A stretch of DNA of 64,000 bases from an uncultured delta proteobacterium (GTDB lineage Bacteria; Desulfobacterota; Binatia; Binatales; Binataceae). The DNA is taken from positions 192,001 through 256,000 of the forward strand of contig CAWJET010000002.1 in assembly GCA_963842085.1 (NCBI GenBank). Direction: 5' to 3'. The translations under genes and the position numbers were made by a program. Positions 1 to 64,000 of this stretch are shown in pieces (the stretch's first letter is position 1; every line of letters begins with the position of its first letter). A model generated the notes under the pieces. That model ran no database searches. It had not been told where the DNA came from and saw only the letters and a program-made list of their open reading frames with translations.

Positions 1-100
1 AGTACTCAGAAAATGTGCTGTTCTCGAAATTACCCGACCCAGAAGCGGGCATCGCGAGAATCCCTAGGAGCGCTACCAGCAGTCCTTTCGTGAAATTCAT
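1..100 (-). CDS. Secreted/periplasmic protein, N-terminal part only (runs off window edge); candidate immunity protein for the DPBB tip
   Basis: ATG at 100-98, 13 nt after the TGA of the 114-638 ORF. Translates MNFTKGLLVALLGILAMPASGSGNFENSTFLST..., a Sec-type signal peptide (K, hydrophobic core, A-S-G). Not in the ORF track because it is truncated. Confidence 0.65.
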   Translation of the reverse strand, partial: MNFTKGLLVALLGILAMPASGSGNFENSTFSEY

Positions 101-113
101 ATCGCTGATTCTC

Positions 114-638
114 TCATTGCAGAGGAGGCTGAGGCCCTGCGGGAAGCGTAACCGTTACGGGGATGTGCCCCTCACTCAGACTGCCGCCTGTAAGCGCCTT
201 GAACGCACCGGGCGACAGGTCTATGATTCGATTCTTTCCCTTCGCGTACGGCCCGTGATCGATAACTTTCACCGTAATGGTTTTCGGAACGTTAGAACCA
301 GGCTTCAGATAGGTAACATTAGCTTCTGTTCCGCACGGGAAGGTTCCGTTCGGACCGACTATCTTCGGACTCATCGCAGCGGTGAAGCCCTCAGGGTCTG
401 AGTACACGTAATTGGAGCAACCCGTGTGCCCTGTAGGGTAGTAAAAGCTAGCCTCGCCGCTGATGGTCATCGGGTCCGCAGACCCTTGCGCGGCAGAAGC
501 CTCGTCCGGGATCAGACCATCCTGAATTCCCAAGATGACCGGATACAGCGGGTGGCGGCCGTGGCGCAACTGGCGCGGAATCGGAGGGGCACTGCTGCCG
601 CCAAACAACCAGTCGAAGATGTCCTGGAAACAATTCAC
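114..638 (-). CDS. Orphan polymorphic-toxin C-terminal cassette 2: conserved junction + RlpA-like double-psi beta-barrel (lytic transglycosylase/expansin-like) domain
   Basis: RlpA/DPBB motifs GEASFY..TAA..PCGT..VT..VKVIDHGPY..RIIDLSPGAF..L..G..V.V. Preceded by the junction peptide shared with 1015-1629. Possible GTG at 638, just after the upstream stop; may be a start-less fragment. Confidence 0.7.
   Translation of the reverse strand: MNCFQDIFDWLFGGSSAPPIPRQLRHGRHPLYPVILGIQDGLIPDEASAAQGSADPMTISGEASFYYPTGHTGCSNYVYSDPEGFTAAMSPKIVGPNGTFPCGTEANVTYLKPGSNVPKTITVKVIDHGPYAKGKNRIIDLSPGAFKALTGGSLSEGHIPVTVTLPAGPQPPLQ
507..587 (-). repeat. Cassette junction repeat, copy 2 (encodes PPIPRQLRHGRHPLYPVILGIQDGLIP)
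   Basis: Direct repeat of 1381-1461. 553-589 is identical to 1427-1463 over 37 bp. The two peptides match at 24/27 aa. Confidence 0.95.
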
Positions 639-640
639 CG

Positions 641-1000
641 TTAGCCGCCGTCTCTGAGGAACGCCTGGATCCCAAACACAGTTGCGGCAGCCAGAGAGAT
701 AACCGCAGCGACCAGCAGCCCGAGGCCGATCATCGCATCCGCCAGGAAGGGGATTATCGTGATGGGGTGCCACGTGACCAACACGGACGCTGCTGTCAGC
801 AGGATCGCAAGGACCATAAGCCCGAAGGGCCTTCGGCCTGTGCGCCATCCCGCACCCAATACCACGAGCGCGCCCACGGCTGGGAGGCCGTAATCCTGGA
901 GGATCCAGCCAGCGGTCTGGGGAAAAAGTGCCCACAATACCGCAAGTACGGTCGCAATAGGAAAAATGATCCAAAATACCCGCTGTTTATAGGATCGCAT
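641..1000 (-). CDS. Small multi-pass membrane protein (~4 TM, 119 aa); candidate immunity protein for cassette 1
   Basis: GGAGGAG SD upstream of ATG at 1000. MRSYKQRVFWIIFPIATVLAVLWALFP... is hydrophobic throughout. Lies immediately after the stop of the 1015-1629 tip. Confidence 0.7.
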   Translation of the reverse strand: MRSYKQRVFWIIFPIATVLAVLWALFPQTAGWILQDYGLPAVGALVVLGAGWRTGRRPFGLMVLAILLTAASVLVTWHPITIIPFLADAMIGLGLLVAAVISLAAATVFGIQAFLRDGG

Positions 1001-1014
1001 CGGATGCTCCTCCA

Positions 1015-1629
1015 TCAATTCCCGTGCCCGCAATTGAGGAACTGCGCAACGCAGTTCGCATAGCGAGCTGCGGTGATACCGCCGCAAACGGTGAGAGCTC
1101 CGCTCACTGCAAAACCGGTTGCGCCTTCACAGCCGGCCAAGGTCTCGGGGAATGCCGGTCCGGTAGCCGCAGATATAGGGAAGCATCCGGCAGCGAGCCC
1201 CGCGCCGAATTCCAGAACACGCTTTGCGCACTCAGGGTTCGCGAAGACGGGCTTCACGCAGGCTTCGTATTGCTCAAAACACATAGCCTGGTTATCGCTA
1301 TTGGGCTTGGGCTGCAGCGGGGGGTCAGGACAAAGGTCGGGGTCTCCGCAGACTGGTGGCTTGCCCGCGGACTCCATGGTCGGAATCAGGCCGTCGGAAA
1401 AACCCAAAATCAGCGGATACAGTGGATGGCGGCCGTGGCGCAACTGGCGCGGAATCGGAGGGGTGTCGCTGCCGCCCCCGCCGAAGAGGTCGTCGAACAA
1501 CTCAAACAGCCCTTCCGCTATCAACCCTATAACAACGGCCGGCGTCGCAACACCTAGAGAAACGCCTTCAGCACCGACTGGAAATGCGTTGAAAGCGCTG
1601 ATGGCCCCGGCCGTTAGGATTTTACTACA
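1015..1629 (-). CDS. Orphan polymorphic-toxin C-terminal cassette 1: hydrophobic pre-junction + junction + Cys-rich hydrophobic tip (probably a start-less fragment)
   Basis: The frame stays open from the SDR stop (CSKILTAGAISAFNAFPVGAEGVSLGVATPAVVIGLIAEGLFELFDDLFGG...), with no canonical start before TTG at 1524. It carries the junction motif and then a 10-Cys Gly/Ala-rich tip. Confidence 0.65.
   Translation of the reverse strand, partial: CSKILTAGAISAFNAFPVGAEGVSLGVATPAVVIGLIAEGLFELFDDLFGGGGSDTPPIPRQLRHGRHPLYPLILGFSDGLIPTMESAGKPPVCGDPDLCPDPPLQPKPNSDNQAMCFEQYEACVKPVFANPECAKRVLEFGAGLAAGCFPISAATGPAFPETLAGCEGATGFAVSGALTVCGGITAARYANCVAQFLNCGHGN
1381..1461 (-). repeat. Cassette junction repeat, copy 1 (encodes PPIPRQLRHGRHPLYPLILGFSDGLIP)
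   Basis: Direct repeat of 507-587 at an 874-bp offset. Confidence 0.95.
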
Positions 1630-1630
1630 C

Positions 1631-2509
1631 CTACGATTTCGTCTTGTGCTCCGGTTTGCCGCCGCCCATGAGCGTGCCCGCGCCCTGCATCAGCCGGGTG
1701 CCGACGCTCAGCAGCGCGTCGGTGACGCCGGGGAACAGCGACGCGAGTTTTTCCGCGACCGCGGCGCCGGGAGGAACGTCCACCTCGGTCAGCCCGAACG
1801 CGGCCGCGGCCAGCACCGCCCACGTCACCCATCGCGGCGGCATCGCCGCCAACGCCGACACGGCATGGAGCGGATCGTGCTTGAGCGCGTTGCGCGCCAT
1901 CGGCGTGTCGATCACCCCGGGCATCACGAGCGATACCTTGATGCCGGTATTGAACAACTCGACGCGCAGTGCTTCGGTCAGTCCCACCAGCGCAAACTTG
2001 GTCGAGCTGTAGCCGCCGAGCGGGCTGACTCCCCGGCGTCCCGCCAGCGACGAGATGTTCACGATGTTGCCCGACCTGGCTTTGCGCATCACGGGCAGCA
2101 CGGCTTGCATCGCGTGGAGTGCGCCGAAGACATTTACCGCCATCATCTTTTCGAGGTCTTCGGGGCGCATCTGCTCGACCGTATCGGTGATCAGCAATCC
2201 CGCCGAGTTGATCAGGATGTCGAGTTTGCCGAAGGCTTCCTTGACCTGCTCTACCGCCCAGAACACGCGCGCGCGATCGGTCACGTCGCAATCGAGCGCG
2301 AGCGCCTTGCCGCCGGCCTTGTTGATTTTGTCCGCGAGTTCGTCAAGCTGCGCGCGCCGGCGCGCGAGCAGCGCAACCTGCGCGCCCTGTTGGCCAAAGG
2401 CGAGCGCGACGTCGTGGCCGATGCCACTCGAGGCGCCGGTTATGACCACCGATTTGTCGAAGAAGTAACCGCGCACCGGTCCTTTGGATTGCCGCTTGGG
2501 TTCGCTCAT
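1631..2509 (-). CDS. Short-chain dehydrogenase/reductase (SDR)
   Basis: TGASSGIG, NSAG, NISS and YSSTK motifs; GAGG SD before ATG 2509. Confidence 0.93.
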   Translation of the reverse strand: MSEPKRQSKGPVRGYFFDKSVVITGASSGIGHDVALAFGQQGAQVALLARRRAQLDELADKINKAGGKALALDCDVTDRARVFWAVEQVKEAFGKLDILINSAGLLITDTVEQMRPEDLEKMMAVNVFGALHAMQAVLPVMRKARSGNIVNISSLAGRRGVSPLGGYSSTKFALVGLTEALRVELFNTGIKVSLVMPGVIDTPMARNALKHDPLHAVSALAAMPPRWVTWAVLAAAAFGLTEVDVPPGAAVAEKLASLFPGVTDALLSVGTRLMQGAGTLMGGGKPEHKTKS

Positions 2510-2687
2510 TGCCGTCACCTCGATTGGGCGCCGTGGCACGGAACTGATGGCGGGGGCGTCGTTTCAGGCATTGTGCGCCGGTCCCCCGCGCATGCGCAAA
2601 CCGGCGCTCAGGCGGGTTGCCGAGGGGACCGGGCGTGGTTAACAATCAATCGAGGGAGCCGTGTGAGATGCGGGAGCGCGAATTATA

Positions 2688-3311
2688 GTGAACTCGAGAA
2701 CTGTCATTACTGAAATCGCCGCGGCAGGCGTATTGCTCGGCTCGTATCCGCTCGATTGGCTGGTCAAGAGAAGCGAGCCGTACTTCTGCGCGCCGTCCAG
2801 CGAGCCCGTCATTCTGCTTCACGGCTTCGGCGGCAGCCGATCCAACCTGCTGGCGCTGGGGGCGTATTTGCGGCTGGCGGGCTTCGACAACGTGTCGTTC
2901 TTCGAGTACCCGCGATGGCAAACGCTGAGCGACTCCGCCGCGCAACTCGGACGCGTCGCAGAGGAAAAATCCGGCGGCGGCGTGCATCTGATCGGCCACA
3001 GCCTGGGCGGCACCGTGGCGCGGCGTTACGCGGCTGGCGCGCCAAAACGCGCGGTGCGCTCGCTGATCACGCTTGGCTCGCCATATTCGTACGCCCAGTG
3101 GAGCCCGAGAGAGCTCGGGATTTTCGGCGACGACGACCCGATCGTGCCGGCGCCGATCGAGGCGCTTGTGAATAGCGCCGCATTCGGACGGATCGTGTCG
3201 CTGCACGACGTCGGACATCTGGCACTGATCTTTCATCCCGAGGCGCTGCGCATCGTAGGCACCGAACTGCGCGCGAATCGCGCGCCCGAGAACAAAGTCG
3301 CAGTGCAATAG
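2688..3311 (+). CDS. Alpha/beta-hydrolase (lipase/esterase family)
   Basis: PVILLHGFG oxyanion motif, GHSLGG nucleophile elbow, D-P-I-V acid and GH base. Confidence 0.85.
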   Translation: MNSRTVITEIAAAGVLLGSYPLDWLVKRSEPYFCAPSSEPVILLHGFGGSRSNLLALGAYLRLAGFDNVSFFEYPRWQTLSDSAAQLGRVAEEKSGGGVHLIGHSLGGTVARRYAAGAPKRAVRSLITLGSPYSYAQWSPRELGIFGDDDPIVPAPIEALVNSAAFGRIVSLHDVGHLALIFHPEALRIVGTELRANRAPENKVAVQ

Positions 3312-3340
3312 GGCACCGATGCCGCGATAGACTCCGCGCC

Positions 3341-3961
3341 ATGAGTACGATGATTGCCGCCAGCGCGATCGTCCTGGCAGGCGGGCGCAGCTCGCGGATG
3401 GGGCGGCCGAAGGCCTCGCTCGATTTTGGCGGCGTCCCGTTGCTGACCCGGATCGTCTCCGAGCTGAAGCGGCGCTTCGCGGAAATCGTAGTCGTCGCCG
3501 CGCCTGAGTCCGAAGACTCGCTTCCGCTGGATCTCCCCGCGACAAAAGTACTACGCGACGGCGCCCCATTTCTGGGGCCCTCAGAAGCGCTCCGGCTCGG
3601 ACTAGATGCTGTTACCAACGAGATGGCGTTCGCATGCTCGTGCGATCTGCCGCTGTTGAATTCCGACGTTGCTGCGGCGATCGTCGCGATGCTCGGTGAT
3701 TTCGACTCGGCGATTCCAATCGTTGGTGAGAAGCTGCAACCGCTGCACGCCGCGTATCGCAAGCGATGCGCCGGCGTGCTCGCAGCGCTCGCCGCGCGAC
3801 CCGAGTCGCGCCTGAGTGCGATCGCGGACGCGGTCAATACGATCAGGGTCAGCGAAGATCAGCTCAGAAGGATCGATCCGCAGCTCAGGAGTTTTTTCAA
3901 CGTGAACACGCCAGAGGACTATCGGCGCGCACTCGAGCTCGCCCGTAGGTCAGCGAAATAA
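3341..3961 (+). CDS. mobA: Molybdenum cofactor guanylyltransferase
   Basis: VLAGGRSSRMGRPKA, CDLP, QPLHAAY and FFNVNTPEDY motifs. Confidence 0.93.
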   Translation: MSTMIAASAIVLAGGRSSRMGRPKASLDFGGVPLLTRIVSELKRRFAEIVVVAAPESEDSLPLDLPATKVLRDGAPFLGPSEALRLGLDAVTNEMAFACSCDLPLLNSDVAAAIVAMLGDFDSAIPIVGEKLQPLHAAYRKRCAGVLAALAARPESRLSAIADAVNTIRVSEDQLRRIDPQLRSFFNVNTPEDYRRALELARRSAK

Positions 3962-3992
3962 GGGCCGCTTCGCGATTTCAAAAACGGTACCG

Positions 3993-4061
3993 GCTTCGCT
4001 GACGCGAAGCTGTCCGAGATCCTTCCTTGCGCTCGCGTTGCTCGCTTCAATCAGGATGACA
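3993..4061. repeat. REP-like palindromic element between convergent mobA and gcvPB
   Basis: Hairpin GCTTCGC-TGAC-GCGAAGC (3993-4010), then GAGATCCTTC...TCAGGATGACA (4016-4061), which resembles the widespread TGTCATCCTGAG..GAAGGATCTC extragenic repeat type. Confidence 0.55.
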
Positions 4062-4111
4062 CAAAAAGTGATCACGCGGGTATCGTGCGGGAGGCCAAGC
4101 ATGATCCATCG

Positions 4112-5641
4112 CTAAGCCTTCTTCTCCCACCGCAGAATCGGGCGGCGTGCGGCGAGCGCTTCATCCACGCGCGAGACCGGCAAGGTCTGCGGCGCGTTCT
4201 TGACGCGCTGGGGATCGTTCAGCGCTTCGTCGTAAATCCGTTCCATCGCATCGACGAAGCTGTCCAGGATTTGCTTGCTCTCGGTCTCGGTCGGCTCGAT
4301 CATCAGCGCGCCCGGGACCACCAGCGGGAAATAGATCGTCGGGGGATGGATGCCGAAGTCGAGCAGGCGCTTGGCGATCTCGAGCGTGCTCACGTCGGCG
4401 CGCTTTTCGAGGTCGTGCGAGAGCACGCATTCATGCATCGACCATTCCGTCGTCGCGCTGGGGAAGTGCGCCTCAAGGCGTTTGCGAACGTAGTTCGCGC
4501 CGAGGATCGCGAGGCGGCTGGCAGTCGCGAGCCCGTCGCCGCCGAGGGCCAGGATGTAGGCGTAGGCGCGCACGATCATTCCGAAATTGTTGTGATAGGA
4601 ACGCATCCGGCCGATGGAATCGGGCCGCTCGCGATCGAATTCGTAGCCGGCGCTGGTGCGCTTCAGCCGCGGCATCGGCAGGAACGGCTCCAGATGCTTC
4701 TTCACCGCGACCGGGCCGGCGCCCGGCCCGCCGCCGCCATGAGGTGTCGAGAAAGTCTTGTGCAGATTGAGCTGCACGATATCTGCGCCCATGTGCCCGG
4801 GCTTGGCGACGCCGAGCAGGGCGTTCATGTTGGCGCCGTCCAGGTAGAGTATCGCGCCGCGGTCGTGCAGGGCGGCCGCGATCTCCTGGATTTCCGGCTC
4901 GAAGATCCCAAGCGTGTTGGGGTTGGTGATCATCATGGCGGCGACGTCGTCGCTGAGCAGGTGCTTCACCTCCGCCGCCTCGAGGTATTCGCGCCGGTTC
5001 GATTTCGCGACCACCACCTCGAAGCCGGCGAGCGTGCAGCTCGCGGGATTGGTGCCGTGGGCAGTGTCGGGGATGATCACCTTGTGGCGGGTCTCGCCGC
5101 GCTTGCGATGATACCCGCGGACCATCAGGAGCCCCGTCAGCTCGCCCTGCGCGCCGGCGGCAGGATGCAACGATACGGCGTCCATGCCAGTGATCTCGGC
5201 GAGCGCGGCTTCCATTCGCGCGATCAGTTCGAGCGCGCCCTGCGCCAGATGCGCCGGCGTCGCGGGATGGAGTCCCGCAAGGCCGGGCAGAGCCGCCAAC
5301 TCGTCGTTCACGACCGGGTTGTACTTCATCGTGCACGAGCCGAGCGGGTAGAACTCGAGCGCCTGGGCGAAGTTGAGCTGGGAGAGGCGCAAAAAATGCC
5401 GCAGCACCTGCGGCTCGCTGAGCTCGGGGAAGCCGGGGAGATCCTCGCGGCAAAGCTCGGCGCCGATCAGCTCGGCGCCGCGGCGCTCGCCGGCGGTGCG
5501 TGGCGCGAGATCAGTTCCGCGGCGGCCTTCGGATGAAAGTTCGAAAATGAGCGGCACGCCCGCCACCGGCTCGATTCGATCGACGGTCGAAGGAGTTTCA
5601 GGGGCCGGGACTGGTCCGATTCTGCCCGCACTCGCCATCAC
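4112..5641 (-). CDS. gcvPB: Glycine dehydrogenase (decarboxylating) subunit 2
   Basis: YPLGSCTMKYNP, AHGTNPAS, NLHKTFSTPHGGGGPG and IEPTETESK motifs. Confidence 0.97.
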   Translation of the reverse strand: MMASAGRIGPVPAPETPSTVDRIEPVAGVPLIFELSSEGRRGTDLAPRTAGERRGAELIGAELCREDLPGFPELSEPQVLRHFLRLSQLNFAQALEFYPLGSCTMKYNPVVNDELAALPGLAGLHPATPAHLAQGALELIARMEAALAEITGMDAVSLHPAAGAQGELTGLLMVRGYHRKRGETRHKVIIPDTAHGTNPASCTLAGFEVVVAKSNRREYLEAAEVKHLLSDDVAAMMITNPNTLGIFEPEIQEIAAALHDRGAILYLDGANMNALLGVAKPGHMGADIVQLNLHKTFSTPHGGGGPGAGPVAVKKHLEPFLPMPRLKRTSAGYEFDRERPDSIGRMRSYHNNFGMIVRAYAYILALGGDGLATASRLAILGANYVRKRLEAHFPSATTEWSMHECVLSHDLEKRADVSTLEIAKRLLDFGIHPPTIYFPLVVPGALMIEPTETESKQILDSFVDAMERIYDEALNDPQRVKNAPQTLPVSRVDEALAARRPILRWEKKA

Positions 5642-6987
5642 CGCACCTCCGCAATTGCCGCCGCAAGCCGGCTGAACTCTTCGCCGCGATTCATCTCGGT
5701 GACTGAAAGCAGGAGCGCGTCGGAAAGTTCGGGATAGTCGCCGCCGAGGGCGACTCCTGCCAGGATTTGCTTGCGCTCAGCCGCTTCCAGAGCGGCCGCG
5801 GGGTTCGCAAGCTTCAACGCGAACTCGTTGAAGAACGGTCCCGAAAAACGCCGGCCGATGCCCGCAGCCTCGAGCACCGCGGCCGCCTGATGCGCCAGCT
5901 CGACGTTTCGCTCCGCCAGCTCGCGGAGTCCAGCCCGGCCCATCAACGAGAGATAGACCGTGGCGGCGAGCGCGCACAGGGAGTGATTGGTGCAGATGTT
6001 GGAGGTCGCCCGTTCGCGGCGGATATGCTGCTCGCGGGTATTGAGCGTCAGGCAAAACGCGCGGCGACCGTCGCGATCGCGAGTCTGTCCGACTAAGCGG
6101 CCCGGCATCTGGCGGATATGGGTCATCCGCGCCGCCATGAAGCCAACGCCGGGTCCGCCGTATTGAAGCGACAGCCCGAAACTTTGACCCTCGCCGACGG
6201 CAATGTCGACGCCGAGCTCGCCCGGCGCGCGCAGCAGACCAAGCGCGATACCCTCGGCAGTGGCGGAGATGGCGAGTGCGCCCGCGCGATGCGTCAGCTC
6301 GGAAATCGCGCCGAGCGGTTCGATTACGCCGAGTGCGTTGGGATAGCCGGTGACCGTGCAGAGCAGGCGATCGTTGGCGATTCGATCGAGCGCGGCGGCG
6401 TCGGTCGCGCCGGTCGCGTCGTCAAACGGAACTTCGACGATCTCGATTCCCTTGAGCGCGCTCAGGTAGGTGCGAATGGTCGCGCGATAGTCCGGCCAGA
6501 GCGCTCGCGAAAGTGCGACGACCGGCCGCTTGGGCATCAGCCGCCGTGCCATCAGAACGGCCTCGGCGGCGGCGGACGCACCGTCGTACATGCTGGCGTT
6601 GGCGACTTCCAGCGCGGTGAGTTGCGTGATCAGCGTCTGAAACTCGAAAATCGCTTGCGTGGTTCCCTGGCTCGCCTCGGCCTGGTACGGCGTATAGCTG
6701 GTGGCGAACTCGGCGCGCGCGATGACGGCGCGCACCGCGGCCGGCACGTAATGGCGATAGTAACCGGCGCCGAGGAAACTGACGAAACCCGAGGCGCCCG
6801 TATTGCGAGCCGCGAGCGCTGAAATCTCCCGGACGACATCCGCTTCGCTGCAGCCGGGGTCGAGGTTGATCGCCGCGCTCGCGCGCAGGTTCGCCGGCAC
6901 GTGCGCGATCAGGTCGTCGAGATGCTTTGCTCCGATCGTTTCGAGCATCGCGGCGACATCGCTCTCTGTATGTGGCATGAATCTCAT
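5638..6987 (-). CDS. gcvPA: Glycine dehydrogenase (decarboxylating) subunit 1
   Basis: YTPYQAEASQG, NASMYDG and REQHIRRERATSNICTN motifs; start set at MRFMPHT. Confidence 0.97.
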   Translation of the reverse strand: MRFMPHTESDVAAMLETIGAKHLDDLIAHVPANLRASAAINLDPGCSEADVVREISALAARNTGASGFVSFLGAGYYRHYVPAAVRAVIARAEFATSYTPYQAEASQGTTQAIFEFQTLITQLTALEVANASMYDGASAAAEAVLMARRLMPKRPVVALSRALWPDYRATIRTYLSALKGIEIVEVPFDDATGATDAAALDRIANDRLLCTVTGYPNALGVIEPLGAISELTHRAGALAISATAEGIALGLLRAPGELGVDIAVGEGQSFGLSLQYGGPGVGFMAARMTHIRQMPGRLVGQTRDRDGRRAFCLTLNTREQHIRRERATSNICTNHSLCALAATVYLSLMGRAGLRELAERNVELAHQAAAVLEAAGIGRRFSGPFFNEFALKLANPAAALEAAERKQILAGVALGGDYPELSDALLLSVTEMNRGEEFSRLAAAIAEVR

Positions 6988-7039
6988 GGAATCAACTTGT
7001 CCTCCGCCCGGCTCCGCCGCCACTTAACCCGTAATTCAA

Positions 7040-8170
7040 TCATACGCGCGCAGTTGATGCCGCAAATGGCTCAGCGTGCCTGTAGAACGGGCGCGGCACG
7101 ATGGTCGCGCGGGTTTTGCGCTCGCGAATTTCAACTTCGAGCGACTCGCCCACGCTCGGATTCTTCGCACCTTCGACCGCGAGATACGCCATCGCGATCG
7201 GTCGTTGAAGCGACGGCGCGAACGTCCCGCTCGTCACGACGCCGGCCTCGTTGCCTTTCCGAAATACGCGGTAGCCCTGGCGTGCGACCATCCGGCCGTC
7301 GTCGGTCTGCAGCCCGACCAAGGTTTTCTTCAATCCTTGTTCGCGTTGCGCGGTAAGCGCCGCTGCGCCGATAAACGGACGCCCCAGCCTGACGAAAGCC
7401 CCCAGGCCCGCCTCGAGCGGCGACGAGTTGCGATCGAGTTCGTGGCCATAGAGCGCCAGGCCTGCTTCGAGCCGCAGCGTGTCGCGCGCGCCCAGCCCGA
7501 CCGGCTTGGCATCGGCGGCAGCGCCGGCGTCCAGAATAGCCTCGAACAAATCGCGCGCGCCGTCGTTTTCCACGAACAACTCGAAGCCGTCTTCGCCGGT
7601 GTAACCCGTGCGGGCAGCAACGCAGCTGATTCCCGCGACCGTTCCTTCCGCGACGCCGAAGCGCGCGACGTCGGCGATAGGAAAATCCGCCAGCGTCGCC
7701 AATATCGCGACTGCCACCGGCCCCTGGACTGCGACCAGCGCAGTGGCGTCGCTCACGTCCTCGAACTTCGCGCGCCCGCCGTTGAGTTGCGCGAGCCATT
7801 CGCGATCCGTCTCGATGTTGGATGCGTTGACGCAGAGCATGTAGCGTTCCGGGCCGAGGCGATAAACGATCAGGTCGTCGATAGTGCCGCCGTCGTCCGC
7901 GCACATGATCGTGTACTGCGCGTGGCCAAGCTTGAGCCGCGACGCGGAATTGGTGAACACGCGCTCGAGCGTCGCGAGTGCGTGCGGCCCACTGATTTCA
8001 AACTCGCCCATGTGACTCAGATCGAAAATTCCCGCCGAATTGCGGACCGCAAGATGCTCCTCGATGATCCCGCCGTAACTGACGGGCATCTCGAAATCAC
8101 CGAAGACCGTCATCCGCGCGCCGAGTTTCTGGTGAAGGTCGAACAGGACAGTGCGCTTGGGCGCATTCAT
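7040..8170 (-). CDS. gcvT: Glycine cleavage system aminomethyltransferase T
   Basis: FDLSHMGE, RTGYTGEDGFE and GLGARDTLRLEAG motifs; start set at MNAPKRT. Confidence 0.97.
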   Translation of the reverse strand: MNAPKRTVLFDLHQKLGARMTVFGDFEMPVSYGGIIEEHLAVRNSAGIFDLSHMGEFEISGPHALATLERVFTNSASRLKLGHAQYTIMCADDGGTIDDLIVYRLGPERYMLCVNASNIETDREWLAQLNGGRAKFEDVSDATALVAVQGPVAVAILATLADFPIADVARFGVAEGTVAGISCVAARTGYTGEDGFELFVENDGARDLFEAILDAGAAADAKPVGLGARDTLRLEAGLALYGHELDRNSSPLEAGLGAFVRLGRPFIGAAALTAQREQGLKKTLVGLQTDDGRMVARQGYRVFRKGNEAGVVTSGTFAPSLQRPIAMAYLAVEGAKNPSVGESLEVEIRERKTRATIVPRPFYRHAEPFAASTARV

Positions 8171-8300
8171 CAGCGGCAAGATTGTAACAGACCGTTTTGG
8201 GCCGAACGAGACGACCGCGCGCGATCTGCCAACAACCGCCCGGCTTCTGTCCACAGCGCCTTGCTCGCCGCGACCCGGTGCTATAATCGACTGATACCCG

Positions 8301-9203
8301 ATGGCTGCGATCATCATGGATGGCCGGGCGCTGAGCGCGCATCTGATGCCGGAGTTGCGCGCCAACGTTGACGAGCTCAAGAGCGAATTCGGATGCACGC
8401 CGTCGCTGGCGGCGATCCTGGTCGGTGACGATCCCGCGTCGCGTCAATACGTAAAGAATAAGCAGCGCATGGCTGGCGAACTTGGGTGCGACAGCCGCAC
8501 GCTGCGGATGCCGTCGTCGCAAGCGACCACCGATGCGTTGCTCGGCGTGATCGAGGAACTCAATGCCGACGCGCGCGTCAATGCGGTATTGCTACAGGTG
8601 CCGCTGCCCGATTCCGTCGATCGCTTTCGCCTGTTCGACGCTATCGCGCCCGAGAAGGATCTCGACGCCATCGGCTCAGCCAGCGTCGGCGGCTTTTACC
8701 GCGGTCAGTGGGGACGCTTTATTCCGTGCACTCCGCGCGGTGTGCTCACGCTGCTCGACTACTACCGGGTGCCCGTCGACGGTGCGCGCGCCGTGGTTAT
8801 CGGGCGCAGCGACGTTGCCGGCAAGCCGACCGCGCTGATTCTCGGCGGTCGGCTGCGCAATGCGACCGTTACGTGGTGCCATCGCCACACCCGCGATCTC
8901 GCCGCGATATGCCGCGAGGCCGACCTGCTCATTCCGTGCGTCGGCGCCGACACCGGCCGGCCCTATCTGATAACCGCGGATATGGTGAAGCCGGGTGCAT
9001 GCGTGATTGACGTCGGTTTCAGGCGGGTCGGTCCCGGCAGGTTCATCGGCGATGTGGATTTCGAGGCCGTCAAGGAAGTCGCCGGGTGGCTTACGCTCAA
9101 TCCCGGTGGCACCGGTCCCATGACCGTGCTTGCCCTGATGCAGAACCTGATTGACGCCACCCGCTACCAGCTGGGACTACAGCGCGCCGTTTATTCCGTC
9201 TGA
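8301..9203 (+). CDS. folD: Bifunctional methylenetetrahydrofolate dehydrogenase/cyclohydrolase
   Basis: YVKNK, PEKDLD, PCTPRG, VIDVG, GDVDF and PGGTGPMT motifs. Confidence 0.95.
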   Translation: MAAIIMDGRALSAHLMPELRANVDELKSEFGCTPSLAAILVGDDPASRQYVKNKQRMAGELGCDSRTLRMPSSQATTDALLGVIEELNADARVNAVLLQVPLPDSVDRFRLFDAIAPEKDLDAIGSASVGGFYRGQWGRFIPCTPRGVLTLLDYYRVPVDGARAVVIGRSDVAGKPTALILGGRLRNATVTWCHRHTRDLAAICREADLLIPCVGADTGRPYLITADMVKPGACVIDVGFRRVGPGRFIGDVDFEAVKEVAGWLTLNPGGTGPMTVLALMQNLIDATRYQLGLQRAVYSV

Positions 9204-9298
9204 AACGTCCGGCGAGAGCGCGGTCGTATTGCTTTGCGCAATCTCTGACTTTCCCGTAGATTTGCAAATTGCAGTAAATAGACCGTCCGCGCACTCGA

Positions 9299-11362
9299 AT
9301 GGCATCACCCACAAGCGGCTCGAAGACCACCAGCTCGAACGGAGAAAGATCGGGCAAGCGGACGCTCAGCGACGTGCTTATCGGGCCGCCGCGAGACGTG
9401 CGCGATCCCAAGATCTTCCACAGTCTTTCTCTGGTCGCATTCCTGGCGTGGGTAGGCTTGGGCTCTGACGGCTTGAGTTCGTCGTGCTACGGTCCCGAGG
9501 AAGCGTTCCTCGCGCTCGGTCACCATCAGTACCTGGCCGTGTTCCTGGCGATGCTGATGGCGCTGACCGTCTTCATTATCTCGGCGTCATATTCGCAGAC
9601 GATCGACCTGTTTCCGACCGGTGGCGGCGGTTACCTGGTTGCAACCAAGCTGCTCGGCAAGTACTTCGGCCTGGTTTCCGGATCGGCGCTGGTCGTCGAC
9701 TACGTGCTGACTATTTCGATTTCAATCGCGAGCGGCGCCGACGCGATTTTCAGTTTCCTGCCCATCTCGTGGCTACCCTTCAAATTCTGGCTGTGCCTTC
9801 TGGTCGTGGTGTTGATGGTGCTGATGAACCTGCGCGGGGTGAAGGAGTCGGTACTATCGCTGCTGCCGATCTTCCTGGCGTTCATCGTGATGCACGTGTG
9901 GCTGGTCGGCTATGCGATTCTCAGCCGCGCGCCGGAGCTGCCGTCAATCGTCGGCGACGCCGTCCGCGAGGTCCACACCAGCTCCCAGAGCCTCGGGATG
10001 TTAGCGCTCGCGGTGATTTTCTTCCGCGCCTACAGCCTTGGCGGCGGCACCTACACGGGAATCGAGGCGGTCAGCAACGGTCTGCCAATTCTGCGCGAGC
10101 CGCGCACGGTGACCGGCAAGCGCACCATGATCTACATGGCGATATCGCTCGCCTTCGTAGCGGGCGGAATTCTGCTCGGCTACCTGCTGCTCAACGTCGA
10201 GGCTGAGACTGGCAAGACCCTTAATGCCGTCATGTTCGGTCGGCTGGCTGACAACTGGCAGATATTCGGGTGGCAGGTCGGGCCATGGATAGTCACCTTC
10301 GCGCTGATAACCGAGGGCGCTCTGCTGTTCGTCGCCGCGCAGACTGGTTTCGTGGACGGACCGCGCGTGCTGGCCACAATGGCGTCCGATCGATGGCTGC
10401 CACGACGGTTCGCAAACCTGAGCGCGCGACTGGTGACGCAGGACGGCGTCATCACAATCGGGCTCGCCGCCATCATGATTCTGATCGGCACCGAGGCGAA
10501 GGTCGAGGTGCTGGTCGTCCTGTATGCGATCAACGTCTTCGTGACGTTCACGCTCTCGCAGCTCGGAATGACGACGCACTGGTGGCTCGAGCGCAAGAAC
10601 GAAAAGCGATGGCTCCGCAAGTTGATCATCAATGGCGTCGGCACGCTCTTCACCGCGACGATCCTGGTGATCACGCTGACCCTCAAGTTCTACGAGGGGG
10701 GATGGATAACGGTGGTTATCACCGGCGGCCTGATCGCGCTGTGTTTCATGGTGAGGCGGCACTACGAACAGGTTTCGAAGGCGATCGAACAGCTCGAGGC
10801 CGACATCCTGCCGAAACTGTACGCGGTCACAAAACTCGAACCGGCCAAGCGCGATCCGGACGCGCCGACCGCCGCCATCCTGGTCAGCGGCTACAACGGT
10901 CTCGGGCTGGCGACGCTCATCGCGGTTACCCAGTTGTTCAAGGGCGAGTTCCACAACGTGGTCTTCATCGGCGTCGGTGAAGTGGATGCGGCGCTGCTCA
11001 AGGGTCCCGAAGAAGTGCACGAGCTCGAGACGCGGATGGTGGAAGACCTGAACGAGTACTGCCAGTTTGCCGCCGACCTCGGGATTCATCCAGAACTGCG
11101 CGCCGGTCTGGCGCCAGACGTCGTCGCCGAGTTGCGCCGGCTATGCCTCGAAGTCGCGCATGAATTCCCGCACGTCGTGTTCTTCGCCGGCAAGCTCATC
11201 TTCTCCGACGAGCTCGAGGGATTTATCGGCCGCTTCCTGCACAATCACACTTCGGTCGAGCTCCAGAACTGGCTGCAGCTCTACGGATACAGTCTGGTGA
11301 TTCTGCCGATCCGCGTCGGCGCGGGCTCGATGGCGATTCCGGCCACCTCGCAGGCAGCATAA
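9299..11362 (+). CDS. APC-superfamily permease, KimA/YdaO-like (putative K+ importer)
   Basis: About 12 TM; SSSCYGPEE, GGGGY, DYVLT and GIEAVSNG resemble YdaO/KimA; soluble C-terminal domain. Confidence 0.8.
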   Translation: MASPTSGSKTTSSNGERSGKRTLSDVLIGPPRDVRDPKIFHSLSLVAFLAWVGLGSDGLSSSCYGPEEAFLALGHHQYLAVFLAMLMALTVFIISASYSQTIDLFPTGGGGYLVATKLLGKYFGLVSGSALVVDYVLTISISIASGADAIFSFLPISWLPFKFWLCLLVVVLMVLMNLRGVKESVLSLLPIFLAFIVMHVWLVGYAILSRAPELPSIVGDAVREVHTSSQSLGMLALAVIFFRAYSLGGGTYTGIEAVSNGLPILREPRTVTGKRTMIYMAISLAFVAGGILLGYLLLNVEAETGKTLNAVMFGRLADNWQIFGWQVGPWIVTFALITEGALLFVAAQTGFVDGPRVLATMASDRWLPRRFANLSARLVTQDGVITIGLAAIMILIGTEAKVEVLVVLYAINVFVTFTLSQLGMTTHWWLERKNEKRWLRKLIINGVGTLFTATILVITLTLKFYEGGWITVVITGGLIALCFMVRRHYEQVSKAIEQLEADILPKLYAVTKLEPAKRDPDAPTAAILVSGYNGLGLATLIAVTQLFKGEFHNVVFIGVGEVDAALLKGPEEVHELETRMVEDLNEYCQFAADLGIHPELRAGLAPDVVAELRRLCLEVAHEFPHVVFFAGKLIFSDELEGFIGRFLHNHTSVELQNWLQLYGYSLVILPIRVGAGSMAIPATSQAA

Positions 11363-11371
11363 TCGCGGCGG

Positions 11372-12862
11372 TCATTTGACCGTCGGCGTGATCCGGTAGA
11401 ACGCGAGACGTTCGGAGCGGTATTTCTCGACCACTCTAAAGCGCTTTGGGTCGGGGAGTTCGGAGTTTACCGCGTAGCCTTCCTTCCAACTGACCAGCCA
11501 TCCGCCGCCGGCCGATGACACCCGTTCCTCAATAGTCTTTCGCGCGACCGCGGGATCGAATCCCGGAATAGCTATTCGCGGATTGGCTCCCTTGAAGTAG
11601 TAGTTGAAAGCAATCGAGTAGTAACCGAACGGAAAGCCCCCATTTGGGACGTTCGCCGTGCTTGCGTTGGAAACGAAGCCAGCTTCGAAGAAGACCGGAT
11701 CTGATGCCCCTCCGGCCGTTACCTGCGCGGCCAGATCTCGCCATGGCTGAGGCTGAGGCCGGTCGAACGGCAGGACAATCAGGCATGCCAGCACCAAGCC
11801 GGCGGCCAGGAGATTGCGCCACTTCGTGCTCCAGGCGCCGACCGACGCCGCAATCAACAACGACGATGCCGCGATCCCCGGCGCAAGGTAGCGCGGATTG
11901 AACATCGGGTGCAGGATCACCGACCCGAGGATGAATGCCAGCGCCGGCAATCCGATCCATGCCACCAGCAGCCGAATCGGTTCGTTGTCATCGCGTTCCA
12001 CAGCGCGGCCGAATACCAGCCACAAAGTTACCAAAGCCGCGGCTAGCGCGGCTGCCATTTTAAGCGCAAGCGGGTAGTTGTGAGCCGGACCCAGGTAGTC
12101 CAACCATTGCCCATAAATCATTTGCTGGCTTTGTCGAATGGCGTAGGGCAGGTAGGGAACGAACAAGACACCGGCGAAAATCAGCGCCATCCACGCCATG
12201 ACATCGCGTCTGCCGCGCGCCAGATCGCGCAGCAGTATTGCGGTCTCCGCACCCAGGATCATCAACCCGGCCATGTGCGTATAGGGCATCGCGGCGCCGA
12301 GAATCCCGCAGACCACCGCGCTCCCGACACCGGGCCGGGACCGCACTCGCAGCAGCATCAGCAGATGTGCGAGCGCGAGCGCGATGAACATCGGGTACAT
12401 TCGCGCCGTATGCGCGAACACCACCGCGAGCGGGTTGAATGCCCACATCGCGGCCGCCGCCAGTGCCGTGCTCTCATCGAACATTTCGCGTCCGAGCAGG
12501 AACACCAGCATCAGCGCCGCCAGCGAAAGGGCAACCGACATCGAGCGCAGTGCAATCTCACTCAGCCCGAAAATCCTGGTGTAGTAGTGCAGTGCGCCGT
12601 AGTAGAACAGAAATTTTCCGGGCTCTTGCAGCACCGGCGTTCGCAGGATTGCGCCGATTCCAGGCTTCGCCGCCGACCATGCGCTGAACGCCTCGCTCGC
12701 ACCGAGCGCGTCGGTACCAAGTCGAAACGAGTATATGAGTGCCGCGAAAACAAAGACCGCTGCGAACAGTTGTATCGGCCGCCGCGACCACAACCCCCGC
12801 CGCGACGGTTCTGCCCGCGGTGACGATTCGAAGGTAGCCGAATCTGCCTGCCTCATCTCCAC
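11372..12862 (-). CDS. GT-C (GT39/ArnT-PMT-like) membrane glycosyltransferase
   Basis: Multi-TM; LGASEAFS, LFYY..LHYY..FGLSEIALR, ARMYP and PRYL patterns. Confidence 0.8.
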   Translation of the reverse strand: MEMRQADSATFESSPRAEPSRRGLWSRRPIQLFAAVFVFAALIYSFRLGTDALGASEAFSAWSAAKPGIGAILRTPVLQEPGKFLFYYGALHYYTRIFGLSEIALRSMSVALSLAALMLVFLLGREMFDESTALAAAAMWAFNPLAVVFAHTARMYPMFIALALAHLLMLLRVRSRPGVGSAVVCGILGAAMPYTHMAGLMILGAETAILLRDLARGRRDVMAWMALIFAGVLFVPYLPYAIRQSQQMIYGQWLDYLGPAHNYPLALKMAAALAAALVTLWLVFGRAVERDDNEPIRLLVAWIGLPALAFILGSVILHPMFNPRYLAPGIAASSLLIAASVGAWSTKWRNLLAAGLVLACLIVLPFDRPQPQPWRDLAAQVTAGGASDPVFFEAGFVSNASTANVPNGGFPFGYYSIAFNYYFKGANPRIAIPGFDPAVARKTIEERVSSAGGGWLVSWKEGYAVNSELPDPKRFRVVEKYRSERLAFYRITPTVK

Positions 12863-12980
12863 CCCGCTTCGCGCAACGACATACTAGCGAATTTTGCGTG
12901 TGCGATCGTCATCTGTTTACGCGCGCTTGAGCGCGGTCCATTGACTATCACTCTTCGTGCTGGCGTAAGTGTTCAGAGTC

Positions 12981-14372
12981 ATGTCCGAGTTTCTCGAGGC
13001 GGCTCCCGACGTCGGTGCGCGGAGCGGGGTCGCGATGACCCTGCCACCGATCGAACAGATCCGCTTCGAGGTATGGGCCCTCGCGTGGCCGGTGATTCTG
13101 TCGTTCGGGCTCGATTCGATTCTCGGTCTCGCTTCGATGCTGATGGTGGGACGGCTCGGCGCTGACGCGGTTGGCGCGGTCGGACTCGCCACGCAAATCC
13201 TCGGTGCGGTGCGCGCCGGTATCGCGGCGGTTGGAACCGGCACGGTCGCGCTGGTTGCGCGTTATATTGGTGCGAACGATCGCGACAGTGCCGAGCACGT
13301 GCTGAAGCAGTCCGTCGTTTTCGGCGTGTTGGTTTCGACGGTCATCGCCATCCCGGTGATAATGTTCGCGCATCCGCTGATGGGCTTGTTCCAGGTCAGA
13401 GGCGAGATGGCCGACATGGGCGCGCGCTACCTGCAGGTCGTGATGCTTTCGGAGCCGTTCCAGGGAATCTTCCTGATGTGTGCGGCGGCGTTGCGCGGCG
13501 CTGGTGATACACGAACGCCGCTCTGGATCGGCGGTATTATCGACGTGCTCGCCATCTTCCTCAACTACGTGCTCATCTTCGGCAAACTCGGGTGTCCTGC
13601 GCTGGGGGTGGACGGCTCGGCCGTGGCGACTTTGCTCGCGATCGCCTTCGGCGGGGTGTTATTCTTCTACGCGCTGTCGATCGAAGGGATGGTGCTCAAT
13701 TTACGCTGGCAGCGGCTATGGCCTGACTTCGGCCTCGGTCGGCGAATTCTCAGCGTCGGCAACCCCGCCGCCATCGAACAACTGCTGATCCAGTTCGGCT
13801 TTGTCGCCTACGTCGGCTTCGTCGCGCGTTACGGCGCCAAGGAGATCGCCGCATATTTCATCGGTGTACGAATCCTGTCGCTGTCATTTCTACCCGGCTT
13901 CGGGTTCTCGGCCGCTTCCGCGACTCTGGTCGGCCAGGGCCTCGGCGCGCGCGACCCGAAGTTCTCGCGCAAGGCCGGATGGGAATCGACCGGGATGGCG
14001 ATAGTGCTGATGACCGCATTGGGCGTGGTGTTCATCGTCTTCGCGCATTGGATCGCAGCGCTCTTCATCGACGACAAACAGGTCATCGAATACACCGTGC
14101 AATTCATGTACGCGCTCGCGGCCGCGCAACCGCTGATGGCGATCGATTGGACGATCACCGGCGCACTGCGCGGCGCGGGCGACTCGCAGTTTCCGCTCTA
14201 CGGTTCGCTCGCGGGCTTCTACGGGATGCGGCTCTTTCTGACGATTCTAATTTGGTACCACAGCGGCAGCATCATTTATATCTGGTGGTCTCTGCTCGCC
14301 GACTACGTCGTCCGCTCGATGGTAAAAGTCTGGCGCTTCCAGACCGGCCACTGGGAAACGATCGAAGTCTGA
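12981..14372 (+). CDS. MATE family efflux transporter
   Basis: 12 TM; LRGAGDTRTPL repeated as LRGAGDSQFPL; start could be 12969, 12981 or 13035. Confidence 0.92.
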   Translation: MSEFLEAAPDVGARSGVAMTLPPIEQIRFEVWALAWPVILSFGLDSILGLASMLMVGRLGADAVGAVGLATQILGAVRAGIAAVGTGTVALVARYIGANDRDSAEHVLKQSVVFGVLVSTVIAIPVIMFAHPLMGLFQVRGEMADMGARYLQVVMLSEPFQGIFLMCAAALRGAGDTRTPLWIGGIIDVLAIFLNYVLIFGKLGCPALGVDGSAVATLLAIAFGGVLFFYALSIEGMVLNLRWQRLWPDFGLGRRILSVGNPAAIEQLLIQFGFVAYVGFVARYGAKEIAAYFIGVRILSLSFLPGFGFSAASATLVGQGLGARDPKFSRKAGWESTGMAIVLMTALGVVFIVFAHWIAALFIDDKQVIEYTVQFMYALAAAQPLMAIDWTITGALRGAGDSQFPLYGSLAGFYGMRLFLTILIWYHSGSIIYIWWSLLADYVVRSMVKVWRFQTGHWETIEV

Positions 14373-14377
14373 AATTT

Positions 14378-15286
14378 ATGTGCGCGGTAAAAATGCATGC
14401 CGACGAGGTCCCTACCGACGCATCGCTCGTCCGCCGGATGCTCGCGGCGCAGTTTCCGCGTTGGGCAGACCTTCCCATCGCGCCAGTCCAGTCCGCCGGA
14501 ACCGACAACGCAATCTATCGGCTCGGCGACGACATGGCCGTGCGAATGCCGCGCATCCACGCGACCGCCGCGCAGGTGGACAAGGAGCATCAGTGGCTGC
14601 CGAGACTTGCCCCGCACCTGCCGCTGGCGATCCCGCTGCCGCTCGCGAAAGGGATGCCCGCCGAGGGTTTCCCTTGGCGCTGGTCCGTCTGCAGGTGGCT
14701 CGCCGGCGAGAACGCTAGCGTCGAGCGCATCGCCGATCTACGCGAGGCGGCGATCGACCTGGCGCGTTTCGTAACCGCCCTTCAGCGGATCGATCCCGCC
14801 GGCGGCCCGCCGCCCGGAAGGCACAACTTTGGCCGCGGCGCGCCGCTGGCGATGCGAGACGCTGCGACGCGGAACGCGATTGCAAGCTTGAGAGGCATGC
14901 TCGATATCGACGCATTGACGACGGCGTGGGACGCGGCCCTCGAAGCACCGCAGTGGGATGGCCGGCCCGTGTGGATTCACGGAGACCTCTTGCCCGGGAA
15001 CCTGCTGGTCGAAGGGGGCCTACTGAGTGGCGTCATCGACTTCGGGGGTCTGGGCGTGGGCGATCCCGCATGCGACGTGATGGCCGCGTGGACGCTTTTC
15101 GCCGGCGAAAGCCGAGACGTGTTCCGCGCAGTGTTATCGGTCGACGACGCGACGTGGGCGCGAGGTCTCGGCTGGGCGCTGTCCTGGGCGCTTATCTTCA
15201 TCCCGTCCTACTTGGACTCCAACCCCGTGGGCGTCAGCACTGCTCGGCAGACAATCGATGAAGTCCTCGCCGATCGCGAAGTCTGA
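14378..15286 (+). CDS. Aminoglycoside phosphotransferase / choline kinase-like protein
   Basis: GTDNAIYRLG, HGDLLPGN and VIDFG..GDPACD motifs; real start at 14378 or 14393, not 13979. Confidence 0.9.
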   Translation: MCAVKMHADEVPTDASLVRRMLAAQFPRWADLPIAPVQSAGTDNAIYRLGDDMAVRMPRIHATAAQVDKEHQWLPRLAPHLPLAIPLPLAKGMPAEGFPWRWSVCRWLAGENASVERIADLREAAIDLARFVTALQRIDPAGGPPPGRHNFGRGAPLAMRDAATRNAIASLRGMLDIDALTTAWDAALEAPQWDGRPVWIHGDLLPGNLLVEGGLLSGVIDFGGLGVGDPACDVMAAWTLFAGESRDVFRAVLSVDDATWARGLGWALSWALIFIPSYLDSNPVGVSTARQTIDEVLADREV

Positions 15287-15362
15287 GAGTTGGTTCGCCG
15301 CCTGTTGACGCTCGCGTCGCTATCAACTGGACGCGGCGCCCGCCGCGCGTAATCCTCTTTCC

Positions 15363-17534
15363 GTGGCGCAACCGGTTCAAGCGAATGAGACGCTGGAGGG
15401 AATCCTCGACCAAGTCCTGTTCGTCAATGATAACAACGGCTACTCAGTCGCGGTCGTGGTTGTGCCCCGGGAGCATGGCGACTTTCGCCGCGTCACAGTC
15501 GTTGGCAATCTCGCCGGTCTGGAAGTTGGCTCGACCATTCGCGCTCAAGGCGGCTTCGAGCAGCACCCGCGCTTTGGCGAGCAGTTCCACGTCGTGGACT
15601 TTGAAACGCTGCGGCCGGCCGGGGCGGTTGCGATCGAACGCTACCTTGCTTCGGAAATAAAAGGCATCGGGCCCAGGCTCGCGCGGCGAATCTCCGAGCA
15701 CTTTGGCGAAACGCTCGGCGAAGTGCTCGACAACGCCCCGGAACGCATGCGCGAAGTTCCCGGCATAGGCGCTGCGGTCGCGCGGACCATCGCGGCCGCA
15801 TGGCGCGACGCGTCGGGCCTGCGCGAACTGACGGTATTTCTGCGCGGGCACGGGTTGGCGGCGTCGCACGCGCGGCGCATCCACAAGTTCTACGGCAAGG
15901 ACGCGCTCGAGGTCGTGCGGCGCGATCCATACGTGCTCGCGCGCACGATTCATGGCATCGGATTTCGCACCGCCGACGCGATCGCCGAGAAACTCGGCAT
16001 CCCGCGCAACTCGATCCAGCGTGCTCGCGCCGCGGTGCTGTACATCCTCGAGCGCATGTCCGATGAGGGCCATGTCTACTCGCCGTTCGAGTATCTCGAA
16101 GGCCAGTTCCGCACCGCGCTAGAGATGGAGCCCGATCTGGCCCACGACGCCGTCAACGAACTCGCCGCCAGTGGGGAGGTGATTGCCGAAGAGGCGGACG
16201 ATCACATTGCCATTTATCTCGCACGCCTGCACGAGGCCGAAGTGAACGTCGCCACTCGAATCGCGGAATTGAACGCAGGCCGCGCGATTAACAAGGAGCT
16301 GATCGATCGCGCGGTGGCGGCCGCGGTCAAGTCATCGGAGCTCGAGCTCTCAGCCGAACAAAAGAGCGCCCTTCGATGCGCCCTCGCAAGCCGCGTGACG
16401 GTCATCACCGGCGGTCCCGGCACCGGCAAGACGACCTTGCTGCGCTCGCTGCTGGTGGCGCTCGCCGACGTTGGTTTGAAGCCGACCCTTGCCGCGCCGA
16501 CCGGACGCGCGGCTCGCCGGCTCCAGGATGCTGCGGGCCGCGACGCGAAGACCATTCATCGGCTGCTCGAATACGCGCCCGAGAGTGGCGGGTTTCTCCG
16601 CAACAGGAATTTTCCGTTGCGCACCAACTATCTGATCGTCGATGAAGCCTCGATGATGGACGTCGAGCTGGCGTCCAGCCTGCTCTCCGCGCTGATGCCG
16701 AACTGCTCGCTGTTGCTGGTCGGCGACAAAGATCAACTCCCGTCGGTTGGCCCCGGCAGCGTGCTCAAGGACGTGATCGCGTCCGACTTCGTGCCGGTGG
16801 TGCAACTAAAGGAGGTTTATCGTCAGGCGCGCCGCAGCATGATCGTCGCCAACGCGCATCGTTTGAATCGGGGCGAGTTCCCGCAAATTTCCAACGATGC
16901 CGAAGGCGACTTTTTTTTCTTCGAGCGCAACGCCGCGGAAGACGTACTCGCCACGATCAAGCAGCTCGTTCAGCAGCGGCTGATCGGTCGATTCGGAATT
17001 CACGACCCGCGCGAAATCCAGGTGCTGACGCCGATGAATCGCGGTCCGCTCGGCACGCACCTTCTCAATCGCGAGCTGCAAAGCCTGCTGAATCCGTCGG
17101 GACGCGAAATTCGCGCCGGCGATCGCATCTTTCGGGAGGGCGATCGCGTGATCCAGTTGCTCAACAACTACGACAAGGGCGTGTTCAACGGCTCGATCGG
17201 CAGGATCCTTGCCATCAACACGCAAAAGGCGCGCCTGAGCGTCGCCTTTGAAGAGGCCCACGCCGAATACGACCTCTCGGAGCTCGACGAACTGGCGCTG
17301 GCCTACGCGATCTCGGTGCATAAGAGCCAGGGCAGCCAGTATCCCGCGATCGTGATGCCGATACATTCGAGTCACTACCTGATGCTCCGCCGCAATCTGC
17401 TCTATACGGCGATCACGCGCGCCGAGCGGGTATGCGTGCTGGTCGGCACCAGGAGCGCGTTGCAGCAGGCGGTGCGCAACCAGGACGAGCGTCTTCGCTT
17501 CTCGCGCCTGGCCGCGCGACTGCACGTGAACTGA
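15363..17534 (+). CDS. recD2: ATP-dependent RecD2-like DNA helicase
   Basis: N-terminal OB/HhH region (IKGIGP, GIGFRTAD); GGPGTGKTT, DEASM, GDKDQLPSVG and HKSQGSQY motifs. Confidence 0.95.
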   Translation: MAQPVQANETLEGILDQVLFVNDNNGYSVAVVVVPREHGDFRRVTVVGNLAGLEVGSTIRAQGGFEQHPRFGEQFHVVDFETLRPAGAVAIERYLASEIKGIGPRLARRISEHFGETLGEVLDNAPERMREVPGIGAAVARTIAAAWRDASGLRELTVFLRGHGLAASHARRIHKFYGKDALEVVRRDPYVLARTIHGIGFRTADAIAEKLGIPRNSIQRARAAVLYILERMSDEGHVYSPFEYLEGQFRTALEMEPDLAHDAVNELAASGEVIAEEADDHIAIYLARLHEAEVNVATRIAELNAGRAINKELIDRAVAAAVKSSELELSAEQKSALRCALASRVTVITGGPGTGKTTLLRSLLVALADVGLKPTLAAPTGRAARRLQDAAGRDAKTIHRLLEYAPESGGFLRNRNFPLRTNYLIVDEASMMDVELASSLLSALMPNCSLLLVGDKDQLPSVGPGSVLKDVIASDFVPVVQLKEVYRQARRSMIVANAHRLNRGEFPQISNDAEGDFFFFERNAAEDVLATIKQLVQQRLIGRFGIHDPREIQVLTPMNRGPLGTHLLNRELQSLLNPSGREIRAGDRIFREGDRVIQLLNNYDKGVFNGSIGRILAINTQKARLSVAFEEAHAEYDLSELDELALAYAISVHKSQGSQYPAIVMPIHSSHYLMLRRNLLYTAITRAERVCVLVGTRSALQQAVRNQDERLRFSRLAARLHVN

Positions 17535-17538
17535 TCGA

Positions 17539-18180
17539 TCAGTGATGTCCGATTAGATGACTGATTAAGAAAACAAAGAAACCGATGGTCGCGACGGCAA
17601 TAAGCCCCGGAATCAGAGCCGCGGCCAGCGTGCGCCACGCCGAGAATCGATGCACCTCGCCGATGCACTTCAGCCCGACGATGGCGCCCCAGATACCGAG
17701 CACACCCTCGACCACCATGATCTTGTAAAACGCAGGATCGATATGGGGCAACGTCCCCGCCGTCGTTTGCGGTGTCGGCACGCCCAGCAGGACGGCGATC
17801 AGCAAGACGATTGTAGCGGCGATCCCAGGTATCTGCGCCCACGCCATCGCGGCTCGAACTTCGACCCGGCTTGCAACGCCGCCGAGCAGGCCTCCCGACC
17901 ATCTTAAGATGACGGCACCAATGAAGAGTCCGATAACTCCCACAGCCGCTTGAACCGCAACGTCTACCGCAACCCACAGCGGCCACAACACAGAAAGGTT
18001 GGCGGTGTTGCTCATCGCCTTCGACCACTGAGTCGCCAGTGCGTTGATCGCGGGCCCGGCCGCCGCGAGCGCGACTACGTTGCGCGTCGGGTCGGTCTCG
18101 ACGATGCGCCGAATCGTCGCGCGCGGTTCAGTCCATATCGTGAAGAAAGGTGTGATCGAGTCGCCAGCCCCGTTCGCCAT
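17539..18180 (-). CDS. Yip1 family membrane protein
   Basis: IWTEPRATIRRI N-terminus, ~5 TM, EVHRFSAWR. Confidence 0.8.
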   Translation of the reverse strand: MANGAGDSITPFFTIWTEPRATIRRIVETDPTRNVVALAAAGPAINALATQWSKAMSNTANLSVLWPLWVAVDVAVQAAVGVIGLFIGAVILRWSGGLLGGVASRVEVRAAMAWAQIPGIAATIVLLIAVLLGVPTPQTTAGTLPHIDPAFYKIMVVEGVLGIWGAIVGLKCIGEVHRFSAWRTLAAALIPGLIAVATIGFFVFLISHLIGHH

Positions 18181-18282
18181 CGAAGCCCCCGTCCCGCTGC
18201 GAATTTCGCCACGCTAGCATCTTGGTGCATCACGCAACAGTGCGATTGACTCAATTTCGCGATGCGAACTACCATCGCTCCG

Positions 18283-18591
18283 ATGAAGGAGATCAACTCG
18301 ATCGTTCTGGCCGCGTTGCTCGCGGGATGCGTACAGGCTTACGGATGCGTCTTCGTTCAATCGAGTGCGGTCTCCGATCGCGCTGGCCTGGGCAATCCAA
18401 TCAGCGCGAGCGCCAGCGATCTCGGATACCTGCATCTGATCGCCCCGCAGGGACTCACGCAGACCGCGCTTGCGAACCTGCTGAGCAACTGCGCCACCGG
18501 CAAAGTATCGGGAGTGACGACCGAGCTCACGATGCGCGATTTCATTATCGTGCAGTCGTACAACGTGTCGGTCAGCGGTACCTGCAGCTAA
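18283..18591 (+). CDS. Small exported protein/lipoprotein (TRL/Bor-like)
   Basis: MKEINSIVLAALLAGC lipobox; paired Cys, ends in VSGTCS. Confidence 0.6.
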   Translation: MKEINSIVLAALLAGCVQAYGCVFVQSSAVSDRAGLGNPISASASDLGYLHLIAPQGLTQTALANLLSNCATGKVSGVTTELTMRDFIIVQSYNVSVSGTCS

Positions 18592-18594
18592 GTC

Positions 18595-19095
18595 CTAGCG
18601 AATCTTGACGGCGGGCCGCTCCGCCGGCGGACGGCTGCGCTTGCCACGCACCGGCCGTAGCGCGCGAAGGAAGCTCAGCACGGCCTCGGCTTCAGATCGC
18701 ACTGCGTCGGGATCGTGCCCGGCCTGCTCGAGCTCCTTCTCGACCTCCGCGACTGTCTTCGCCCAGTTGTTTTTGTACTTGCGATTGAGTTCCTTCCACG
18801 CCACTCCCGCCAGCGCGTCGGTCACGTTCGCCGGCGGACGGTAGAATCCGCGCGCGAGCAGCACCGCGATCGCAGGATAGCCGACGTAGCCCTGCCAGTA
18901 AGACGCGTTGTCGTTTGACGCGATCTCGCGCCCGTCCGCCGACGTCTCCACTTCGTAAGTCTTCGACCCGTCCGACGAGGTCACCGTTGCCCGCCGCTCG
19001 TCCTCGATTCGCACACGGCCGTCGCCAATCGCACCCAGCGCTTCGTACACTTTCACGAGCGGCGGCATTTTCCATTGCGTCGCTGGCATAGCCAT
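18595..19095 (-). CDS. Conserved hypothetical protein
   Basis: Natural-looking protein (PPLVKVYEALGAIGDGRV..SSDGSKTY..SNDNASYWQGYVGYPAIA) that fills the gap between neighbours. Confidence 0.75.
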   Translation of the reverse strand: MAMPATQWKMPPLVKVYEALGAIGDGRVRIEDERRATVTSSDGSKTYEVETSADGREIASNDNASYWQGYVGYPAIAVLLARGFYRPPANVTDALAGVAWKELNRKYKNNWAKTVAEVEKELEQAGHDPDAVRSEAEAVLSFLRALRPVRGKRSRPPAERPAVKIR

Positions 19096-19146
19096 CTCTA
19101 TTCGATCATATTCGACATCACGTCAATCAAGCTGGAGATTGCGGCG

Positions 19147-19596
19147 ATGGCTAATCCACCAATCGGCAAACTCGACCATATCGGGATCGCGGTTAAGAGC
19201 GTCGCCGAGGCGCGCAAGTTTTTCGAGGACGTTCTGGGCGCCAGCTTTATGTTTGAGGCCGCCAATGAGGCGGCCGGCTACAAGCTTGCCGCGTTCGATC
19301 TGAGCGGGCTGTCAATCGAGCTGCTGGAGCCGCTCGGCGCGAATTCGTTCCTGCACAAGTTCCTCGAAAAGCGCGGCGAAGGGATGCATCATCTGACGTT
19401 CAACGTCCCCGACTGCAAAGCGAAAACTGCCGAGCTGAAAGAGCAGGGCGTCCGAATCGTCGACGAAACCCAATGGTCGCCCACCAGTTTCGAGTGCTTC
19501 ATCTCGCCGCGCGCCGCGCATGGCGTGTTGATCCAGCTGGGCTCCGGCTATCCAACGCTCAACAGCGATCCTGCCTGGACCAGAAAAAAGAATTAG
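19147..19596 (+). CDS. VOC-family protein, methylmalonyl-CoA epimerase-like
   Basis: LDHIGIAV, IELLEP, GEGMHHL and HGVLIQL motifs; GGAG SD. Confidence 0.85.
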   Translation: MANPPIGKLDHIGIAVKSVAEARKFFEDVLGASFMFEAANEAAGYKLAAFDLSGLSIELLEPLGANSFLHKFLEKRGEGMHHLTFNVPDCKAKTAELKEQGVRIVDETQWSPTSFECFISPRAAHGVLIQLGSGYPTLNSDPAWTRKKN

Positions 19597-19622
19597 GCCT
19601 CTCCCACCAAAAAGTTCTAACA

Positions 19623-19711
19623 GGGACGAAGTCCCGCATCTTTTCTTTTTAATGCTGGGTGCAGGGGTCACTCGTGCCCCAAGGAAGCGTGAAACCCACG
19701 GTGGGTTTCAC
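19623..19711. repeat. Cluster of short hairpins (possible terminator plus REP-like element) upstream of argS
   Basis: GGGAC-GAA-GTCCC followed by a T-tract; GGGGTCAC-TC-GTGCCCC; perfect GTGAAACCCAC-G-GTGGGTTTCAC (19689-19711). Confidence 0.5.
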
Positions 19712-19795
19712 ATTCAATAACGTGACTCACCCGCGCCGCCTTAACATGACCGCGTCTATCTGACACGATTGCTGCACGGACCCGCGACTTCACCG

Positions 19796-21478
19796 ATGAA
19801 AGAACTGATCGTCTCCATCCTTCGTGACGCGATCGAGCGGGCGCGCGCCGCGGGTCAGTTGTCCGCCGAAACTCCGTCGATCGGAATCGAAGCGCCGCGC
19901 GACTCCGCGCACGGCGACATCGCCTCGAACATCGCGCTGACTCTTGCGAAACCGGAGCGCAAACCGCCGCGCGCGATCGCCGAGATTATCAAGTCGCGCG
20001 TCACGTTGCCCGCGGAAGTGAGCGAAGTCTCGGTCGCCGGTCCCGGCTTCATCAATTTCAAGATGTCGCCCGCGTACTGGCAGTCCGAGATGCGCCGCGC
20101 CGCGAGCGCAGGCCGGGCCTTCTGGAAGCCGCGCGCATGGGAGCTACGTCCAGGCGCCAGTGAAGAGAAAAAAGTCCAGGTCGAGTTTCTTTCCGCCAAT
20201 CCCACCGGCCCGCTGACTGTCGGCCACGGGCGCAACGCCGTGCTCGGCGACACAATCGCGCGCCTCTACGAAGCTGCGGGCTTCGACGTCACGCGCGAAT
20301 ACTACTTCAACGACGGCGGCCGCCAGATGAAGCTGCTCGGCGAATCCGTCCGCGTGCGCTACCTGCAGGCGCACGGCATCGACGCGACGATGCCCGAAGA
20401 CGGCTACCAGGGCGAGTACATCATAGACATCGCGCGCGCTCTGAAAGCCGAGCGCGGCGACGCGCTGGTGCCCGTTACCGACCTCGAGATTTTCCGCGCG
20501 GTGGCCGTCAAAGCCATCTTCGCCGACATCAGCCAGACTTGCACGCGACTCGGAATCCGCTTCGGTGTCTTCACCAACGAGCTGGATCTCTTCAACGCGG
20601 GCCTGGTTGACGCTGTCCTCAAGGCTCTGCACGACGCCGGCCTCACCTTCGAGCAGGACGGCGCCGTCTGGCTGCGCGGCGAGCCATTGGGACTTCCCAA
20701 GGACGCCGTGCTGGTGCGCTCTGGCCCCGACCGCCAGCCCACCTATCGCACGCCCGACATCGCCTATCATATCGAGAAGCTCAAGCGCGGCTTCGACTTG
20801 ATCGTGGACGTGTTCGGCGCCGATCATATTGCCGAGCATCAGGAAGTCGTCGCCGCCGTCAAGGCGCTCGGCTACGACACGACTCGCATCCGCGCGATCA
20901 TCTATCAATTCGTGACTCTGACGCGCGGTGGTGAAAAGGTCAAAATGTCCACGCGCAAGGCGACATACGTCACGCTCGACGAGTTGGTTGACGAGGTCGG
21001 CGCCGATGTGGTGCGATTTTTTTTCCTGTTTCGCAAGTCCGACAGCCAGCTCGATTTCGATCTCGAGCTCGCCAAAAAACAGGCGCCCGAAAATCCCGTC
21101 TTCTACGTCCAGTACGCGCACGCACGCCTGGCCAGCATCTTTCGCGAAGGCGCGGCGAAAGACTTGACGCTGCCCGTGGAGACGTCGGCCATCGATCTGA
21201 ATCTGCTCGGCGCCGAGGAATTCGACCTCGCCAAGCGCGCGGTTGGACTCCCCGACGTCATGTCCGCGGCGGCTGAGGCGCTCGAGCCGCATCGGATTCC
21301 CTTCTACCTGCTCGAGCTGGCGGGCGAGTTCCATCGCTACTACAACAAGCCCGCGAATCGTATAATCGGTCCGGATCGCGAGCTCAGTTTGGCGCGGATG
21401 TTCATGGCGCGGATTCTGAAAGATGCGATTGCGGGCGGACTCGAATTGCTCGGGGTAAGCGCTCCAGAGCGGATGTGA
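19796..21478 (+). CDS. argS: Arginine--tRNA ligase
   Basis: VEFLSANPTGPLTVGHGR (HIGH-like), KMSTRK and NPVFYVQYAHAR motifs. Confidence 0.97.
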   Translation: MKELIVSILRDAIERARAAGQLSAETPSIGIEAPRDSAHGDIASNIALTLAKPERKPPRAIAEIIKSRVTLPAEVSEVSVAGPGFINFKMSPAYWQSEMRRAASAGRAFWKPRAWELRPGASEEKKVQVEFLSANPTGPLTVGHGRNAVLGDTIARLYEAAGFDVTREYYFNDGGRQMKLLGESVRVRYLQAHGIDATMPEDGYQGEYIIDIARALKAERGDALVPVTDLEIFRAVAVKAIFADISQTCTRLGIRFGVFTNELDLFNAGLVDAVLKALHDAGLTFEQDGAVWLRGEPLGLPKDAVLVRSGPDRQPTYRTPDIAYHIEKLKRGFDLIVDVFGADHIAEHQEVVAAVKALGYDTTRIRAIIYQFVTLTRGGEKVKMSTRKATYVTLDELVDEVGADVVRFFFLFRKSDSQLDFDLELAKKQAPENPVFYVQYAHARLASIFREGAAKDLTLPVETSAIDLNLLGAEEFDLAKRAVGLPDVMSAAAEALEPHRIPFYLLELAGEFHRYYNKPANRIIGPDRELSLARMFMARILKDAIAGGLELLGVSAPERM

Positions 21479-21485
21479 GGGTGGG

Positions 21486-22166
21486 ATGCGATTCGAAATC
21501 AGGGCGGGCGGCGGATTTCTAATCTTACTCGGTTTGGTCGGGCTGTCGGGCGCGGTCTTCGCGCTCGGATTGGTCGCGGGCTACGAGATGGCCCGGCAGA
21601 ACCAACCCGACTTGAGTCAAATCTCCTCGACCTACCCGCTGCCGAATCTGCCTGAAAAGCCGGCCCCGGTATCCGAGATGTCGCCTGCGGCCGTCGCGTC
21701 GCCAGCGGTTGCGTCTGCGTCGACGGCGCCTGCCCTCCCGGTCAAATCGCCTGCGCCTGCTATCGGCGAAGCAGAAGCACCGCCGGCTGCGCGCACGTCA
21801 CCCGCCACCGTCGCGCGCCTGAGGCCACCCGCTGAAGCGCCTGCGGTCAATCGTCCCGCGCCTGACGAAGAATCTGACGAGGACACGGAGACCGCTTCGG
21901 CTCCCGCCGCGCCGGCCCACGCCCTTGCTCCCGGCTCGCGGCCCTACAACATCCAGATCGAAGCCGTGATGGACAAAAGCGGGGCGGACGAGATGGTCTC
22001 GCGGCTGAAGACGCTCGGTTACAACGCGCAGGAAGTGAAAGTCGCGCTTAACGGAGAAACCTGGTACCGTGTGCGCGTCGGACCTTACGCCAGCGCCGAA
22101 GAAGCGACCGCCGCGCAGAACAAACTCCGCGAGCAATACCGCCAAGCCTACACGACCTCGCACTGA
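21486..22166 (+). CDS. SPOR-domain cell-division protein (FtsN/DedD-like)
   Basis: N-terminal TM, Pro/Ala linker, C-terminal SPOR (WYRVRVGPY); typical position after argS. Confidence 0.88.
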   Translation: MRFEIRAGGGFLILLGLVGLSGAVFALGLVAGYEMARQNQPDLSQISSTYPLPNLPEKPAPVSEMSPAAVASPAVASASTAPALPVKSPAPAIGEAEAPPAARTSPATVARLRPPAEAPAVNRPAPDEESDEDTETASAPAAPAHALAPGSRPYNIQIEAVMDKSGADEMVSRLKTLGYNAQEVKVALNGETWYRVRVGPYASAEEATAAQNKLREQYRQAYTTSH

Positions 22167-22188
22167 GGCAGGGGCCAGCCCTTGCCGG

Positions 22189-22218
22189 TTGACAATTACA
22201 CGCCTCGCATGGATCATT
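22189..22218 (+). promoter_or_regulatory. Putative sigma70 promoter of the trp operon
   Basis: Perfect TTGACA at 22189-22194; weak -10 (GATCAT/ATCATT) 17-18 bp downstream, just ahead of the leader ORF. Confidence 0.5.
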
Positions 22219-22227
22219 AACCTGAAG

Positions 22228-22308
22228 ATGAATCTCATGAGCCGGAATACTTGCGCGGGATGGTGGGGTTGGCACGTCGATGCACCCGCCTGCGCGCCGG
22301 CTTTGTAA
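22228..22308 (+). CDS. trpL: trp operon leader peptide
   Basis: MNLMSRNTCAGWWGWHVDAPACAPAL* with three Trp codons (WWGW), directly before the attenuator and trpE; alternative start at 22237. Confidence 0.85.
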   Translation: MNLMSRNTCAGWWGWHVDAPACAPAL

Positions 22309-22330
22309 TTCATCGCAAAACCGATTTCTT

Positions 22331-22372
22331 AAAAGGGCCGCGGGCGAAAACCCTGCGGCCCTTTTCTTTTTT
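22331..22372 (+). terminator. trp attenuator (Rho-independent terminator)
   Basis: AAAAGGGCCGCGGG-CGAAAA-CCCTGCGGCCCTTTT followed by CTTTTTT; the 5' arm can alternatively pair with 22287-22304 (antiterminator). Confidence 0.88.
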
Positions 22373-22409
22373 GGAGCGGCGGTATCGGAAGTAAGAGAGA
22401 GGAAACGAG

Positions 22410-23915
22410 ATGTTACAACCGAGTGAAAACGAATTCGAACAACTGGCGGCGAAGGGATTCAACCTCATCCCCGTCTTCGAGGAGGTCGCCGCCGACCTCG
22501 AGACTCCGGTCGCCGCCTTCCTCAAGGTTGCGCGCGACGACTACGCCTTCCTGCTCGAAAGCGTCCGCGGCGGCGAGAAATGGGGCCGCTACACTTTTCT
22601 CGGCTCCGAGCCTTCCGTCGTGATGCGCGCGCGCAAAAATCGCATGGACATCATCCGCCCCGGCCGCGGCGTCGAGGTCCGCTCGGTCGCCAACTCCTTC
22701 GAAGAGTTGCGCGCCGAGGTCAAGCGCTTCCGCGCCCCCGAGCTGCCCAGCCTGCCGCGCTTCTTCGGCGGCGCGGTCGGATTTCTCGCTTACGACATTG
22801 TGCGATGCTTCGAGAAGATCCCCGAGACCGCCAACGACGACCTCGGCACGCCCGATTTCCACCTGATGTTCACCGACACGGTGCTGTGCTTCGACAACGT
22901 CCGCCAGACGCTCAAGATTATCGCCAACGTGCCGGTCGAGGAGTTCGCCTCGACCAAAATGGCGTATCAAAGTGCGCGCGTTAAGATCGACGAGATAATC
23001 GAGCGCCTGAAACGTCCCGCGGTGCCGCCGTTCCTCGAAGGTGCGAGCAACGTCGCAATCAACGACGCGTCCATCACCTCGAACATGACGCGCGAGGGAT
23101 ACATGGCGATGGTTTCCGCGGCCAAGGAATATATCGCGGCCGGCGACGTTATCCAGGTCGTTCCGTCGCAGCGCTTCGAGGCGCCCCTGACCGCGCATCC
23201 GTTCAACATCTACCGCAGTCTGCGCACGATTAACCCGTCGCCCTATATGTTCTACCTGCGCCTGGGCGATCACACGCTGGTCGGCGCGTCGCCCGAAGTG
23301 ATGGTCCGGGTCGAGGGTCGCGAGATCACGCTGCGGCCAATCGCGGGAACTCGCCGCCGCGGCGTGACCGAAGCAGAGGACCGCGAACTCGAAGCCGAGT
23401 TGCTCGCCGATCCCAAGGAACGCGCCGAGCATGTGATGCTGGTCGATCTCGGGCGCAACGACGTCGGCCGCGTCTCCGAAATCGGCTCGGTGAAAGTGAC
23501 GGAGTTGATGGTAGTGGAGCGCTATTCGCACGTGATGCACATAGTCTCGAACGTCACTGGCGTGCTGCGCGAAGGATGCGACGCGTTCGACGCGTTCGCG
23601 GCGACTTTTCCGCAGGGCACAGTCTCGGGTGCGCCGAAAATCCGCGCGATGGAAATTATCGACGAGCTCGAGTCGGTGCGTCGCGGCGTCTACGCCGGCG
23701 CGGTCGGCTATTTCAGCTACACCGGCAACACCGACACCGCGATCGCGCTGCGCACGCTGCTGATCAAGAAGGACCGCGTGTACATCCAGGCGGGCGGCGG
23801 CGTCGTCGCCGACTCGGACCCTGGCGGCGAGTTCGAGGAATCGGTCAACAAGGCTCGCGCGATGGTGCGGGCGCTTCAGGCCGCGCGCGATTTTGAAACC
23901 GCGGCCAGGAGGTAA
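22410..23915 (+). CDS. trpE: Anthranilate synthase component I
   Basis: [31 protein letters not shown] and GAPKIRAM motifs. Confidence 0.97.
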
Positions 23916-23920
23916 GTCGC

Positions 23921-24529
23921 ATGGCGGCCAATAGGAACGTTCGAGTCCTGATGATCGACAACTACGACTCGTTTACCTACAACCTCGTGCAGTACCTTGG
24001 CGAGCTCGGTGCCGACGTCACGGTCAAGCGCAACGACGCCATCGACGTCGCCGGCATCCGCGCGTTTCATCCCGCCGCAATTGTCATCTCGCCCGGACCG
24101 TGCACTCCCACCGAGGCCGGAATCTCGCTGACTCTTCTGCGCGAGATGGCGGGCGAAGTTCCGATGCTCGGCGTGTGCCTCGGCCTGCAATGCATCGGGG
24201 AGGCGTTCGGCGGCAAGGTCGTGCGCGCGGATCGCCTGATGCACGGCAAGACCTCGCCGATAATTCACGACGGCAAGACGATTTTCGCGGGCATCCCCAG
24301 TCCGTTCGACGCGATGCGCTATCATTCGCTGGTGGTCGACGCGGCGTCGATTCCGACGGCGCTGGAGGTCAGCGCCCGTACGGCGGAAAACGAAATCATG
24401 GGGCTGCGCCACGAACAGCACGCTGTCGAAGGCGTGCAGTTTCATCCCGAATCGATTCTGACCTTCGAGGGCAAGCATCTGCTGAAAAACTTTCTCGATC
24501 GCATCGATCAGGACGCAACCACGCGATGA
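23921..24529 (+). CDS. trpG: Anthranilate synthase component II (glutamine amidotransferase)
   Basis: [20 protein letters not shown] and QFHPES motifs. Confidence 0.96.
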
Positions 24530-25548
24530 GCGGGCTCCACGACGCGCTACAAGGCCTCATCGACGGGCGCTCGCTCTCCGACGCCGAGGCCGAACTCGCG
24601 ATCGGCGAGATCATGGACGGCGGTGCGCACGACGCCGTCGTCGGCGCGTTCCTGGTGGCGCTGAAAATCAAAGGTGCAGAGGCCGATGAGCTGGCAGGCG
24701 CAGTGCGCGCGATGCTGAAGCGCGCGCGGCCGCTCAATCTTCGCAATGGCGACGTGCTCGACACCTGCGGCACCGGCGGCGACGGCGCCAGCACCTTCAA
24801 CATCTCGACCGGCGCCGCGCTGATCGCCGCAGCCGCGGGCGTGCCGGTCGCCAAGCATGGAAATCGGGCGATCAGCGGCACAGTCGGCACCGCCGACGTG
24901 CTCGAAGCGATGGGCGTGAAGATCGATTGCGATCCGGACGGGCTGAAACGCTGCCTGGACGCGGCCGGATGCTGCCACATCTTTGCTCAGGCGTATCATC
25001 CCGCGTTCAAGAGGATTGCACCGCTCAGACGCGAGCTTCGAATCCGCACCATCTTCAACTTGATGGGCCCGATCGGCAGTCCCGCGCGTCCGCACTTCCA
25101 TCTATTGGGCGTCGCCGAAGAGAATTTGATGCGGCCAATGGTTAACGCGCTCAAGACGCTCGGTACGCGGCGTTCAATGGTGGTACATGGCGGCGGCGGA
25201 ATCGATGAAATCGCAATCAGCGGCCCGACCAGAGTCGCGGAACTTCGCGACGGTGAGTTGACGGAATATGAAATCACGCCGGAAAGCCTCGGCGTGTCGC
25301 GCGGCGACCATCGCGCGCTGGTGATCGGGAATCTCGACGATGCTGTGCGCGTATTGCACGGCGCGCTTGATGGCGGCGCGGGCCCGGCGCAAGATGTGCT
25401 CGCGCTGAACGGCGGCGCCGCAATCTACGTCGGCGGCAAGGCCGCGTCGCTGAAAGAAGGCGTCGAGGCAGCGTGCGAAATTATCGCCTCGAGCCGCGCC
25501 CTGGAAGTCCTCGACAAGATGCGGCGCGCCAGCAGCGGAATACAATGA
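24526..25548 (+). CDS. trpD: Anthranilate phosphoribosyltransferase
   Basis: [15 protein letters not shown] and KHGNR motifs; ATGA overlap with trpG. Confidence 0.96.
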
Positions 25549-26324
25549 CCTCAATCCTCGACAATATTTACGCCGCCAAACGCATCGAAGTGCGCGCTCG
25601 ACGCGCGGTCGTGTCGCCGATGGCGATTGCTGCCGAGGCGGGGCGAGCGCCCAAGCCGCGCGATTTTGCTGCAGCGTTGCGCATTAGGCGTCCCGCGATA
25701 ATCGCGGAGATCAAGCGCGCTTCGCCGAGCAAGGGCGACATCATGCCGGGACTCGATCCGGCCAACGTTGCTCGCGAGTATATCGCCGCCGGCGCCGCCG
25801 CGATCTCCGTTCTGACTGACGTCCATTTCAAGGGCACGCTCGACGACTTGTGTGCCGTCCGCGCCGCCGTCGATGTTCCGCTGCTACGCAAAGATTTCAT
25901 CTTCGAGCCGTACCAGGTTTACGAGGCGCGCGCGGCTGGCGCGGATTGCATTCTGTTGATCGCCGCGATGCTGAAGGAAGGCGAGCTGCGATCGCTGGCA
26001 GCCCTCGCGCGTGAGCTTGGGATGGCGACGCTGGTCGAATCGCACGACGCCGCGGAGTTAGCGCTCGCGGAGAAAATCGGCGCGGGTTTGATCGGCATCA
26101 ATAACCGCGACTTGCATACTTTCGTTACCAACATCGCGGTGACCGAGCGCCTGCTCGCGGGTTACAAGGGCGACGCAGTGATTGTTACGGAAAGCGGAAT
26201 CGATACGCCCGGCGATATTCGCCGGCTCGACGCGGCGGGTGCGCGCGCGTTTCTAATCGGCGAGAGCCTGCTGAAGGGCGGTACGCCGGGCGTGAAGCTA
26301 GGGGAGTTGATGCGCGCACTATGA
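25545..26324 (+). CDS. trpC: Indole-3-glycerol phosphate synthase
   Basis: IAEIKRASPSKG, LRKDF, GINNRDL and ESGI motifs. Confidence 0.96.
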   Translation: MTSILDNIYAAKRIEVRARRAVVSPMAIAAEAGRAPKPRDFAAALRIRRPAIIAEIKRASPSKGDIMPGLDPANVAREYIAAGAAAISVLTDVHFKGTLDDLCAVRAAVDVPLLRKDFIFEPYQVYEARAAGADCILLIAAMLKEGELRSLAALARELGMATLVESHDAAELALAEKIGAGLIGINNRDLHTFVTNIAVTERLLAGYKGDAVIVTESGIDTPGDIRRLDAAGARAFLIGESLLKGGTPGVKLGELMRAL

Positions 26325-26929
26325 CAGTCCGCGTGAAAATTTGCGGCATCACGCGCGTCGAAGACGCGCACGCGGCGATCGCAGCCGGCGCCGATATGAT
26401 TGGCCTGAATTTCTACGCGCAGAGTCCGCGTTACATCGAGGTTGATCGCGCTATCGAGATTCGCGCGGCGATTGGCTCGCGCGCCACGATTGTCGGAGTG
26501 TTCGTGAATGCGGAGCGCGCCTACATAGCTGAGCGATTGCGCTCTGTTTCGCTCGATATGATCCAGTTCTCCGGCGACGAAGATGAGCCGGCGCTCGCGG
26601 GCTGGCCGGTACCGTCAATTGTCACGCGGCGGCTGAAGCCTGATGAAGCGATGAACGTAAGTCCTTACCGCGCGGACTATGTGCTGTTCGACGCCTTCGA
26701 CACGAAGCTCCACGGCGGCACTGGGAGCCGTATTCCGCTGGCTCAACTTCGCCGGCTTGACCTGAGCCGTGCGTTCGTCGCCGGCGGATTGAGTCCTGAC
26801 AACGTTGCCGAGGTGGCCGCGCTCGAACCTTACGCGGTCGATTGCGCCAGCGGCGTGGAGTCGGCACCGGGCGTAAAGGACCACAATAAACTCAGGAGGT
26901 TCGTCAACAATGCAAAACGTTCCCGATAG
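26321..26929 (+). CDS. trpF: Phosphoribosylanthranilate isomerase
   Basis: VKICGIT, GGTG, AGGL and VDCASGVE motifs. Confidence 0.96.
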
Positions 26930-28103
26930 CCGCGGTCATTTCGGCCAGTTCGGCGGAAAGTACGTCGCCGAAACCCTGATGCCCGCGCTGTTCGAGCTTG
27001 AGAGCGCTTACAAGCAGGCACGCCGCGATCCGACGTTTCGCGACGAGCTCGAGCGGCGCTCGCGCGAGTTCGTCGGACGTCCGACTCCGCTCTACCTGTG
27101 CGAAAATCTCACGGCTCGGCTCGGCGGCGCAAAGATTTATTTGAAGCGCGAGGACCTCTGCCACACCGGCGCGCACAAGGTGAACAACACGCTCGGGCAG
27201 GCGCTGCTGGCGGTGCGCATGAACAAGTCGCGCATCACCGCCGAGACCGGCGCGGGGCAGCACGGCGTCGCGACGGCGACGATGGCGGCGCTGTTTCGCC
27301 GCGAATGCGAAGTCTTCATGGGGTCGGTGGACGTCGAGCGTCAATCGCTTAACGTCTTTCGGATGAAGCTGCTCGGCGCGAAGGTCACGCCCGTCGAGGG
27401 CGGCAGCAAGAGCCTCAAGGACGCAATGAACGAGGCGCTGCGCGACTGGATCGCGACCGTGCGCAACACTTACTATCTGATTGGGACGACGGCGGGGCCG
27501 CATCCGTACCCGATGATCGTGCGCGACTTCCAGGCAGTCATCGGGCGCGAGGCTCGCCGCCAGATTCTCAAACACGAAGGGCGCCTGCCCGACGTGCTGG
27601 TCGCGTGCGTCAACGGCGGCTCGAACGCGATTGGGCTGTTCTACCCGTTTATCAAAGATACCAATGTGAAGATGATTGGCGTCGAGGCCGCCGGTCTCGG
27701 CATCAGCGGACCGCATCATGCGGCCACGATCACGGCGGGCAGCGTCGGCGTTCTGCACGGCAACAAAACCTACCTGCTGCAGGACGAGCTCGGGCAGATT
27801 CGCGAGACGCATTCGATCGCCGCGGGACTCGATTACCCGGGCGTCGGCCCCGAGCATTCGTGGCTGAACGACGTGGGCCGCGCCGAGTATACGTCGGTGA
27901 CCGACGCCGAGGCGCTCGACGCGTTGAAGACGCTGTCGGAGACCGAGGGAATTATCCCGGCGCTCGAGAGTTCGCATGCGGTCGCGCACGCAATCAAGCT
28001 GGCGCCGCAAATGGCGAAGGAACAAATCATGATCGTGAATCTGTCGGGGCGCGGCGACAAGGACATGCAAACGGTCGCCAAGGCGTTCGGAGTGACGGTG
28101 TAA
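26910..28103 (+). CDS. trpB: Tryptophan synthase beta chain
   Basis: [35 protein letters not shown] and NLSGRGDKD motifs. Confidence 0.98.
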
Positions 28104-28106
28104 GCC

Positions 28107-28946
28107 ATGACAGCGGCGCGCAGAATCAAACGTAAATTTCGTGAGTTGCGCGCGCGCGGCGAGGCGGCGCTGATCCCGTTCATCGTTGCGGGCGATCCCG
28201 ATATGGAGACGACGCGCAGGCTGGTGCTCGAACTCGAGGCTCGCGGCGCTGACTTGATCGAGCTGGGCGTGCCGTTTTCCGATCCGATGGCCGACGGACC
28301 CGCCAACCAGCGCGCGCTGGCGCGCGGACTGGGCGCGGGCGCGTCGCTGGCGGCGATTCTCTCGATGGTGAGCGAGCTGCGCGCGCAGACGCAGATTCCG
28401 CTGATCCTGTTCGGGTACTTCAACCCGATCTTTCATTACGGATGCGAGCGGTTGTGCGCGGACGCCGCGCGCGCGGGTATCGACGCGTTGCTGGTGATCG
28501 ATCTGCCGCCCGAGGAAGCCGGCGAGCTCAAGCGCCCCGCCCGCGCCAACGGTCTCGACCTCATCTACCTGCTCGCGCCGACGACGCCGCTGGACCGGAG
28601 CCGCGCGATCGCGCGCTCGGCCAGCGGCTTCCTCTACTATGTTTCGGTGACGGGAGTGACCGGCGCGCGCGCGCATCTCGACACGGGCATCGCCGAGCAC
28701 ATGCGCGAGCTGCGCAGCGTGACCGATCTGCCAATCGGCGTTGGCTTTGGCATCTCAACGCCCGAGCAGGCGGCCAAAGTTGCGACGATGGCGGACGCGG
28801 TCGTCGTCGGCAGCGCCATATCGTTGTTGATCGAGGCGCACATCGCATCGGGCGACGTGCCGGAGGCGGTGGGCGGGATGGTCGAGGCGATGAAGGACGC
28901 GATGAAGTCGGCGCATCGCACCGAGCGCGCGCCGGCCGCGGGGTAA
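28107..28946 (+). CDS. trpA: Tryptophan synthase alpha chain
   Basis: ELGVPFSDPMADGP, GVTG and GFGIS motifs. Confidence 0.97.
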   Translation: MTAARRIKRKFRELRARGEAALIPFIVAGDPDMETTRRLVLELEARGADLIELGVPFSDPMADGPANQRALARGLGAGASLAAILSMVSELRAQTQIPLILFGYFNPIFHYGCERLCADAARAGIDALLVIDLPPEEAGELKRPARANGLDLIYLLAPTTPLDRSRAIARSASGFLYYVSVTGVTGARAHLDTGIAEHMRELRSVTDLPIGVGFGISTPEQAAKVATMADAVVVGSAISLLIEAHIASGDVPEAVGGMVEAMKDAMKSAHRTERAPAAG

Positions 28947-28951
28947 TGCGA

Positions 28952-29839
28952 ATGGCCGAGCGCGAACAGATTACCGCACCGACGCAGTCCCCGTCCGACG
29001 ACATCTGGTCGAAGTGCCCGTCGTGCAAGGAGATGGCGTTCCGCAAGGAAGTCGAACGCAATCTGAACGTGTGCCCCAAGTGCGGACATCACTTCCGTCT
29101 CACCGTTGCGCAGCGGCTGTCGATCAGCGTCGATCGCGGCACATGGCGCGAGCTGATGGCCGAGATGGCGATCGGCGATCCGCTCGGCTTCGTCGATTCC
29201 AAGCCCTATCCGAAGCGGATGAAACAGGCGCGGGCGAGCAGCGGCCGCAACGACGCGGTGGTGGTCGGGCTCGGCAAAATCGAGAATCGGCCGGTGGCTA
29301 TCGGCGTGATGGATTTCGAGTTCATGGGCGGCAGCATGGGCGTGGTGGTGGGCGAGAAGCTCGCGCGGCTGTTCGACATCGCGGGCGAGCGCAAGCTGCC
29401 GGTCGTCGTGTTCGTCGCGTCGGGGGGCGCGCGGATGCAGGAAGGCGTGCTTTCACTGATGCAGATGGCGAAAGTGTCCGGCGCGATCGCGCGATTTCGC
29501 GACGCGCGCCTGCCGTACATTTCCGTGCTGTGCGATCCGACCACGGGCGGCGTGGCCGCGTCGTTTGCGATGCTCGGCGATTTGAATATCTCGGAGCCGG
29601 GCGCACTGATAGGCTTTGCCGGCCGTCGGGTCACCGAACAGACCAGCAATCAGCAGCTCCCGGACGATTTTCAGCGCGCCGAGTTCCTGCTCGCGCACGG
29701 GATGCTTGACGCGATCGTCCCGCGCCACCAGATGCGCTTCACGCTGGCGCGAATCCTCGCGATGTTGACGAAGCCGCGCGGCAACCGCGGCGCCGGACCC
29801 GCGGCAGGTAGAGGGAAGGGCAGGCGCGCTCCCCGGTAG
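28952..29839 (+). CDS. accD: Acetyl-CoA carboxylase carboxyltransferase beta subunit
   Basis: Zn finger CPSC..CPKC; GGSMG, SGGARMQEG and PTTGGV motifs. Confidence 0.97.
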   Translation: MAEREQITAPTQSPSDDIWSKCPSCKEMAFRKEVERNLNVCPKCGHHFRLTVAQRLSISVDRGTWRELMAEMAIGDPLGFVDSKPYPKRMKQARASSGRNDAVVVGLGKIENRPVAIGVMDFEFMGGSMGVVVGEKLARLFDIAGERKLPVVVFVASGGARMQEGVLSLMQMAKVSGAIARFRDARLPYISVLCDPTTGGVAASFAMLGDLNISEPGALIGFAGRRVTEQTSNQQLPDDFQRAEFLLAHGMLDAIVPRHQMRFTLARILAMLTKPRGNRGAGPAAGRGKGRRAPR

Positions 29840-29922
29840 TGGCCTGATTTCGGGAACGCGGCCTCTCGCTGACAGGCGCAATAGAAGCTGCAGCGTCGTT
29901 TCAAAGGTTACTGGAGCCGCCC

Positions 29923-29985
29923 GCAGAACCCCTCACTTGCCGGCCGCGTTGCGGCCGACAGCCTCTTCGGTGAAGTAACGGGCGA
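29923..29985. repeat. REP-like extragenic repeat, copy A
   Basis: GCAGAACCC(C)TCAC ... CCTCT..GTGAAGTAACGGGCGA; the 16-mer GTGAAGTAACGGGCGA also occurs at 48898-48913; internal hairpin CGGCCGCGTTGCGGCCG. Confidence 0.6.
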
Positions 29986-30056
29986 AGTAAGATTCGGACG
30001 CGGCGGCTCGCGAAATCTTCCGTGATCGGATGGTTGCCGGTAAACTCCGCCTAGGC

Positions 30057-31367
30057 ATGGACCAGCTGAGCATCACTATCGACTGGCTTTATTCGCTGGA
30101 ATCTCGCGGGGAGATTTACAAACTCGAGCGGATGGAGGCTGCGCTTGAGGTCATTGGCAATCCGCATCGCAGGATTCGGACAGTGCATATCGCGGGCACG
30201 AAGGGTAAGGGTTCGGTCGCCGCTATGCTCGACAGTTGCCTGCGGCAAGCGGGGTGCCGGACCGGGCTTTATACCAAGCCGCATTTGGTAAATCTGGCGG
30301 AGCGGACGCGAATCTCCGGGGCTGAAATTCCGGCGGCGCAGATGCTCGACTATATCGAGCGGCTGCGTGCGATTTACGACCGTGCGGGCCTGGCGCTCAC
30401 GTTTTTCGAGTTCACGGTCGCGATGATGTTTCTGTACTTCGCGGAGGAGAACGTCGATGTCGCGGTGGTCGAGACGGGACTCGGCGGGCGGCTGGATTCG
30501 ACCAACGTCGTGACGCCGATTTTGAGCGTGATCACACCGATCGGTTTCGATCACATGGAATATCTCGGCTACACCATTGCGGCTATTGCGGGTGAGAAGG
30601 GCGGGATAATCAAAAACGATGTTCCCGTCGTGATCGGCGCGCGCGACCCCGAAGCGCGGCTGGCGCTGACCTCTATTGCCGCGCAACGGCGAAGCGCCAT
30701 GCGGTTGATCGATCGAGACTTCTCGTACCAGTCGCACGCGCCCGCGCATCGATTGGACTACCACGGCCTTGGCCTGGAGCTGTGCGATCTCGAGCTTGGA
30801 CTGGCGGGTCCGTTTCAGCATGAGAACGCCGCGATTGCGGTGGCGACGCTCGAGGCGATGCGGGCGCAGGGCTGGCAAATAGACGAAGACGCAATCCGGC
30901 GAGGTTTGCGCGACATCTACTGGCCTGGACGTTTCGATGCCGTATCGAAGCGGCCGCTGGTTATCCTGGATTGCGCGCATAACGAGATGAGCATCGCGGC
31001 GCTGCTGGAGACGATGAGCGTCGAGCTCGGGCCCGGCGTGAAACCGCGCCTGATATTTGGCTGCCAGTCGGCCAAGGAATGGCCGAGGATGGCGGCGATG
31101 CTCGGTCCGCGCGTGCGCGACGTCATGTTGACGCAGGCCAAGCCCAAGAACCCGCTCGAGCCGGCGGAACTGGTGGCGCATTTCGCGGCGCACTGTCCCG
31201 CGCGCGTCGAGCGCGATCCGATGCGCGCGATCGAGCGGGTGCTTTCAGAATTGGGGCCGGATGACGTGGCGCTGGTCACGGGATCCGTGTATCTTATCGG
31301 CGAAGTTTACCCGTATTTTCTGACCCGCGAGGGGCGAATTGGGTTGTTTCCTGAAGCCGGCGCTTAA
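30057..31367 (+). CDS. folC: Folylpolyglutamate synthase/dihydrofolate synthase
   Basis: HIAGTKGKGS, ETGLGGRLDSTN, WPGRF and LDCAHN motifs; follows accD. Confidence 0.96.
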   Translation: MDQLSITIDWLYSLESRGEIYKLERMEAALEVIGNPHRRIRTVHIAGTKGKGSVAAMLDSCLRQAGCRTGLYTKPHLVNLAERTRISGAEIPAAQMLDYIERLRAIYDRAGLALTFFEFTVAMMFLYFAEENVDVAVVETGLGGRLDSTNVVTPILSVITPIGFDHMEYLGYTIAAIAGEKGGIIKNDVPVVIGARDPEARLALTSIAAQRRSAMRLIDRDFSYQSHAPAHRLDYHGLGLELCDLELGLAGPFQHENAAIAVATLEAMRAQGWQIDEDAIRRGLRDIYWPGRFDAVSKRPLVILDCAHNEMSIAALLETMSVELGPGVKPRLIFGCQSAKEWPRMAAMLGPRVRDVMLTQAKPKNPLEPAELVAHFAAHCPARVERDPMRAIERVLSELGPDDVALVTGSVYLIGEVYPYFLTREGRIGLFPEAGA

Positions 31368-33927
31368 AAGAATCGCGATTGCGGCGGTGTGGGCTGCGAT
31401 GCTCTCGCCGGCTATCGCCATCGCGGATACGCCGACTCCTCCGCCCGCGCCCGCGCAAAAGAAAGGGTTTCAAGTTCCCACCCCGGTCCGCGCCGGACAT
31501 GAAGAGCCGGTCACCGTCACCGGCCAGGAAACCATCTACGACTCGAAGACCGACACGTTCGTGGTAAAGGGCGACGCCGTCATGATCCAGGGCGGAAGCG
31601 TGCTCAAGGCCGACGAGATCGACATCATGCGCCGTGAGCGCAAGGCGCACGCGATCGGCCACGTGCATTTGATCGATCCGGAAGTCGAAATGTGGGCGAC
31701 CGACGCGACGATCGACGTTACCAACGAGACCATGGTGCTTTACAACGCCAAGGTGTTGGCGAAACAGAAGATTTACCATCTTGAAGGCAAGCAGATCATA
31801 AAGCTCGAGGGGCAGAACTACGAGGTCAAGAACGGATTCTTTACGACTTGCGGCTGCGAAAAAGGCACGCCCTCGTGGTCGATAAACGCGGATCATATGG
31901 TCGTGAACATGGGACACACCGGCAACGCGACCAACGCCACCTTTGACGTGGCTGGTATCCCGGTAATGAGGACGCCGTACCTGGTTTTCCCGGCTGATAC
32001 CGATCGGCACAGCGGTCTGCTGAGCGGGCGCGAGGGTGAATCCGGACTGCGCGGCTTTCAGTGGCTTCAGCCGTATTATATCGCGATTAATAAAAGTTCC
32101 GATGCAACGGTGGCACTGGACGTCGAGACCTCGCAGCGAGTGGGCGGGCTGGCCGAGTATCGATTGACCAATGGAAAGGACGATTATTTGTGGGCGGACG
32201 GCGCGTTCTACAACGAGTCGATCCGGTCGAATGCGAATCGCCTGGACGACACGGTGGACAACCAAATCGCCGATCCGCACATCCCGGTCGATCGCTACGG
32301 GATTATCGGGATGACGCGGCAGCATCTCACAAGCGACCTGATCGCATACGCCGAAACGGTTTCCGTCAGCGACAGTCTGTACTTGCGTGAGATGAATACC
32401 TGGACGTTGTCACGCGGTTTTGGCACCAACTTCGGCTCGATGCGAAATGCGCTGTCGGATTTCGGATTGCTGGATCGATTCGAAAACGCGTTCGTGCAGT
32501 TGCAGGGGACGTGGAACCAGGACCTGATTCAGCCGCAAGAATTCGCGTTGCAGCGGCTGCCCGATCTGACCGTGACCGGGCGCCAGGAATTGTTCAACAA
32601 CCTCATGTTTGCGGATTACGACGCGGAGGCGGTCAACTTTTACCGCTACAAAGGGATCGATGGATTGCGGCTGGACGCCAATCCTCGAGTAACGCTGCCG
32701 TGGCGTTTGGGTGACTACCTGCAAGGCTACGGGGAGATCGGTTCGCAGACGGCGTTCTATGACACCTCCGGACACAACATCAAAATCATCCCGGTCGGAA
32801 CCTCACCCTCCGCGCCCAACCCCACTTGCGCCAACAACGGAGGTACTCAGCTCGTTTGGAACAGTTGTGCTGCGCTGAGCCCGTTTACCGCCGAAGGGAC
32901 AACTGCGCGAATCATTCCATACGCAAAAGTCGGAATCTCAACGGTTCTCGATCGCGTTTACGATGTCGAAGGGAAGTCGATCGAGAAGATCAAAAATGTA
33001 ATCCAGCCGTTTGCCGACTATTACTACGTGCCGAACATCTACCAGGGCAACATGCCTTTGTTCGATAGCTTCGACCGTCTGAACTCGCGGAGCATGTTCA
33101 CCTACGGGGTCACGACGCGCTTCTTCACCAAGAGCAGGGAGGAGGCTCCGGAGGAGGAGACAACGACAACCGAAGCGACTCCGACCGAAGGATTATCCGA
33201 TAGTGATTCGACCGTCGGGCCATTCCACGAAGAGGCCCTCGCGCCGGATTCGTTGGTGCCGCACCCCGGAACTATCGTCCGCGACGGCGAGCATTCCCAG
33301 CAAATTGGCTCGTTGACGGTACAGCAGGCCTACGACATCGGGCATCAAGTGGCCAATGGATCGGACATGTCGGACATCGAGGCGTTGATGCACATCTATG
33401 CCACCCAGCTTGCAACCTTCAGCTCGCAGGTTGACTACAGTCCGCGTTCGCATGCCGGGGTCACGTTTGCCAATGCGTCGGTGAGTATTCAGCCGCCGTG
33501 GTCAACCGCGGGTTCGGCTATGTACATGGGCAAGGCGCTGCAAGGTTCGTTCATCCAGGTCGGATACAATTACGCCAATCGTCGCGACACGGTTTTCCCG
33601 TCGACGAACAAGAATGCTGCGGAGTTCATACAGGGGCGAGCGTACACCGAGGTATTCGATCGGTTGGGCCTGTACCTCGCGCCCAGCTACGATATCGCGT
33701 CGAATCAAATGCTGGAGATCGAATATGGTGCGCGGCTGAAATCGCCGTGCGATTGTTGGGCGGCGGACGTCGGAGTCACCGATTCGTACAATCCTAATGA
33801 CGTGCAGATCCAGTTCCAGATAACGCTCGGCGGTCTGGGCTCGTTCGGGCAGAGACCATTCGGGACTAATCCGTTCCAGCGCGCCGGCATGGTCGGCTCG
33901 CCGACCGGAGTTCTGCCGGGTTATTGA
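31339..33927 (+). CDS. lptD: LPS-assembly outer-membrane protein LptD
   Basis: Signal peptide, OstA-like N-domain, FTTC..PSW, RHSGLL, LQPYY.AI, QRLP, C-terminal CDCW beta-barrel end; start uncertain. Confidence 0.88.
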   Translation: MGCFLKPALKRIAIAAVWAAMLSPAIAIADTPTPPPAPAQKKGFQVPTPVRAGHEEPVTVTGQETIYDSKTDTFVVKGDAVMIQGGSVLKADEIDIMRRERKAHAIGHVHLIDPEVEMWATDATIDVTNETMVLYNAKVLAKQKIYHLEGKQIIKLEGQNYEVKNGFFTTCGCEKGTPSWSINADHMVVNMGHTGNATNATFDVAGIPVMRTPYLVFPADTDRHSGLLSGREGESGLRGFQWLQPYYIAINKSSDATVALDVETSQRVGGLAEYRLTNGKDDYLWADGAFYNESIRSNANRLDDTVDNQIADPHIPVDRYGIIGMTRQHLTSDLIAYAETVSVSDSLYLREMNTWTLSRGFGTNFGSMRNALSDFGLLDRFENAFVQLQGTWNQDLIQPQEFALQRLPDLTVTGRQELFNNLMFADYDAEAVNFYRYKGIDGLRLDANPRVTLPWRLGDYLQGYGEIGSQTAFYDTSGHNIKIIPVGTSPSAPNPTCANNGGTQLVWNSCAALSPFTAEGTTARIIPYAKVGISTVLDRVYDVEGKSIEKIKNVIQPFADYYYVPNIYQGNMPLFDSFDRLNSRSMFTYGVTTRFFTKSREEAPEEETTTTEATPTEGLSDSDSTVGPFHEEALAPDSLVPHPGTIVRDGEHSQQIGSLTVQQAYDIGHQVANGSDMSDIEALMHIYATQLATFSSQVDYSPRSHAGVTFANASVSIQPPWSTAGSAMYMGKALQGSFIQVGYNYANRRDTVFPSTNKNAAEFIQGRAYTEVFDRLGLYLAPSYDIASNQMLEIEYGARLKSPCDCWAADVGVTDSYNPNDVQIQFQITLGGLGSFGQRPFGTNPFQRAGMVGSPTGVLPGY

Positions 33928-34069
33928 AGTTTCGAGTGTTTTTGTGCCGACCCGACGGAGAACCGGTCGATTGCGGGGGCGTGAAAATCCCCTTGCACTC
34001 AAAAACCGAGCTCGAAGTTTGCTCTTGCAAACCGCCTGGTGCCGCGGCTAGCCCCAGTCAGGATTCAAC

Positions 34070-35308
34070 ATAGAAATTCCGGCTCAGCAGCGGCTTCGGA
34101 TTATCAAGGCTGGCGCGGCGATCCTCGCGCTCGTCGCGACGCTCTCGCTAGCCCAGCACCTGCGCTCGGCCTCGCATCGATACGACCAGTTCGATTTCAC
34201 GGTCTTCTACGGCTGGTGGACCGATTATTCGAGCGGCGGCGACCCGTGGATGGACCAGCGTGGATTGATGCGCGGTTGCAACTATACGCCGGCCTTCGTC
34301 GAGATATTTTCGCCGCTCGCCCGGCTCGACCAGAAAACCGCGTTTTGGATTTGGCAGGCCGCGCAACTGCTATGCCTGGTCACCGCCGTGCTACTGCTGG
34401 CGCGTGGGAACGCTTCGCCGCTCGGCGCCGCGGCGACGGTTATCGTGCTTTCACTGGTGCTGCTATCGCGCCCGTTCATGGGCGCGCTGGTATGGAGCCA
34501 GGTCGCGCCGATGCTGTTGGCGCTGCTGTCCGCAGCATGGTTCTGCGCGCGGCGGGAGCGCCCGGTTACCGCTGGACTGTGGCTGGCGCTAGCGGCCTTG
34601 CTGAAGCTTTTTCCCGCTGCGGCTGCCGGATATTTTTTGTTTGACCGCCGTTGGCGTGCACTTGGCTGGACGATCGGCTTTTTTGCCGCCGGCGTACTGC
34701 TGACGAATCCCGCCCATTGGATCGAGCTGGTGACGCGGGGACTTCCCATCTCATATCACGTCAAGGGGGGGCATGCCGGGCTTACCGTACTTGCTTTTGT
34801 GCGAGAGAGCGTAGCGCGCTTCGCTGGTATCAAGATCGCTGCGGAGCCGCTCTTCGCCGTCTGGGGTTTCACCACGCTCATCGACCTCACGCTGCTCGCA
34901 ATCGCCGCTGCGGCCACGATAACAGGCCGCGGACGCGCCGATCTCGACGGTCTCCTGTTCGGGCTGTGGGTCGCGCTGGCGCTTCTGATGTCGCCGCTTG
35001 CGTGGGAACAGGACACCCTGCTGCTGCTGCCCGCGTACTTGTTCGGGCTGTTCGCCGCCCGGGATGGTGTCCAGCCGCGCGAAGCAGACCGGCAGATCGG
35101 GTTGATAGTCGGCGCCACGACGCTCGCGGCCTGCATCGTGACCGCCCTGATCAAGGCAGCGCCCCATCCGGGATTTCTGGTGTCGTTGGCTGCATACCTC
35201 GGCGCCGCGCTAATCGTCCGGGCGAGGACGCGCTCGGAATGGCCGCGCCCTGAAGCTCGGCCGCTCGCGAACGTTGATCCTAGAAATACAACAACGCGAT
35301 ATCCATAA
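34070..35308 (+). CDS. GT87/DUF2029 GT-C membrane glycosyltransferase (5' extended; probable non-canonical ATA start)
   Basis: NYTPAF, SQV, LKLFP and SPLAW motifs. The frame is open upstream of ATG 34250 through a TM helix and a DFTVFY motif, back to ATA 34070 behind AGGA. Confidence 0.75.
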   Translation: MEIPAQQRLRIIKAGAAILALVATLSLAQHLRSASHRYDQFDFTVFYGWWTDYSSGGDPWMDQRGLMRGCNYTPAFVEIFSPLARLDQKTAFWIWQAAQLLCLVTAVLLLARGNASPLGAAATVIVLSLVLLSRPFMGALVWSQVAPMLLALLSAAWFCARRERPVTAGLWLALAALLKLFPAAAAGYFLFDRRWRALGWTIGFFAAGVLLTNPAHWIELVTRGLPISYHVKGGHAGLTVLAFVRESVARFAGIKIAAEPLFAVWGFTTLIDLTLLAIAAAATITGRGRADLDGLLFGLWVALALLMSPLAWEQDTLLLLPAYLFGLFAARDGVQPREADRQIGLIVGATTLAACIVTALIKAAPHPGFLVSLAAYLGAALIVRARTRSEWPRPEARPLANVDPRNTTTRYP

Positions 35309-36191
35309 GAATCCATAGCGCGACCGTGAGCATCAGAGGCCGATCGTGGAGCAGCGCGCTGGCGGGGTCGCCGCCTTCGTTGCGCTCATCGATCAGATAC
35401 AGGTAGCGCAGGATTCCGAATACGACGAACGGCACCGTCAGATAGAGATGCCGGGTGCCGAGCTTGGCTTCGACCTCGGCCGACGCAGTGTAAATCATGT
35501 AGCTGACGAGAGTCGCGCCCGCGACGATCGAGATCATCTGATCGACCAGTCGGACGCTGTAATCCGAGAGCGCACTGCGATGCGCGACGGCGTCGTCGCC
35601 CAGCGCGATCAGTTCATGGCGTCTGCGCGACAGCACCAGGAACAGCGCCAACACGAACGTGATGAAGACCAGCCACGGCGATACCTCGACGTGGATCGCG
35701 ACGCCGCCCGCAAATGCGCGCAGCACGAAGCCAATCGCAACCGCGATCACGTCGACGATCACCTGATGCTTGGCCCACAGCGAATACACAAGCTGAAGCA
35801 CAGCGTACAGCACCGCGATTCCGACAAACGCCCGGCCCAAAGCGATGCTCAACACCACCGCAATCGCGCCGAGCGCGAGCGCCTCTCTGCTTGCCTGGGC
35901 CACAGTGAGATCGCCGCGCGCCAGCGGGCGGTCGCACTTTTCGGGATTCAGCCGGTCCGCGTCGCGGTCGGCGATGTCATTCAGCACGTAGCCGGCGCTC
36001 GAAAGCGCGCAGAACGCGACGAATGCGACGCCCGCAAGAACGACATCGTGCAAAACAAGCAGGCGTTGACCGAATATCAACGCCGCCAATACCAGCGTGT
36101 TCTTGATCCATTGATGAGGCCGTGCGAGCCGGAGCATCGCGGCCAACTGGCCGTTGCTCTGGCGGTCATTCAACTCGGGCGCGGCATTCAC
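35280..36191 (-). CDS. UbiA-family decaprenyl-phosphate phosphoribosyltransferase-like protein
   Basis: RPHQWIKN, YVLNDIADRDADR..P.K..RPLA, RRRHE, GILRYL and GGDP motifs. Confidence 0.9.
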   Translation of the reverse strand: MNAAPELNDRQSNGQLAAMLRLARPHQWIKNTLVLAALIFGQRLLVLHDVVLAGVAFVAFCALSSAGYVLNDIADRDADRLNPEKCDRPLARGDLTVAQASREALALGAIAVVLSIALGRAFVGIAVLYAVLQLVYSLWAKHQVIVDVIAVAIGFVLRAFAGGVAIHVEVSPWLVFITFVLALFLVLSRRRHELIALGDDAVAHRSALSDYSVRLVDQMISIVAGATLVSYMIYTASAEVEAKLGTRHLYLTVPFVVFGILRYLYLIDERNEGGDPASALLHDRPLMLTVALWILMDIALLYF

Positions 36192-36281
36192 TGCAGTTCT
36201 TTGTATAGGTCAGCGCTTTGCCGTCGCAAGACGGCGGCGACGCTTGACCGCGAGCCGTGTTTGCGAAAACAGTACGGCTCG

Positions 36282-37343
36282 ATGAGCACTTTGACCCAGG
36301 AAAAGACCGGGCCATCCGCCACGGTGGATCTCACCGGCCTGGCGCGGTTCCTCGATGAGCAAAAGCTTGGCGACACCAGCGCACTCAGGTCGGAAAATAT
36401 CTCGTTCGGACACTCCAACGAGGTTCACCTGATTCATTTCGACGGCCATTCATGGGCGCTGCGACGACCTCCGCGCGGACCGCTGCTCCCGACCGCACAC
36501 GACGTGATACGCGAATATCGCGTGCTCAAGGCTCTCCAGGACTCGGCCGTGCCGGTGCCGCGCGTGTACGCCGCGTGCGAAGACCCGTCGTACATCGGCG
36601 CGCCGTTTTACCTGATGGAGTATATGCGGGGCGAGGTCGTGCGAGCCGACAACAAGCACTTCGCTCAAACGCCCGAGTTGCGCCGCCAGGTCAGCGAGCA
36701 GATGGTGGACGTACTCGTTGCGCTGCAGGAAGTCGATTGGCGCGCGGCCAGTCTCGAGGGGTTCGGACGCCCTGACGGCTACCTCGAGCGTCAACTCAAA
36801 CGATGGACCGATCAGCTCGAGCGCACGATTCCGCACACCCGTCCGCTCCCTGTGATGGAGAACGTCAAGGACTGGCTGCGCGCCCGGATCCCCGCGTCGC
36901 CGCCGCCGACGATTGTCCACGGCGATTACAAGCTCGACAACGTGATGTTCGACCCCAAAAGCGCCCGCGCAATTGCCGTGCTCGATTGGGAAATGTCCAC
37001 GATTGGCGACCCGCTCGCGGATTTCGGCTGGATGCTCACCTATTGGCCCGACCCAACTGACCGCGCGTCGGGCGGCGTGATTGCCAGCATGAACGCCGCT
37101 GATGGATGGCTGACGCGGCGCGAGATGATCGATCGATACGAGCGTCGCACCGGGCGCGCGATGCGCGATTTTCCCTTCTACCAGGCGTTCGCGCTGTTCA
37201 AGCTCGCGATTATAATGGAGGGCAGCTATGCCCGATTCGTCCGCGGCCAGGCGGACGATCCTCTCTTCGCCGGCATGAAGGAGCGGGTTCCCGCGCTTGC
37301 CGACGCTGCCTGGGCGGTCTGCCGCTCCGCGCCCAGTCGCTAG
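36282..37343 (+). CDS. Phosphotransferase family protein (ACAD10/11 N-terminal-like kinase)
   Basis: GHSN, LRRPP..TAHDV.RE, HGDYKLDN and LDWEMSTIGDPLAD motifs; real start ~36282. Confidence 0.9.
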   Translation: MSTLTQEKTGPSATVDLTGLARFLDEQKLGDTSALRSENISFGHSNEVHLIHFDGHSWALRRPPRGPLLPTAHDVIREYRVLKALQDSAVPVPRVYAACEDPSYIGAPFYLMEYMRGEVVRADNKHFAQTPELRRQVSEQMVDVLVALQEVDWRAASLEGFGRPDGYLERQLKRWTDQLERTIPHTRPLPVMENVKDWLRARIPASPPPTIVHGDYKLDNVMFDPKSARAIAVLDWEMSTIGDPLADFGWMLTYWPDPTDRASGGVIASMNAADGWLTRREMIDRYERRTGRAMRDFPFYQAFALFKLAIIMEGSYARFVRGQADDPLFAGMKERVPALADAAWAVCRSAPSR

Positions 37344-38191
37344 CGAGCGGCGCGGAAGATCGATCGCAACCAACCACGCGCTTCGGGATACTGGTCAGCG
37401 TCGAGTACGAACTCCTGGCCGCGACCGACGGACTGCAGGCGCATCGAGGTCTTGCAGTTAGTCCAGCGCCCCGGGTTGCCGTGATACGAGAGGGGAGAGC
37501 GGCCGGCTGGATCGAACCATCGCGGCAGCCGCCACTTCGAACATCCCATGTACGGATCGGTCTGCGAGAGGATCAGTGCGGGTCTGAGCCGGTCGAAGGT
37601 TCCGGCGCCGCTCGCGTCCATGCCAATCGACGAGAGCCGGTCGCACGCGAAATAGAGGGTGTTGTTTGTGTATCGATCGGGCGCGACGAGATGCGGATGT
37701 CGGTCGGCCCATGGGATTTCAGCGGCGAGGCCATTGGTCGCTTGGGCTACTCTGCCGACCTGGAGCCATCCGAAGATAACGTGAAGTTTTGGCGCGCCGC
37801 GGACGAAACGGAACTCGCCTCCAACCTGCTCGGCGCACCGAAAGCATCCGAAGAACAGGAACAGATCGCCGCGGCCTATCCGGTGGCGGGCGAGATGACT
37901 CTGCGCGGCACCAGCCTGCCCGAAAATCGGACGCCATCCCGCGGCGCGCGCAATCGCATCGCAGCGCAAATCCGGATCGAGATGCGCGCCGTCGCCTTGG
38001 CCGACGCGGCCGCCCGTCAGGTCTTTGACAAACTGAGCGATTGACGAACCGTTGAACGGAGAGATTTCCGCGTAGGTGGTCGGCGCGCCTGAATCCGGAA
38101 TGGGAAGTGAGTACAGGCGGTCATCCAGGATTGGACTCGGGCATCCGCCGTGCGCCGAGTCGAATCCCTTGCGGCTGAGGATGAGCTTCAT
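37340..38191 (-). CDS. Nmad3-like (nucleotide-modification-associated domain 3) protein
   Basis: Signature N-terminus MKLILSRKGFDS..GG.PSPI..L.SLPIP, plus HLDPDL, GDLFLFFG, HVIFGWLQV, HPH and RGQEFV. Confidence 0.75.
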   Translation of the reverse strand: MKLILSRKGFDSAHGGCPSPILDDRLYSLPIPDSGAPTTYAEISPFNGSSIAQFVKDLTGGRVGQGDGAHLDPDLRCDAIARAAGWRPIFGQAGAAQSHLARHRIGRGDLFLFFGCFRCAEQVGGEFRFVRGAPKLHVIFGWLQVGRVAQATNGLAAEIPWADRHPHLVAPDRYTNNTLYFACDRLSSIGMDASGAGTFDRLRPALILSQTDPYMGCSKWRLPRWFDPAGRSPLSYHGNPGRWTNCKTSMRLQSVGRGQEFVLDADQYPEARGWLRSIFRAAR

Positions 38192-38210
38192 CGACTTATG
38201 TTCTTTGCGC

Positions 38211-38239
38211 TCCGGGTCATTCTGACAGAATGACCCGGA
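38211..38239. repeat. Perfect 29-bp palindrome upstream of the Nmad3-like gene
   Basis: TCCGGGTCATTCTG-A-CAGAATGACCCGGA. Confidence 0.9.
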
Positions 38240-38423
38240 AGGCTTCGCCTCGAGTCACCATGCCATATTTCTGCGCGAACTCACGACAAGGGAAATTCCG
38301 CTTGCCGCCGGCTTCTTCCCGCTCGACCGTTTGCCGGAGCCGATGCATGGGCTCGAGCCCGGGAGTTCCACTTCGACGGCCGCGTGACGGCGTACTTCGA
38401 TCCGTTGTGAAGGTCCGGGGTGG

Positions 38424-38948
38424 CTAGCGGGTATTCGCTTCGGTCGGGGTGCCTGCTACCTGCGCCTGCGCCGGCGGCTGCGAGCCGCCGGTGCTCGCAC
38501 CAATCGAGATGATCATCATCCCCTGTTCGTAGCGCGGTCCGCCGACAATCAGCGTTCCGTTGTTCCTAAGCTTGAGATCGGTGGTCATCATCGGGCGCGT
38601 GCCGTCGAACAGCACAATCTCCATCGCGATCATGTCGCCGTCGATGGCGCGCGGCTGCACGTGGAGAATCTTGCCGCCGGGCAGCGTGAACGCAATCATC
38701 TTGCCGCAGGAAGTTTGCCCCTCGTTGTGACCGATCAAGTTGTAAGTCGAAAAGCCGAACAAGCGTCGCAACTTCTGGTTCATCGGACCCAGCCGCGGGT
38801 CGGTTCCCTCGTTGGTGTCAGCCGCCATCACCGAGTCAATATAAACGGTCACCTGCCTGGGCGCCTTCTGGGCGTAAGCAATGCTTTGCACTCCGAAGGC
38901 CGTGATTGCGATGATGAGGAAGGCGAGACTACCGGGGCGCAAAGTCAT
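38424..38948 (-). CDS. Exported hypothetical protein, third gene of the ECF operon
   Basis: Signal peptide ending AYA; directly after the anti-sigma gene. Confidence 0.75.
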   Translation of the reverse strand: MTLRPGSLAFLIIAITAFGVQSIAYAQKAPRQVTVYIDSVMAADTNEGTDPRLGPMNQKLRRLFGFSTYNLIGHNEGQTSCGKMIAFTLPGGKILHVQPRAIDGDMIAMEIVLFDGTRPMMTTDLKLRNNGTLIVGGPRYEQGMMIISIGASTGGSQPPAQAQVAGTPTEANTR

Positions 38949-38954
38949 GGCGAC

Positions 38955-39533
38955 CTAGGGCTGATCCGGTAGCCAAATGACCGTCGTGTCCTCGCGAGGT
39001 TCGCTCCAGACTGCGACCGAGCCATTCTCCGACTCGAGTCGCGAGATGTCGGCATGAGAATCGTTGTCCGCCATCGTCGGCTCGTCGGCCGTTGCGATTT
39101 GGTTTGCTCCCGGGACGGCTCCCTGCTCTGCCGCGGCCATCGAAGGAGTCGAATGCGGCCCTCGATTGGCAAACTGCTCGGCGTACGGCGTCATCAGGAT
39201 TATCGTCAAGACGGCGACTGCCGCGACTGCACCGCCCCACGCAAGGCCCGAACCGACAGAATCCACCTGCCGCCTGAAGAACCGCGCGATTCTCGTCGGC
39301 ACCGGCTGCGGCAGACGATCAATGCGAGCAACTACCGCGCTCGAGAAGCTCGCCAGTGCGGGCTCGGTCGCAACCGCTCTGAGCTCGCGTCCGAGCGTTG
39401 AGTAATCGGCCAGGATGCCGGTGCAGGACTCGCATCGCGCCAGGTGAAAGGCGACTTCCTGCATCTCGTTGGGCTCGAGTTCGGAATCCTCGAACGCGCC
39501 GAGCATCATACTTATTTCGCCGCATTCAGCCAT
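38955..39533 (-). CDS. Zinc-finger (zf-HC2) transmembrane anti-sigma factor
   Basis: HLARCESC motif and single TM; downstream of the ECF sigma. Confidence 0.9.
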   Translation of the reverse strand: MAECGEISMMLGAFEDSELEPNEMQEVAFHLARCESCTGILADYSTLGRELRAVATEPALASFSSAVVARIDRLPQPVPTRIARFFRRQVDSVGSGLAWGGAVAAVAVLTIILMTPYAEQFANRGPHSTPSMAAAEQGAVPGANQIATADEPTMADNDSHADISRLESENGSVAVWSEPREDTTVIWLPDQP

Positions 39534-39540
39534 TTCTTGC

Positions 39541-40119
39541 TCAGCTCCCGGCCAGGTCCTTCAGGATGTTACGCAGATGCGTTCGTGCGTAGTGCAGCCT
39601 GCTCATGACCGTACCTCTTGGACACTGCAGAACCTCGCTAATTTCGTCGTACGACATCCCTTCGACTTCGCGTAAAAGTATCACTGCACGATGTTCTGGC
39701 GTCAACTCCTCCAGCGCTTGCTTTAGCCGTGCTGAGAGTTCACTGCGGCTGACTTCCTTGAACGAGTCTCCGTGGCTGGTCGGCAGCTTGCCAATTTCGC
39801 TGTCGGCATCGTCTCCATGCAGGACCACATGGCGTCCCTCGCGGCGCCAGAAATCAATCGCGAGGTTGGCCGCGATTCGATAGAGCCAGGTCGAGAAGCT
39901 CGAGCGCGATTCGAACTTCGACAGGTTCTCGAACGCGCGAACAAATGTCTCCTGCGCCAGTTCAATCGCGTCATCCTGGTTATGTACCACCGCCAGCGCC
40001 ACGCCGACGACCCGGCGCTGGTAACGTTCCACCAAAACGCCAAATGCCGCCGAGTCGCCCTTACGGGAGCGCTCGATTAGCTCGGCTTCATCACCGTCCT
40101 GGCGGCCTGGTGTTCTCAA
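39541..40119 (-). CDS. ECF (RpoE-like) RNA polymerase sigma factor
   Basis: AQETF, FSTWLYRIAAN and SYDEIS..GTVMSRL motifs. Confidence 0.95.
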   Translation of the reverse strand: MRTPGRQDGDEAELIERSRKGDSAAFGVLVERYQRRVVGVALAVVHNQDDAIELAQETFVRAFENLSKFESRSSFSTWLYRIAANLAIDFWRREGRHVVLHGDDADSEIGKLPTSHGDSFKEVSRSELSARLKQALEELTPEHRAVILLREVEGMSYDEISEVLQCPRGTVMSRLHYARTHLRNILKDLAGS

Positions 40120-40162
40120 CTTGAGTAGACGGAGGGGCGGGGGACTAAATTCAGCGAATTTT

Positions 40163-42757
40163 TCATACCGCGCTGCTCATCTCGGCCCAGTTTGGACCGG
40201 ATTTCAGCTCCACCTTCAGCGGAATTTTGAGTTCGGCCACCCCCTCCATTTCGCGTTTTGCCAGCGCCGCCGCCTCTTGCCACTCCTCTTTCGGCGCTTC
40301 CAGTAGTAGCTCGTCATGCACCTGGAGAATCATCTGTGCGCCGAGCGGCCGCGCTCGTAGCGCCCTATCTAACCTTATCATAGCGAGCTTTATCAGGTCC
40401 GCCGCGGTGCCCTGAATGGGTGTATTGATTGCGATTCGCTCCGCCTGCGCCCGGGCCCCACCCGGCTGCGCGTTGAGTTCGGGCAGATAACGGCGCCGCC
40501 CGTACATCGTCGTCACGTAGCCCGTCGTACGCGCGATGCGTACCGTCTCGTCCAGCCATGCGCGCACGCCCGGCAGCCGCTCGAAGTAGCGCTTGATGTA
40601 GTCCGAGGCTTCCGTCAGCGCAATCCCGAGCTCGCCGGCCAGCCGCTGCGGGCCCATTCCGTAGATGATCCCGAAGTTTATCACCTTGGCCAGCCGCCGC
40701 GCCTCGGCATTGACCTTGTCCGGCGTGATTCCCAGCACCTCGGTCGCGGTCCGGATGTGAATGTCCTCGCCGGTCTTGAACGCATCGACCAGCGTCTTGT
40801 CGCCCGACAAATGAGCCAGCACGCGCAGATCGATCTGGGAATAGTCGGCGGACACGAAGATGCATCCCGGCTTTGGCACGAACGCCCGGCGAATCCGCCG
40901 TCCTTCGACGCTGCGGGTCGGGATGTTCTGCAGATTCGGATCGCTCGAGCTGACGCGCCCGGTCGGCACCAGCGCCTGATGCCAGGTTGTGTGGATGCGC
41001 CCGGTGCCCGAGCGGATCACCTCGGCCAACGCGTCGGCGTAAGTGGATTTCAATTTCGAAATGGTGCGGTACTCGATCAGCTTGCGCGGCAGTGGATGCA
41101 CCGCCGCGAGCTTTTCGAGCGTATCGGCATCGGTCGAAAATCCGCTCTTGGTTTTTTTCAGACCCTTGGCCGACAGCTTCAGGCCGGTGAACAGCACCTC
41201 GCGCAACTGCGTCGGCGAGTTGAGGTTGAACTCGTGGCCCGCCAACTCGTAACACTCGCGTTCCAGCCGATTCATCTGCTCGGCAAATTCCTTCGAGATG
41301 ACCTTGAGCGCGTCGCCGTCGATCCCGATTCCCACGGCTTCCATCGCGGCCAGGATCGGTGCGATGGGCATCTCGATCTCGTTGTACATCGAAGTGAGGC
41401 CATCGGCTTCCAGACGGGTCGCCAGAGCTTCGCGAAGATTTCTCACCAGGTCCGCGTTGGTACCCGGCGGACCGCTTGCGCCCAGCGGCGCCAGGTATTC
41501 GTGATACAGATCGGTCAGCGACGGCTCCCCTTGTCCCGAATTGATCAGAAAGCCCGCCAGCATCGTGTCGAAGTCGACGCCTGTGAGCGTGATTCCGTGC
41601 CGCGCGAACGCCGCGATTTGATTCTTCAGATCGTGGCACGACTTGGGCGGCCGCTCGGAGCTGAGTAGAGGCGCCGCGCTTGCAATCGCGTCGTGCTCGA
41701 CAACGATGGTTTGGTCGGCGCCGGCGAGCTGCAACGTGTCCCGGCCAGCGTCAGACGTGGTGAGATCGACTGCGATTCGAGTCGCGGTTGCAAAAGTCTT
41801 CAACGCCTCCGCGAGATCGTTTCCGCTGACGACGGGCGCGGGCTTAGCATCCGCCGCGAGGCCGGGCAGGTCCACCTGCGACGGCGAGATCTCGCGCAGG
41901 ATCGAATGGAACTCCAGCTCGCGCAGCAGTTCCGCGGCGGCGCGCTCGTCCACGCCCTGCCACGCGAATTCGTCGGGCTCGACTCTCAGCGGCACGTCGG
42001 TCTCGATGCGCACCAATTTTCGCGCCAGATCTGCGGCCGCGCGATGCTCGGCGAGCAGGCCCGCGACCTTCTTCGCGCCGCGAATCCCGGCTTCCTCGAT
42101 ATGATCGAGGTTCTCATAAATTCCTTTTACACTGCCGAACTTCTGAACCAGCGCCGCCGCCGTTTTCTCGCCGACACCCGGCACACCTTTGATGTTGTCG
42201 ATCGTGTCCCCCGTGAGCGCCTGGATATCGACCAGCGCGGCCGGCTCGACGCCGAAGCGCTCGCGCACCTCGCGCACCCCGATTCGCCGATCGCGCATCG
42301 TGTCCCACAGCGTGACGTGCGGGCCGACCAACTGCATGAAGTCCTTGTCCGCCGTAACGATCGTGACGATGAAATGTTCGTGCGCCGCGCGTTTGGCCAG
42401 CGTGCCGATCACGTCGTCGGCCTCGAATCCGTCGAGCATCAGCGACTTGATCCGAAACGCTTCGACCGCGCGATGGATATACGGAATCTGCACGATCAGA
42501 TCGTTGGGCGCCTCGGCGCGATTGGCCTTGTATTCGGCAAACAGGTCGTCGCGAAAAGTTTTCTTCGGCGAGTCGAAGACGATCGCGATATGCGATGGGC
42601 GCACGTCCTTCAGCAGCTTCAACAGCATCCGGATGAAGCCGTACACCGCGTGGGTCGGCAGCCCGCGCGACGTATTCATCGGCGGCAGCGCATGAAACGC
42701 GCGGAAGATGTACCCGGAGCCGTCGACGAGGATCAGTTGTTTGCGTTCTGCGGCCAT
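40163..42757 (-). CDS. polA: DNA polymerase I
   Basis: 5'-3' exonuclease (LVDGS..FRAF, EADDVIG); polymerase motifs SSSDPNLQNIP, DYSQI and QVHDEL. Confidence 0.98.
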   Translation of the reverse strand: MAAERKQLILVDGSGYIFRAFHALPPMNTSRGLPTHAVYGFIRMLLKLLKDVRPSHIAIVFDSPKKTFRDDLFAEYKANRAEAPNDLIVQIPYIHRAVEAFRIKSLMLDGFEADDVIGTLAKRAAHEHFIVTIVTADKDFMQLVGPHVTLWDTMRDRRIGVREVRERFGVEPAALVDIQALTGDTIDNIKGVPGVGEKTAAALVQKFGSVKGIYENLDHIEEAGIRGAKKVAGLLAEHRAAADLARKLVRIETDVPLRVEPDEFAWQGVDERAAAELLRELEFHSILREISPSQVDLPGLAADAKPAPVVSGNDLAEALKTFATATRIAVDLTTSDAGRDTLQLAGADQTIVVEHDAIASAAPLLSSERPPKSCHDLKNQIAAFARHGITLTGVDFDTMLAGFLINSGQGEPSLTDLYHEYLAPLGASGPPGTNADLVRNLREALATRLEADGLTSMYNEIEMPIAPILAAMEAVGIGIDGDALKVISKEFAEQMNRLERECYELAGHEFNLNSPTQLREVLFTGLKLSAKGLKKTKSGFSTDADTLEKLAAVHPLPRKLIEYRTISKLKSTYADALAEVIRSGTGRIHTTWHQALVPTGRVSSSDPNLQNIPTRSVEGRRIRRAFVPKPGCIFVSADYSQIDLRVLAHLSGDKTLVDAFKTGEDIHIRTATEVLGITPDKVNAEARRLAKVINFGIIYGMGPQRLAGELGIALTEASDYIKRYFERLPGVRAWLDETVRIARTTGYVTTMYGRRRYLPELNAQPGGARAQAERIAINTPIQGTAADLIKLAMIRLDRALRARPLGAQMILQVHDELLLEAPKEEWQEAAALAKREMEGVAELKIPLKVELKSGPNWAEMSSAV

Positions 42758-42841
42758 CAGTCGAAGCTATCCGATACGGTTCTCAAAGCGAAAGCACCGA
42801 GAAAGCAAACCGAAAAACATGCCCGATGTCCGGCCGTCGTA

Positions 42842-42870
42842 TTGACAGCATCCCCTGGCGTGTTTAATTA
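42842..42870 (+). promoter_or_regulatory. Putative sigma70 promoter for the ABC operon
   Basis: TTGACA at 42842-42847 and AT-rich TTTAATTA at 42863-42870, in a divergent intergenic region. Confidence 0.4.
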
Positions 42871-42972
42871 GTCGGTTGCTCTTTGATTGATCGAATTGCC
42901 GGGCAGGTCACTTCGTCAATTGAAACTGAACCCGCCATGCCATCTTGGTGCCTCTGGAATCGGACGGTGTGA

Positions 42973-43740
<768 letters not shown>

Positions 43741-43758
43741 GATACCCGTACCGCTCGA

Positions 43759-44532
43759 ATGAAGAATTCTCTGACAATCGCGGGCAAGGAGCTTGCGGGC
43801 TATTTTCTGCAGCCGGTCGCCTACGTCGTGATGACGGTGTTCCTGCTGCTGGGCGGCTTCTTCTTCTTTGCGCTGCTGCGCTATTTCGATGTGATGCTGA
43901 CCGCCTATGCCGCGATGCAGAATCCCGAGGTCTTGCAGCACCTCAATCTCAACCAGCGGGTAATCGAACCGATGCTGCACAACCTGGCGATTGTGCTCGT
44001 CATCCTGGTGCCGGCGATCACGATGCGAAGCTTTGCCGAGGAGAAGCGCACCGGCACCTACGAACTTCTGCTGACCGCACCCATCCGGACCGGCGAGATC
44101 GTCGCGGGAAAGTTTATCGCGGCCGCGGCTTTCGTGCTGATCATGATCGGCCTGGCCGGCATGTTTCCGTTGATCCTCGTGGCCTTCGGCAACCCGGAGG
44201 TCGGCGTGATGTTCTCCGGCTACCTCGGGCTGGCGTTCGTGGCGGTCTCGTTCGTTTCGATAGGATTATTCACCAGCTCGCTGACCCAGAATCAAATCAT
44301 CGCGGCGATCAGTTGCTTCGGCCTGCTGCTGCTGCTGTTCGTCATCTCGTGGCCGGCGCAGGCCGGCGGGACGTCGCTGGTGGGCCTGATGCGCTATTTA
44401 TCGCTGCCGGATCATTTCGCCCAGATGGTCACCGGCATCATCGATACGCGCGACATCGTTTATTTCCTGAGTCTCATTTTCGTGGCGCTGTTTCTGACCC
44501 AACGCTCGGTCGAGTCGGCGCGCTGGCGGTGA
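43759..44532 (+). CDS. ABC-2 permease (GldF-like)
   Basis: TMRSFAEEKRTGTYELLLTAP, ~6 TM. Confidence 0.92.
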   Translation: MKNSLTIAGKELAGYFLQPVAYVVMTVFLLLGGFFFFALLRYFDVMLTAYAAMQNPEVLQHLNLNQRVIEPMLHNLAIVLVILVPAITMRSFAEEKRTGTYELLLTAPIRTGEIVAGKFIAAAAFVLIMIGLAGMFPLILVAFGNPEVGVMFSGYLGLAFVAVSFVSIGLFTSSLTQNQIIAAISCFGLLLLLFVISWPAQAGGTSLVGLMRYLSLPDHFAQMVTGIIDTRDIVYFLSLIFVALFLTQRSVESARWR

Positions 44533-44545
44533 GGTAGAGGGGCGG

Positions 44546-46108
44546 ATGCGGCGATCGGCGACGCTTTACGGACTTCTCGGCCTGGTCCTGCTGTCATTCG
44601 GGCTGGTTGACTATTTCATCTCGAGCGGCTTTCGGCTGTTCGTGTGGGTCAACCTGGCCGGCGGCATCTTCGCGATTGTCCTGTGGATCACGTCGAGCCG
44701 CTCCGAACTTTCCTTGATCGCGAGCGGACGCTCGGCGCGCTACGGCGCCAACGCCGCCATCTACTCGGTTGGATTCGTCGGGCTACTGGTCGCGATTAAC
44801 TATATCTCGACGCTGCACCATACGCGGCTGGACCTGACGGCCGAGAAAGTCTACAGCCTGTCGAGCCAGTCGGTGAAGGTGGTCAAGGGACTGCAGAAGC
44901 CGCTCAAGTTGTACGGCTTCTTCCAGGGCGGCGATAATCCCGCCGCGCGCGAGCTCTACGACACTTACGCCTACTACTCGCCCAAGCTCACTTACGAGAT
45001 GGTCGATCCCGACAAGCATCCCGAGCTTGCCGAGCGTTTCAAGGTCTCGGTGATGGGCACCACGCATCTGCAGTACGGCGGCGACAACGGTGAAGGCATC
45101 AACGTCACCGAGCTGGGCGAGGAAGCGCTGACCAACGCGATCATTCGCGTGACCAAAAGCAGCAAGAAGGTGATCGAGTTCCTCGACGGGCACGGCGAGG
45201 CCGATCCCGACGATGCCGAAAACCCGACCGGCTACGGCATCATCAAGAAGGACTTGGAAGGCGAGGGCTACGAGGTGCGCAAGCTCGAGCTCGCGCAACT
45301 GCCCAAGGTGCCCGATGACGCGAACCTGGTCGTGATCGCGGGACCGATCAAGCCGCTCGGCCAGCACGAGATCGACGCGTTGAACGACTACCTCAAGCAT
45401 GGCGGGCGCATGATCGCGATGTACCGGCCGCAGCGCCCCGACAATCCAATCGACGAAGACGCGATGGTGAAGCTGGCGGCCGACTGGGGGGTCAAGGTCG
45501 GCAACGATATCGTGGTCGACCAGGTGGTGCGGCTGTTCGAAGGTCCCGCGCTCGGGCTCAATCCTATAGTGCAGACTTACGGCGAGAGTCCGATCACCAA
45601 GGATTTCAAGCAGCGCACAGTATTCCCGATGACGCGATCGCTCAGCGCCGAACCCAATCTGAAAGCGGGACTGGCGGTCACGCCGGTGGCGAAGACCAGC
45701 GATACGTCGTGGGCGGAGGTCGATCTCGACACGCTGTTCCGGCAGCAGAAGGCCGAGCTGACCGCCAAGGACACCCGCGGGCCGATCACGGTGGTGATGG
45801 CGGTGGACGGCAACCTCGAGCAACTCGGCTGGGGCAAGGGCGACGCGCGGATCGTGGTGTACGGCAGCACCGAGTTTGCCGACAATCAGTACGCGAGCAC
45901 GTTTTTCAACCGCGACTTTTTCGTCAACAGCGCAGACTGGCTGACCGGCGAGGAAAATTCGATCTCGATCAGGCCGCGGTCGCTGCGGGCGTCGCGCTTT
46001 CGCCTGACCGAGGGGCAGTTCTCGATCGTATTTGCGTTCTCGGTGCTGCTGCTGCCGGAGATGCTGCTGATTGCGGGGATCGTTGTGTGGTGGGAACGGC
46101 GCAACTGA
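44546..46108 (+). CDS. GldG-family ABC-associated periplasmic component
   Basis: RLDLTAEKVYSLS, FLDGHGE and GGR motifs; C-terminal TM ending WWERR. Confidence 0.9.
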   Translation: MRRSATLYGLLGLVLLSFGLVDYFISSGFRLFVWVNLAGGIFAIVLWITSSRSELSLIASGRSARYGANAAIYSVGFVGLLVAINYISTLHHTRLDLTAEKVYSLSSQSVKVVKGLQKPLKLYGFFQGGDNPAARELYDTYAYYSPKLTYEMVDPDKHPELAERFKVSVMGTTHLQYGGDNGEGINVTELGEEALTNAIIRVTKSSKKVIEFLDGHGEADPDDAENPTGYGIIKKDLEGEGYEVRKLELAQLPKVPDDANLVVIAGPIKPLGQHEIDALNDYLKHGGRMIAMYRPQRPDNPIDEDAMVKLAADWGVKVGNDIVVDQVVRLFEGPALGLNPIVQTYGESPITKDFKQRTVFPMTRSLSAEPNLKAGLAVTPVAKTSDTSWAEVDLDTLFRQQKAELTAKDTRGPITVVMAVDGNLEQLGWGKGDARIVVYGSTEFADNQYASTFFNRDFFVNSADWLTGEENSISIRPRSLRASRFRLTEGQFSIVFAFSVLLLPEMLLIAGIVVWWERRN

Positions 46109-46137
46109 GGCGTCGCGCGACTGCGACTTGAGCTCCG

Positions 46138-47565
46138 ATGCGGCTGCGTAACACCATTATCGTTCTGGTCCTGTTCGCGATCGTGGGCGGCTACGCCTTT
46201 ATCGTCGGCCGTTATTCCGAGCCGGAGGCGAAGCAGAAGCTGATCGACGTCAAGCAGGACGACATCGCGAAAATCGAACTCCGCTATTCCGACCGCGACA
46301 TCGTGCTCGAGCGCGACAAGAGCAAGCCGTGGCGGCTGGTCAAGCCTATCGGCGCCGACGCCGACCAGACGCAAGCCAACAACCTCGCGCGCGCGATTGC
46401 CGACGGCGTGATGGTCCGCACGGTGGATGGGAAGCCGGCCGATCTGGCGCCATTCGGGCTCAAGACGCCGACCACCACCGTCACGGTCACGACCTTCGAC
46501 AAGAAAACATTGCCCTCGATCGAAGTTGGGAAATCGACGCCGATCGGGTTCAACGCATACGTCCGGCTCAGCAACAGTCCGGCGGTGCTGCTGACCGAAG
46601 GCGTGTTCTCGGCCGGGATGAACAAGACGGTCAACGACCTGCGCGCGCGCGACCTGATGGCATTCAAGATCGACGACGTCAAAAAGCTGATCATCGCCCG
46701 CGAGAACGGGCAGACGATGGAAATCGATCGCGACGGCGACAATTGGAAAATGGTCAAGCCCGGCCCGTACCTGGCCGACGACACGGCGGTGCGGTCGGCG
46801 TTGAGCACGCTGGTCAACGCAAGGGCGACCGACTTCGTGTCGGACGCGCCCAGCAGCGTCGCGCAATACGGGCTCGAGAAGCCGCATCTGACGGCGACGG
46901 TGGTGCTCAACAACGGCGGGCAGCAATCGATGCTGTTCGGCTTCAAGCAGAACGGGGAGGGCAAGAGCGGAATTTACGTGCGCCGCGGAGAGCGCGCGCC
47001 GGTTTACGCCGTGGCCGAATACGTGATGACCAGCCTGGACAAGTCGCCGCTGGATTTTCGCGACAAGACGATCGTGAAGGTCGAGCCGGAGTCGGTCGAG
47101 ACGGTCAAGGTCAAAACCAGCGAGGGCGAGTTCACGCTCAAGCGCGCTCCGGTCGGCAAATGGGACGTGGTAGTTGACGGCAAGACGTCGGCGGGGGATG
47201 TGCTGGTGGTCGAGCGGCTGCTCCAGCAGTTCCGCGATCTCAAAGGCAACTCGATAGTCGCCGATCCGATGCCAAGCGCTCAGCCGTTCGGGCTGGACAA
47301 TCCGGCGGTCGAAATTACCCTGACCGGCAAGGACGGCAAGGAGCTGGGCGCGGTCAAGCTCGGCAAGATCAGCATCAAGGAGACGACCCCGCCGATCCCC
47401 GGCGAGCCGGCGGGACCGCGGACGGAGTACTATGCGGCGTCAGGCGCGGGCAAAGCGGTGTACTCGATGAGCGATTTCAGTTTCGCGCAATTGAACCGGC
47501 CCGCGCTGCTGTACATGGCAAAGCCGCCCGCCGCGGCGCCGTCGTCGTCGTCGCCAGCGAAGTAG
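46138..47565 (+). CDS. DUF4340 domain protein (tandem copies)
   Basis: N-terminal TM; three repeats of W...P..AD/..(F/Y)GL..P; typical partner of GldG-type ABC systems. Confidence 0.85.
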   Translation: MRLRNTIIVLVLFAIVGGYAFIVGRYSEPEAKQKLIDVKQDDIAKIELRYSDRDIVLERDKSKPWRLVKPIGADADQTQANNLARAIADGVMVRTVDGKPADLAPFGLKTPTTTVTVTTFDKKTLPSIEVGKSTPIGFNAYVRLSNSPAVLLTEGVFSAGMNKTVNDLRARDLMAFKIDDVKKLIIARENGQTMEIDRDGDNWKMVKPGPYLADDTAVRSALSTLVNARATDFVSDAPSSVAQYGLEKPHLTATVVLNNGGQQSMLFGFKQNGEGKSGIYVRRGERAPVYAVAEYVMTSLDKSPLDFRDKTIVKVEPESVETVKVKTSEGEFTLKRAPVGKWDVVVDGKTSAGDVLVVERLLQQFRDLKGNSIVADPMPSAQPFGLDNPAVEITLTGKDGKELGAVKLGKISIKETTPPIPGEPAGPRTEYYAASGAGKAVYSMSDFSFAQLNRPALLYMAKPPAAAPSSSSPAK

Positions 47566-47571
47566 CGGGTG

Positions 47572-47964
47572 TCAGGTTTCGGCGATTACGTGGGCGATTG
47601 CCTGGGCGGCGGTATGGGTGATGCTCAGGTGAAAGCGCGTGATCTGTTTGCGCTGCGCGAAGGCGGCGGCCTTGCCCGATAGCGCGATGGTCGGCGCTTT
47701 GCCGCGCTCGCGCACGACCTCTATCTCGCTCCATCCGACGTTGCGGTTCCATCCCGTGCCGAGCGCTTTCATGGTCGCTTCCTTGGCGGCGAAGCGCGCG
47801 GCGTAGCTCTGGTAGCGGGGACGGCCGCGCGACTCGCAGTACTTGACCTCGCCCGCGGTGAAGACGCGTGCGCGGAAACGATTGCCGGTTAAGGGCCGCG
47901 TGAGGGCGCGCTCGATGCGCTCGACCTCGATGACGTCGATCCCGGTGCCTGCGATCTGGCCCAT
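47572..47964 (-). CDS. acpS: Holo-[acyl-carrier-protein] synthase
   Basis: GIDVIE, ARFAAKEA.MKALGTG and LSITH motifs. Confidence 0.96.
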   Translation of the reverse strand: MGQIAGTGIDVIEVERIERALTRPLTGNRFRARVFTAGEVKYCESRGRPRYQSYAARFAAKEATMKALGTGWNRNVGWSEIEVVRERGKAPTIALSGKAAAFAQRKQITRFHLSITHTAAQAIAHVIAET

Positions 47965-48084
47965 CGCGAATGAGTATTAGCCGCGGTGCGAGCGGATTCA
48001 ATTGCGCGCGCAATACAGAGCGATTGAATGCTTGCGGGGCGCAGAGTGCGGATTCTATTCTTCATCAGCGGAACGGAGGTAGCG

Positions 48085-48315
48085 ATGGCGAAGCTTTCGA
48101 TCACAGTGAACAAGACGCGATGCATCGGCAGCGGCGACTGCGTGGAGACAGCGCCTGCCGTGTTTCAACTCGGCGCAGACGGCAAGTCCGAGGTCGTCAA
48201 CGCGTCGGGGGCCGGCGACTCGATAATTGTCTCGGCGGCGCGTTCGTGTCCGGTCAAGGCGATCACGGTGGTTGACGAAGCCGGGGTGCAGCTCTTTCCG
48301 CCGCCGAAGAAGTAG
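48085..48315 (+). CDS. Ferredoxin (3Fe-4S type)
   Basis: CIGSGDC...AP.VF...CP; GGAGG SD. Confidence 0.9.
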   Translation: MAKLSITVNKTRCIGSGDCVETAPAVFQLGADGKSEVVNASGAGDSIIVSAARSCPVKAITVVDEAGVQLFPPPKK

Positions 48316-48330
48316 CGCGCAGATTGCGCC

Positions 48331-48822
48331 ATGACGATACGCAGGCATCGCGCGGGCGAACTCGTAATCGAGCAGACACGCGACCTCGCGCGGGTGCGCA
48401 AGCTGCTTGCGCGGGCCGGGATGATGACGGCGGGAATCGAATGGCCGGCCGCCTGTTACATCGTCGCGTACGTCGGCGACGAGGCAGTCGGAATGATAGG
48501 AGTCGAGTCGAAGATCGACGCGGCGTTGATACGCTCGCTGTACGTGGATGAATCCATGCGCCGGCGCGGAATCGGCGGCGCGTTGGTCGCGGCGGCGCGC
48601 AAGGCTGCGCATACGCGCGGCGCGCGGCATCTGTACTTGTTCAGCACCGACGCGGGTGAGTTCTTCGCGCGGCACGGTTTCACGGCGGTCGCGGTTGTCG
48701 ATGTTATCGCGGCAATTCCGGGTGTGCCTCAGGTCGAATACTATCGCGCGCGGCCCGAGGAGCTTGCGCGCGAGGCCGCGTACCATCTGGATATCTCGGG
48801 CGATGGAGTGATCGAGAGGTAA
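48331..48822 (+). CDS. GNAT N-acetyltransferase (ArsN2-like)
   Basis: LIRSLYVDESMRRRGIG and AGEFFARHGF motifs. Confidence 0.88.
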   Translation: MTIRRHRAGELVIEQTRDLARVRKLLARAGMMTAGIEWPAACYIVAYVGDEAVGMIGVESKIDAALIRSLYVDESMRRRGIGGALVAAARKAAHTRGARHLYLFSTDAGEFFARHGFTAVAVVDVIAAIPGVPQVEYYRARPEELAREAAYHLDISGDGVIER

Positions 48823-48872
48823 CTTAACTTGCGTCGAGGGAGGTGAACAGTCGAGTTTTGGGTGGATGCGCG

Positions 48873-48916
48873 GCAGAACCCTCACCTAACCTCTCCCGTG
48901 AAGTAACGGGCGAGGG
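48873..48916. repeat. REP-like repeat, copy B (CCCTCACCTAACCTCTCCC..GGGCGAGGG type)
   Basis: Shares GCAGAACCCTCAC and GTGAAGTAACGGGCGA with 29923-29985; overlaps the stop of the rhodanese-CBS ORF. Confidence 0.65.
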
Positions 48917-49623
48917 ACCGGGTCGTAGCGGCCGAGGTATTTGCCCGTCGCGGTTGTCACTATCAGATAGGGACTTGAAGCCAGCAGTTTCGCGGCGAGA
49001 CGCGGGGTCATGTCGGGGCGGATGGTTTGTGGAGCGCGCTTCATGGCATCGAGCGCGCGCGGTGCGGCGTCGGATTGTTCGATCGCGCCGAGCAGGACTC
49101 CTTCGGAATTGAGCACGACGGCGCGCGGGGCTGGTGAATCGGGAGAAGCCGGCGAAACGGAGTCTTCGGGGCCGAGGCGGACGAGGTCGTCGCGCATGAA
49201 CTCAGCAACACGGACGCGGTCGGAGTAGCGAATCCAGAAAGAGCGGAGACCGGGCACGAGATTGTTGACGAAATAGGGAAGCGCGCGTATCCGCTCCGAG
49301 AGCGGCGCGGGCGGATCGGTAGGCAATCCGCGGACAAGCCAATCGGCTTTGCCGCAGAAGTAGTGAAGAACGTAGGTGAAGCCCAGTATCTCGAGCTGCG
49401 CCGCAGCTCGCGCGCTAAGGTCTCACAGGGAGTCGCGGCAATAGACGACGACCGGGCGCTTGCGGTCGAGCGAAGCAGGTGCGTCGCGGATAATGTGGCG
49501 CAGTGGAATGTGAATAGCGCCGCTGATGTGAGCGGTATCGTACTCATGCGACGGAAGAACGTCGACGATTTGCGCGCCGAACGAGCGCATCTGGGCGAGT
49601 TCGCGATGGCGAATCTCGCGCAC
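48886..49623 (-). CDS. Probable selenoprotein: rhodanese domain (Sec67) fused to a degenerate CBS pair
   Basis: Track ORFs 49423-49623 and 48886-49326 share one frame and are separated only by the TGA at 49425-49423. Read-through gives YCRDSL-U-DLSARAAAQLEILGFTYVLHYFCGKADWLVRGLP, completing the rhodanese fold. A hairpin follows the UGA. Confidence 0.8.
49392..49410 (-). promoter_or_regulatory. Candidate bacterial SECIS element
   Basis: mRNA CGAGCUGC-GGC-GCAGCUCG: 8-bp perfect stem starting 12 nt after the UGA, with a G-led loop. Confidence 0.65.
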
Positions 49624-49625
49624 GA

Positions 49626-50990
49626 CTACGCGCGCATCGCAGCCAGCGCGGAGAGGGCGGTGTCGACGATCGTCTCACCGCTGCCGGCGGCGATTCGCGC
49701 GGTATCGACTTCGTAACCGCCCTCGGCATACGCGGCGCGGGTGGGAATGTAGCCGATCAGATCGTTGCAGTAGCCGGCGACAAAGGTCTGCGCGAAGTAC
49801 GGGTTTGCCCTTAGCGCGAGGCCCAGCTCGACGAAGAGCTCACCGGGGATGCCGACGATCGCGAGATCGCCAAGCGCGAGGATGGTCATCGCGGTGGCAA
49901 GTTCGCGGCGCGCAATATCGACGCGGCGGTCGCGGCGATTTTGCTCCTCGAGGGCTTCCAGAGCGCTCAACGCCGAGAGCGATTGCGCGTGATGGTCGCG
50001 CAGGCGCTTCAACTGGTTGCCGTCGCCGCCGCGATGATTGTCGAGCGAGGCCTGGGTCTGGGCGGCGCAATCACGCGCGACGGCGAGGTCGGCGCTGAAG
50101 TCTTTGAGTTTGAGGTTGAGCGCGATCCTGCGCGCGGCGATGCGAGCGCCGGCAATCGAAGGCGCGCGCGAGAGCGCGTCGAACGCCGCGCGGCCCATCG
50201 CGCGGCCGTGTTGCTCGGCGACTGCGAAGTTGCCGCGGCTGCGCGGATCGATGTTGCCGGTCGCGCCCTGGATGAAAATCGAAATTGGGCGCGGGCCGTT
50301 TGCGGAGGCGGTCGCGCTTTCTATTTCGTCCATCGCGAAGCCGGGCCAGTCGCGCGAGTAGTGCAGATTGTCTTCGCACAGCACGACGCCGTGGCATGGG
50401 TAGTTCATCAGGAATGCGAGGGGAATTCCGTCCGAGCGATAGGCGCCGAGGGCCTGGACTTCAGTATCGGCCGGACCGGAGCGATTTGCGGCAAGCTGAA
50501 TTTGACGCTGCGGACGCATCAGGCGGCGATTGATTCCGAGCGTGAACGGGGCGCTGGCGGCGCGGAGGATCGCAGGCTCGAGATTTTCGTTGGCCTGAAT
50601 AATGGCCGAGGCGATCTTTCCGGGCAGCGCCCGTTCCCATTCGAGGTCGCGGCCGTCCGCGGGTTTCGCGTCGGCGCGCGGAGTCGCGAAGATGTTGAAG
50701 GCGGGGGCGGAATGAGTGTGAGTAGCGCAAACGAGGATCGAATCGGCGGGGATTCCGGTGATTGCGGCGGCGCGCTCGCGAATGTCGTCGGCGATGCGAA
50801 CCCCGAGCGCGAGAAGATCAACACCGACGATGGCGACCCTGGTGGCGCCGTCGTGGAGCACGAGGGCTTGCGCGGCGAGGTCGTCGTGCACGCCCTGGTT
50901 GCGGCCGATGCGGCTGCCGTAACCGAGCATCGCAAGGCCGGCGGGCGGATCGAGTTTTACGCGCGCAGCGCCGGCGTGGAAGGAGCTCAT
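49626..50990 (-). CDS. Neutral/alkaline ceramidase N-terminal-domain family hydrolase
   Basis: GVHDDL, CATHTHSAP, NYPCH, DWPG, QGATGN, PGELF and GYIPT..Y..GGYE motifs. Confidence 0.85.
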   Translation of the reverse strand: MSSFHAGAARVKLDPPAGLAMLGYGSRIGRNQGVHDDLAAQALVLHDGATRVAIVGVDLLALGVRIADDIRERAAAITGIPADSILVCATHTHSAPAFNIFATPRADAKPADGRDLEWERALPGKIASAIIQANENLEPAILRAASAPFTLGINRRLMRPQRQIQLAANRSGPADTEVQALGAYRSDGIPLAFLMNYPCHGVVLCEDNLHYSRDWPGFAMDEIESATASANGPRPISIFIQGATGNIDPRSRGNFAVAEQHGRAMGRAAFDALSRAPSIAGARIAARRIALNLKLKDFSADLAVARDCAAQTQASLDNHRGGDGNQLKRLRDHHAQSLSALSALEALEEQNRRDRRVDIARRELATAMTILALGDLAIVGIPGELFVELGLALRANPYFAQTFVAGYCNDLIGYIPTRAAYAEGGYEVDTARIAAGSGETIVDTALSALAAMRA

Positions 50991-52234
50991 TTCAGTCTGG
51001 CTCCAGCGAGTTCGGTGGCTCTGGAAGCCACTTTGGCCGCTGCGGCGACGATGTCGTCGAGGTCGCGGTCGTCGCCCAGCAGGCATTCGTGCGGGATCGA
51101 AACGAGCGCGTGCTCGAAGAGGCGTTCGGCGACGGGGCAATCGATCGCGGTATCAGGATTGGCGCCGGCAAGCTCGCAGGCTTTGCGATAGGCGGCGGAC
51201 TCGCGCGGGAACAGTGCGGAGCGATAGACAGGATCGTTGGCGACGCCGCATGGAATGCCTTCGGCGCGAAGTGCGCGGACGAATCGATTACGCGACGCGC
51301 CAAGCGCGGATTCGTCGATGAGAAAAACGAATGCGTAGATGACTTCGCGCGTGACGCGTGGATCGCGCGCGACCGGCGTCAGTCCCCTGACGGCGGCGAG
51401 TCCTTCGCGCAGGCGGGCGGCGGCGCGGCTCTTGTGCTCGATCTGTTCGGGGATGCGCGCGAGCTGCGCGAGCAGGATGCCGCATTGCCATTCGGTCATG
51501 CGGTAGTTCGCGCCCATCAGCGGACCTTCGAAGTGATCGCCGGGGCGGCGCCGTCCACAATTGATCAGCGACTGGCATCGCTGCTCGAGATCGGGGTCGT
51601 CGGTTACGATCATCCCGCCTTCGCCCGCAGTCATCGGCTTGGAGGACTGGAAACTGAAGCATCCGAGAGCGCCGTGAGTGCCGACGCCGCGATCGCGGAA
51701 TCGAGCGCCGGGGACGTGAGCGCAATCCTCGACCAGTGGAATCGAATTCGCGCGCGAAATTTCGGCGAGCGCGTCGAGGTCGGCGAGTGACGCGCCGTAA
51801 TGGACCGGAATGATGGCCTTGGTGCGGCGCGTGATGAGGCGCTTGACGGATTCGGGATCGATGCATGCGTTGGCGGCGCTGACGTCGGCGAAGACGGGAC
51901 GCGCCATGCATGCGACGGCGGCGTAAGGGGTCGCGGCGAAAGTGATCGCGGGGACGATGACCTCGTCACCGGCGCCGATGCCGAGCGCTTTGAGGGCGAC
52001 CTCGAGTGCGCTGGTGCCGGAAGTGGTCGGGATGGCGAAGCGAGCGCCCTGATACGCGGCGAAGGCCGCGGCGAACCCGGCGGCCTTGCGATTGGGGCTG
52101 GGGTAGCCGCCCCAGCTTGACGAGGTAAGGACGTCCTCGAGTTGCGCGCGTTCGCGGGCGTCGAAGACTGGCCACGGCGGGAAGGGGCGGGTGCGAAGGG
52201 GCTGTCCGCCGAGGATTGCGAGGGTGGAGGGCAT
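50987..52234 (-). CDS. DegT/DnrJ/EryC1/StrS aminotransferase (RifK/BtrR-like subgroup)
   Basis: FPPWP N-terminus, SGTSAL, EDCAH, FSFQSSKPMTAGEGG and NYRMTEWQ motifs. Confidence 0.92.
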   Translation of the reverse strand: MPSTLAILGGQPLRTRPFPPWPVFDARERAQLEDVLTSSSWGGYPSPNRKAAGFAAAFAAYQGARFAIPTTSGTSALEVALKALGIGAGDEVIVPAITFAATPYAAVACMARPVFADVSAANACIDPESVKRLITRRTKAIIPVHYGASLADLDALAEISRANSIPLVEDCAHVPGARFRDRGVGTHGALGCFSFQSSKPMTAGEGGMIVTDDPDLEQRCQSLINCGRRRPGDHFEGPLMGANYRMTEWQCGILLAQLARIPEQIEHKSRAAARLREGLAAVRGLTPVARDPRVTREVIYAFVFLIDESALGASRNRFVRALRAEGIPCGVANDPVYRSALFPRESAAYRKACELAGANPDTAIDCPVAERLFEHALVSIPHECLLGDDRDLDDIVAAAAKVASRATELAGARLK

Positions 52235-52438
52235 CGAGGTTAATCTAAACTATTACTTTAAGCACAAAAAGTCGTTGGCATGTGGGCGAATCGCACCTCC
52301 GTCAGATCGAAACCGGCGCGATTCTGATTCATCGAGTTCAGGCGAAAACGGCGATTTTATACCATATGTTGTGGTTTTGGGACGGCTGCGGTCTATCGGT
52401 GGGTTCGTTCCGTCAAAAAGTGATTTCCGTGCGGAGAA

Positions 52439-52468
52439 CCGGCGTCGCTCCAGTTCGGGCGACGCCGG
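52439..52468. terminator. GC-rich hairpin, possible terminator downstream of the ABM gene
   Basis: CCGGCGTCGC(TC)-CAGTTC-(GG)GCGACGCCGG; only a short U-tract. Confidence 0.4.
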
Positions 52469-52563
52469 GATTTGATGACGCCTATCCACACCTTACTCGT
52501 ATCACAGAAAATCCGACTCGGTCAGGCTGAATGGTTCATCCCCAACCGTTCTCGCCATCGATG

Positions 52564-52863
52564 CTACTTGCGGGCGACTTCGGTGAGTACCGCGATTTCG
52601 GGGCGGCCGGCCAGCAGGGCGCCGATTTTCCCGCCGAAGGCTTTCATGTGATCGGTCTTGCCGTGCGCGTCGAGCGCGGCCTGGTCCTGGTAAACCTCGT
52701 AGTAGATGAATTCGGTTGGGTCCTTGGTATTTTTGTGGAGGACATAGGCGAGGGTGCCGGGCTCGGCGGTTTTCACCGTCGCGATCATTTCCCTGCCCGC
52801 GGCTTCGAATGCGGCTTCGCTGCCGGGCTTCACTTTCAGTTTCGCGATCACGGTAATCGGCAT
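52564..52863 (-). CDS. ABM-domain (putative quinol monooxygenase) protein
   Basis: EPGTLAY, FIYYEVY and AH..TDH motifs; AGGAG SD. Confidence 0.9.
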   Translation of the reverse strand: MPITVIAKLKVKPGSEAAFEAAGREMIATVKTAEPGTLAYVLHKNTKDPTEFIYYEVYQDQAALDAHGKTDHMKAFGGKIGALLAGRPEIAVLTEVARK

Positions 52864-53140
52864 CGTGGGTCTCCTTGAAGAATCAGATTCATCTACCGTG
52901 GTATCCGCACGCGCGCGGTTTTTCAAGGCAAATCGGCAGGGCACGCCCTGCACCGAGTGGTTCTTGGATTGTTCTCCCGTCTCGTGCTCCTTCGTCGCAC
53001 TGCATTGTCTGCCACCCCAAAGGGGTGCGACGGCGCCGTACGGTCCCAGAATCCAGAGCGCGGCGGCTCTTTCATTGCATCGCGCGGTCGGTTAACACCA
53101 GTTGCTGCGAGCTGAAGATCGATAGCGGGAGAATATCACG

Positions 53141-54283
53141 ATGCTTGGTTTCGATTTGACCGACGAACAGCGCGAACTGAAAGAGCTGGCGCATAAGTTT
53201 GCCGAGCAGGAAATAATACCGCGCGCACGCGAATACGACGAGAAGGAAATTTTTCCGGTGGACGTGTGCGAGAAGGCGTTCGCAGCGGGGCTGATGAATT
53301 TCGGCGTGCCGAAGGAGCTGGGCGGGCCGGGACTCGGCGTGCTCGACACGAGCCTGATCGTCGAAGAGCTGAACTACGGATGCGCGGGAATCTCGAACGC
53401 GGTGGGAGCCAACGACCTGGCGACGCTGCCGATTCTGATCGCGGGCAACGAGGCGCAGAAGCGGACCTACCTGGGGCAGTTGGTCAAGAAGCTGACGTTC
53501 TGCGCGTTCGCGATCACGGAACCGGGCGCGGGCTCGGACGTCGCCGCGATGAGCACGGCGTACCGGCGCGAGGGCGACGAGTTCGTCCTCAACGGCACCA
53601 AGCATTTCATCTCGAACGGGTCGCGCGCGGACTGGTACGTCACCTTCGCGACCTCGGACAAGCGGCTCAAGCACAAGGGCATCTCGTGCTTCGTGTTTCC
53701 GTCGAGCGTGTCGGGAATCACGCGCAACCGGATGCATGGAAAGCTCGGGCAACGCGCGGCCGACACCGGCGAAATCTTTTACGAGGACGTGCGAATCCCG
53801 GCCAGCGCGCTGGTCGGGCGCGAGGGCGAGGGTTTCAAGTATGCGATGGCGACGTTCGATCACAGCCGGCCGGAGATTGGCGCGATCGCAATCGGGATCG
53901 CGCAGCGCGCGCTCGACGAATGCCTGAAGTACTCGAAGCAACGCAACGCTTTCGGGCAGCCGATCGCAAACTTCCAGGCGATCCAGTTCATGATGGCGGA
54001 CATGGCGATCGAAATCGAAGCGATGCGGCTGCTGACCTACAAGGCGGCGTGGCTGGTCGATCGCGGCGAGGGCGCCAACACGATTTCAGCCTATGCGAAG
54101 GCATTCAGCGCCGACGCGACGATGCGGATCACGACCGACGCGGTGCAGATTTTCGGCGGCTACGGCTACATGAAGGAATACCCGGTCGAGAAGCTGATGC
54201 GCGACGCGAAGCTGCTGCAGATTTACGAAGGCACGTCGCAGATCCAGCGCGTCGTGATCGCGCGGAATTTGTTGAAGGAGTGA
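53141..54283 (+). CDS. Acyl-CoA dehydrogenase
   Basis: FAITEPGAGSD, NGTKHFISNG, QIFGGYGY and IYEGTSQIQR motifs. Confidence 0.96.
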   Translation: MLGFDLTDEQRELKELAHKFAEQEIIPRAREYDEKEIFPVDVCEKAFAAGLMNFGVPKELGGPGLGVLDTSLIVEELNYGCAGISNAVGANDLATLPILIAGNEAQKRTYLGQLVKKLTFCAFAITEPGAGSDVAAMSTAYRREGDEFVLNGTKHFISNGSRADWYVTFATSDKRLKHKGISCFVFPSSVSGITRNRMHGKLGQRAADTGEIFYEDVRIPASALVGREGEGFKYAMATFDHSRPEIGAIAIGIAQRALDECLKYSKQRNAFGQPIANFQAIQFMMADMAIEIEAMRLLTYKAAWLVDRGEGANTISAYAKAFSADATMRITTDAVQIFGGYGYMKEYPVEKLMRDAKLLQIYEGTSQIQRVVIARNLLKE

Positions 54284-54391
54284 ACCAGCAACTTTATTGT
54301 AACGAAACCCGCCGTGGGTTTCGTGCTTCCTTGGGCAGGGCTGTCGCCACCGGCGCGGACCCCTGCACCTTGGTATCAAGAGGGTAGCGCG

Positions 54392-54679
54392 TCAGTCCGC
54401 AGGCGTCGCGACAGGATGCGGGATCGGCGGGTCTTCGTCGGCAGGCTCGTTGCCGGTGATAGAGCCGACGTAACCGCCCTCGTGATAGACGTCGACCTGG
54501 CCGGTGGTCGGGTCGGGCAGCAGGTTCCATTCGTCGGGGGGCGGCTGATCGGTGGAGGGCGGCATATAGACGATCGGCTCAGGTGCGGGAGCAGGGGGCG
54601 GCGGCGGAGTCGCGGAGCATGCCGCGATCGCGATGGACAAAAGCAGAGGGAACGCGGCTCGCGAAATCCTTTGATTCAT
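54392..54679 (-). CDS. Small Pro-rich lipoprotein, hypothetical
   Basis: Lipobox IAAC after a hydrophobic stretch. Confidence 0.6.
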   Translation of the reverse strand: MNQRISRAAFPLLLSIAIAACSATPPPPPAPAPEPIVYMPPSTDQPPPDEWNLLPDPTTGQVDVYHEGGYVGSITGNEPADEDPPIPHPVATPAD

Positions 54680-54774
54680 GGTGCGTCGGTAATTCGCGCA
54701 GAGAAGAATCTAGAGATTATCTTGTCGCCAGATTGCACGAATCGCAAGTGGCGCGGCGCCAACGACGGCGAGCG

Positions 54775-55716
<942 letters not shown>

Positions 55717-55731
55717 AGTAGTTATCCCGGG

Positions 55732-56916
55732 TCAGCGGCGGTTTTCGCGCACGATGGCGCGGACGGTTTCGATCACGTAGGCGACGTCGTCGTCGGTCAT
55801 CGCGGCGTAGATGGGGAGCGACAGGCAGCGGCTGAAAATGTCTTCGGCGACGGGAAAGTCGCCGTCGCGGTAGCCGTAAGTGCGCTGATAGTAGTGCATC
55901 GTGTGCAGCGGGATGCAGTGCACGGAGCATCCGACGCCGCGCTCGCGCAGCATCTCGACGAACTGATTGCGGCCGAGCTTGAGGCGTTCGGGGCGCAGCC
56001 GCAGCACGTAGAGATGCCAGGCGTGCTCGATGCCGGGCTCGGAGTACGCGGGCTGCAGGGCGTCGTCGGCGCGGAAGGCCTGGTTGTAGGCGAGCGCGAT
56101 TTCGTTGCGCCGGCGCATGAAGCCGTCGGCGCGCTTGAGCTGGGCCAAGCCGATGGCGGCGTGCACGTCGGACAGGTTGTACTTGAAGCCCATGTCGTGG
56201 ATCTCGTAGTACCACGAGCCGCTCTTGTCGTAGCGCTTCCACGCGTCCTTGTTCATTCCGTGCAGGCTGGCAATCGCGATTTTTTCGGCGAGTGCGTCGT
56301 CGGCGGTGGTGATCATGCCGCCCTCAGCGGTGGTGAAATTTTTGGTGGCGTAGAAGCTGAAGCAGGTGAGGTCGCCGATGGCGCCGATTTTCGCCACCCC
56401 GCGTCCGTCCATGTGGCGCGCGGAGCCGGCGGCGTGGGCGGCGTCCTCGACGACTTTCAGATTGTAGGTGCGCGCGATGTTGAGAATGCGATCCATGTCG
56501 CAAGCGTGGCCGGCGAAGTGCACGGGCAGGATCGCGCGGACGCGCCGGTGGGCGCCGCTTTCCAGCGCCTCCTCGATGCGGGCGGGGTTGATGTTGAAGG
56601 TGCCGGGATCGACGTCGACGAACACCGGGCGCGCGCCGAGGTAGCCGAGAATCTCGGCGGTCGCGGTGAAGGTGAACGGGGTGGTGATAACCTCGTCGCC
56701 GGGGCCGATGCCGAGCGCCCATAGCGAAAGATGGAGCGCGCCGGTGCAATGCGCGACGGCGAGCGCGTGCTTCGCGCCGACGTATTCCGCGAACTCACTC
56801 TCGAAGCGCTTGGCCTTGGGGCCGGTGGTGATCCATCCGGAGCGCAGCGTGTCGAGCACCTCGCGCTCCTCGTCGGGTCCAATCGACGGACGATGGAATG
56901 CTACTTGTCGCATCAT
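55732..56916 (-). CDS. DegT-family sugar aminotransferase (ArnB/SpsC-like)
   Basis: SGWITTGP, EDAAHA, FSFYATKNFTTAEGG and GFKYNLSD motifs. Confidence 0.93.
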   Translation of the reverse strand: MMRQVAFHRPSIGPDEEREVLDTLRSGWITTGPKAKRFESEFAEYVGAKHALAVAHCTGALHLSLWALGIGPGDEVITTPFTFTATAEILGYLGARPVFVDVDPGTFNINPARIEEALESGAHRRVRAILPVHFAGHACDMDRILNIARTYNLKVVEDAAHAAGSARHMDGRGVAKIGAIGDLTCFSFYATKNFTTAEGGMITTADDALAEKIAIASLHGMNKDAWKRYDKSGSWYYEIHDMGFKYNLSDVHAAIGLAQLKRADGFMRRRNEIALAYNQAFRADDALQPAYSEPGIEHAWHLYVLRLRPERLKLGRNQFVEMLRERGVGCSVHCIPLHTMHYYQRTYGYRDGDFPVAEDIFSRCLSLPIYAAMTDDDVAYVIETVRAIVRENRR

Positions 56917-57006
56917 GTGTGATTCGGTTGAATTCGGCGCAACCCGTTTGCCGGGTTAGCTTCGGAGTATAAGGGATAGGTCAAAAGCGGAGCAAGGCGG
57001 AAGTCG

Positions 57007-58668
57007 ATGAGGCGCGCAGGATGGGCCGCGGCAGCGGCGGTGGTCGGATGGTATGTGTTTGCGCTTTGGGTATTGCATCCGCTGACCGACGCGCCGGTGG
57101 TGGATAGCTGGCTGTATGGCTCGGCCGTGCGGCGCTTTCTGCGCACGGGCGAGATCAGGTTTGCCGGCTATACGCAGGCGATGCCGATAGCGCAGGTCGT
57201 CTACGGCGTAGCGTGGGCGCACGCGTTCGGCGGGAACTCGGTGTCGCTGGAGCTTTCGACAGTGACGCTGGCGGTGCTGTGCGGAGTGATGTTCCATGCG
57301 CTGGCGCTCCGATGCGGCGCGCCGCGATGGCAGGCGCTGGCGGCGACGGGGCTGCTGATCTGCAATCCTTGCTTCACCTTCCTGAGCTTTTCGTTCATGA
57401 CCGAAATTCCGTTCCTGACGGCGATGGTCGCGGCGCACCTGGCGTTCGCCAAAGCGGAAGGACCGCGCGAGCGGTTGTGGCTGTGGCTGTCGGCGGCGAT
57501 GGCGGTGATCGCTTTCCTGATCCGGCCGTTCGGCGCGATGGCGATTGCCGGGTGCGTCGGCGCGATGATCCTTTACGACGCGGGGCCGCGAGGACCGAAT
57601 CGCTGGAATCGGGCGCAGGCGATCAGGATGATGGCGCCGTTCGGCGCGGCGCTGGCAATTTGCGCGGGGCTGTGGATTTGGCTGACGGTCCTGGGCCCGA
57701 AACCGTGGGACCTGCAGCTCAACGAAATGCATCTCCGCTACCTTTTTCAGGTGCCGCTGGCCAATTACCTCCGCGCGGGTGTGCTCGGCCCGGCGCTTTA
57801 TCTGGGCACGGTGCTGTCGCCGCTTGCAATTTTACAATTCACGATGCCACGCTGGCGGCGGGTGGTAATGGGCGCCGGGGTAATTTTCGCCTCCGCACTG
57901 ATCCTGATGGAGCTAGACGATCTGCTGCCGGTGACGCCCGAGTACAGTTGCTTTGGCGGATGGCACAACGTGCTGATACTGCGCGGGGGCTCGAATCGAT
58001 TTTTATGGGAGGACGATTGGCAATACGCGTTCCTGGCGCTGGCGAGCGTGGGTGCCGCGGGATTTTTCGCCGCCTTTGCGGAAATCTTCAGAACTTTGGG
58101 ACGAGCGGCTGCGGCGCTCGTGATGGCGGCGACAATTTACTGGGCCTCGACGATACCGCTGTGGTTTTACAACGACCGCTACTACCTGGTGCTGGTCCCG
58201 GCCGGCGCGCTCGTACTTGCGCTCGCGCCGATCCCGCGAAGCAGGCTGGTGCAGGCCGCGGCATTTGCGATGACGCTGGCGATGGGCCTGATGTCGCTCG
58301 GCGGGACCTATGCGTATCAGCGCGGGCTGGCGGTGATCCTGGCGACGCGCAACGAACTGGAACGCGAGGGCGTTGCACGCTCAGCGATCGACGCCGGCTA
58401 CGCACTCAACGGCGAGGATCTTTACCGGTATCCCAAGCATGGGATTGAAACGATGCAGCTCGAAGCTGGAATCCCGATGATCACGTCGCAGAAAGCGGGT
58501 GAATACACGATCACGAGCCAGCCTGGCGCCGGCGTCGATGTTATGCGGCGGCTCAAGTGGCCGGGACCGTTCGGGCTGGGCCATCGGTACTTATACCTGG
58601 TGAGGAACCACGTCGCAGGCGGCGGCAATCCGCCGAAGGCGTTACCGGCGGGGCCGCCGCGGAACTAG
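57007..58668 (+). CDS. GT-C (GT39/ArnT-like) membrane glycosyltransferase
   Basis: Multi-TM; PVVDSWLY, SFMTEIPF and DRYYL patterns. Confidence 0.78.
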   Translation: MRRAGWAAAAAVVGWYVFALWVLHPLTDAPVVDSWLYGSAVRRFLRTGEIRFAGYTQAMPIAQVVYGVAWAHAFGGNSVSLELSTVTLAVLCGVMFHALALRCGAPRWQALAATGLLICNPCFTFLSFSFMTEIPFLTAMVAAHLAFAKAEGPRERLWLWLSAAMAVIAFLIRPFGAMAIAGCVGAMILYDAGPRGPNRWNRAQAIRMMAPFGAALAICAGLWIWLTVLGPKPWDLQLNEMHLRYLFQVPLANYLRAGVLGPALYLGTVLSPLAILQFTMPRWRRVVMGAGVIFASALILMELDDLLPVTPEYSCFGGWHNVLILRGGSNRFLWEDDWQYAFLALASVGAAGFFAAFAEIFRTLGRAAAALVMAATIYWASTIPLWFYNDRYYLVLVPAGALVLALAPIPRSRLVQAAAFAMTLAMGLMSLGGTYAYQRGLAVILATRNELEREGVARSAIDAGYALNGEDLYRYPKHGIETMQLEAGIPMITSQKAGEYTITSQPGAGVDVMRRLKWPGPFGLGHRYLYLVRNHVAGGGNPPKALPAGPPRN

Positions 58669-59747
58669 CTGGCGCTGCCGGGGGCGGGGCCCGGCATCAC
58701 GTAGGTCGGGACGCCGCTCTTCTGCTCGACGGCCTTTTCGAGCTTCTGCATATCGATCTGATCGGTAAATCCCTGCCGATCCGCTTCCTTCTGTGCGTAG
58801 GCCCACAGGCCGGCGTACTTGCCATAGAGATCTTCGTGGACTTCGACGTAAAGCGAGTCGCCGCGCCATCCGAACTTCACCGGCTGATAGACGAACATCC
58901 CCGGCGTGCCGATTTTCACCTTGTTGAAGAGCCGTTCGATGTCCTCGGGATAAAGCCGGATGCATCCATGGCTGACTTCCATGCCGACGCCCCACGGTAC
59001 GTTGGTGCCATGCAGCGCGTACTCGGGCAGAGTCAGTTCGATCCGGTAATGGCCGAGCGGATTGTCGGGATCGTCGCCCGAGACCATGTGCTCGGCTTCA
59101 CCGTCACGCTCGAGATGTTCTTCGTAGATGTCCTCGGGCACGACCCAGGTCGGATTGCGAGTCTTGCCGCGGACCCTGAAATCTCCGACCGGGGTTTTCC
59201 AATCGAAACGCCCGAGGCCGACGGGGAATGTGTAGACAACAGACGGCGTGACTCCGCCCGCGTGCTTTTTGCCGGATTCGAACTTGGCAGGTGTGACTTT
59301 ACCTTTGCTGTGGAGCGGTCCGGTCGGCGACGGAAAATAATAGTAGATCCGCATCTCGGGGATGTTCAGGACGATCCCGACGTGAGGGGTGTCGGGCAGA
59401 ATGTGCTCGTCGGGCAGAATGATCACCCTGCCGGCCGGGGGCGCCCACCAGTCGACTCCGGCGTTGGCGTTGGAAATTTCCTTGGCGGTCACGCCGAACC
59501 ATCGCCCGACGTCGAGCAGCGTGTCGCCTTTCTGGATCTGATAGGTGATTAGATTGCCGATGATGTTGTTCTTGCCGTGCGGGAGCGGGAAAGCGTAAAG
59601 CGGACGTTTCTCGAATTCAGCTTCGGTCCACGCGCCGTTGGCGGCGGGAATCGCGACCAACGCAACCAGCAGCAGGGCGGGGAAAAATCGAATCGCGATG
59701 TTAATCAAGCGCTTCATGAAACTTCCGGGTAGCTTGAGAGAATTCAT
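58665..59747 (-). CDS. L,D-transpeptidase (LysM + YkuD domain)
   Basis: GDTLLDV LysM, FPVGLG, NPLG and HGTN..VSHGCIRL motifs. Confidence 0.93.
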   Translation of the reverse strand: MNSLKLPGSFMKRLINIAIRFFPALLLVALVAIPAANGAWTEAEFEKRPLYAFPLPHGKNNIIGNLITYQIQKGDTLLDVGRWFGVTAKEISNANAGVDWWAPPAGRVIILPDEHILPDTPHVGIVLNIPEMRIYYYFPSPTGPLHSKGKVTPAKFESGKKHAGGVTPSVVYTFPVGLGRFDWKTPVGDFRVRGKTRNPTWVVPEDIYEEHLERDGEAEHMVSGDDPDNPLGHYRIELTLPEYALHGTNVPWGVGMEVSHGCIRLYPEDIERLFNKVKIGTPGMFVYQPVKFGWRGDSLYVEVHEDLYGKYAGLWAYAQKEADRQGFTDQIDMQKLEKAVEQKSGVPTYVMPGPAPGSAS

Positions 59748-59804
59748 GCGAACGATCCAGGTGCGGACGGCGTCGTAGCATTCACAGAAATGATAGCGGC
59801 GCGA

Positions 59805-61991
59805 TCAGTCTGCAATCAACCTCAGGTTTGCGAATTTCAGCACGAGCAGCTTGATCCCGCCGCGCTCGAAATTTACCCACGCCTTGGCGCCGTCGCCTCG
59901 ACCCTCACGGCGGCGAACGATCCCGCGCCCGAAGGTCGGATGTATAACGCGCGCGCCGATGGACAAGCCGCCGCCGCCGGGCCCCGGCTCGTCGTCGGGC
60001 AACTGGCTGTCGGCGAAATCGACGTAGGAGTCGCGCGGCGACAGCGGGCGTACCGGCGAGGTTTCGCGGGCGGGGGCGATACGGCGAATCAAACCGGGCT
60101 CGACCTCGCGCAGGAATCGCGACTGACGCGACTCCTGGCGCACACCGTAGATTTCGCGCGACAGCGTGTTGGTAAGGTAGAGCAACTTGCGCGCGCGGGT
60201 CATGCCGACGTAGCAGAGACGGCGCTCCTCCTCGATTTCCTCGTCGATTTCGCCCGAGCGGCTGTGCGGGAACAGGCCTTCCTCCATCCCGGCGATAAAC
60301 ACGATGGGGTACTCGAGGCCCTTGGAAGTGTGCAGCGTCATTAGCGCGGCGCGTCCGCCGCCGGCATCGATCTGCTCGCTGTCGCTGACGAGGGCGACTC
60401 GTTCGAGGAACTCGGACAAACCGCCGGCGGACTTTTCGGCGTCGAAGGCGCTGGCCGCGGAGAGCATCTCGGCCAGATTCTGCTTGCGGGCGGGCGCGTC
60501 ATCGAGCGTGTCGAGGTAGGGCTCGAAGCCGCTGCGCGCCACGACTTCCTCGACAATCCCGCGGACGCTCATGTCGGATAAGCGGGCTGCGAGATCGTGC
60601 ATCCACGAATAGAGCATCCCGGCCTGCTTGGCGATCCTGAGCGCGACTCTGGAGTAAGTCTCAAGCCGGCCCATCGCCTCGAACGCCGAAATGCGCTCGC
60701 GGGCGGCCAGTTCGGCGATCGCCTCGAACGACTTGGCGCCAATCCCGCGCGGCGGCGTACCGACCATCCGTTCCAGGCTGACGGCGTCGGCCGGGTTGGC
60801 GAGCACGCGCAGGTAGGCGAGCAGATCCTTGACGTCGCGCTGTTCGTAGAAGCGCACGCCGCCGACGACGTAGTAGGGGATGCGCCGGCGCACGAGCGCC
60901 TCTTCGATCGCGCGCGACTGGGCGTTGACGCGGTAGAAAACGACGACGTCGGCGGACCTGAATCCGCCCGAGCCCGTCAGCCGCGCGATTTCGAGCGCGA
61001 TAAAATCAGCCTCGTCGCGTTCGGTGACGCCGGTGTAGTAGGTGACCGGCTCGCCGGCGCTGTTCTCGGTCCACAGGTTTTTGACCTTGCGTTCGGTGTT
61101 GTTGCGGATGACGGCGCCGGCGGCGGCGAGGATGGTCTTGGTCGAGCGGTAATTTTGTTCCAGCTTGAAGATTTGCGCGGCCGGGTAGTCGCGCTCGAAA
61201 TCGAGGATGTTGCGAATGTCGGCGCCCCGCCAGCGGTAGATGGATTGATCCTCGTCGCCGACCACGCACAGATTTCCCGAGCGCGCGGCGAGCGCCTTGA
61301 CGATCAGATACTGGACGCGATTGGTGTCCTGGTATTCGTCAACCAGCAGATGCGCCGCGCGCCGCTGCCATCGCTCGAGTACTTCGGGAAAGCGCTCGAA
61401 CAGCAGCCACGTTTGCAATTGCAAATCGCTGAAGTCCATCACATTCATCGCGCGCATCCGCTCCTGGTAGAGCCGGTAGATCTGCGCGATGGAGGCCTCG
61501 CGCCCGGGCCGGGCGCGCGCGAGCATCTCTTCGGGTGCGATCGCCTCGTTCTTGGCCTGCTCGATTCGCGCGCGGGCAAGTTCGAGCGGCGGCGAGTCGG
61601 CCAGCGCGGCGTCGTCGAGCACTCGGCGAATAGTGGTGAGCGAATCGGCTTCGTCGAGGATCGAAAAATTTCGGTCGTAGCCGAGCGCATGGCCTTCCTG
61701 GCGCAGGATTCGCGCGCAGGCGGAATGAAAGGTGCTGACCCATGGCAGGCGCGGGTCGTTGTCGTTGCCGACCAGCGACGCGACCCGCTCGCGCATCTCG
61801 TTGGCGGCCTTGTTGGTGAAGGTGACCGCCAGCATCTCGAAGGGCGCCGCCTTGCGCTCGGCCAGGATGTGGGCGATACGGTAGGTCAGCACGCGGGTCT
61901 TGCCCGAGCCTGCGCCGGCGAGGATGAGAATCGGGCCGTCGGGCGCGAGCACAGCGGCGCGCTGTTCGGGATTCAAATCGTCGAGCTTCAC
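59805..61991 (-). CDS. pcrA: ATP-dependent DNA helicase UvrD/PcrA
   Basis: AGAGSGKT, DEYQD, GDEDQSIY, QNYRS and EERRLCYVGMTRA motifs; C-terminal Tudor-like domain. Confidence 0.95.
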   Translation of the reverse strand: MKLDDLNPEQRAAVLAPDGPILILAGAGSGKTRVLTYRIAHILAERKAAPFEMLAVTFTNKAANEMRERVASLVGNDNDPRLPWVSTFHSACARILRQEGHALGYDRNFSILDEADSLTTIRRVLDDAALADSPPLELARARIEQAKNEAIAPEEMLARARPGREASIAQIYRLYQERMRAMNVMDFSDLQLQTWLLFERFPEVLERWQRRAAHLLVDEYQDTNRVQYLIVKALAARSGNLCVVGDEDQSIYRWRGADIRNILDFERDYPAAQIFKLEQNYRSTKTILAAAGAVIRNNTERKVKNLWTENSAGEPVTYYTGVTERDEADFIALEIARLTGSGGFRSADVVVFYRVNAQSRAIEEALVRRRIPYYVVGGVRFYEQRDVKDLLAYLRVLANPADAVSLERMVGTPPRGIGAKSFEAIAELAARERISAFEAMGRLETYSRVALRIAKQAGMLYSWMHDLAARLSDMSVRGIVEEVVARSGFEPYLDTLDDAPARKQNLAEMLSAASAFDAEKSAGGLSEFLERVALVSDSEQIDAGGGRAALMTLHTSKGLEYPIVFIAGMEEGLFPHSRSGEIDEEIEEERRLCYVGMTRARKLLYLTNTLSREIYGVRQESRQSRFLREVEPGLIRRIAPARETSPVRPLSPRDSYVDFADSQLPDDEPGPGGGGLSIGARVIHPTFGRGIVRRREGRGDGAKAWVNFERGGIKLLVLKFANLRLIAD

Positions 61992-62088
61992 GGTGACCGT
62001 CGCAGTTTCAAAACTTCCGGGCGCAGACTTTCAAGATAGCCGCTCCAGCGCGCGGGGCAAAGCGAGTGCGCGTCGAGGCGCCTGAATT

Positions 62089-62682
62089 GTGGCGACTTAC
62101 GAACCACACGACAAATTTTACCGCAAGGCGCGCGCGCGAGGATTGCCGTCGCGGGCGGCCTTCAAGATCGAGGAAATAATTGCGCGCAACCGGCTCGTCG
62201 GCAGGGGCGCGCGAATCGTCGACCTGGGATGCGCGCCCGGCGGATGGCTGGCCATCCTGGTGGCGGCGGCGGGCGCGAGCGGACGCGTGGTGGGAGTCGA
62301 TCTCGCGCAGGTGAAGAACCCGCCGGCCGGTGCGATCACGATCGCCGGGGACATCCTCGATCCCACTGTCGCCGCGCGCGTGCAAAGCGAGCTTGGCGGA
62401 CGGGCCGACCTGGTGACGAGCGACCTTGCGCCGAAACTGTCCGGGATTGGCGCGCGGGACGAGGCACGTTCGGGGGAGCTGATCGATTGCGCGCTAGGCT
62501 TTGCGACGGCGGTGCTGAAGCCGGGCGGCGCGATGGTCGCCAAGCTGTTCATGGGCGCGCAATTCAAGGACATAGTCGATTCGTTCAAGCGGCATTTCGG
62601 AAGTGTCGAGGTGACGCGGACCAAGGCCAGCCGCCCGGGATCATCGGAACTGTACATTGTGGCGCGCCAGTTCCGCGGCTGA
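62089..62682 (+). CDS. rlmE: 23S rRNA Um2552 2'-O-methyltransferase
   Basis: SRAAFK, DLGCAPGGW, SDLAP and SSELY motifs. Confidence 0.93.
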   Translation: MATYEPHDKFYRKARARGLPSRAAFKIEEIIARNRLVGRGARIVDLGCAPGGWLAILVAAAGASGRVVGVDLAQVKNPPAGAITIAGDILDPTVAARVQSELGGRADLVTSDLAPKLSGIGARDEARSGELIDCALGFATAVLKPGGAMVAKLFMGAQFKDIVDSFKRHFGSVEVTRTKASRPGSSELYIVARQFRG

Positions 62683-62725
62683 CGGGTGCTTGGCATCAAG
62701 CGCACGACGCGCGTAAGGTTTGAGC

Positions 62726-63562
62726 ATGAAAGCTGTAGGCGGACGGCATCTCTGCCTGCTGCTTATGGCAGCCGTGGTGGCGGCCTGCTCGTGCAGCCGC
62801 TCGCCAGCCAGCCCGTCCGCAGCGGCGGAAGTTTCGCCCGACGACGTCAGAGTCCAGGTCGCGCGCGTCGGCTTTGACGACGAGACCGGCTCGAACTACG
62901 TGCTGCTGCTCGACCAGAGCGAGTCGCGCGAATTGCCAATCATGATTGGCGAGAGCGAGGCGCAGGCGATCCTGCTCGCGCTGCGCGGAATCAAGCCGGA
63001 GCGGCCGTTCACGCACGATTTGATCCGCTCGATCATCGGGCAGACCGGGAACAGCGTCGATCGAATCGTGATCGGTGACATGCGCGACGAGATCTATTAC
63101 GCGACGATTTACATGGACGGCGGCCGCTACTCGATCGACAGCCGCCCGAGCGACGCGATCGCGCTGGCTATGGGCATGAACGTGCCCATCTACGTCAACA
63201 ACAAACTCTTCGAATCGGCATCCACAACGGGCCTTGGCCCCGGCGGGAAAATTCCCAACACTGCGCGGGCGCTGGGACTGACCGTGGAGCAACTGACTCC
63301 CGAGCTGGCGAGCGCGTTCGGCCAAGCCAACGGGCGCGGCGTGCTGGTGTCGGACGCCGATTCGTCGGCCAGGAAGGCAGGCGTCGCGCGCGGCGATATC
63401 GTCGTCAAGCTGGGAGATCGCGACGTCAAGGCGCTCGACGACTTCAGCCAGGACGCTTCACAGCTCAAGACCGGGACCGTGACGTTGACGCTGAACCGCG
63501 ACGGCGCAAGCCGCAGCGTCAGGCTGGAAAGTTCGCCCGCCGCGGGCGCGCCGAAACCCTAG
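62726..63562 (+). CDS. Lipoprotein with a bifunctional nuclease (BFN/DUF151) domain and a C-terminal PDZ domain
   Basis: Lipobox VAAC; LPIMIGESEA, RPFTHDL and DSRPSDAIALA (BFN); LGLTV..GVLV..A.KAG..GDIV (PDZ). Confidence 0.85.
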   Translation: MKAVGGRHLCLLLMAAVVAACSCSRSPASPSAAAEVSPDDVRVQVARVGFDDETGSNYVLLLDQSESRELPIMIGESEAQAILLALRGIKPERPFTHDLIRSIIGQTGNSVDRIVIGDMRDEIYYATIYMDGGRYSIDSRPSDAIALAMGMNVPIYVNNKLFESASTTGLGPGGKIPNTARALGLTVEQLTPELASAFGQANGRGVLVSDADSSARKAGVARGDIVVKLGDRDVKALDDFSQDASQLKTGTVTLTLNRDGASRSVRLESSPAAGAPKP

Positions 63563-64000
63563 CCCTGGCGCACCAGCACGCTTTCAATGAAGCGCGGATC
63601 GATCTCGCGCTCGCCGCCCAGGTTGGCGAACTCCTCTTCCAGCAGGTTCAGGCAGGAATTCAGGAAATCGGCGGTGCGGCGCCGCGCCGCGTCGTCCATC
63701 CGCTGGGCCAGCGCCTGATGAACTTTGGTGCGAAACTCGTCGCTGAGCGTGCCCGGCTGTCCGGTCATGATCGCCGTGCGCATCGCGGTCAGCCGGCTGC
63801 CTTCGATCGGATCGAGCGCAAGGCGGTCGTCCAGCGCCAGGCGCGCCAGTCCGGTCAGCACCAGCTGGCTGAGGCGGATTTCGCGCGCGGCCATCTGGGC
63901 GCGGAAGTTTGGCGACGCGATATCGATCGCGAACATCGCACGGAACAACTCGGCGGCCGAATCGATCTGGTCGAGAATCGCGTAGCTGAGATGCAAATCG
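63559..64000 (-). CDS. C-terminal part of a hypothetical protein (DUF6178-like), truncated by the window edge
   Basis: Frame open to the window end; helical, ending ...IDPRFIESVLVRQG. Confidence 0.55.
   Translation of the reverse strand, partial: DLHLSYAILDQIDSAAELFRAMFAIDIASPNFRAQMAAREIRLSQLVLTGLARLALDDRLALDPIEGSRLTAMRTAIMTGQPGTLSDEFRTKVHQALAQRMDDAARRRTADFLNSCLNLLEEEFANLGGEREIDPRFIESVLVRQG

Follow-up and report, generated by a model that had tools for sequence, protein, structure and literature searches.

The window, a 64,000-nt stretch of DNA from an uncultured delta proteobacterium of the Binataceae, carries at its left end (positions 1-1630, minus strand) two cassettes that share a direct repeat (Table 1). 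In the direction of transcription, a junction and a Cys/Gly-rich tip (tip A) are followed by a gene with several hydrophobic segments (immA), a second junction and tip (tip B) and a signal-peptide gene (immB) that continues beyond the window. ORF calls and translation bear out this order and the remarks on start codons made in an earlier, sequence-only reading of the stretch: each partner gene opens with an ATG of its own, which neither tip has. The longest identical run between the two repeat copies is 37 nt, at 553-589 and 1427-1463, just where that reading had placed it. On the minus strand both copies translate as F..LFGG(G/S)S..PPIPRQLRHGRHPLYP(V/L)ILGxxDGLIP, and 24 of the 27 residues from PPIP to LIP are identical, again as read before. 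Codons are identical at 16-17 of the 24-25 identical junction residues, which is suggestive of conservation of the junction at the DNA level.

Table 1. Features of the array and its surroundings. Positions refer to the window unless another contig or locus is given.
Feature	Position	Strand	Description
Putative immunity gene B (immB), 5′ part	1..100	-	whole product 154 aa, N-terminal signal peptide, own ATG
immB, whole gene	G000:C2:191636-192100	-	extends off window
Cassette B	114..638	-	junction 489-635, then tip B; stop codon at 116-114
Putative immunity gene A (immA)	641..1000	-	119 aa, at least three hydrophobic TM-like segments (Kyte-Doolittle)
Cassette A	1015..1614	-	5′-truncated carrier fragment: linker-coding from 1614, junction 1363-1515, tip A (frame from TTG, 1524-1015)
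Direct repeat	507-602 / 1381-1476		96 nt, 82% identical (repeat search)
Right 49-nt direct repeat	1615..1663		intergenic spacer and last ~33 nt of SDR gene
Left 49-nt direct repeat	L001 15343-15391 (G000:C2:189343-189391)		off window
Flanking SDR gene	1631..2539	-	outside island; conserved right flank of insertion site

The earlier reading had proposed to extend the array leftwards and to count its copies. When all six frames of the 4.93-Mb genome were scanned for the motif, three copies of the junction were detected, all at this locus, together with one further, unrelated PPIPRQ hexapeptide match on contig C1. The third copy is located left of the window (C2:190791), and the array continues there with a small conserved ORF (ORFx), an Rhs-core fragment joined to the third junction and tip (tip C), and a CPBP/Rce1-like gene. 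The three cassettes retain about 140, 250 and 590 nt of constant sequence. The whole array lies in a 4.27-kb insertion between 49-nt direct repeats with a GC content of 0.578, compared to 0.636 and 0.652 in the flanks, in agreement with the AT-richness noted before.

The only in-frame start codon of tip A is a TTG at 1524. Homology to the linker of longer carrier proteins continues upstream of this codon, and in a blastn comparison with an orphan cassette of a congener (G027) it ran to L001 19614, which is window position 1614 (83.7% identity over 251 nt). Tip A is rich in Cys and in Gly/Ala and ends at a TGA (1017-1015). It is 41% identical over 161 aa to an orphan tip of another congener (G016) and weakly matches the tip of the full-length carrier P0001 (30% over 116 aa, E 1.8e-6). 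A toxin-family search including Pfam gave no recognisable family for tip A or tip C. The AlphaFold2 model of tip A, from a 7-row alignment, was unusable (mean pLDDT 45.3), and the ESM Atlas (best feature score 0.82) offered structural neighbours only below the bar, which were Gly-zipper-like and serve as leads. The ATG of immA (1000-998) follows a GGAGGAG sequence (1013-1007) at 6 nt. No homologue of immA was found in any of the 46 other congeners searched, and no Pfam family scored over the cut-off.

Tip B opens with a GTG (638-636) directly after the preceding stop codon, and the carrier homology of its cassette starts at about 630 according to the blastn boundaries. This tip is an RlpA-like double-psi beta-barrel (DPBB), as it matches Pfam DPBB_1 (E 6.9e-8; 33.1 bits against a cut-off of 28.8 bits), has 4avr_A (PA4485) as its best PDB sequence match (E 2e-7) and shares with RlpA-like proteins the conserved block ..D(H/R)GP(Y/F)..GR.ID(L/V)S... 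Unlike RlpA-like proteins, however, tip B is a C-terminal polymorphic-toxin module with a predicted secreted partner, and its enzymatic activity is putative. A full-length carrier ORF of 1366 aa in a congener (G070:C3) ends in a sequence with 54% identity to tip B over 168 aa, and the next gene after this carrier is 45% identical to immB over 150 aa. Tip B, immB and ORFx are the counterparts of the carrier C-terminus and its two downstream genes. The junction of the G070 carrier has diverged (...LFGIGGGEQAKPYQLDHAKNQNW...). More distant immB homologues in G032, G011 and G015 have no adjoining DPBB tips, and a homologous-protein search with immB returned only its own cluster. Complex prediction for tip B (residues 45-174) with immB (23-154), from alignments of 4 and 5 rows, scored 0.00 in two runs, which is not evidence either way.

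The tips might be expressed alone, from TTG 1524 and GTG 638, as toxin-antitoxin (TA)-like modules or as small toxins exported by another route. The frames of tips A and B are indeed unbroken and can be aligned end to end with homologous tips, and gene callers predict a protein of 161 aa (P0053) for tip A. A precedent for such self-contained tips would be an orphan Rhs module of Salmonella that is reported to act as a type II TA-like module (PMC7043789). However, no Shine-Dalgarno sequence precedes either start codon, carrier-derived sequence extends from TTG 1524 out to the island edge, and neither tip has a signal peptide, though their partners look periplasmic or membrane-located. Promoter-like sites were also at the level of shuffled sequences (4 vs 1.8 +/- 1.4 expected). 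We consider independent expression of the tips unlikely. The corresponding scan for terminator-like sites (7 vs 3.8 +/- 2.1 in shuffles) was uninformative.

The third copy of the junction is joined to an Rhs core end that reads ...VPLIDASGSTIALVN..TTYTYDPSG..WPFLYGG..YYYTGSGQFYSPQ, followed by a frame break, linker, junction and the short tip C. P0001 matches this core in two frames, and a TAG lies inside one of the matches. The AlphaFold2 model of the tip C ORF, based on a 150-row alignment, reached a mean pLDDT of 60.3. Only the helix at residues 78-98, from the Gly-zipper to FFEDLF, had block means above 80, and the junction was mostly coil (block means 62-74).

The sequence-only reading had predicted a long secreted YD/Rhs protein with the junction just before a variable C-terminus. 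Such carriers do exist in relatives (among them P0001, P0003, P0005 and P0007, and P0006 with an MRQL variant). In total, 18 longer proteins of 784-1350 aa matched a congener orphan (E 1e-117 to 6e-11). Precomputed annotations place RHS_repeat (PF05593) on all of them and DUF6531 on 13, and a motif regex found the junction in seven, 84-140 aa before the C-terminus. With hmmscan, RHS_repeat was found on P0001, P0011 and P0014 (E 7e-20 to 2e-14). Apart from RHS_repeat and DUF6531, Pfam found on these three proteins only the tip families of P0011, DUF4329 and, weakly, Prok-JAB. YD_repeat_2x matched all five carriers scanned, and together with the RHS_repeat and TEN_YD-shell matches this predicts a YD-repeat shell. 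A full-length carrier of ~1300 aa consists of a signal peptide, which can be read directly in the sequences, DUF6531, YD repeats, a degenerate core end (YYSGGGQFYSPQLVRSLSE), a Gly/Ser-rich linker of ~90 aa with a hydrophobic Gly-zipper helix at its end, the junction FFEDLFGG..PRQLxHGRHPLYPvILG..GLIP, and a variable C-terminus of ~85-140 aa, the predicted toxin. Among 401 genomes of the class, all 42 junction matches lie in open frames of at most 871 aa, so none of the sampled genomes yielded an intact carrier that has the canonical junction; those known come from metagenome proteins only.

The position of the junction in the carriers bears on a quite different explanation, namely that the shared segment is the N-terminal double-glycine leader of small bacteriocins exported by a C39-peptidase ABC exporter and is unrelated to Rhs. 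The ..LFGG string superficially resembles such a leader, the tip C ORF has a weak Bacteriocin_IIc match below the cut-off (E 0.4; 11.1 vs 27.1 bits), and the CPBP/Rce1-like gene lies 3′ of tip C. CPBP/Rce1-like genes accompany class II bacteriocins. In full-length proteins, however, the motif does not lie at the N-terminus but after the YD repeats, around residues 1165-1195 of ~1300, and carrier linker or core sequence precedes it in all three copies of this genome and in most congener copies. Both observations contradict a leader, and we regard this explanation as extremely improbable.

The junction, FGG..PRQLxHxRHPLYPvILG with the Gly-zipper helix before it, is the constant/variable boundary of this carrier subfamily and takes the place where classical Rhs proteins have PxxxxDPxGL. 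As suspected earlier, it is not a recognised pre-toxin motif: it differs from DPxGL and VENN, falls outside every Pfam and NCBIfam model, and was found almost exclusively in a single bacterial family. A profile search of 1.84 billion proteins returned 184 representatives at E<=1e-3, 139 of them at E<=1e-10. In a 150-row alignment the junction columns are nearly invariant at an overall mean column identity of 9%, and past the junction the sequences diverge abruptly into many unrelated domains. Of the 150 matches listed, 149 were new proteins, and among these Pfam found PLA2-like (6), DPBB_1 (3), 3D (2), eCIS_core (2), DUF4329 (2), Ntox44 (1) and Ntox37 (1) domains, as well as RHS_repeat (3). 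Arrays of 2-5 copies also occur in congeners, and orphan cassettes far outnumber carriers in the sampled genomes. A related-locus search with an 8-row alignment returned four loci, all in MAGs titled 'delta proteobacterium', and a literature search pairing Binatia with YD repeat found nothing. The carriers are not the undescribed polymorphic toxin system suggested at first; they form a lineage-specific subfamily of the known Rhs/YD-repeat kind.

Next to this, we searched the own genome (100% complete) for a full-length carrier. None was found: RHS_repeat had no matches, P0001 matched inside the array only, and Rhs_assc_core gave nothing at the island locus (E<=10) and nothing over the cut-off, with three matches elsewhere at E 0.4-0.9. 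VipB/TssC (PF05943) and PAAR (PF05488) had no matches in this genome or in four genomes with full-length carriers (five of five, 92-100% complete), and delivery of the carriers as T6SS Rhs effectors was rejected on these grounds.

T6SS PAAR-Rhs effectors and the TcC cocoons of Tc toxins cleave themselves with an aspartyl protease at the DPxGL region. The carriers share with them the predicted YD-repeat shell, and by eye their core end (WPFxYQG..YYSGGGQFYSPQLVRSLSE) resembles what we take to be the PAAR-Rhs/TcC consensus. In contrast to these proteins, none of the five carriers scanned matched Rhs_assc_core (TIGR03696) at E<=1 and none of the 18 proteins has DPxG[LIVMF] at the core/tip boundary; the only such strings in the last 400 aa lie inside YD repeats, 250-400 aa from the C-terminus. 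Silent tip/immunity cassettes with a common pre-toxin junction are also a feature of CdiA-CT/CdiI and MafB systems, but the junction described here has no VENN motif. Since Pfam found only RHS_repeat, DUF6531 and one tip domain (DUF4329) on the three carriers, these lack TPS, haemagglutinin and DUF1020 (MafB-N) domains. A CdiA-CT/CdiI cassette was rejected because the junction is not VENN and P0001, P0011 and P0014 have no TPS domain.

Bacillus subtilis WapA is a Sec-dependent YD-repeat toxin. The carriers resemble WapA and the 'T2SS/Sec-dependent' class of polymorphic toxins (Zhang et al. 2012, PMC3482391) in having a signal peptide, YD/RHS repeats, a variable C-terminus and a downstream immunity gene, and in their independence of a T6SS. 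They differ from WapA-type toxins in their domain set (DUF6531 and TEN_YD-shell) and in the kind of linker and junction; the host, a MAG labelled 'delta proteobacterium', is presumably diderm, unlike WapA-type hosts. The closest parallels to the cassettes themselves are the orphan rhs-CT/rhsI modules of Dickeya, Yersinia and Salmonella (Poole et al. 2011, PMC3150448; Koskiniemi et al. 2014, PMC3967940). Such modules likewise occur in arrays, as 5′-truncated tips that keep upstream rhs coding sequence, sometimes with an interrupted core, each followed by a small immunity gene, and the same tips are found on full-length YD proteins of other bacteria. In contrast to them, the boundary here is FGG..PRQLxHxRHPLYP after a Gly-zipper linker rather than PxxxxDPxGL, the carriers have a Sec signal and neither the own genome nor the four carrier-bearing ones a T6SS sheath or PAAR, the own genome has no full-length rhs gene at all, and the array is a discrete island between flanking repeats.

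The boundaries of the island were determined by repeat search and by alignment with empty sites of congeners. The two 49-nt repeats are 96% identical with a start-to-start spacing of 4272 nt. Of 29 congener loci, 12 have no insertion at this site; there the SDR stop codon lies 21-55 nt from that of the convergent left-flank gene, which we labelled 'GNAT-like', and nothing stands between the two. Seven soil-metagenome DNA runs from two studies contain at least 85% of the sampled words, and in runs from both studies the stretch is nearly unchanged (0-1 other letters in long pieces); no RNA runs holding island sequence were listed. Contigs were examined for 4 of the 10 listed runs. One 347-nt contig (X2) joins L001 15354 to 19658 with 37 other letters between them. 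This sequence is of the empty-site type of G001 (L063), so we read it as coming from an island-less relative and rejected it as an excision product of the island strain.

This conservation weighs on the possibility that the island is a decaying remnant without present function, in which the carrier was lost and tips and partners drift as pseudogene material. Decay would fit the lack of a carrier in the own genome, the frame break and short tip of the tip C fragment, the lack of immA relatives among the 46 other congeners and the frequency of orphan-only arrays in the sampled genomes. On the other hand, tip A, tip B, immA, immB, ORFx and the CPBP gene are intact as ORFs, ORFx is 87% identical to its G070 copy over 345 nt with an open frame in both genomes, and the stretch is almost unchanged in the metagenome runs of both studies. 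We thus hold plain decay to be improbable.

On balance, the locus is very probably a 4.27-kb accessory island with three orphan C-terminal cassettes of a Sec-exported Rhs/YD-repeat toxin family and their presumed immunity genes, which supports the earlier view of orphan toxin-tip/immunity cassettes with a short shared 5′ homology. Points against it are the absence of a carrier from the own genome and of canonical-junction carriers from the sampled ones, the diverged junction of the G070 carrier, immA without homologues in the other congeners, more distant immB homologues without DPBB neighbours, and the lack of a recognisable toxin family for tips A and C. The cassettes are 5′-truncated copies without start codon and export signal, the third being frame-broken as well, and the conserved junction DNA may provide the homology for swapping tips onto a carrier. 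Recombination onto a full-length toxin, as the sequence-only reading had envisaged, does not fit the own genome: with no full-length carrier in the same cell, the cassettes cannot at present recombine onto one there. For the same reason it is probably the partner genes, with starts of their own, that are at work today. They could protect against toxins of neighbouring relatives that are tip-A-like (possibly membrane-active) or tip-B-like (peptidoglycan-cleaving DPBB), while the tips would be kept as spare parts or carried along as hitch-hikers. The likeliest role of the array at present is that of an immunity reservoir that also stores spare tips.

More tentatively, the Gly-zipper helix and the junction might form a module of their own, for processing or membrane translocation, that replaces the DPxGL aspartyl-protease plug in Sec-exported, T6SS-independent YD-shell toxins confined to a single family of soil bacteria. 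The junction DNA might then also be the site of cassette swapping, and islands with att-like repeats might be mobile immunity reservoirs in carrier-less genomes. We see this as a possibility of rather less than even chance.

Rhs/YD toxins are mostly treated as T6SS cargo that cleaves itself at a DPxGL site. In the uncultured soil clade described here, YD carriers have a Sec signal and a different, strongly conserved constant/variable boundary, with at least 139 distinct junction-plus-tip clusters, most of whose tips belong to no known family. Should the junction prove to be a new module for release or translocation, it would add to the known ways in which YD cocoons deliver their cargo, and its 49-position profile would be a handle for mining toxin and immunity domains in soil metagenomes. 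The carrier-less island, in turn, bears on the question whether orphan arrays are kept for immunity or for attack.

A repeat search in the window returned a 96-nt direct repeat with 82% identity (507-602 and 1381-1476), the printed copies of which share a fully identical 37-nt core (553-589 and 1427-1463). Translation of the minus strand gave two toxin-like tips, A and B, which share a start (..LFGG..PPIPRQLRHGRHPLYP(L/V)ILG..DGLIP; the constant/variable boundary, or junction) and diverge afterwards, and their putative immunity partners, immA and immB. A six-frame scan of the own genome (4.93 Mb, 2 contigs, completeness 100%) counted three junctions, all at this locus. The array of tips and partners with a common junction, seen in the sequence-only reading, is thus confirmed by the repeat search, the translations and the genome scan, and extension leftwards with a count of copies, as that reading had proposed, added a third cassette 1.2 kb left of the window. 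Four further features lie behind immB outside the window. The segment is also more AT-rich than its surroundings, as had been noted: the GC content of the island is 0.578 vs 0.636 and 0.652 in the flanks.

Features of the island and its flanks (locus L001 is C2:174001-194000; subtract 18000 from an L001 position to obtain the window position)
Feature	Position	Strand	Remarks
Tip A	window 1524-1015	-	from translation
immA	window 1000-641	-	119 aa; at least 3 TM-like segments; ATG 6 nt after GGAGGAG
Tip B	window 638-114	-	GTG directly behind preceding stop
immB	begins at window 100, leaves window; L001 18100-17636	-	signal-peptide gene; from translation
ORFx	L001 17629-17255	-	124 aa; no family
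Rhs/YD core end	L001, after ORFx		..VPLIDASGSTIALVN..TTYTYDPSG..WPFLYGG..YYYTGSGQFYSPQ, then frame break
Linker, Gly-zipper segment, third junction and short tip C	L001 17127-16462		other frame than core end
CPBP/Rce1-like membrane protein	L001 16110-15412		PF02517, E 9e-12
GNAT-like gene	L001 14581-15345		left flank; our own label
SDR gene	window 1631-2539		right flank; convergent with GNAT-like gene
49-nt direct repeats	L001 15343-15391 and 19615-19663 (= window 1615-1663)		47/49 identical

At the DNA level, homology to carriers, full-length YD/Rhs-repeat proteins of ~1300 aa, reaches window 1614 in cassette A, well upstream of the TTG at 1524, ~630 in cassette B and L001 17255 in cassette C. 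Since this homology continues upstream of every junction, the tips are truncated 3′ ends of carrier genes, and the alternative that they are small genes with a shared leader was rejected. The full-length protein P0001 aligns in two separate pieces, one to the core fragment, with a TAG inside it, and one to the junction part. By eye, and compared to the carrier on contig C1 of the congener G070, about 20 codons of the usual LVRSLSE..G/S stretch seem absent at the frame break.

The island proteins were also compared with all fetched loci by tblastn. Over 168 aa, tip B shares 54% of its residues with the C-terminal end of a 1366-aa carrier ORF on contig C3 of G070; for immB and the gene that directly follows this carrier, the identity is 45% over 150 aa, and ORFx DNA is 87% identical over 345 nt to the second gene downstream, which occupies the same position. 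With ORFx, which may be a second immunity protein or an accessory one, the tip B cassette thus consists of three genes. Further on, the G070:C3 locus holds a decayed '..EAEIGPLIDAS..' fragment, as in the own array. For tip A, an orphan tip in G016 shows 41% identity over 161 aa, and the tip of P0001 a weak similarity (30% over 116 aa, E 1.8e-6). Directly upstream of the G070:C3 carrier, a separate ORF with YD-like repeats and, by eye, an IPT/TIG-type segment behind them (L049 11318-11842, minus strand) may be a partner in export or surface display.

In the own genome, a profile search for RHS_repeat gave zero matches, and Rhs_assc_core was found neither at this locus nor above cut-off elsewhere. 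A search of the protein collection with a congener orphan that keeps ~200 aa of the core (L025:6314-7588) returned 18 longer relatives (784-1350 aa, E 1e-117 to 6e-11), and their precomputed domains include RHS_repeat in 18/18 and DUF6531 in 13/18. Among six carriers inspected over the full sequence, five have a typical Sec signal peptide at the N-terminus (P0011 is without one), and all six have the order DUF6531, YD repeats and core end (..WPFQYQGMEKE..YYSGGGQFYSPQLVRSLSE), followed by a ~90-aa Gly/Ser/Ala-rich linker that ends in a hydrophobic Gly-zipper. FFEDIFGG..PRQLLHGRHPLYPVILG..LIP comes next in four of the six, including an MRQL variant in P0006, and then the variable tail; P0011 and P0014 have diverged junction forms, again with the variable tail last. 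A long secreted protein with the junction before a variable end had been predicted, and it does exist as a YD/Rhs protein: by regex, the junction is present in 7/18 longer relatives, 84-140 aa from the C-terminus. Rhs_assc_core (TIGR03696) matched 0/5 carriers at E<=1, and in the final 400 residues any DPxG[LIVMF] string lies within the YD repeats, 250-400 aa away from the C-terminus. Profiles for TssC and PAAR had no match in five genomes, the own one and four that bear full-length carriers. This architecture fits the Sec-dependent class of polymorphic toxins in Table 1 of PMC3482391, and by predicted architecture the carrier family belongs to this class.

Tip B carries an RlpA-like DPBB domain (DPBB_1, 33.1 bits vs a 28.8-bit cut-off; best PDB match 4avr_A, E 2e-7) with the conserved block D(H/S/R)GP(Y/F)..GR.ID(L/V)S. 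RlpA is a lytic transglycosylase. A periplasmic target of tip B would fit its predicted secreted partner. Tip A, with 11 Cys and hydrophobic stretches rich in Gly and Ala, matched no family in profile searches; as its partner immA is a predicted multi-pass membrane protein, tip A might tentatively be taken for a membrane-active toxin. Tip C is short, with a Pro/Thr-rich spacer and ~40 aa before the CPBP-type protein, homologues of which recur within the arrays of G005, G022 and G070. Homologues of immA were found in 0/46 other congeners and immB-like genes in 4/46, the sole copy adjoining a DPBB tip being that of G070. Distant immB-family genes (25-33% identity) at L052 (G032), L053 (G011), and L054 and L055 (both G015) stand alone beside housekeeping genes with no toxin tip near; these may be orphan immunity genes or members of a wider periplasmic protein family.

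In an alignment of 19 junction copies (A1), residues G, P, R, Q, H and Y are invariant, and the consensus is ..F.DLFGGGS.P.IPRQL.HGRHPLYPVILG...GLIPTE.SAG. The profile of this alignment matched 184 of 1.84 billion representative proteins at E<=1e-3 and 139 at E<=1e-10. The 150 matches listed comprise 149 new proteins, 69-681 aa long, and a single one of 1283 aa (P0012), an orphan-to-carrier ratio that overstates the orphan excess because clustering at 50% identity collapses carriers, with ~1100 aa in common, far more than orphans. Pfam assigned PLA2-like domains to 6 of the 149 listed proteins, Gly-zipper families to 5-6, DPBB_1 and RHS_repeat to 3 each, 3D, eCIS_core and DUF4329 to 2 each, and Ntox44, Ntox37 and Prok-JAB to 1 each; the majority had no Pfam family. 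In many tips (P0019-P0167), another semi-conserved stretch, G.P.(F/I)CGDP..C...PLQK, follows the junction, and real divergence sets in only behind it. This possible second processing or linker element is found in tip A (window 1300-1362) and tip C (L001 16660-16716) and is absent from tip B and the other DPBB tips. The junction itself is covered by no Pfam or NCBIfam model, and a limited literature search, blind to a motif written differently, found no description, in line with the initial impression that it is none of the familiar pre-toxin motifs.

A single junction query matched 11/36 congeners, which have arrays of 2-5 copies, and 0/24 genomes from other genera of their class. With the junction profile, 18 of 401 genomes drawn from the class matched: 16/94 of the same family (three genera strongly), the own genome, and, with a weak match (E 8.7e-4), one of the 306 from other families. 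The open frames that hold the 42 matches in these 401 genomes never exceed 871 aa. Close full-length relatives of P0001 (41-51% identity over >1000 aa) were found within the genus in G033, G007, G070:C3 and G006, and all four have diverged junction variants. The 871-aa ORF on G070:C1 has the canonical junction, is itself 5′-truncated and has four orphan copies behind it. The unpublished genome G023 is counted in the congener and other-genus junction query, the P0001 genus search, the 401-genome profile and the congener tallies for immA, immB and the GNAT-like gene, and contributes L073 to the site comparison below.

All three cassettes lie in a 4.27-kb island flanked by the 49-nt direct repeats, which comprise the spacer between the GNAT-like and SDR genes and the final ~33 nt of the latter. 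Carrier homology of cassette A runs right up to the right copy, ending at the adjacent base. Of 46 congeners, 44 have the GNAT-like gene. In 12 of 29 congener loci (L058-L086) the site is empty, the stop codons of the two flanking genes being separated by 21-55 nt; seven hold other cargo of 0.45-0.9 kb (a ~290-aa ORF or a small membrane protein); and in ten the SDR gene is not within 1.5 kb, a long unrelated ORF abutting the GNAT-like gene in six of these. The spacer is a variable spot in the genus (empty 12, small cargo 7, other genes or rearrangements 10), and none of the 29 other loci fetched has an Rhs array there. ORF reading found no recombinase gene within the island, and the repeats look like att sites (attL/attR-like) of an element mobilised in trans or since decayed. 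Farther right, two adjacent ORFs of 509 and 461 aa (window 4112-7023, minus strand) resemble, from translations only, split glycine dehydrogenase subunits (gcvPB/gcvPA) and read like ordinary housekeeping context.

The locus is well supported as an orphan Rhs/YD tip-plus-immunity array. Its kind, Rhs/YD polymorphic toxins with orphan cassettes, is already known. New are the boundary module, the combination of predicted Sec export with the absence of T6SS and of DPxGL, the confinement to a single family of uncultured soil bacteria, and the carrier-less island bounded by repeats. The genome lacks a carrier, so no display of the cassettes is possible in this cell. The partner genes, with their own starts, would plausibly protect against neighbours deploying matching toxins; a tip-B-like toxin on a full-length carrier is present in the congener G070. 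Less probably, the cassettes act as TA-like modules, as has been reported for an orphan (PMC7043789). Recombination of an orphan onto the main rhs gene was shown experimentally in Salmonella (PMC3967940), and the tips of this island may be spare parts for recombination following transfer, or mere hitch-hikers.

Follow-up and report, generated by a model that had tools for sequence, protein, structure and literature searches.

Introduction

The C-terminal tips of polymorphic toxins are an established source of novel biochemical activities, and to our knowledge almost all of those characterised are either enzymes or hydrophobic pore formers. The closest described systems to the locus considered here are the Rhs/WapA polymorphic toxins with orphan CT-immunity cassettes (Poole et al., 2011, PMC3150448; Koskiniemi et al., 2014, PMC3967940). 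As set out in parts of these two papers, a YD-repeat scaffold ends in a variable C-terminal tip, the immunity gene lies directly downstream, and spare tip/immunity cassettes retain part of the conserved 3' region, all of which has its likeness at the present locus. In 300,000 characters of the main toxin catalogue the words "cysteine-rich" and "disulfide" occur 0 times each (Zhang et al., 2012, PMC3482391), and a multiply disulfide-stapled helical hairpin tip has no named family.

The window analysed here is a stretch of 64,000 nucleotides from an uncultured delta proteobacterium (contig CAWJET010000002.1), whose first 1.6 kb contain an ORF, referred to as tip 1, with a symmetric array of cysteines and a small membrane protein encoded directly behind it (Table 1). 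The domain with this array, or ladder domain, is a new, very rare and unnamed toxin-tip family, in a system that is itself of a known kind.

Table 1. Features of the tip 1 locus, with positions in the window, and the downstream partners of the homologous tips
Feature	Position	Strand	Details
In-window part of the strain-variable island	1..1657	.	Whole island 4.3 kb, G000:C2 189355-193657
5' end of the gene for a 154-aa signal-peptide protein, likely tip 2 partner	1..100	(-)	L007 15636-16100; remainder left of the window
Tip 2	114..638	(-)	Second orphan with the same pre-toxin motif; DPBB (RlpA/expansin-like) tip
Membrane protein, putative cognate immunity (partner of tip 1)	641..1000	(-)	119 aa, about 4 TM (hydrophobic segments); ATG start, 14 nt beyond the tip 1 stop
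GGAGGAG, Shine-Dalgarno of the membrane-protein gene	1007..1013	(-)	Immediately behind the tip 1 stop codon
Tip 1 ORF	1015..1524	(-)	169 aa from TTG; stop 1015-1017; pre-toxin remnant and Cys-ladder domain
Cys-ladder toxin domain	1018..1287	(-)	Residues 80-169; turn at G122-P123-A124
Pre-toxin module remnant	1291..1524	(-)	LFDDLFGG..PPIPRQLRHGRHPLYPLILGFSDGLIP at about 1381-1461; CGDPDLC pair 1330-1350; PPLQ
Parent-Rhs homology continuing in frame, hydrophobic segment	1525..1605	(-)	No ATG, GTG or TTG
Partner of G540-A			123 aa, 4 TM, 23 nt downstream
Partner of G540-B			64 aa, 2 TM, 10 nt downstream, then another 58-aa 2-TM protein
Partner of G062			116 aa, 4 TM, 18 nt downstream

Results

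The cysteine ladder

Tip 1 encodes 10 Cys, at residues 59, 65, 82, 89, 99, 114, 132, 147, 158 and 165, with 5, 16, 6, 9, 14, 17, 14, 10 and 6 residues between them; a gene caller's choice of the second TTG gives a product of 161 aa (P0002). The initial annotation had described the last eight Cys (x6-x9-x14-x17-x14-x10-x6) as almost palindromic around a Gly/Ala-rich core, and the 169-aa translation confirms both the spacing and the composition of the core. The C-x5-C pair that it had noted upstream is indeed present (residues 59 and 65) but lies outside the tip proper, as part of a conserved pre-toxin module. With the end Cys fixed and the other six placed at random, mirror symmetry as good as that of tip 1 (asymmetry of at most 1) arose in 28 of 114,959 accepted placements, and the helical phasing of both arms was matched in about 0.3% of random Cys placements, both tests having been chosen post hoc, when the pattern had already been seen. 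Across the genome, 29,652 stop-to-stop ORFs of at least 80 aa contain 365 sets of eight consecutive Cys, and asymmetry of at most 2 is found in only two of these, in tip 1 and in an unrelated small lipoprotein.

Five homologues of the ladder domain were found, namely P0003, P0004, two in genome G540 and one in G062. A phmmer search of 1.84 billion representatives returned 3 proteins only (the domain itself, P0003 and P0004). When 401 genomes of the class were searched with a profile, G540 was matched twice (E 1.1e-15 and 4.5e-8), ten more matches at E 0.001-0.009, six of which contain stop codons, being treated as noise; the ladder also occurs on a 214-aa Rhs-end fragment of G062 (E 4.2e-5), which belongs to a different family of the phylum. 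No ladder domain was found by a pattern scan of the genome-contig and metagenome-contig collections. The homologue set is small (n = 5) and includes one protein with a degenerate C-terminus (P0003); P0003, P0004 and P0026, the last a homologue of the membrane protein, lie on JGI contigs of 972, 1314 and 1806 nt.

The rungs proposed for tip 1 are C82-C165, C89-C158, C99-C147 and C114-C132, and the positions of the first three are Cys in every complete sequence. Pair 114/132 is A/F in G540-B and otherwise C/C, pair 110/136 is C/C in three sequences but L/T in P0003 and tip 1, and at 118/128 four relatives have C/C where tip 1 has S/T; in the alignment of four homologues these three rungs are gained or lost only pairwise. 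The family as a whole has six symmetric rungs, the centre of symmetry being an invariant Gly-Pro, and the spacing is palindromic also in P0004 (6-10-10-3-3-9-3-3-10-10-6) and in G062 (10-10-7-9-7-10-10). The steps between Cys (4, 7, 10/11 and 15) are compatible with a helix. An AlphaFold2 model of the tip domain, of low confidence (pLDDT 66.2, pTM 0.44, from an alignment of five sequences), has helices at residues 80-95, 97-119, 122-147 and 152-168, and its helix breaks, at that low confidence, coincide with the kinks predicted from the ladder. The symmetric pairwise gain and loss of rungs in the homologues supports the nested Cys pairing and antiparallel hairpin predicted in the initial annotation, and the Cys steps, together with the low-confidence four-helix model, support the helical character that it had proposed. 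We consider it likely that the tip 1 domain is a helical hairpin stapled by nested disulfides.

Searches of Pfam and NCBIfam gave no match for tip 1, a profile search of the PDB gave nothing below E 0.7, and Foldseek with the low-confidence tip model gave no PDB match at E of at most 0.001. The best VIA-align score obtained with this same low-confidence model, Z 5.9 (2kjg), is in the noise range for helical models, and the best ESM Atlas score for the tip, 0.82, is at chance level. The initial annotation had likened the domain to membrane-active, bacteriocin-like ones; family, fold and sequence searches, the low-confidence model included, found no link of tip 1 to membrane-active or bacteriocin families.

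Rhs context and pre-toxin module

Judged from its place in the homologous sequences, the ladder domain is a true toxin tip of Rhs proteins, whose extreme C-terminus it forms in G540 gene A, P0004 and the G062 fragment. G540 gene A encodes an 841-aa Rhs protein with a match to TIGR03696 (Rhs_assc_core; 58.8 bits, cut-off 32.5) that ends at residue 742, the ladder following DPSGL, and gene B of the same genome is a 362-aa orphan with a TIGR03696 core (85.9 bits) and the ladder. P0004 starts with the end of an Rhs core (...NNPATLTDPSGL) and has the ladder directly behind. Since the domain begins directly after DPSGL in P0004 and G540 gene A, its boundary in tip 1 was set at residue 80. The domain is found in two settings, behind either the canonical DPxGL cleavage site or a non-canonical pre-toxin module.

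The 30 members listed of the pre-toxin family have a common motif followed by dissimilar tips of 78-150 aa, and the CGDPxxC pair recurs in 10 of them. Parents with the pre-toxin motif of tip 1 are proteins of 1301-1329 aa with a signal peptide, DUF6531, RHS repeats and varied tips of 102-150 aa; one of these tips is PLA2-like (23.3 bits, just under the cut-off of 23.9) and, like the DPBB tip of the same scaffold, would act on the cell envelope. The TIGR03696 core was matched in 0 of the 3 long parents scanned, and DPxG followed by a hydrophobic residue is absent from 13 of 13; instead of the canonical core end, the long parents have a Gly/Ser linker, a hydrophobic Gly-zipper-like segment and the PRQLRHGRHPLYP motif. 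Searches of the genome for the T6SS marker VipB/TssC (PF05943) and for VKOR gave no match.

The membrane-protein neighbour

A small polytopic membrane protein is encoded 10-23 nt downstream of the tip in all four homologous loci with known context, and this recurrence supports the proposal of the initial annotation that the membrane neighbour is the cognate partner of tip 1. A search of 5.8 billion cluster representatives with the tip 1 partner yielded a single homologue, P0026, at 82% identity. The protein has no Pfam or NCBIfam family, a scan of the genome-contig collection found none, and ESM Atlas returned generic four-helix membrane models only. The partners have no detectable similarity when compared with each other, so that position and type are what pairs them with their tips. 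The non-ladder tips of the scaffold have other kinds of downstream partner, and a polytopic membrane protein stands behind 3 of 9 of them, a count that leaves out L025 (contig end) and the fourth L031 tip (incomplete) and takes L022/L033, L024/L030, and L027/L028 with the first L031 tip each as one. Tip 1 and the 119-aa protein very probably constitute a toxin-tip/immunity module.

Orphan status and island

The homology of tip 1 to parent Rhs proteins, as seen with P0011, P0014 and P0013 (residues 1145-1298 of the last), extends upstream of the TTG start. As it continues there through a stretch lacking a start codon, tip 1 is read as an orphan 3' cassette. The ORF has TTG starts only, the first without a properly spaced Shine-Dalgarno sequence, and no signal peptide. 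The pre-toxin motif occurs in three copies in the genome, all at the tip 1 locus. RHS_repeat has no match in this 100%-complete genome, only residues 1001-1298 of P0013 match it, and a full-length Rhs parent was found neither upstream nor elsewhere in it, an SDR gene lying upstream. Tip 1 is here an orphan, promoter-less cassette that lacks both a convincing start and a parent Rhs gene.

Tip 2 has a GTG start 2 nt past the stop of the membrane-protein gene, and tip 3 of the same array is frameshifted. The three tips and their partners make up a 4.3-kb island that is missing from related soil strains: contigs of about 90% identity from relatives connect L007 13351/13354 with 17658 through 37-39 other bases. 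The GC content of the island dips to 52-57%, and GC3 is 0.59-0.68 in five island genes (tip 2 left out) versus 0.79-0.87 in three flanking genes. The orphan status, the strain-variable island and the membership of the C-x5-C pair in the pre-toxin module are observations absent from the initial annotation.

Discussion

Proposed mechanism and alternatives

Apart from its exact target, we hold the following chain as a whole, an orphan Rhs toxin-tip/immunity cassette with a stapled hairpin, to be moderately probable. Tip 1 would be the orphan 3' cassette of a Rhs/YD-repeat polymorphic toxin, retained together with its immunity gene. The parent protein would be Sec-exported, and the tip would then fold in an oxidising compartment, as a kinked antiparallel alpha-helical hairpin with 4-6 nested disulfides whose inner half (residues ~100-147) would be apolar and rich in small residues. 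It may act on or in the cytoplasmic membrane of the target from the periplasmic side, as a pore, as an ionophore or by blocking a membrane protein, and the cognate membrane protein would neutralise it at the cytoplasmic membrane. The useful product in this bacterium would probably be the immunity protein, with its strong ribosome-binding site; the tip itself would be a silent reserve copy, available for recombination onto a full-length rhs gene. The membrane as the target is put forward tentatively, as an assignment slightly short of an even call.

Arm 2 of the predicted hairpin carries a row of small residues along its length (G131, G134, S141, T145, G148/149, A152, A156). The best 19-residue Kyte-Doolittle mean of the domain is 1.39, below the 1.6 of a classical TM segment, its net charge is -2 and arm 1 is charged on its outer face, properties that fit a soluble periplasmic protein equally. 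The same module and stapled hairpin could then be a toxin that acts in the periplasm without bilayer insertion, binding or blocking a lipid-linked precursor or the periplasmic domain of a membrane machine, with the membrane protein capturing it at the membrane surface or shielding its target. Envelope enzymes among the other tips of the scaffold (DPBB, PLA2-like) point in the same direction, and a protein with several disulfides would be well suited as a stable soluble binder. Against it, both arms are apolar and Gly/Ala-rich in their inner half, the outside of arm 2 has few polar residues, and the polytopic partners of all four loci have very short loops and hence little soluble surface for a toxin to bind; we regard this variant as possible, if rather unlikely. 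A different question is whether tip 1 is dead cargo that is never translated here and is itself inactive in this organism, with only the immunity genes of the island under selection, as protection against neighbours with full-length toxins. We give this the same weight as its opposite. The missing start codon across the homology region, the poorly placed TTG, the lack of a signal peptide and of a parent gene, and the frameshift in the adjoining tip 3 all agree with it, as do the orphan-only arrays of other genomes (L031-L034) and a contig, from one of the soil runs in which this locus is present, with the pre-toxin segment in another context (L007 17520), whereas the frame of 169 codons is unbroken and retains all eight ladder Cys. 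Because it concerns expression in this strain rather than the function of the domain, it is compatible with the stapled-hairpin cassette proposed above.

Were the Cys to bind metal (zinc, an iron-sulfur cluster or in metallothionein-like fashion) and form no disulfides, the high Cys content would be accounted for, and the metal-binding Vanabin2 does appear, at Z 4.0, among the noise-level fold matches; Vanabin2 is, at the same time, a disulfide-rich helical protein. Tip 1, however, has neither CxxC nor CxxH motifs, its ladder Cys are 6-17 residues apart, the parents bear signal peptides, so that the domain would fold outside the cytoplasm, and the genome encodes 4 DsbA-like thioredoxin-fold proteins above the cut-off. 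The gain and loss of Cys in symmetric pairs fits covalent pairing. Disulfides are favoured over metal binding, which we consider quite improbable. Least probable of all is that tip 1 is a stand-alone class II-type bacteriocin with LFELFDDLFGG as a double-glycine leader cut by an ABC exporter. The N-terminus of tip 1 has what we take to be a superficial resemblance to such a leader, and a Gly-rich segment of tip 3 weakly matches Gly-zipper_Omp (E 0.038) and Bacteriocin_IIc (E 0.4). Yet this candidate is close to refutation: the supposed leader is internal to Rhs proteins of 1300 aa and conservation runs about 45 residues past the GG; tip 1 has no Pfam bacteriocin match, the island and its flanks hold no ORF for a peptidase-ABC exporter, and the ladder domain also occurs behind a canonical DPSGL Rhs end without such a leader.

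Other tips with palindromic cysteines

Palindromic Cys spacing recurs in other, unrelated-looking tips of the same scaffold, namely P0014 (5-7-3-11-3-7-5) and those of L032 (10-18-14-18-10), P0023/L025 (14-11-14) and L034 (3-11-10-0-3-9-3-10-10-3). An hhalign comparison of the tip 1 ladder alignment with the P0012/P0020/P0005 group gave a probability of 0.3%, BLASTP of tip 1 against the other tips gave E 0.02 (L034), 1.4 (L032) and 0.58 (L022), and the ladder-domain HMM run over 56,473 ORFs found only itself significant (L034 at E 1.8). As there is no significant homology between tip 1 and these ladder-like tips, a shared architecture is claimed and not kinship. It is a speculative and rather doubtful extension that the ladder domain and the palindromic-Cys tips make up an undescribed class of weapon, combining stapled hairpins, membrane attack, miniature immunity and non-canonical Rhs delivery. 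Its members may be long alpha-hairpins, stapled by 2-6 nested disulfides, whose attack on the cytoplasmic membrane would come from the periplasmic side, each may be countered by its own polytopic membrane immunity protein of 59-138 aa, and the carrier may be a Sec-exported Rhs protein in which the aspartyl-protease plug is replaced by a glycine-zipper and PRQLRHGRHPLYP module for release and translocation.

If membrane-active, the ladder domain would offer an antibacterial scaffold that is compact, very stable and already supplied with a specific antidote, and the pairwise gain and loss of rungs would amount to a disulfide-engineering experiment carried out by nature. The parent scaffold occurs in Binatia-like soil bacteria; that its tips appear to be released with no canonical Rhs protease motif is a mechanistic question of its own. 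The practical conclusion for this genome is a modest one: it has acquired an island of immunity genes, and the toxin tips on that island are silent spares.

Comparison with known systems

The parents of the tip 1 type resemble WapA in having a Sec signal peptide and DUF6531, as given in the excerpted text on S. suis WapA (PMC12704120). They differ from the Rhs/WapA systems in lacking the TIGR03696 match (0/3) and DPxG with a hydrophobic residue (lacking in 13/13), and the tip 1 locus differs in having no main rhs gene upstream or elsewhere in the genome and a tip domain without a named family. With the orphan cassettes of Salmonella and E. coli, tip 1 shares the parental 3' homology upstream and the lack of a proper start; those cassettes, however, lie downstream of a full-length rhs gene with which they can recombine, and none stands beside tip 1.

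Among membrane-depolarising polymorphic toxins, Tse5-CT of P. aeruginosa and the ionophore family of CdiA-CT(EC93) are, in portions of their reports, likewise small, non-enzymatic-looking, Gly/Ala-rich and C-terminal (PMC10684867; PMC11630599), and their cognate partners, such as CdiI for CdiA-CT(EC93), are small integral membrane proteins of highly variable sequence. The CDI ionophores are there predicted to be five-helix bundles that have a Gly-zipper but lack a disulfide ladder (PMC11630599), and Cys is mentioned 0 times in the corresponding portion of the Tse5-CT paper (PMC10684867). No sequence or fold similarity of tip 1 to Tse5-CT, the CdiA-CT EC93 family or Tox-WTIP was found, the fold comparison relying on the low-confidence model; tip 1 is less hydrophobic than Tse5-CT and the CDI ionophores, and predicted to be cross-linked.

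The mitochondrial small Tims and CHCH proteins, with their twin CX3C or CX9C hairpins, consist of antiparallel helices held by nested disulfides. The exact C-x3-C...x9...C-x3-C core occurs in P0003, P0004 and G540-A, whereas tip 1 itself has no CX3C pairs. Antiparallel helices and nested disulfides are also found in the plant alpha-hairpinins, as described in parts of two reports (PMC11591084; PMC7191063). Unlike the alpha-hairpinins and the CX3C type, to which it has no sequence relation, the ladder domain is bacterial and part of an Rhs toxin, and where those proteins have two disulfides in 30-40 residues, it has 4-6 predicted rungs over about 85, with both arms kinked.

Cysteine Symmetry of Tip 1

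Tip 1 is a frame of 169 codons, the C-terminal 90 residues of which form the ladder domain. Its Cys residues occupy positions 59, 65, 82, 89, 99, 114, 132, 147, 158, and 165, and the frame translation reproduces exactly the spacing reported in the initial annotation (x5, x16, then x6-x9-x14-x17-x14-x10-x6). Two controls, both devised post hoc once the pattern was known, speak against a chance origin of this symmetry: an equal mirror symmetry was reached in just 28 of 114,959 random Cys placements, and only two of the 365 eight-Cys windows in the six-frame ORFs of the organism were as symmetric, tip 1 being one of them. The sole other genome ORF passing the mirror test encodes a 75-aa predicted lipoprotein (lipobox LFAAGC) with eight Cys in perfectly palindromic spacing (x6-x3-x6-x9-x6-x3-x6), for which neither a Pfam family nor a PDB relative was found.

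Coordinates of the features at and around the locus and in related loci
Feature	Position	Strand
Tip 1	window 1015-1524	-
Ribosome-binding site of the 119-aa protein gene	window 1007-1013	
119-aa membrane protein	window 641-1000	-
Tip 2	window 114-638	-
154-aa signal-peptide protein	window 1-100 and leftwards	
Tip 3 (left of the window)	L007 14462-15492 (G000:C2 190462-191492)	
Island	L007 13355-17657 (G000:C2 189355-193657), reaching window 1657	
75-aa predicted lipoprotein (outside the window)	G000:C2 about 291005-291232 (L035 106-333)	-
Scaffold members	L024 981-4946; L027 2857-6846	
REP-associated tyrosine transposase-like gene	L048 (G540:C14) 6843-7826	

Probable Nested Pairing and Predicted Fold

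In alignments of tip 1 with its homologues P0003 and P0004 and with the products of genes A and B of the genome G540 (the homologue of the genome G062 being left out), six pairs of Cys columns can be made out, with position sums of 246-247 (82/165, 89/158, 99/147, 110/136, 114/132, and 118/128), centred on an invariant G122-P123. Cys occupies the outer three rungs in every complete sequence; the inner three are variable, both partners always changing jointly. With arm steps of 4, 4, 11, 10, and 7, all rung positions stay on a single alpha-helical face (coherence 0.79 and 0.77), and the odd Cys steps would be unsuited to a beta-hairpin. An AlphaFold2 model built from the five-sequence alignment, of low confidence (pLDDT 66.2, pTM 0.44) and read for its helices, is all-helical (80-95, 97-119, 122-147, and 152-168), interrupted in three places, namely P97, the turn and G148-G149; P97 and G148-G149 lie opposite each other in the ladder. 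The pairwise gain and loss of rungs and the helix-compatible steps, with which the model agrees, argue for the nested Cys pairing in a helical hairpin that had been proposed beforehand. Fold searches with this low-confidence model found no solved fold matching above noise.

Inner rungs, Cys spacing and membrane partners of the ladder sequences
Sequence	110/136	114/132	118/128	Cys spacing (palindromic)	Partner	Tip stop to partner
Tip 1	L/T	C/C	S/T		119 aa, 4 TM	14 nt
P0003	L/T	C/C	C/C			
P0004	C/C	C/C	C/C	6-10-10-3-3-9-3-3-10-10-6		
G540-A	C/C	C/C	C/C	6-10-10-3-3-9-3-4-10-10-6	123 aa, 4 TM	23 nt
G540-B	C/C	A/F	C/C	6-10-10-7-10-7-10-10-6	64 aa, 2 TM, then a second 2-TM protein of 58 aa	10 nt
G062				10-10-7-9-7-10-10	116 aa, 4 TM	18 nt

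Mirror-symmetric spacing was also observed in tips following the same pre-toxin motif (the conserved segment before the tip in Rhs proteins of about 1300 aa) but not detectably similar to tip 1, namely those of P0014 (5-7-3-11-3-7-5), L032 (10-18-14-18-10), P0023/L025 (14-11-14), L034 (3-11-10-0-3-9-3-10-10-3), and P0012/P0020/P0005. Since several dissimilar tips have such spacing, disulfide-laddered hairpins are suggested to be a recurrent design of this toxin family.

Membrane-Protein Partners

The 119-aa protein has about four hydrophobic segments, its gene is preceded by a GGAGGAG ribosome-binding site, and its positively charged loops fit a predicted N-in/C-in four-helix topology. The initial annotation had taken this neighbour as the partner of tip 1, a view strengthened by the ladder homologues, as a small polytopic membrane protein comes next in all four loci with context. 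The tip 1 partner has no detectable similarity to the G540-A partner or to that of the locus L022, and a search of 5.8 billion cluster representatives yielded a single relative; high polymorphism has also been reported for the immunity proteins of ionophoric CDI toxins (PMC11630599). Three further tips of the pre-toxin family with ladder-like spacing, whose kinship is unprovable, are also accompanied by small membrane proteins (138 aa in L022/L033, 59 aa in L032, and 74 aa in L034). Among non-ladder tips with context, the partner is polytopic in 3 of 9 (two CPBP-like, one of 194 aa) and of another kind in 6; these are bare counts, the two classes having been set post hoc and kin not being independent.

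An Array of Orphan Cassettes on a Strain-Variable Island

The minus-strand order at the locus is an SDR gene, tip 1, the 4-TM protein, tip 2, the 154-aa signal-peptide protein, tip 3, and a CPBP/Rce1-like membrane protease (PF02517, E 9e-12). The genome holds two further copies of the first 48 residues of tip 1, both nearby only, one in tip 2 and the other in tip 3. Tip 2, in which the pre-toxin motif precedes a DPBB (RlpA/expansin-like) tip (PF03330, E 7e-8), begins with a GTG 2 nt past the stop of the membrane-protein gene, with no clear Shine-Dalgarno sequence, and is followed after 13 nt by the gene of the 154-aa protein; it is probably a peptidoglycan-directed toxin, with the 154-aa protein as its periplasmic immunity protein. 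Tip 3 represents the terminal part of an Rhs gene, covering parent residues of about 1001-1227 and interrupted by a frameshift between ...FYSPQ and a Gly-rich segment, and the pairing of such a tip with a CPBP protein is repeated at the metagenome locus L023. Judged by its sequence, the locus consists of orphan Rhs toxin cassettes in an array.

Upstream of the tip 1 TTG, sequence homologous to the parents (e.g., to P0011 and P0014 in their hydrophobic segment) goes on in frame for about 27 codons, a stretch without any ATG, GTG, or TTG. The genome, 100% complete in two contigs, has no RHS_repeat match, and the parent P0013 is matched in it by residues 1001-1298 only, all at the tip 1 locus. 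The three cassettes make up a 4.3-kb island: in contigs from the same soils, with flanks about 90% identical, a GNAT-like gene is joined directly to the SDR gene, 4303-4306 bases being absent and 37-39 other bases standing at the junction. The strain's own assemblies are broken at the three repeated pre-toxin segments. The GC content of the island dips to 52-57%, and GC3 is 0.59-0.68 in five island genes (tip 2 excluded) against 0.79-0.87 in three flanking genes. Tip 1 is, by these features, an orphan on an acquired island; orphan-only arrays, in which the parent sequence is retained from about residue 1000, are found in four MAG loci too.

The Parent Scaffold

The proteins carrying LFDDLFGG..PPxPRQL(R/L)HGRHPLYPxILGxxDGLIP are 1301-1329 aa long, with an N-terminal signal peptide, DUF6531 and RHS/YD repeats, followed by a Gly/Ser-rich linker, a hydrophobic glycine-zipper-like segment, the motif and the tip; one of them bears the NCBI name Candidatus Binataceae. 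Scaffold members comprise P0011-P0024 and two loci, PRQL(R/L)HGRHPLY being invariant before the tip. The tips (78-150 aa) are wholly different between members, one of them resembling phospholipase A2 (23.3 bits, the cut-off being 23.9), and in metagenome and genome loci a different small ORF directly follows each tip (membrane proteins, HEAT or TPR proteins, CPBP-like), which is how polymorphic toxin/immunity systems are laid out.

The canonical motif at the corresponding Rhs position is RFxSxDPxG, and the parents have RSLSE(A/T)G at the place of the usual first aspartate. In Tse5, the protease residues are named as D1141 and D1164 (PMC10684867). The 230 residues before the pre-toxin motif contain DPxG[hydrophobic] in none of 13 long parents, and none of the three parents scanned matches TIGR03696, whereas the Rhs proteins of G540 do. 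For these reasons the parents may release their tips in another way, speculatively at the conserved PRQLRHGRHPLYP segment; the Gly/Ser linker, the glycine-zipper-like segment and PRQL(R/L)HGRHPLY may together form an alternative release or translocation module.

Distribution of the Ladder Domain

A phmmer search of 1.84 billion representatives matched only tip 1 itself, P0003 (47% identity, with the pre-toxin motif as in tip 1 and a degenerate C-terminus), and P0004, and no relation was found in Pfam, NCBIfam, PDB sequences, or the Atlas. In profile searches, two of the 401 genomes sampled from the class had the domain at strong E-values (the source genome and G540). It was further found in 1 of 165 genomes of the order (the source genome itself) and in 2 of 401 sampled from the phylum (the source genome itself and G062). 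Gene A of G540 encodes an 841-aa canonical Rhs protein with YD repeats (TIGR03696 Rhs_assc_core, 58.8 bits, match ending at residue 742), in which the ladder directly follows ...TALTDPSGL; gene B encodes an orphan of 362 aa that shares this core and carries a ladder that has diverged further, and in G062 the ladder lies on a 214-aa Rhs-end fragment. P0004, with the N-terminal start ...NNPATLTDPSGL, has the same arrangement as gene A. Since the canonical core is found in G540 and P0004 and the pre-toxin motif in tip 1 and P0003, one ladder domain is used by two different Rhs scaffolds, a modularity to be expected of a toxin tip. In G540, a gene like those of REP-associated tyrosine transposases (matching NF047646 at 66 bits, under the cut-off of 80) lies between the main Rhs and immunity genes and the downstream orphan cassettes.

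Proposed Mode of Action and Comparison with Known Systems

The parent Rhs protein would be exported by Sec, and the tip would fold in an oxidising compartment with 4-6 nested disulfides; the genome encodes DsbA-like proteins. The inner half of the hairpin would be apolar and rich in small residues, with a Gly/Ala/Ser/Thr stripe on arm 2, on the face opposite the Cys, and a charged outer face on arm 1. Because of this inner half, and because the partners are membrane-embedded with very short loops, the ladder tip might act at or in the cytoplasmic membrane. This step is put at slightly under an even chance, as the hydropathy of tip 1 (maximum 1.39) stays under the usual TM threshold throughout and the domain is slightly acidic, both of which would also suit a soluble periplasmic binder, a rather unlikely reading of the tip.

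The system as a whole is of a known kind, the Rhs polymorphic toxins that come with immunity genes and orphan cassettes. What appears to be new is an extremely rare tip family without a name, for which a disulfide ladder of several rungs is predicted and which is regularly paired with membrane proteins of miniature size, as well as the non-canonical Rhs scaffold. A full-text literature search (cysteine-rich or disulfide Rhs tips, orphan or pore-forming Rhs toxins, Binatota/Binatia Rhs) found no description of such a tip, neither Binatota nor Binatia appearing in the best-ranked 10 of the 333 papers matching the Rhs query on them; the first 300,000 characters of the text of Zhang et al., 2012 (PMC3482391) contain neither "cysteine-rich" nor "disulfide". 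If the ladder tip is membrane-acting, it and its membrane partner would resemble Tse5-CT/Tsi5 or CdiA-CT(EC93)/CdiI in their logic.
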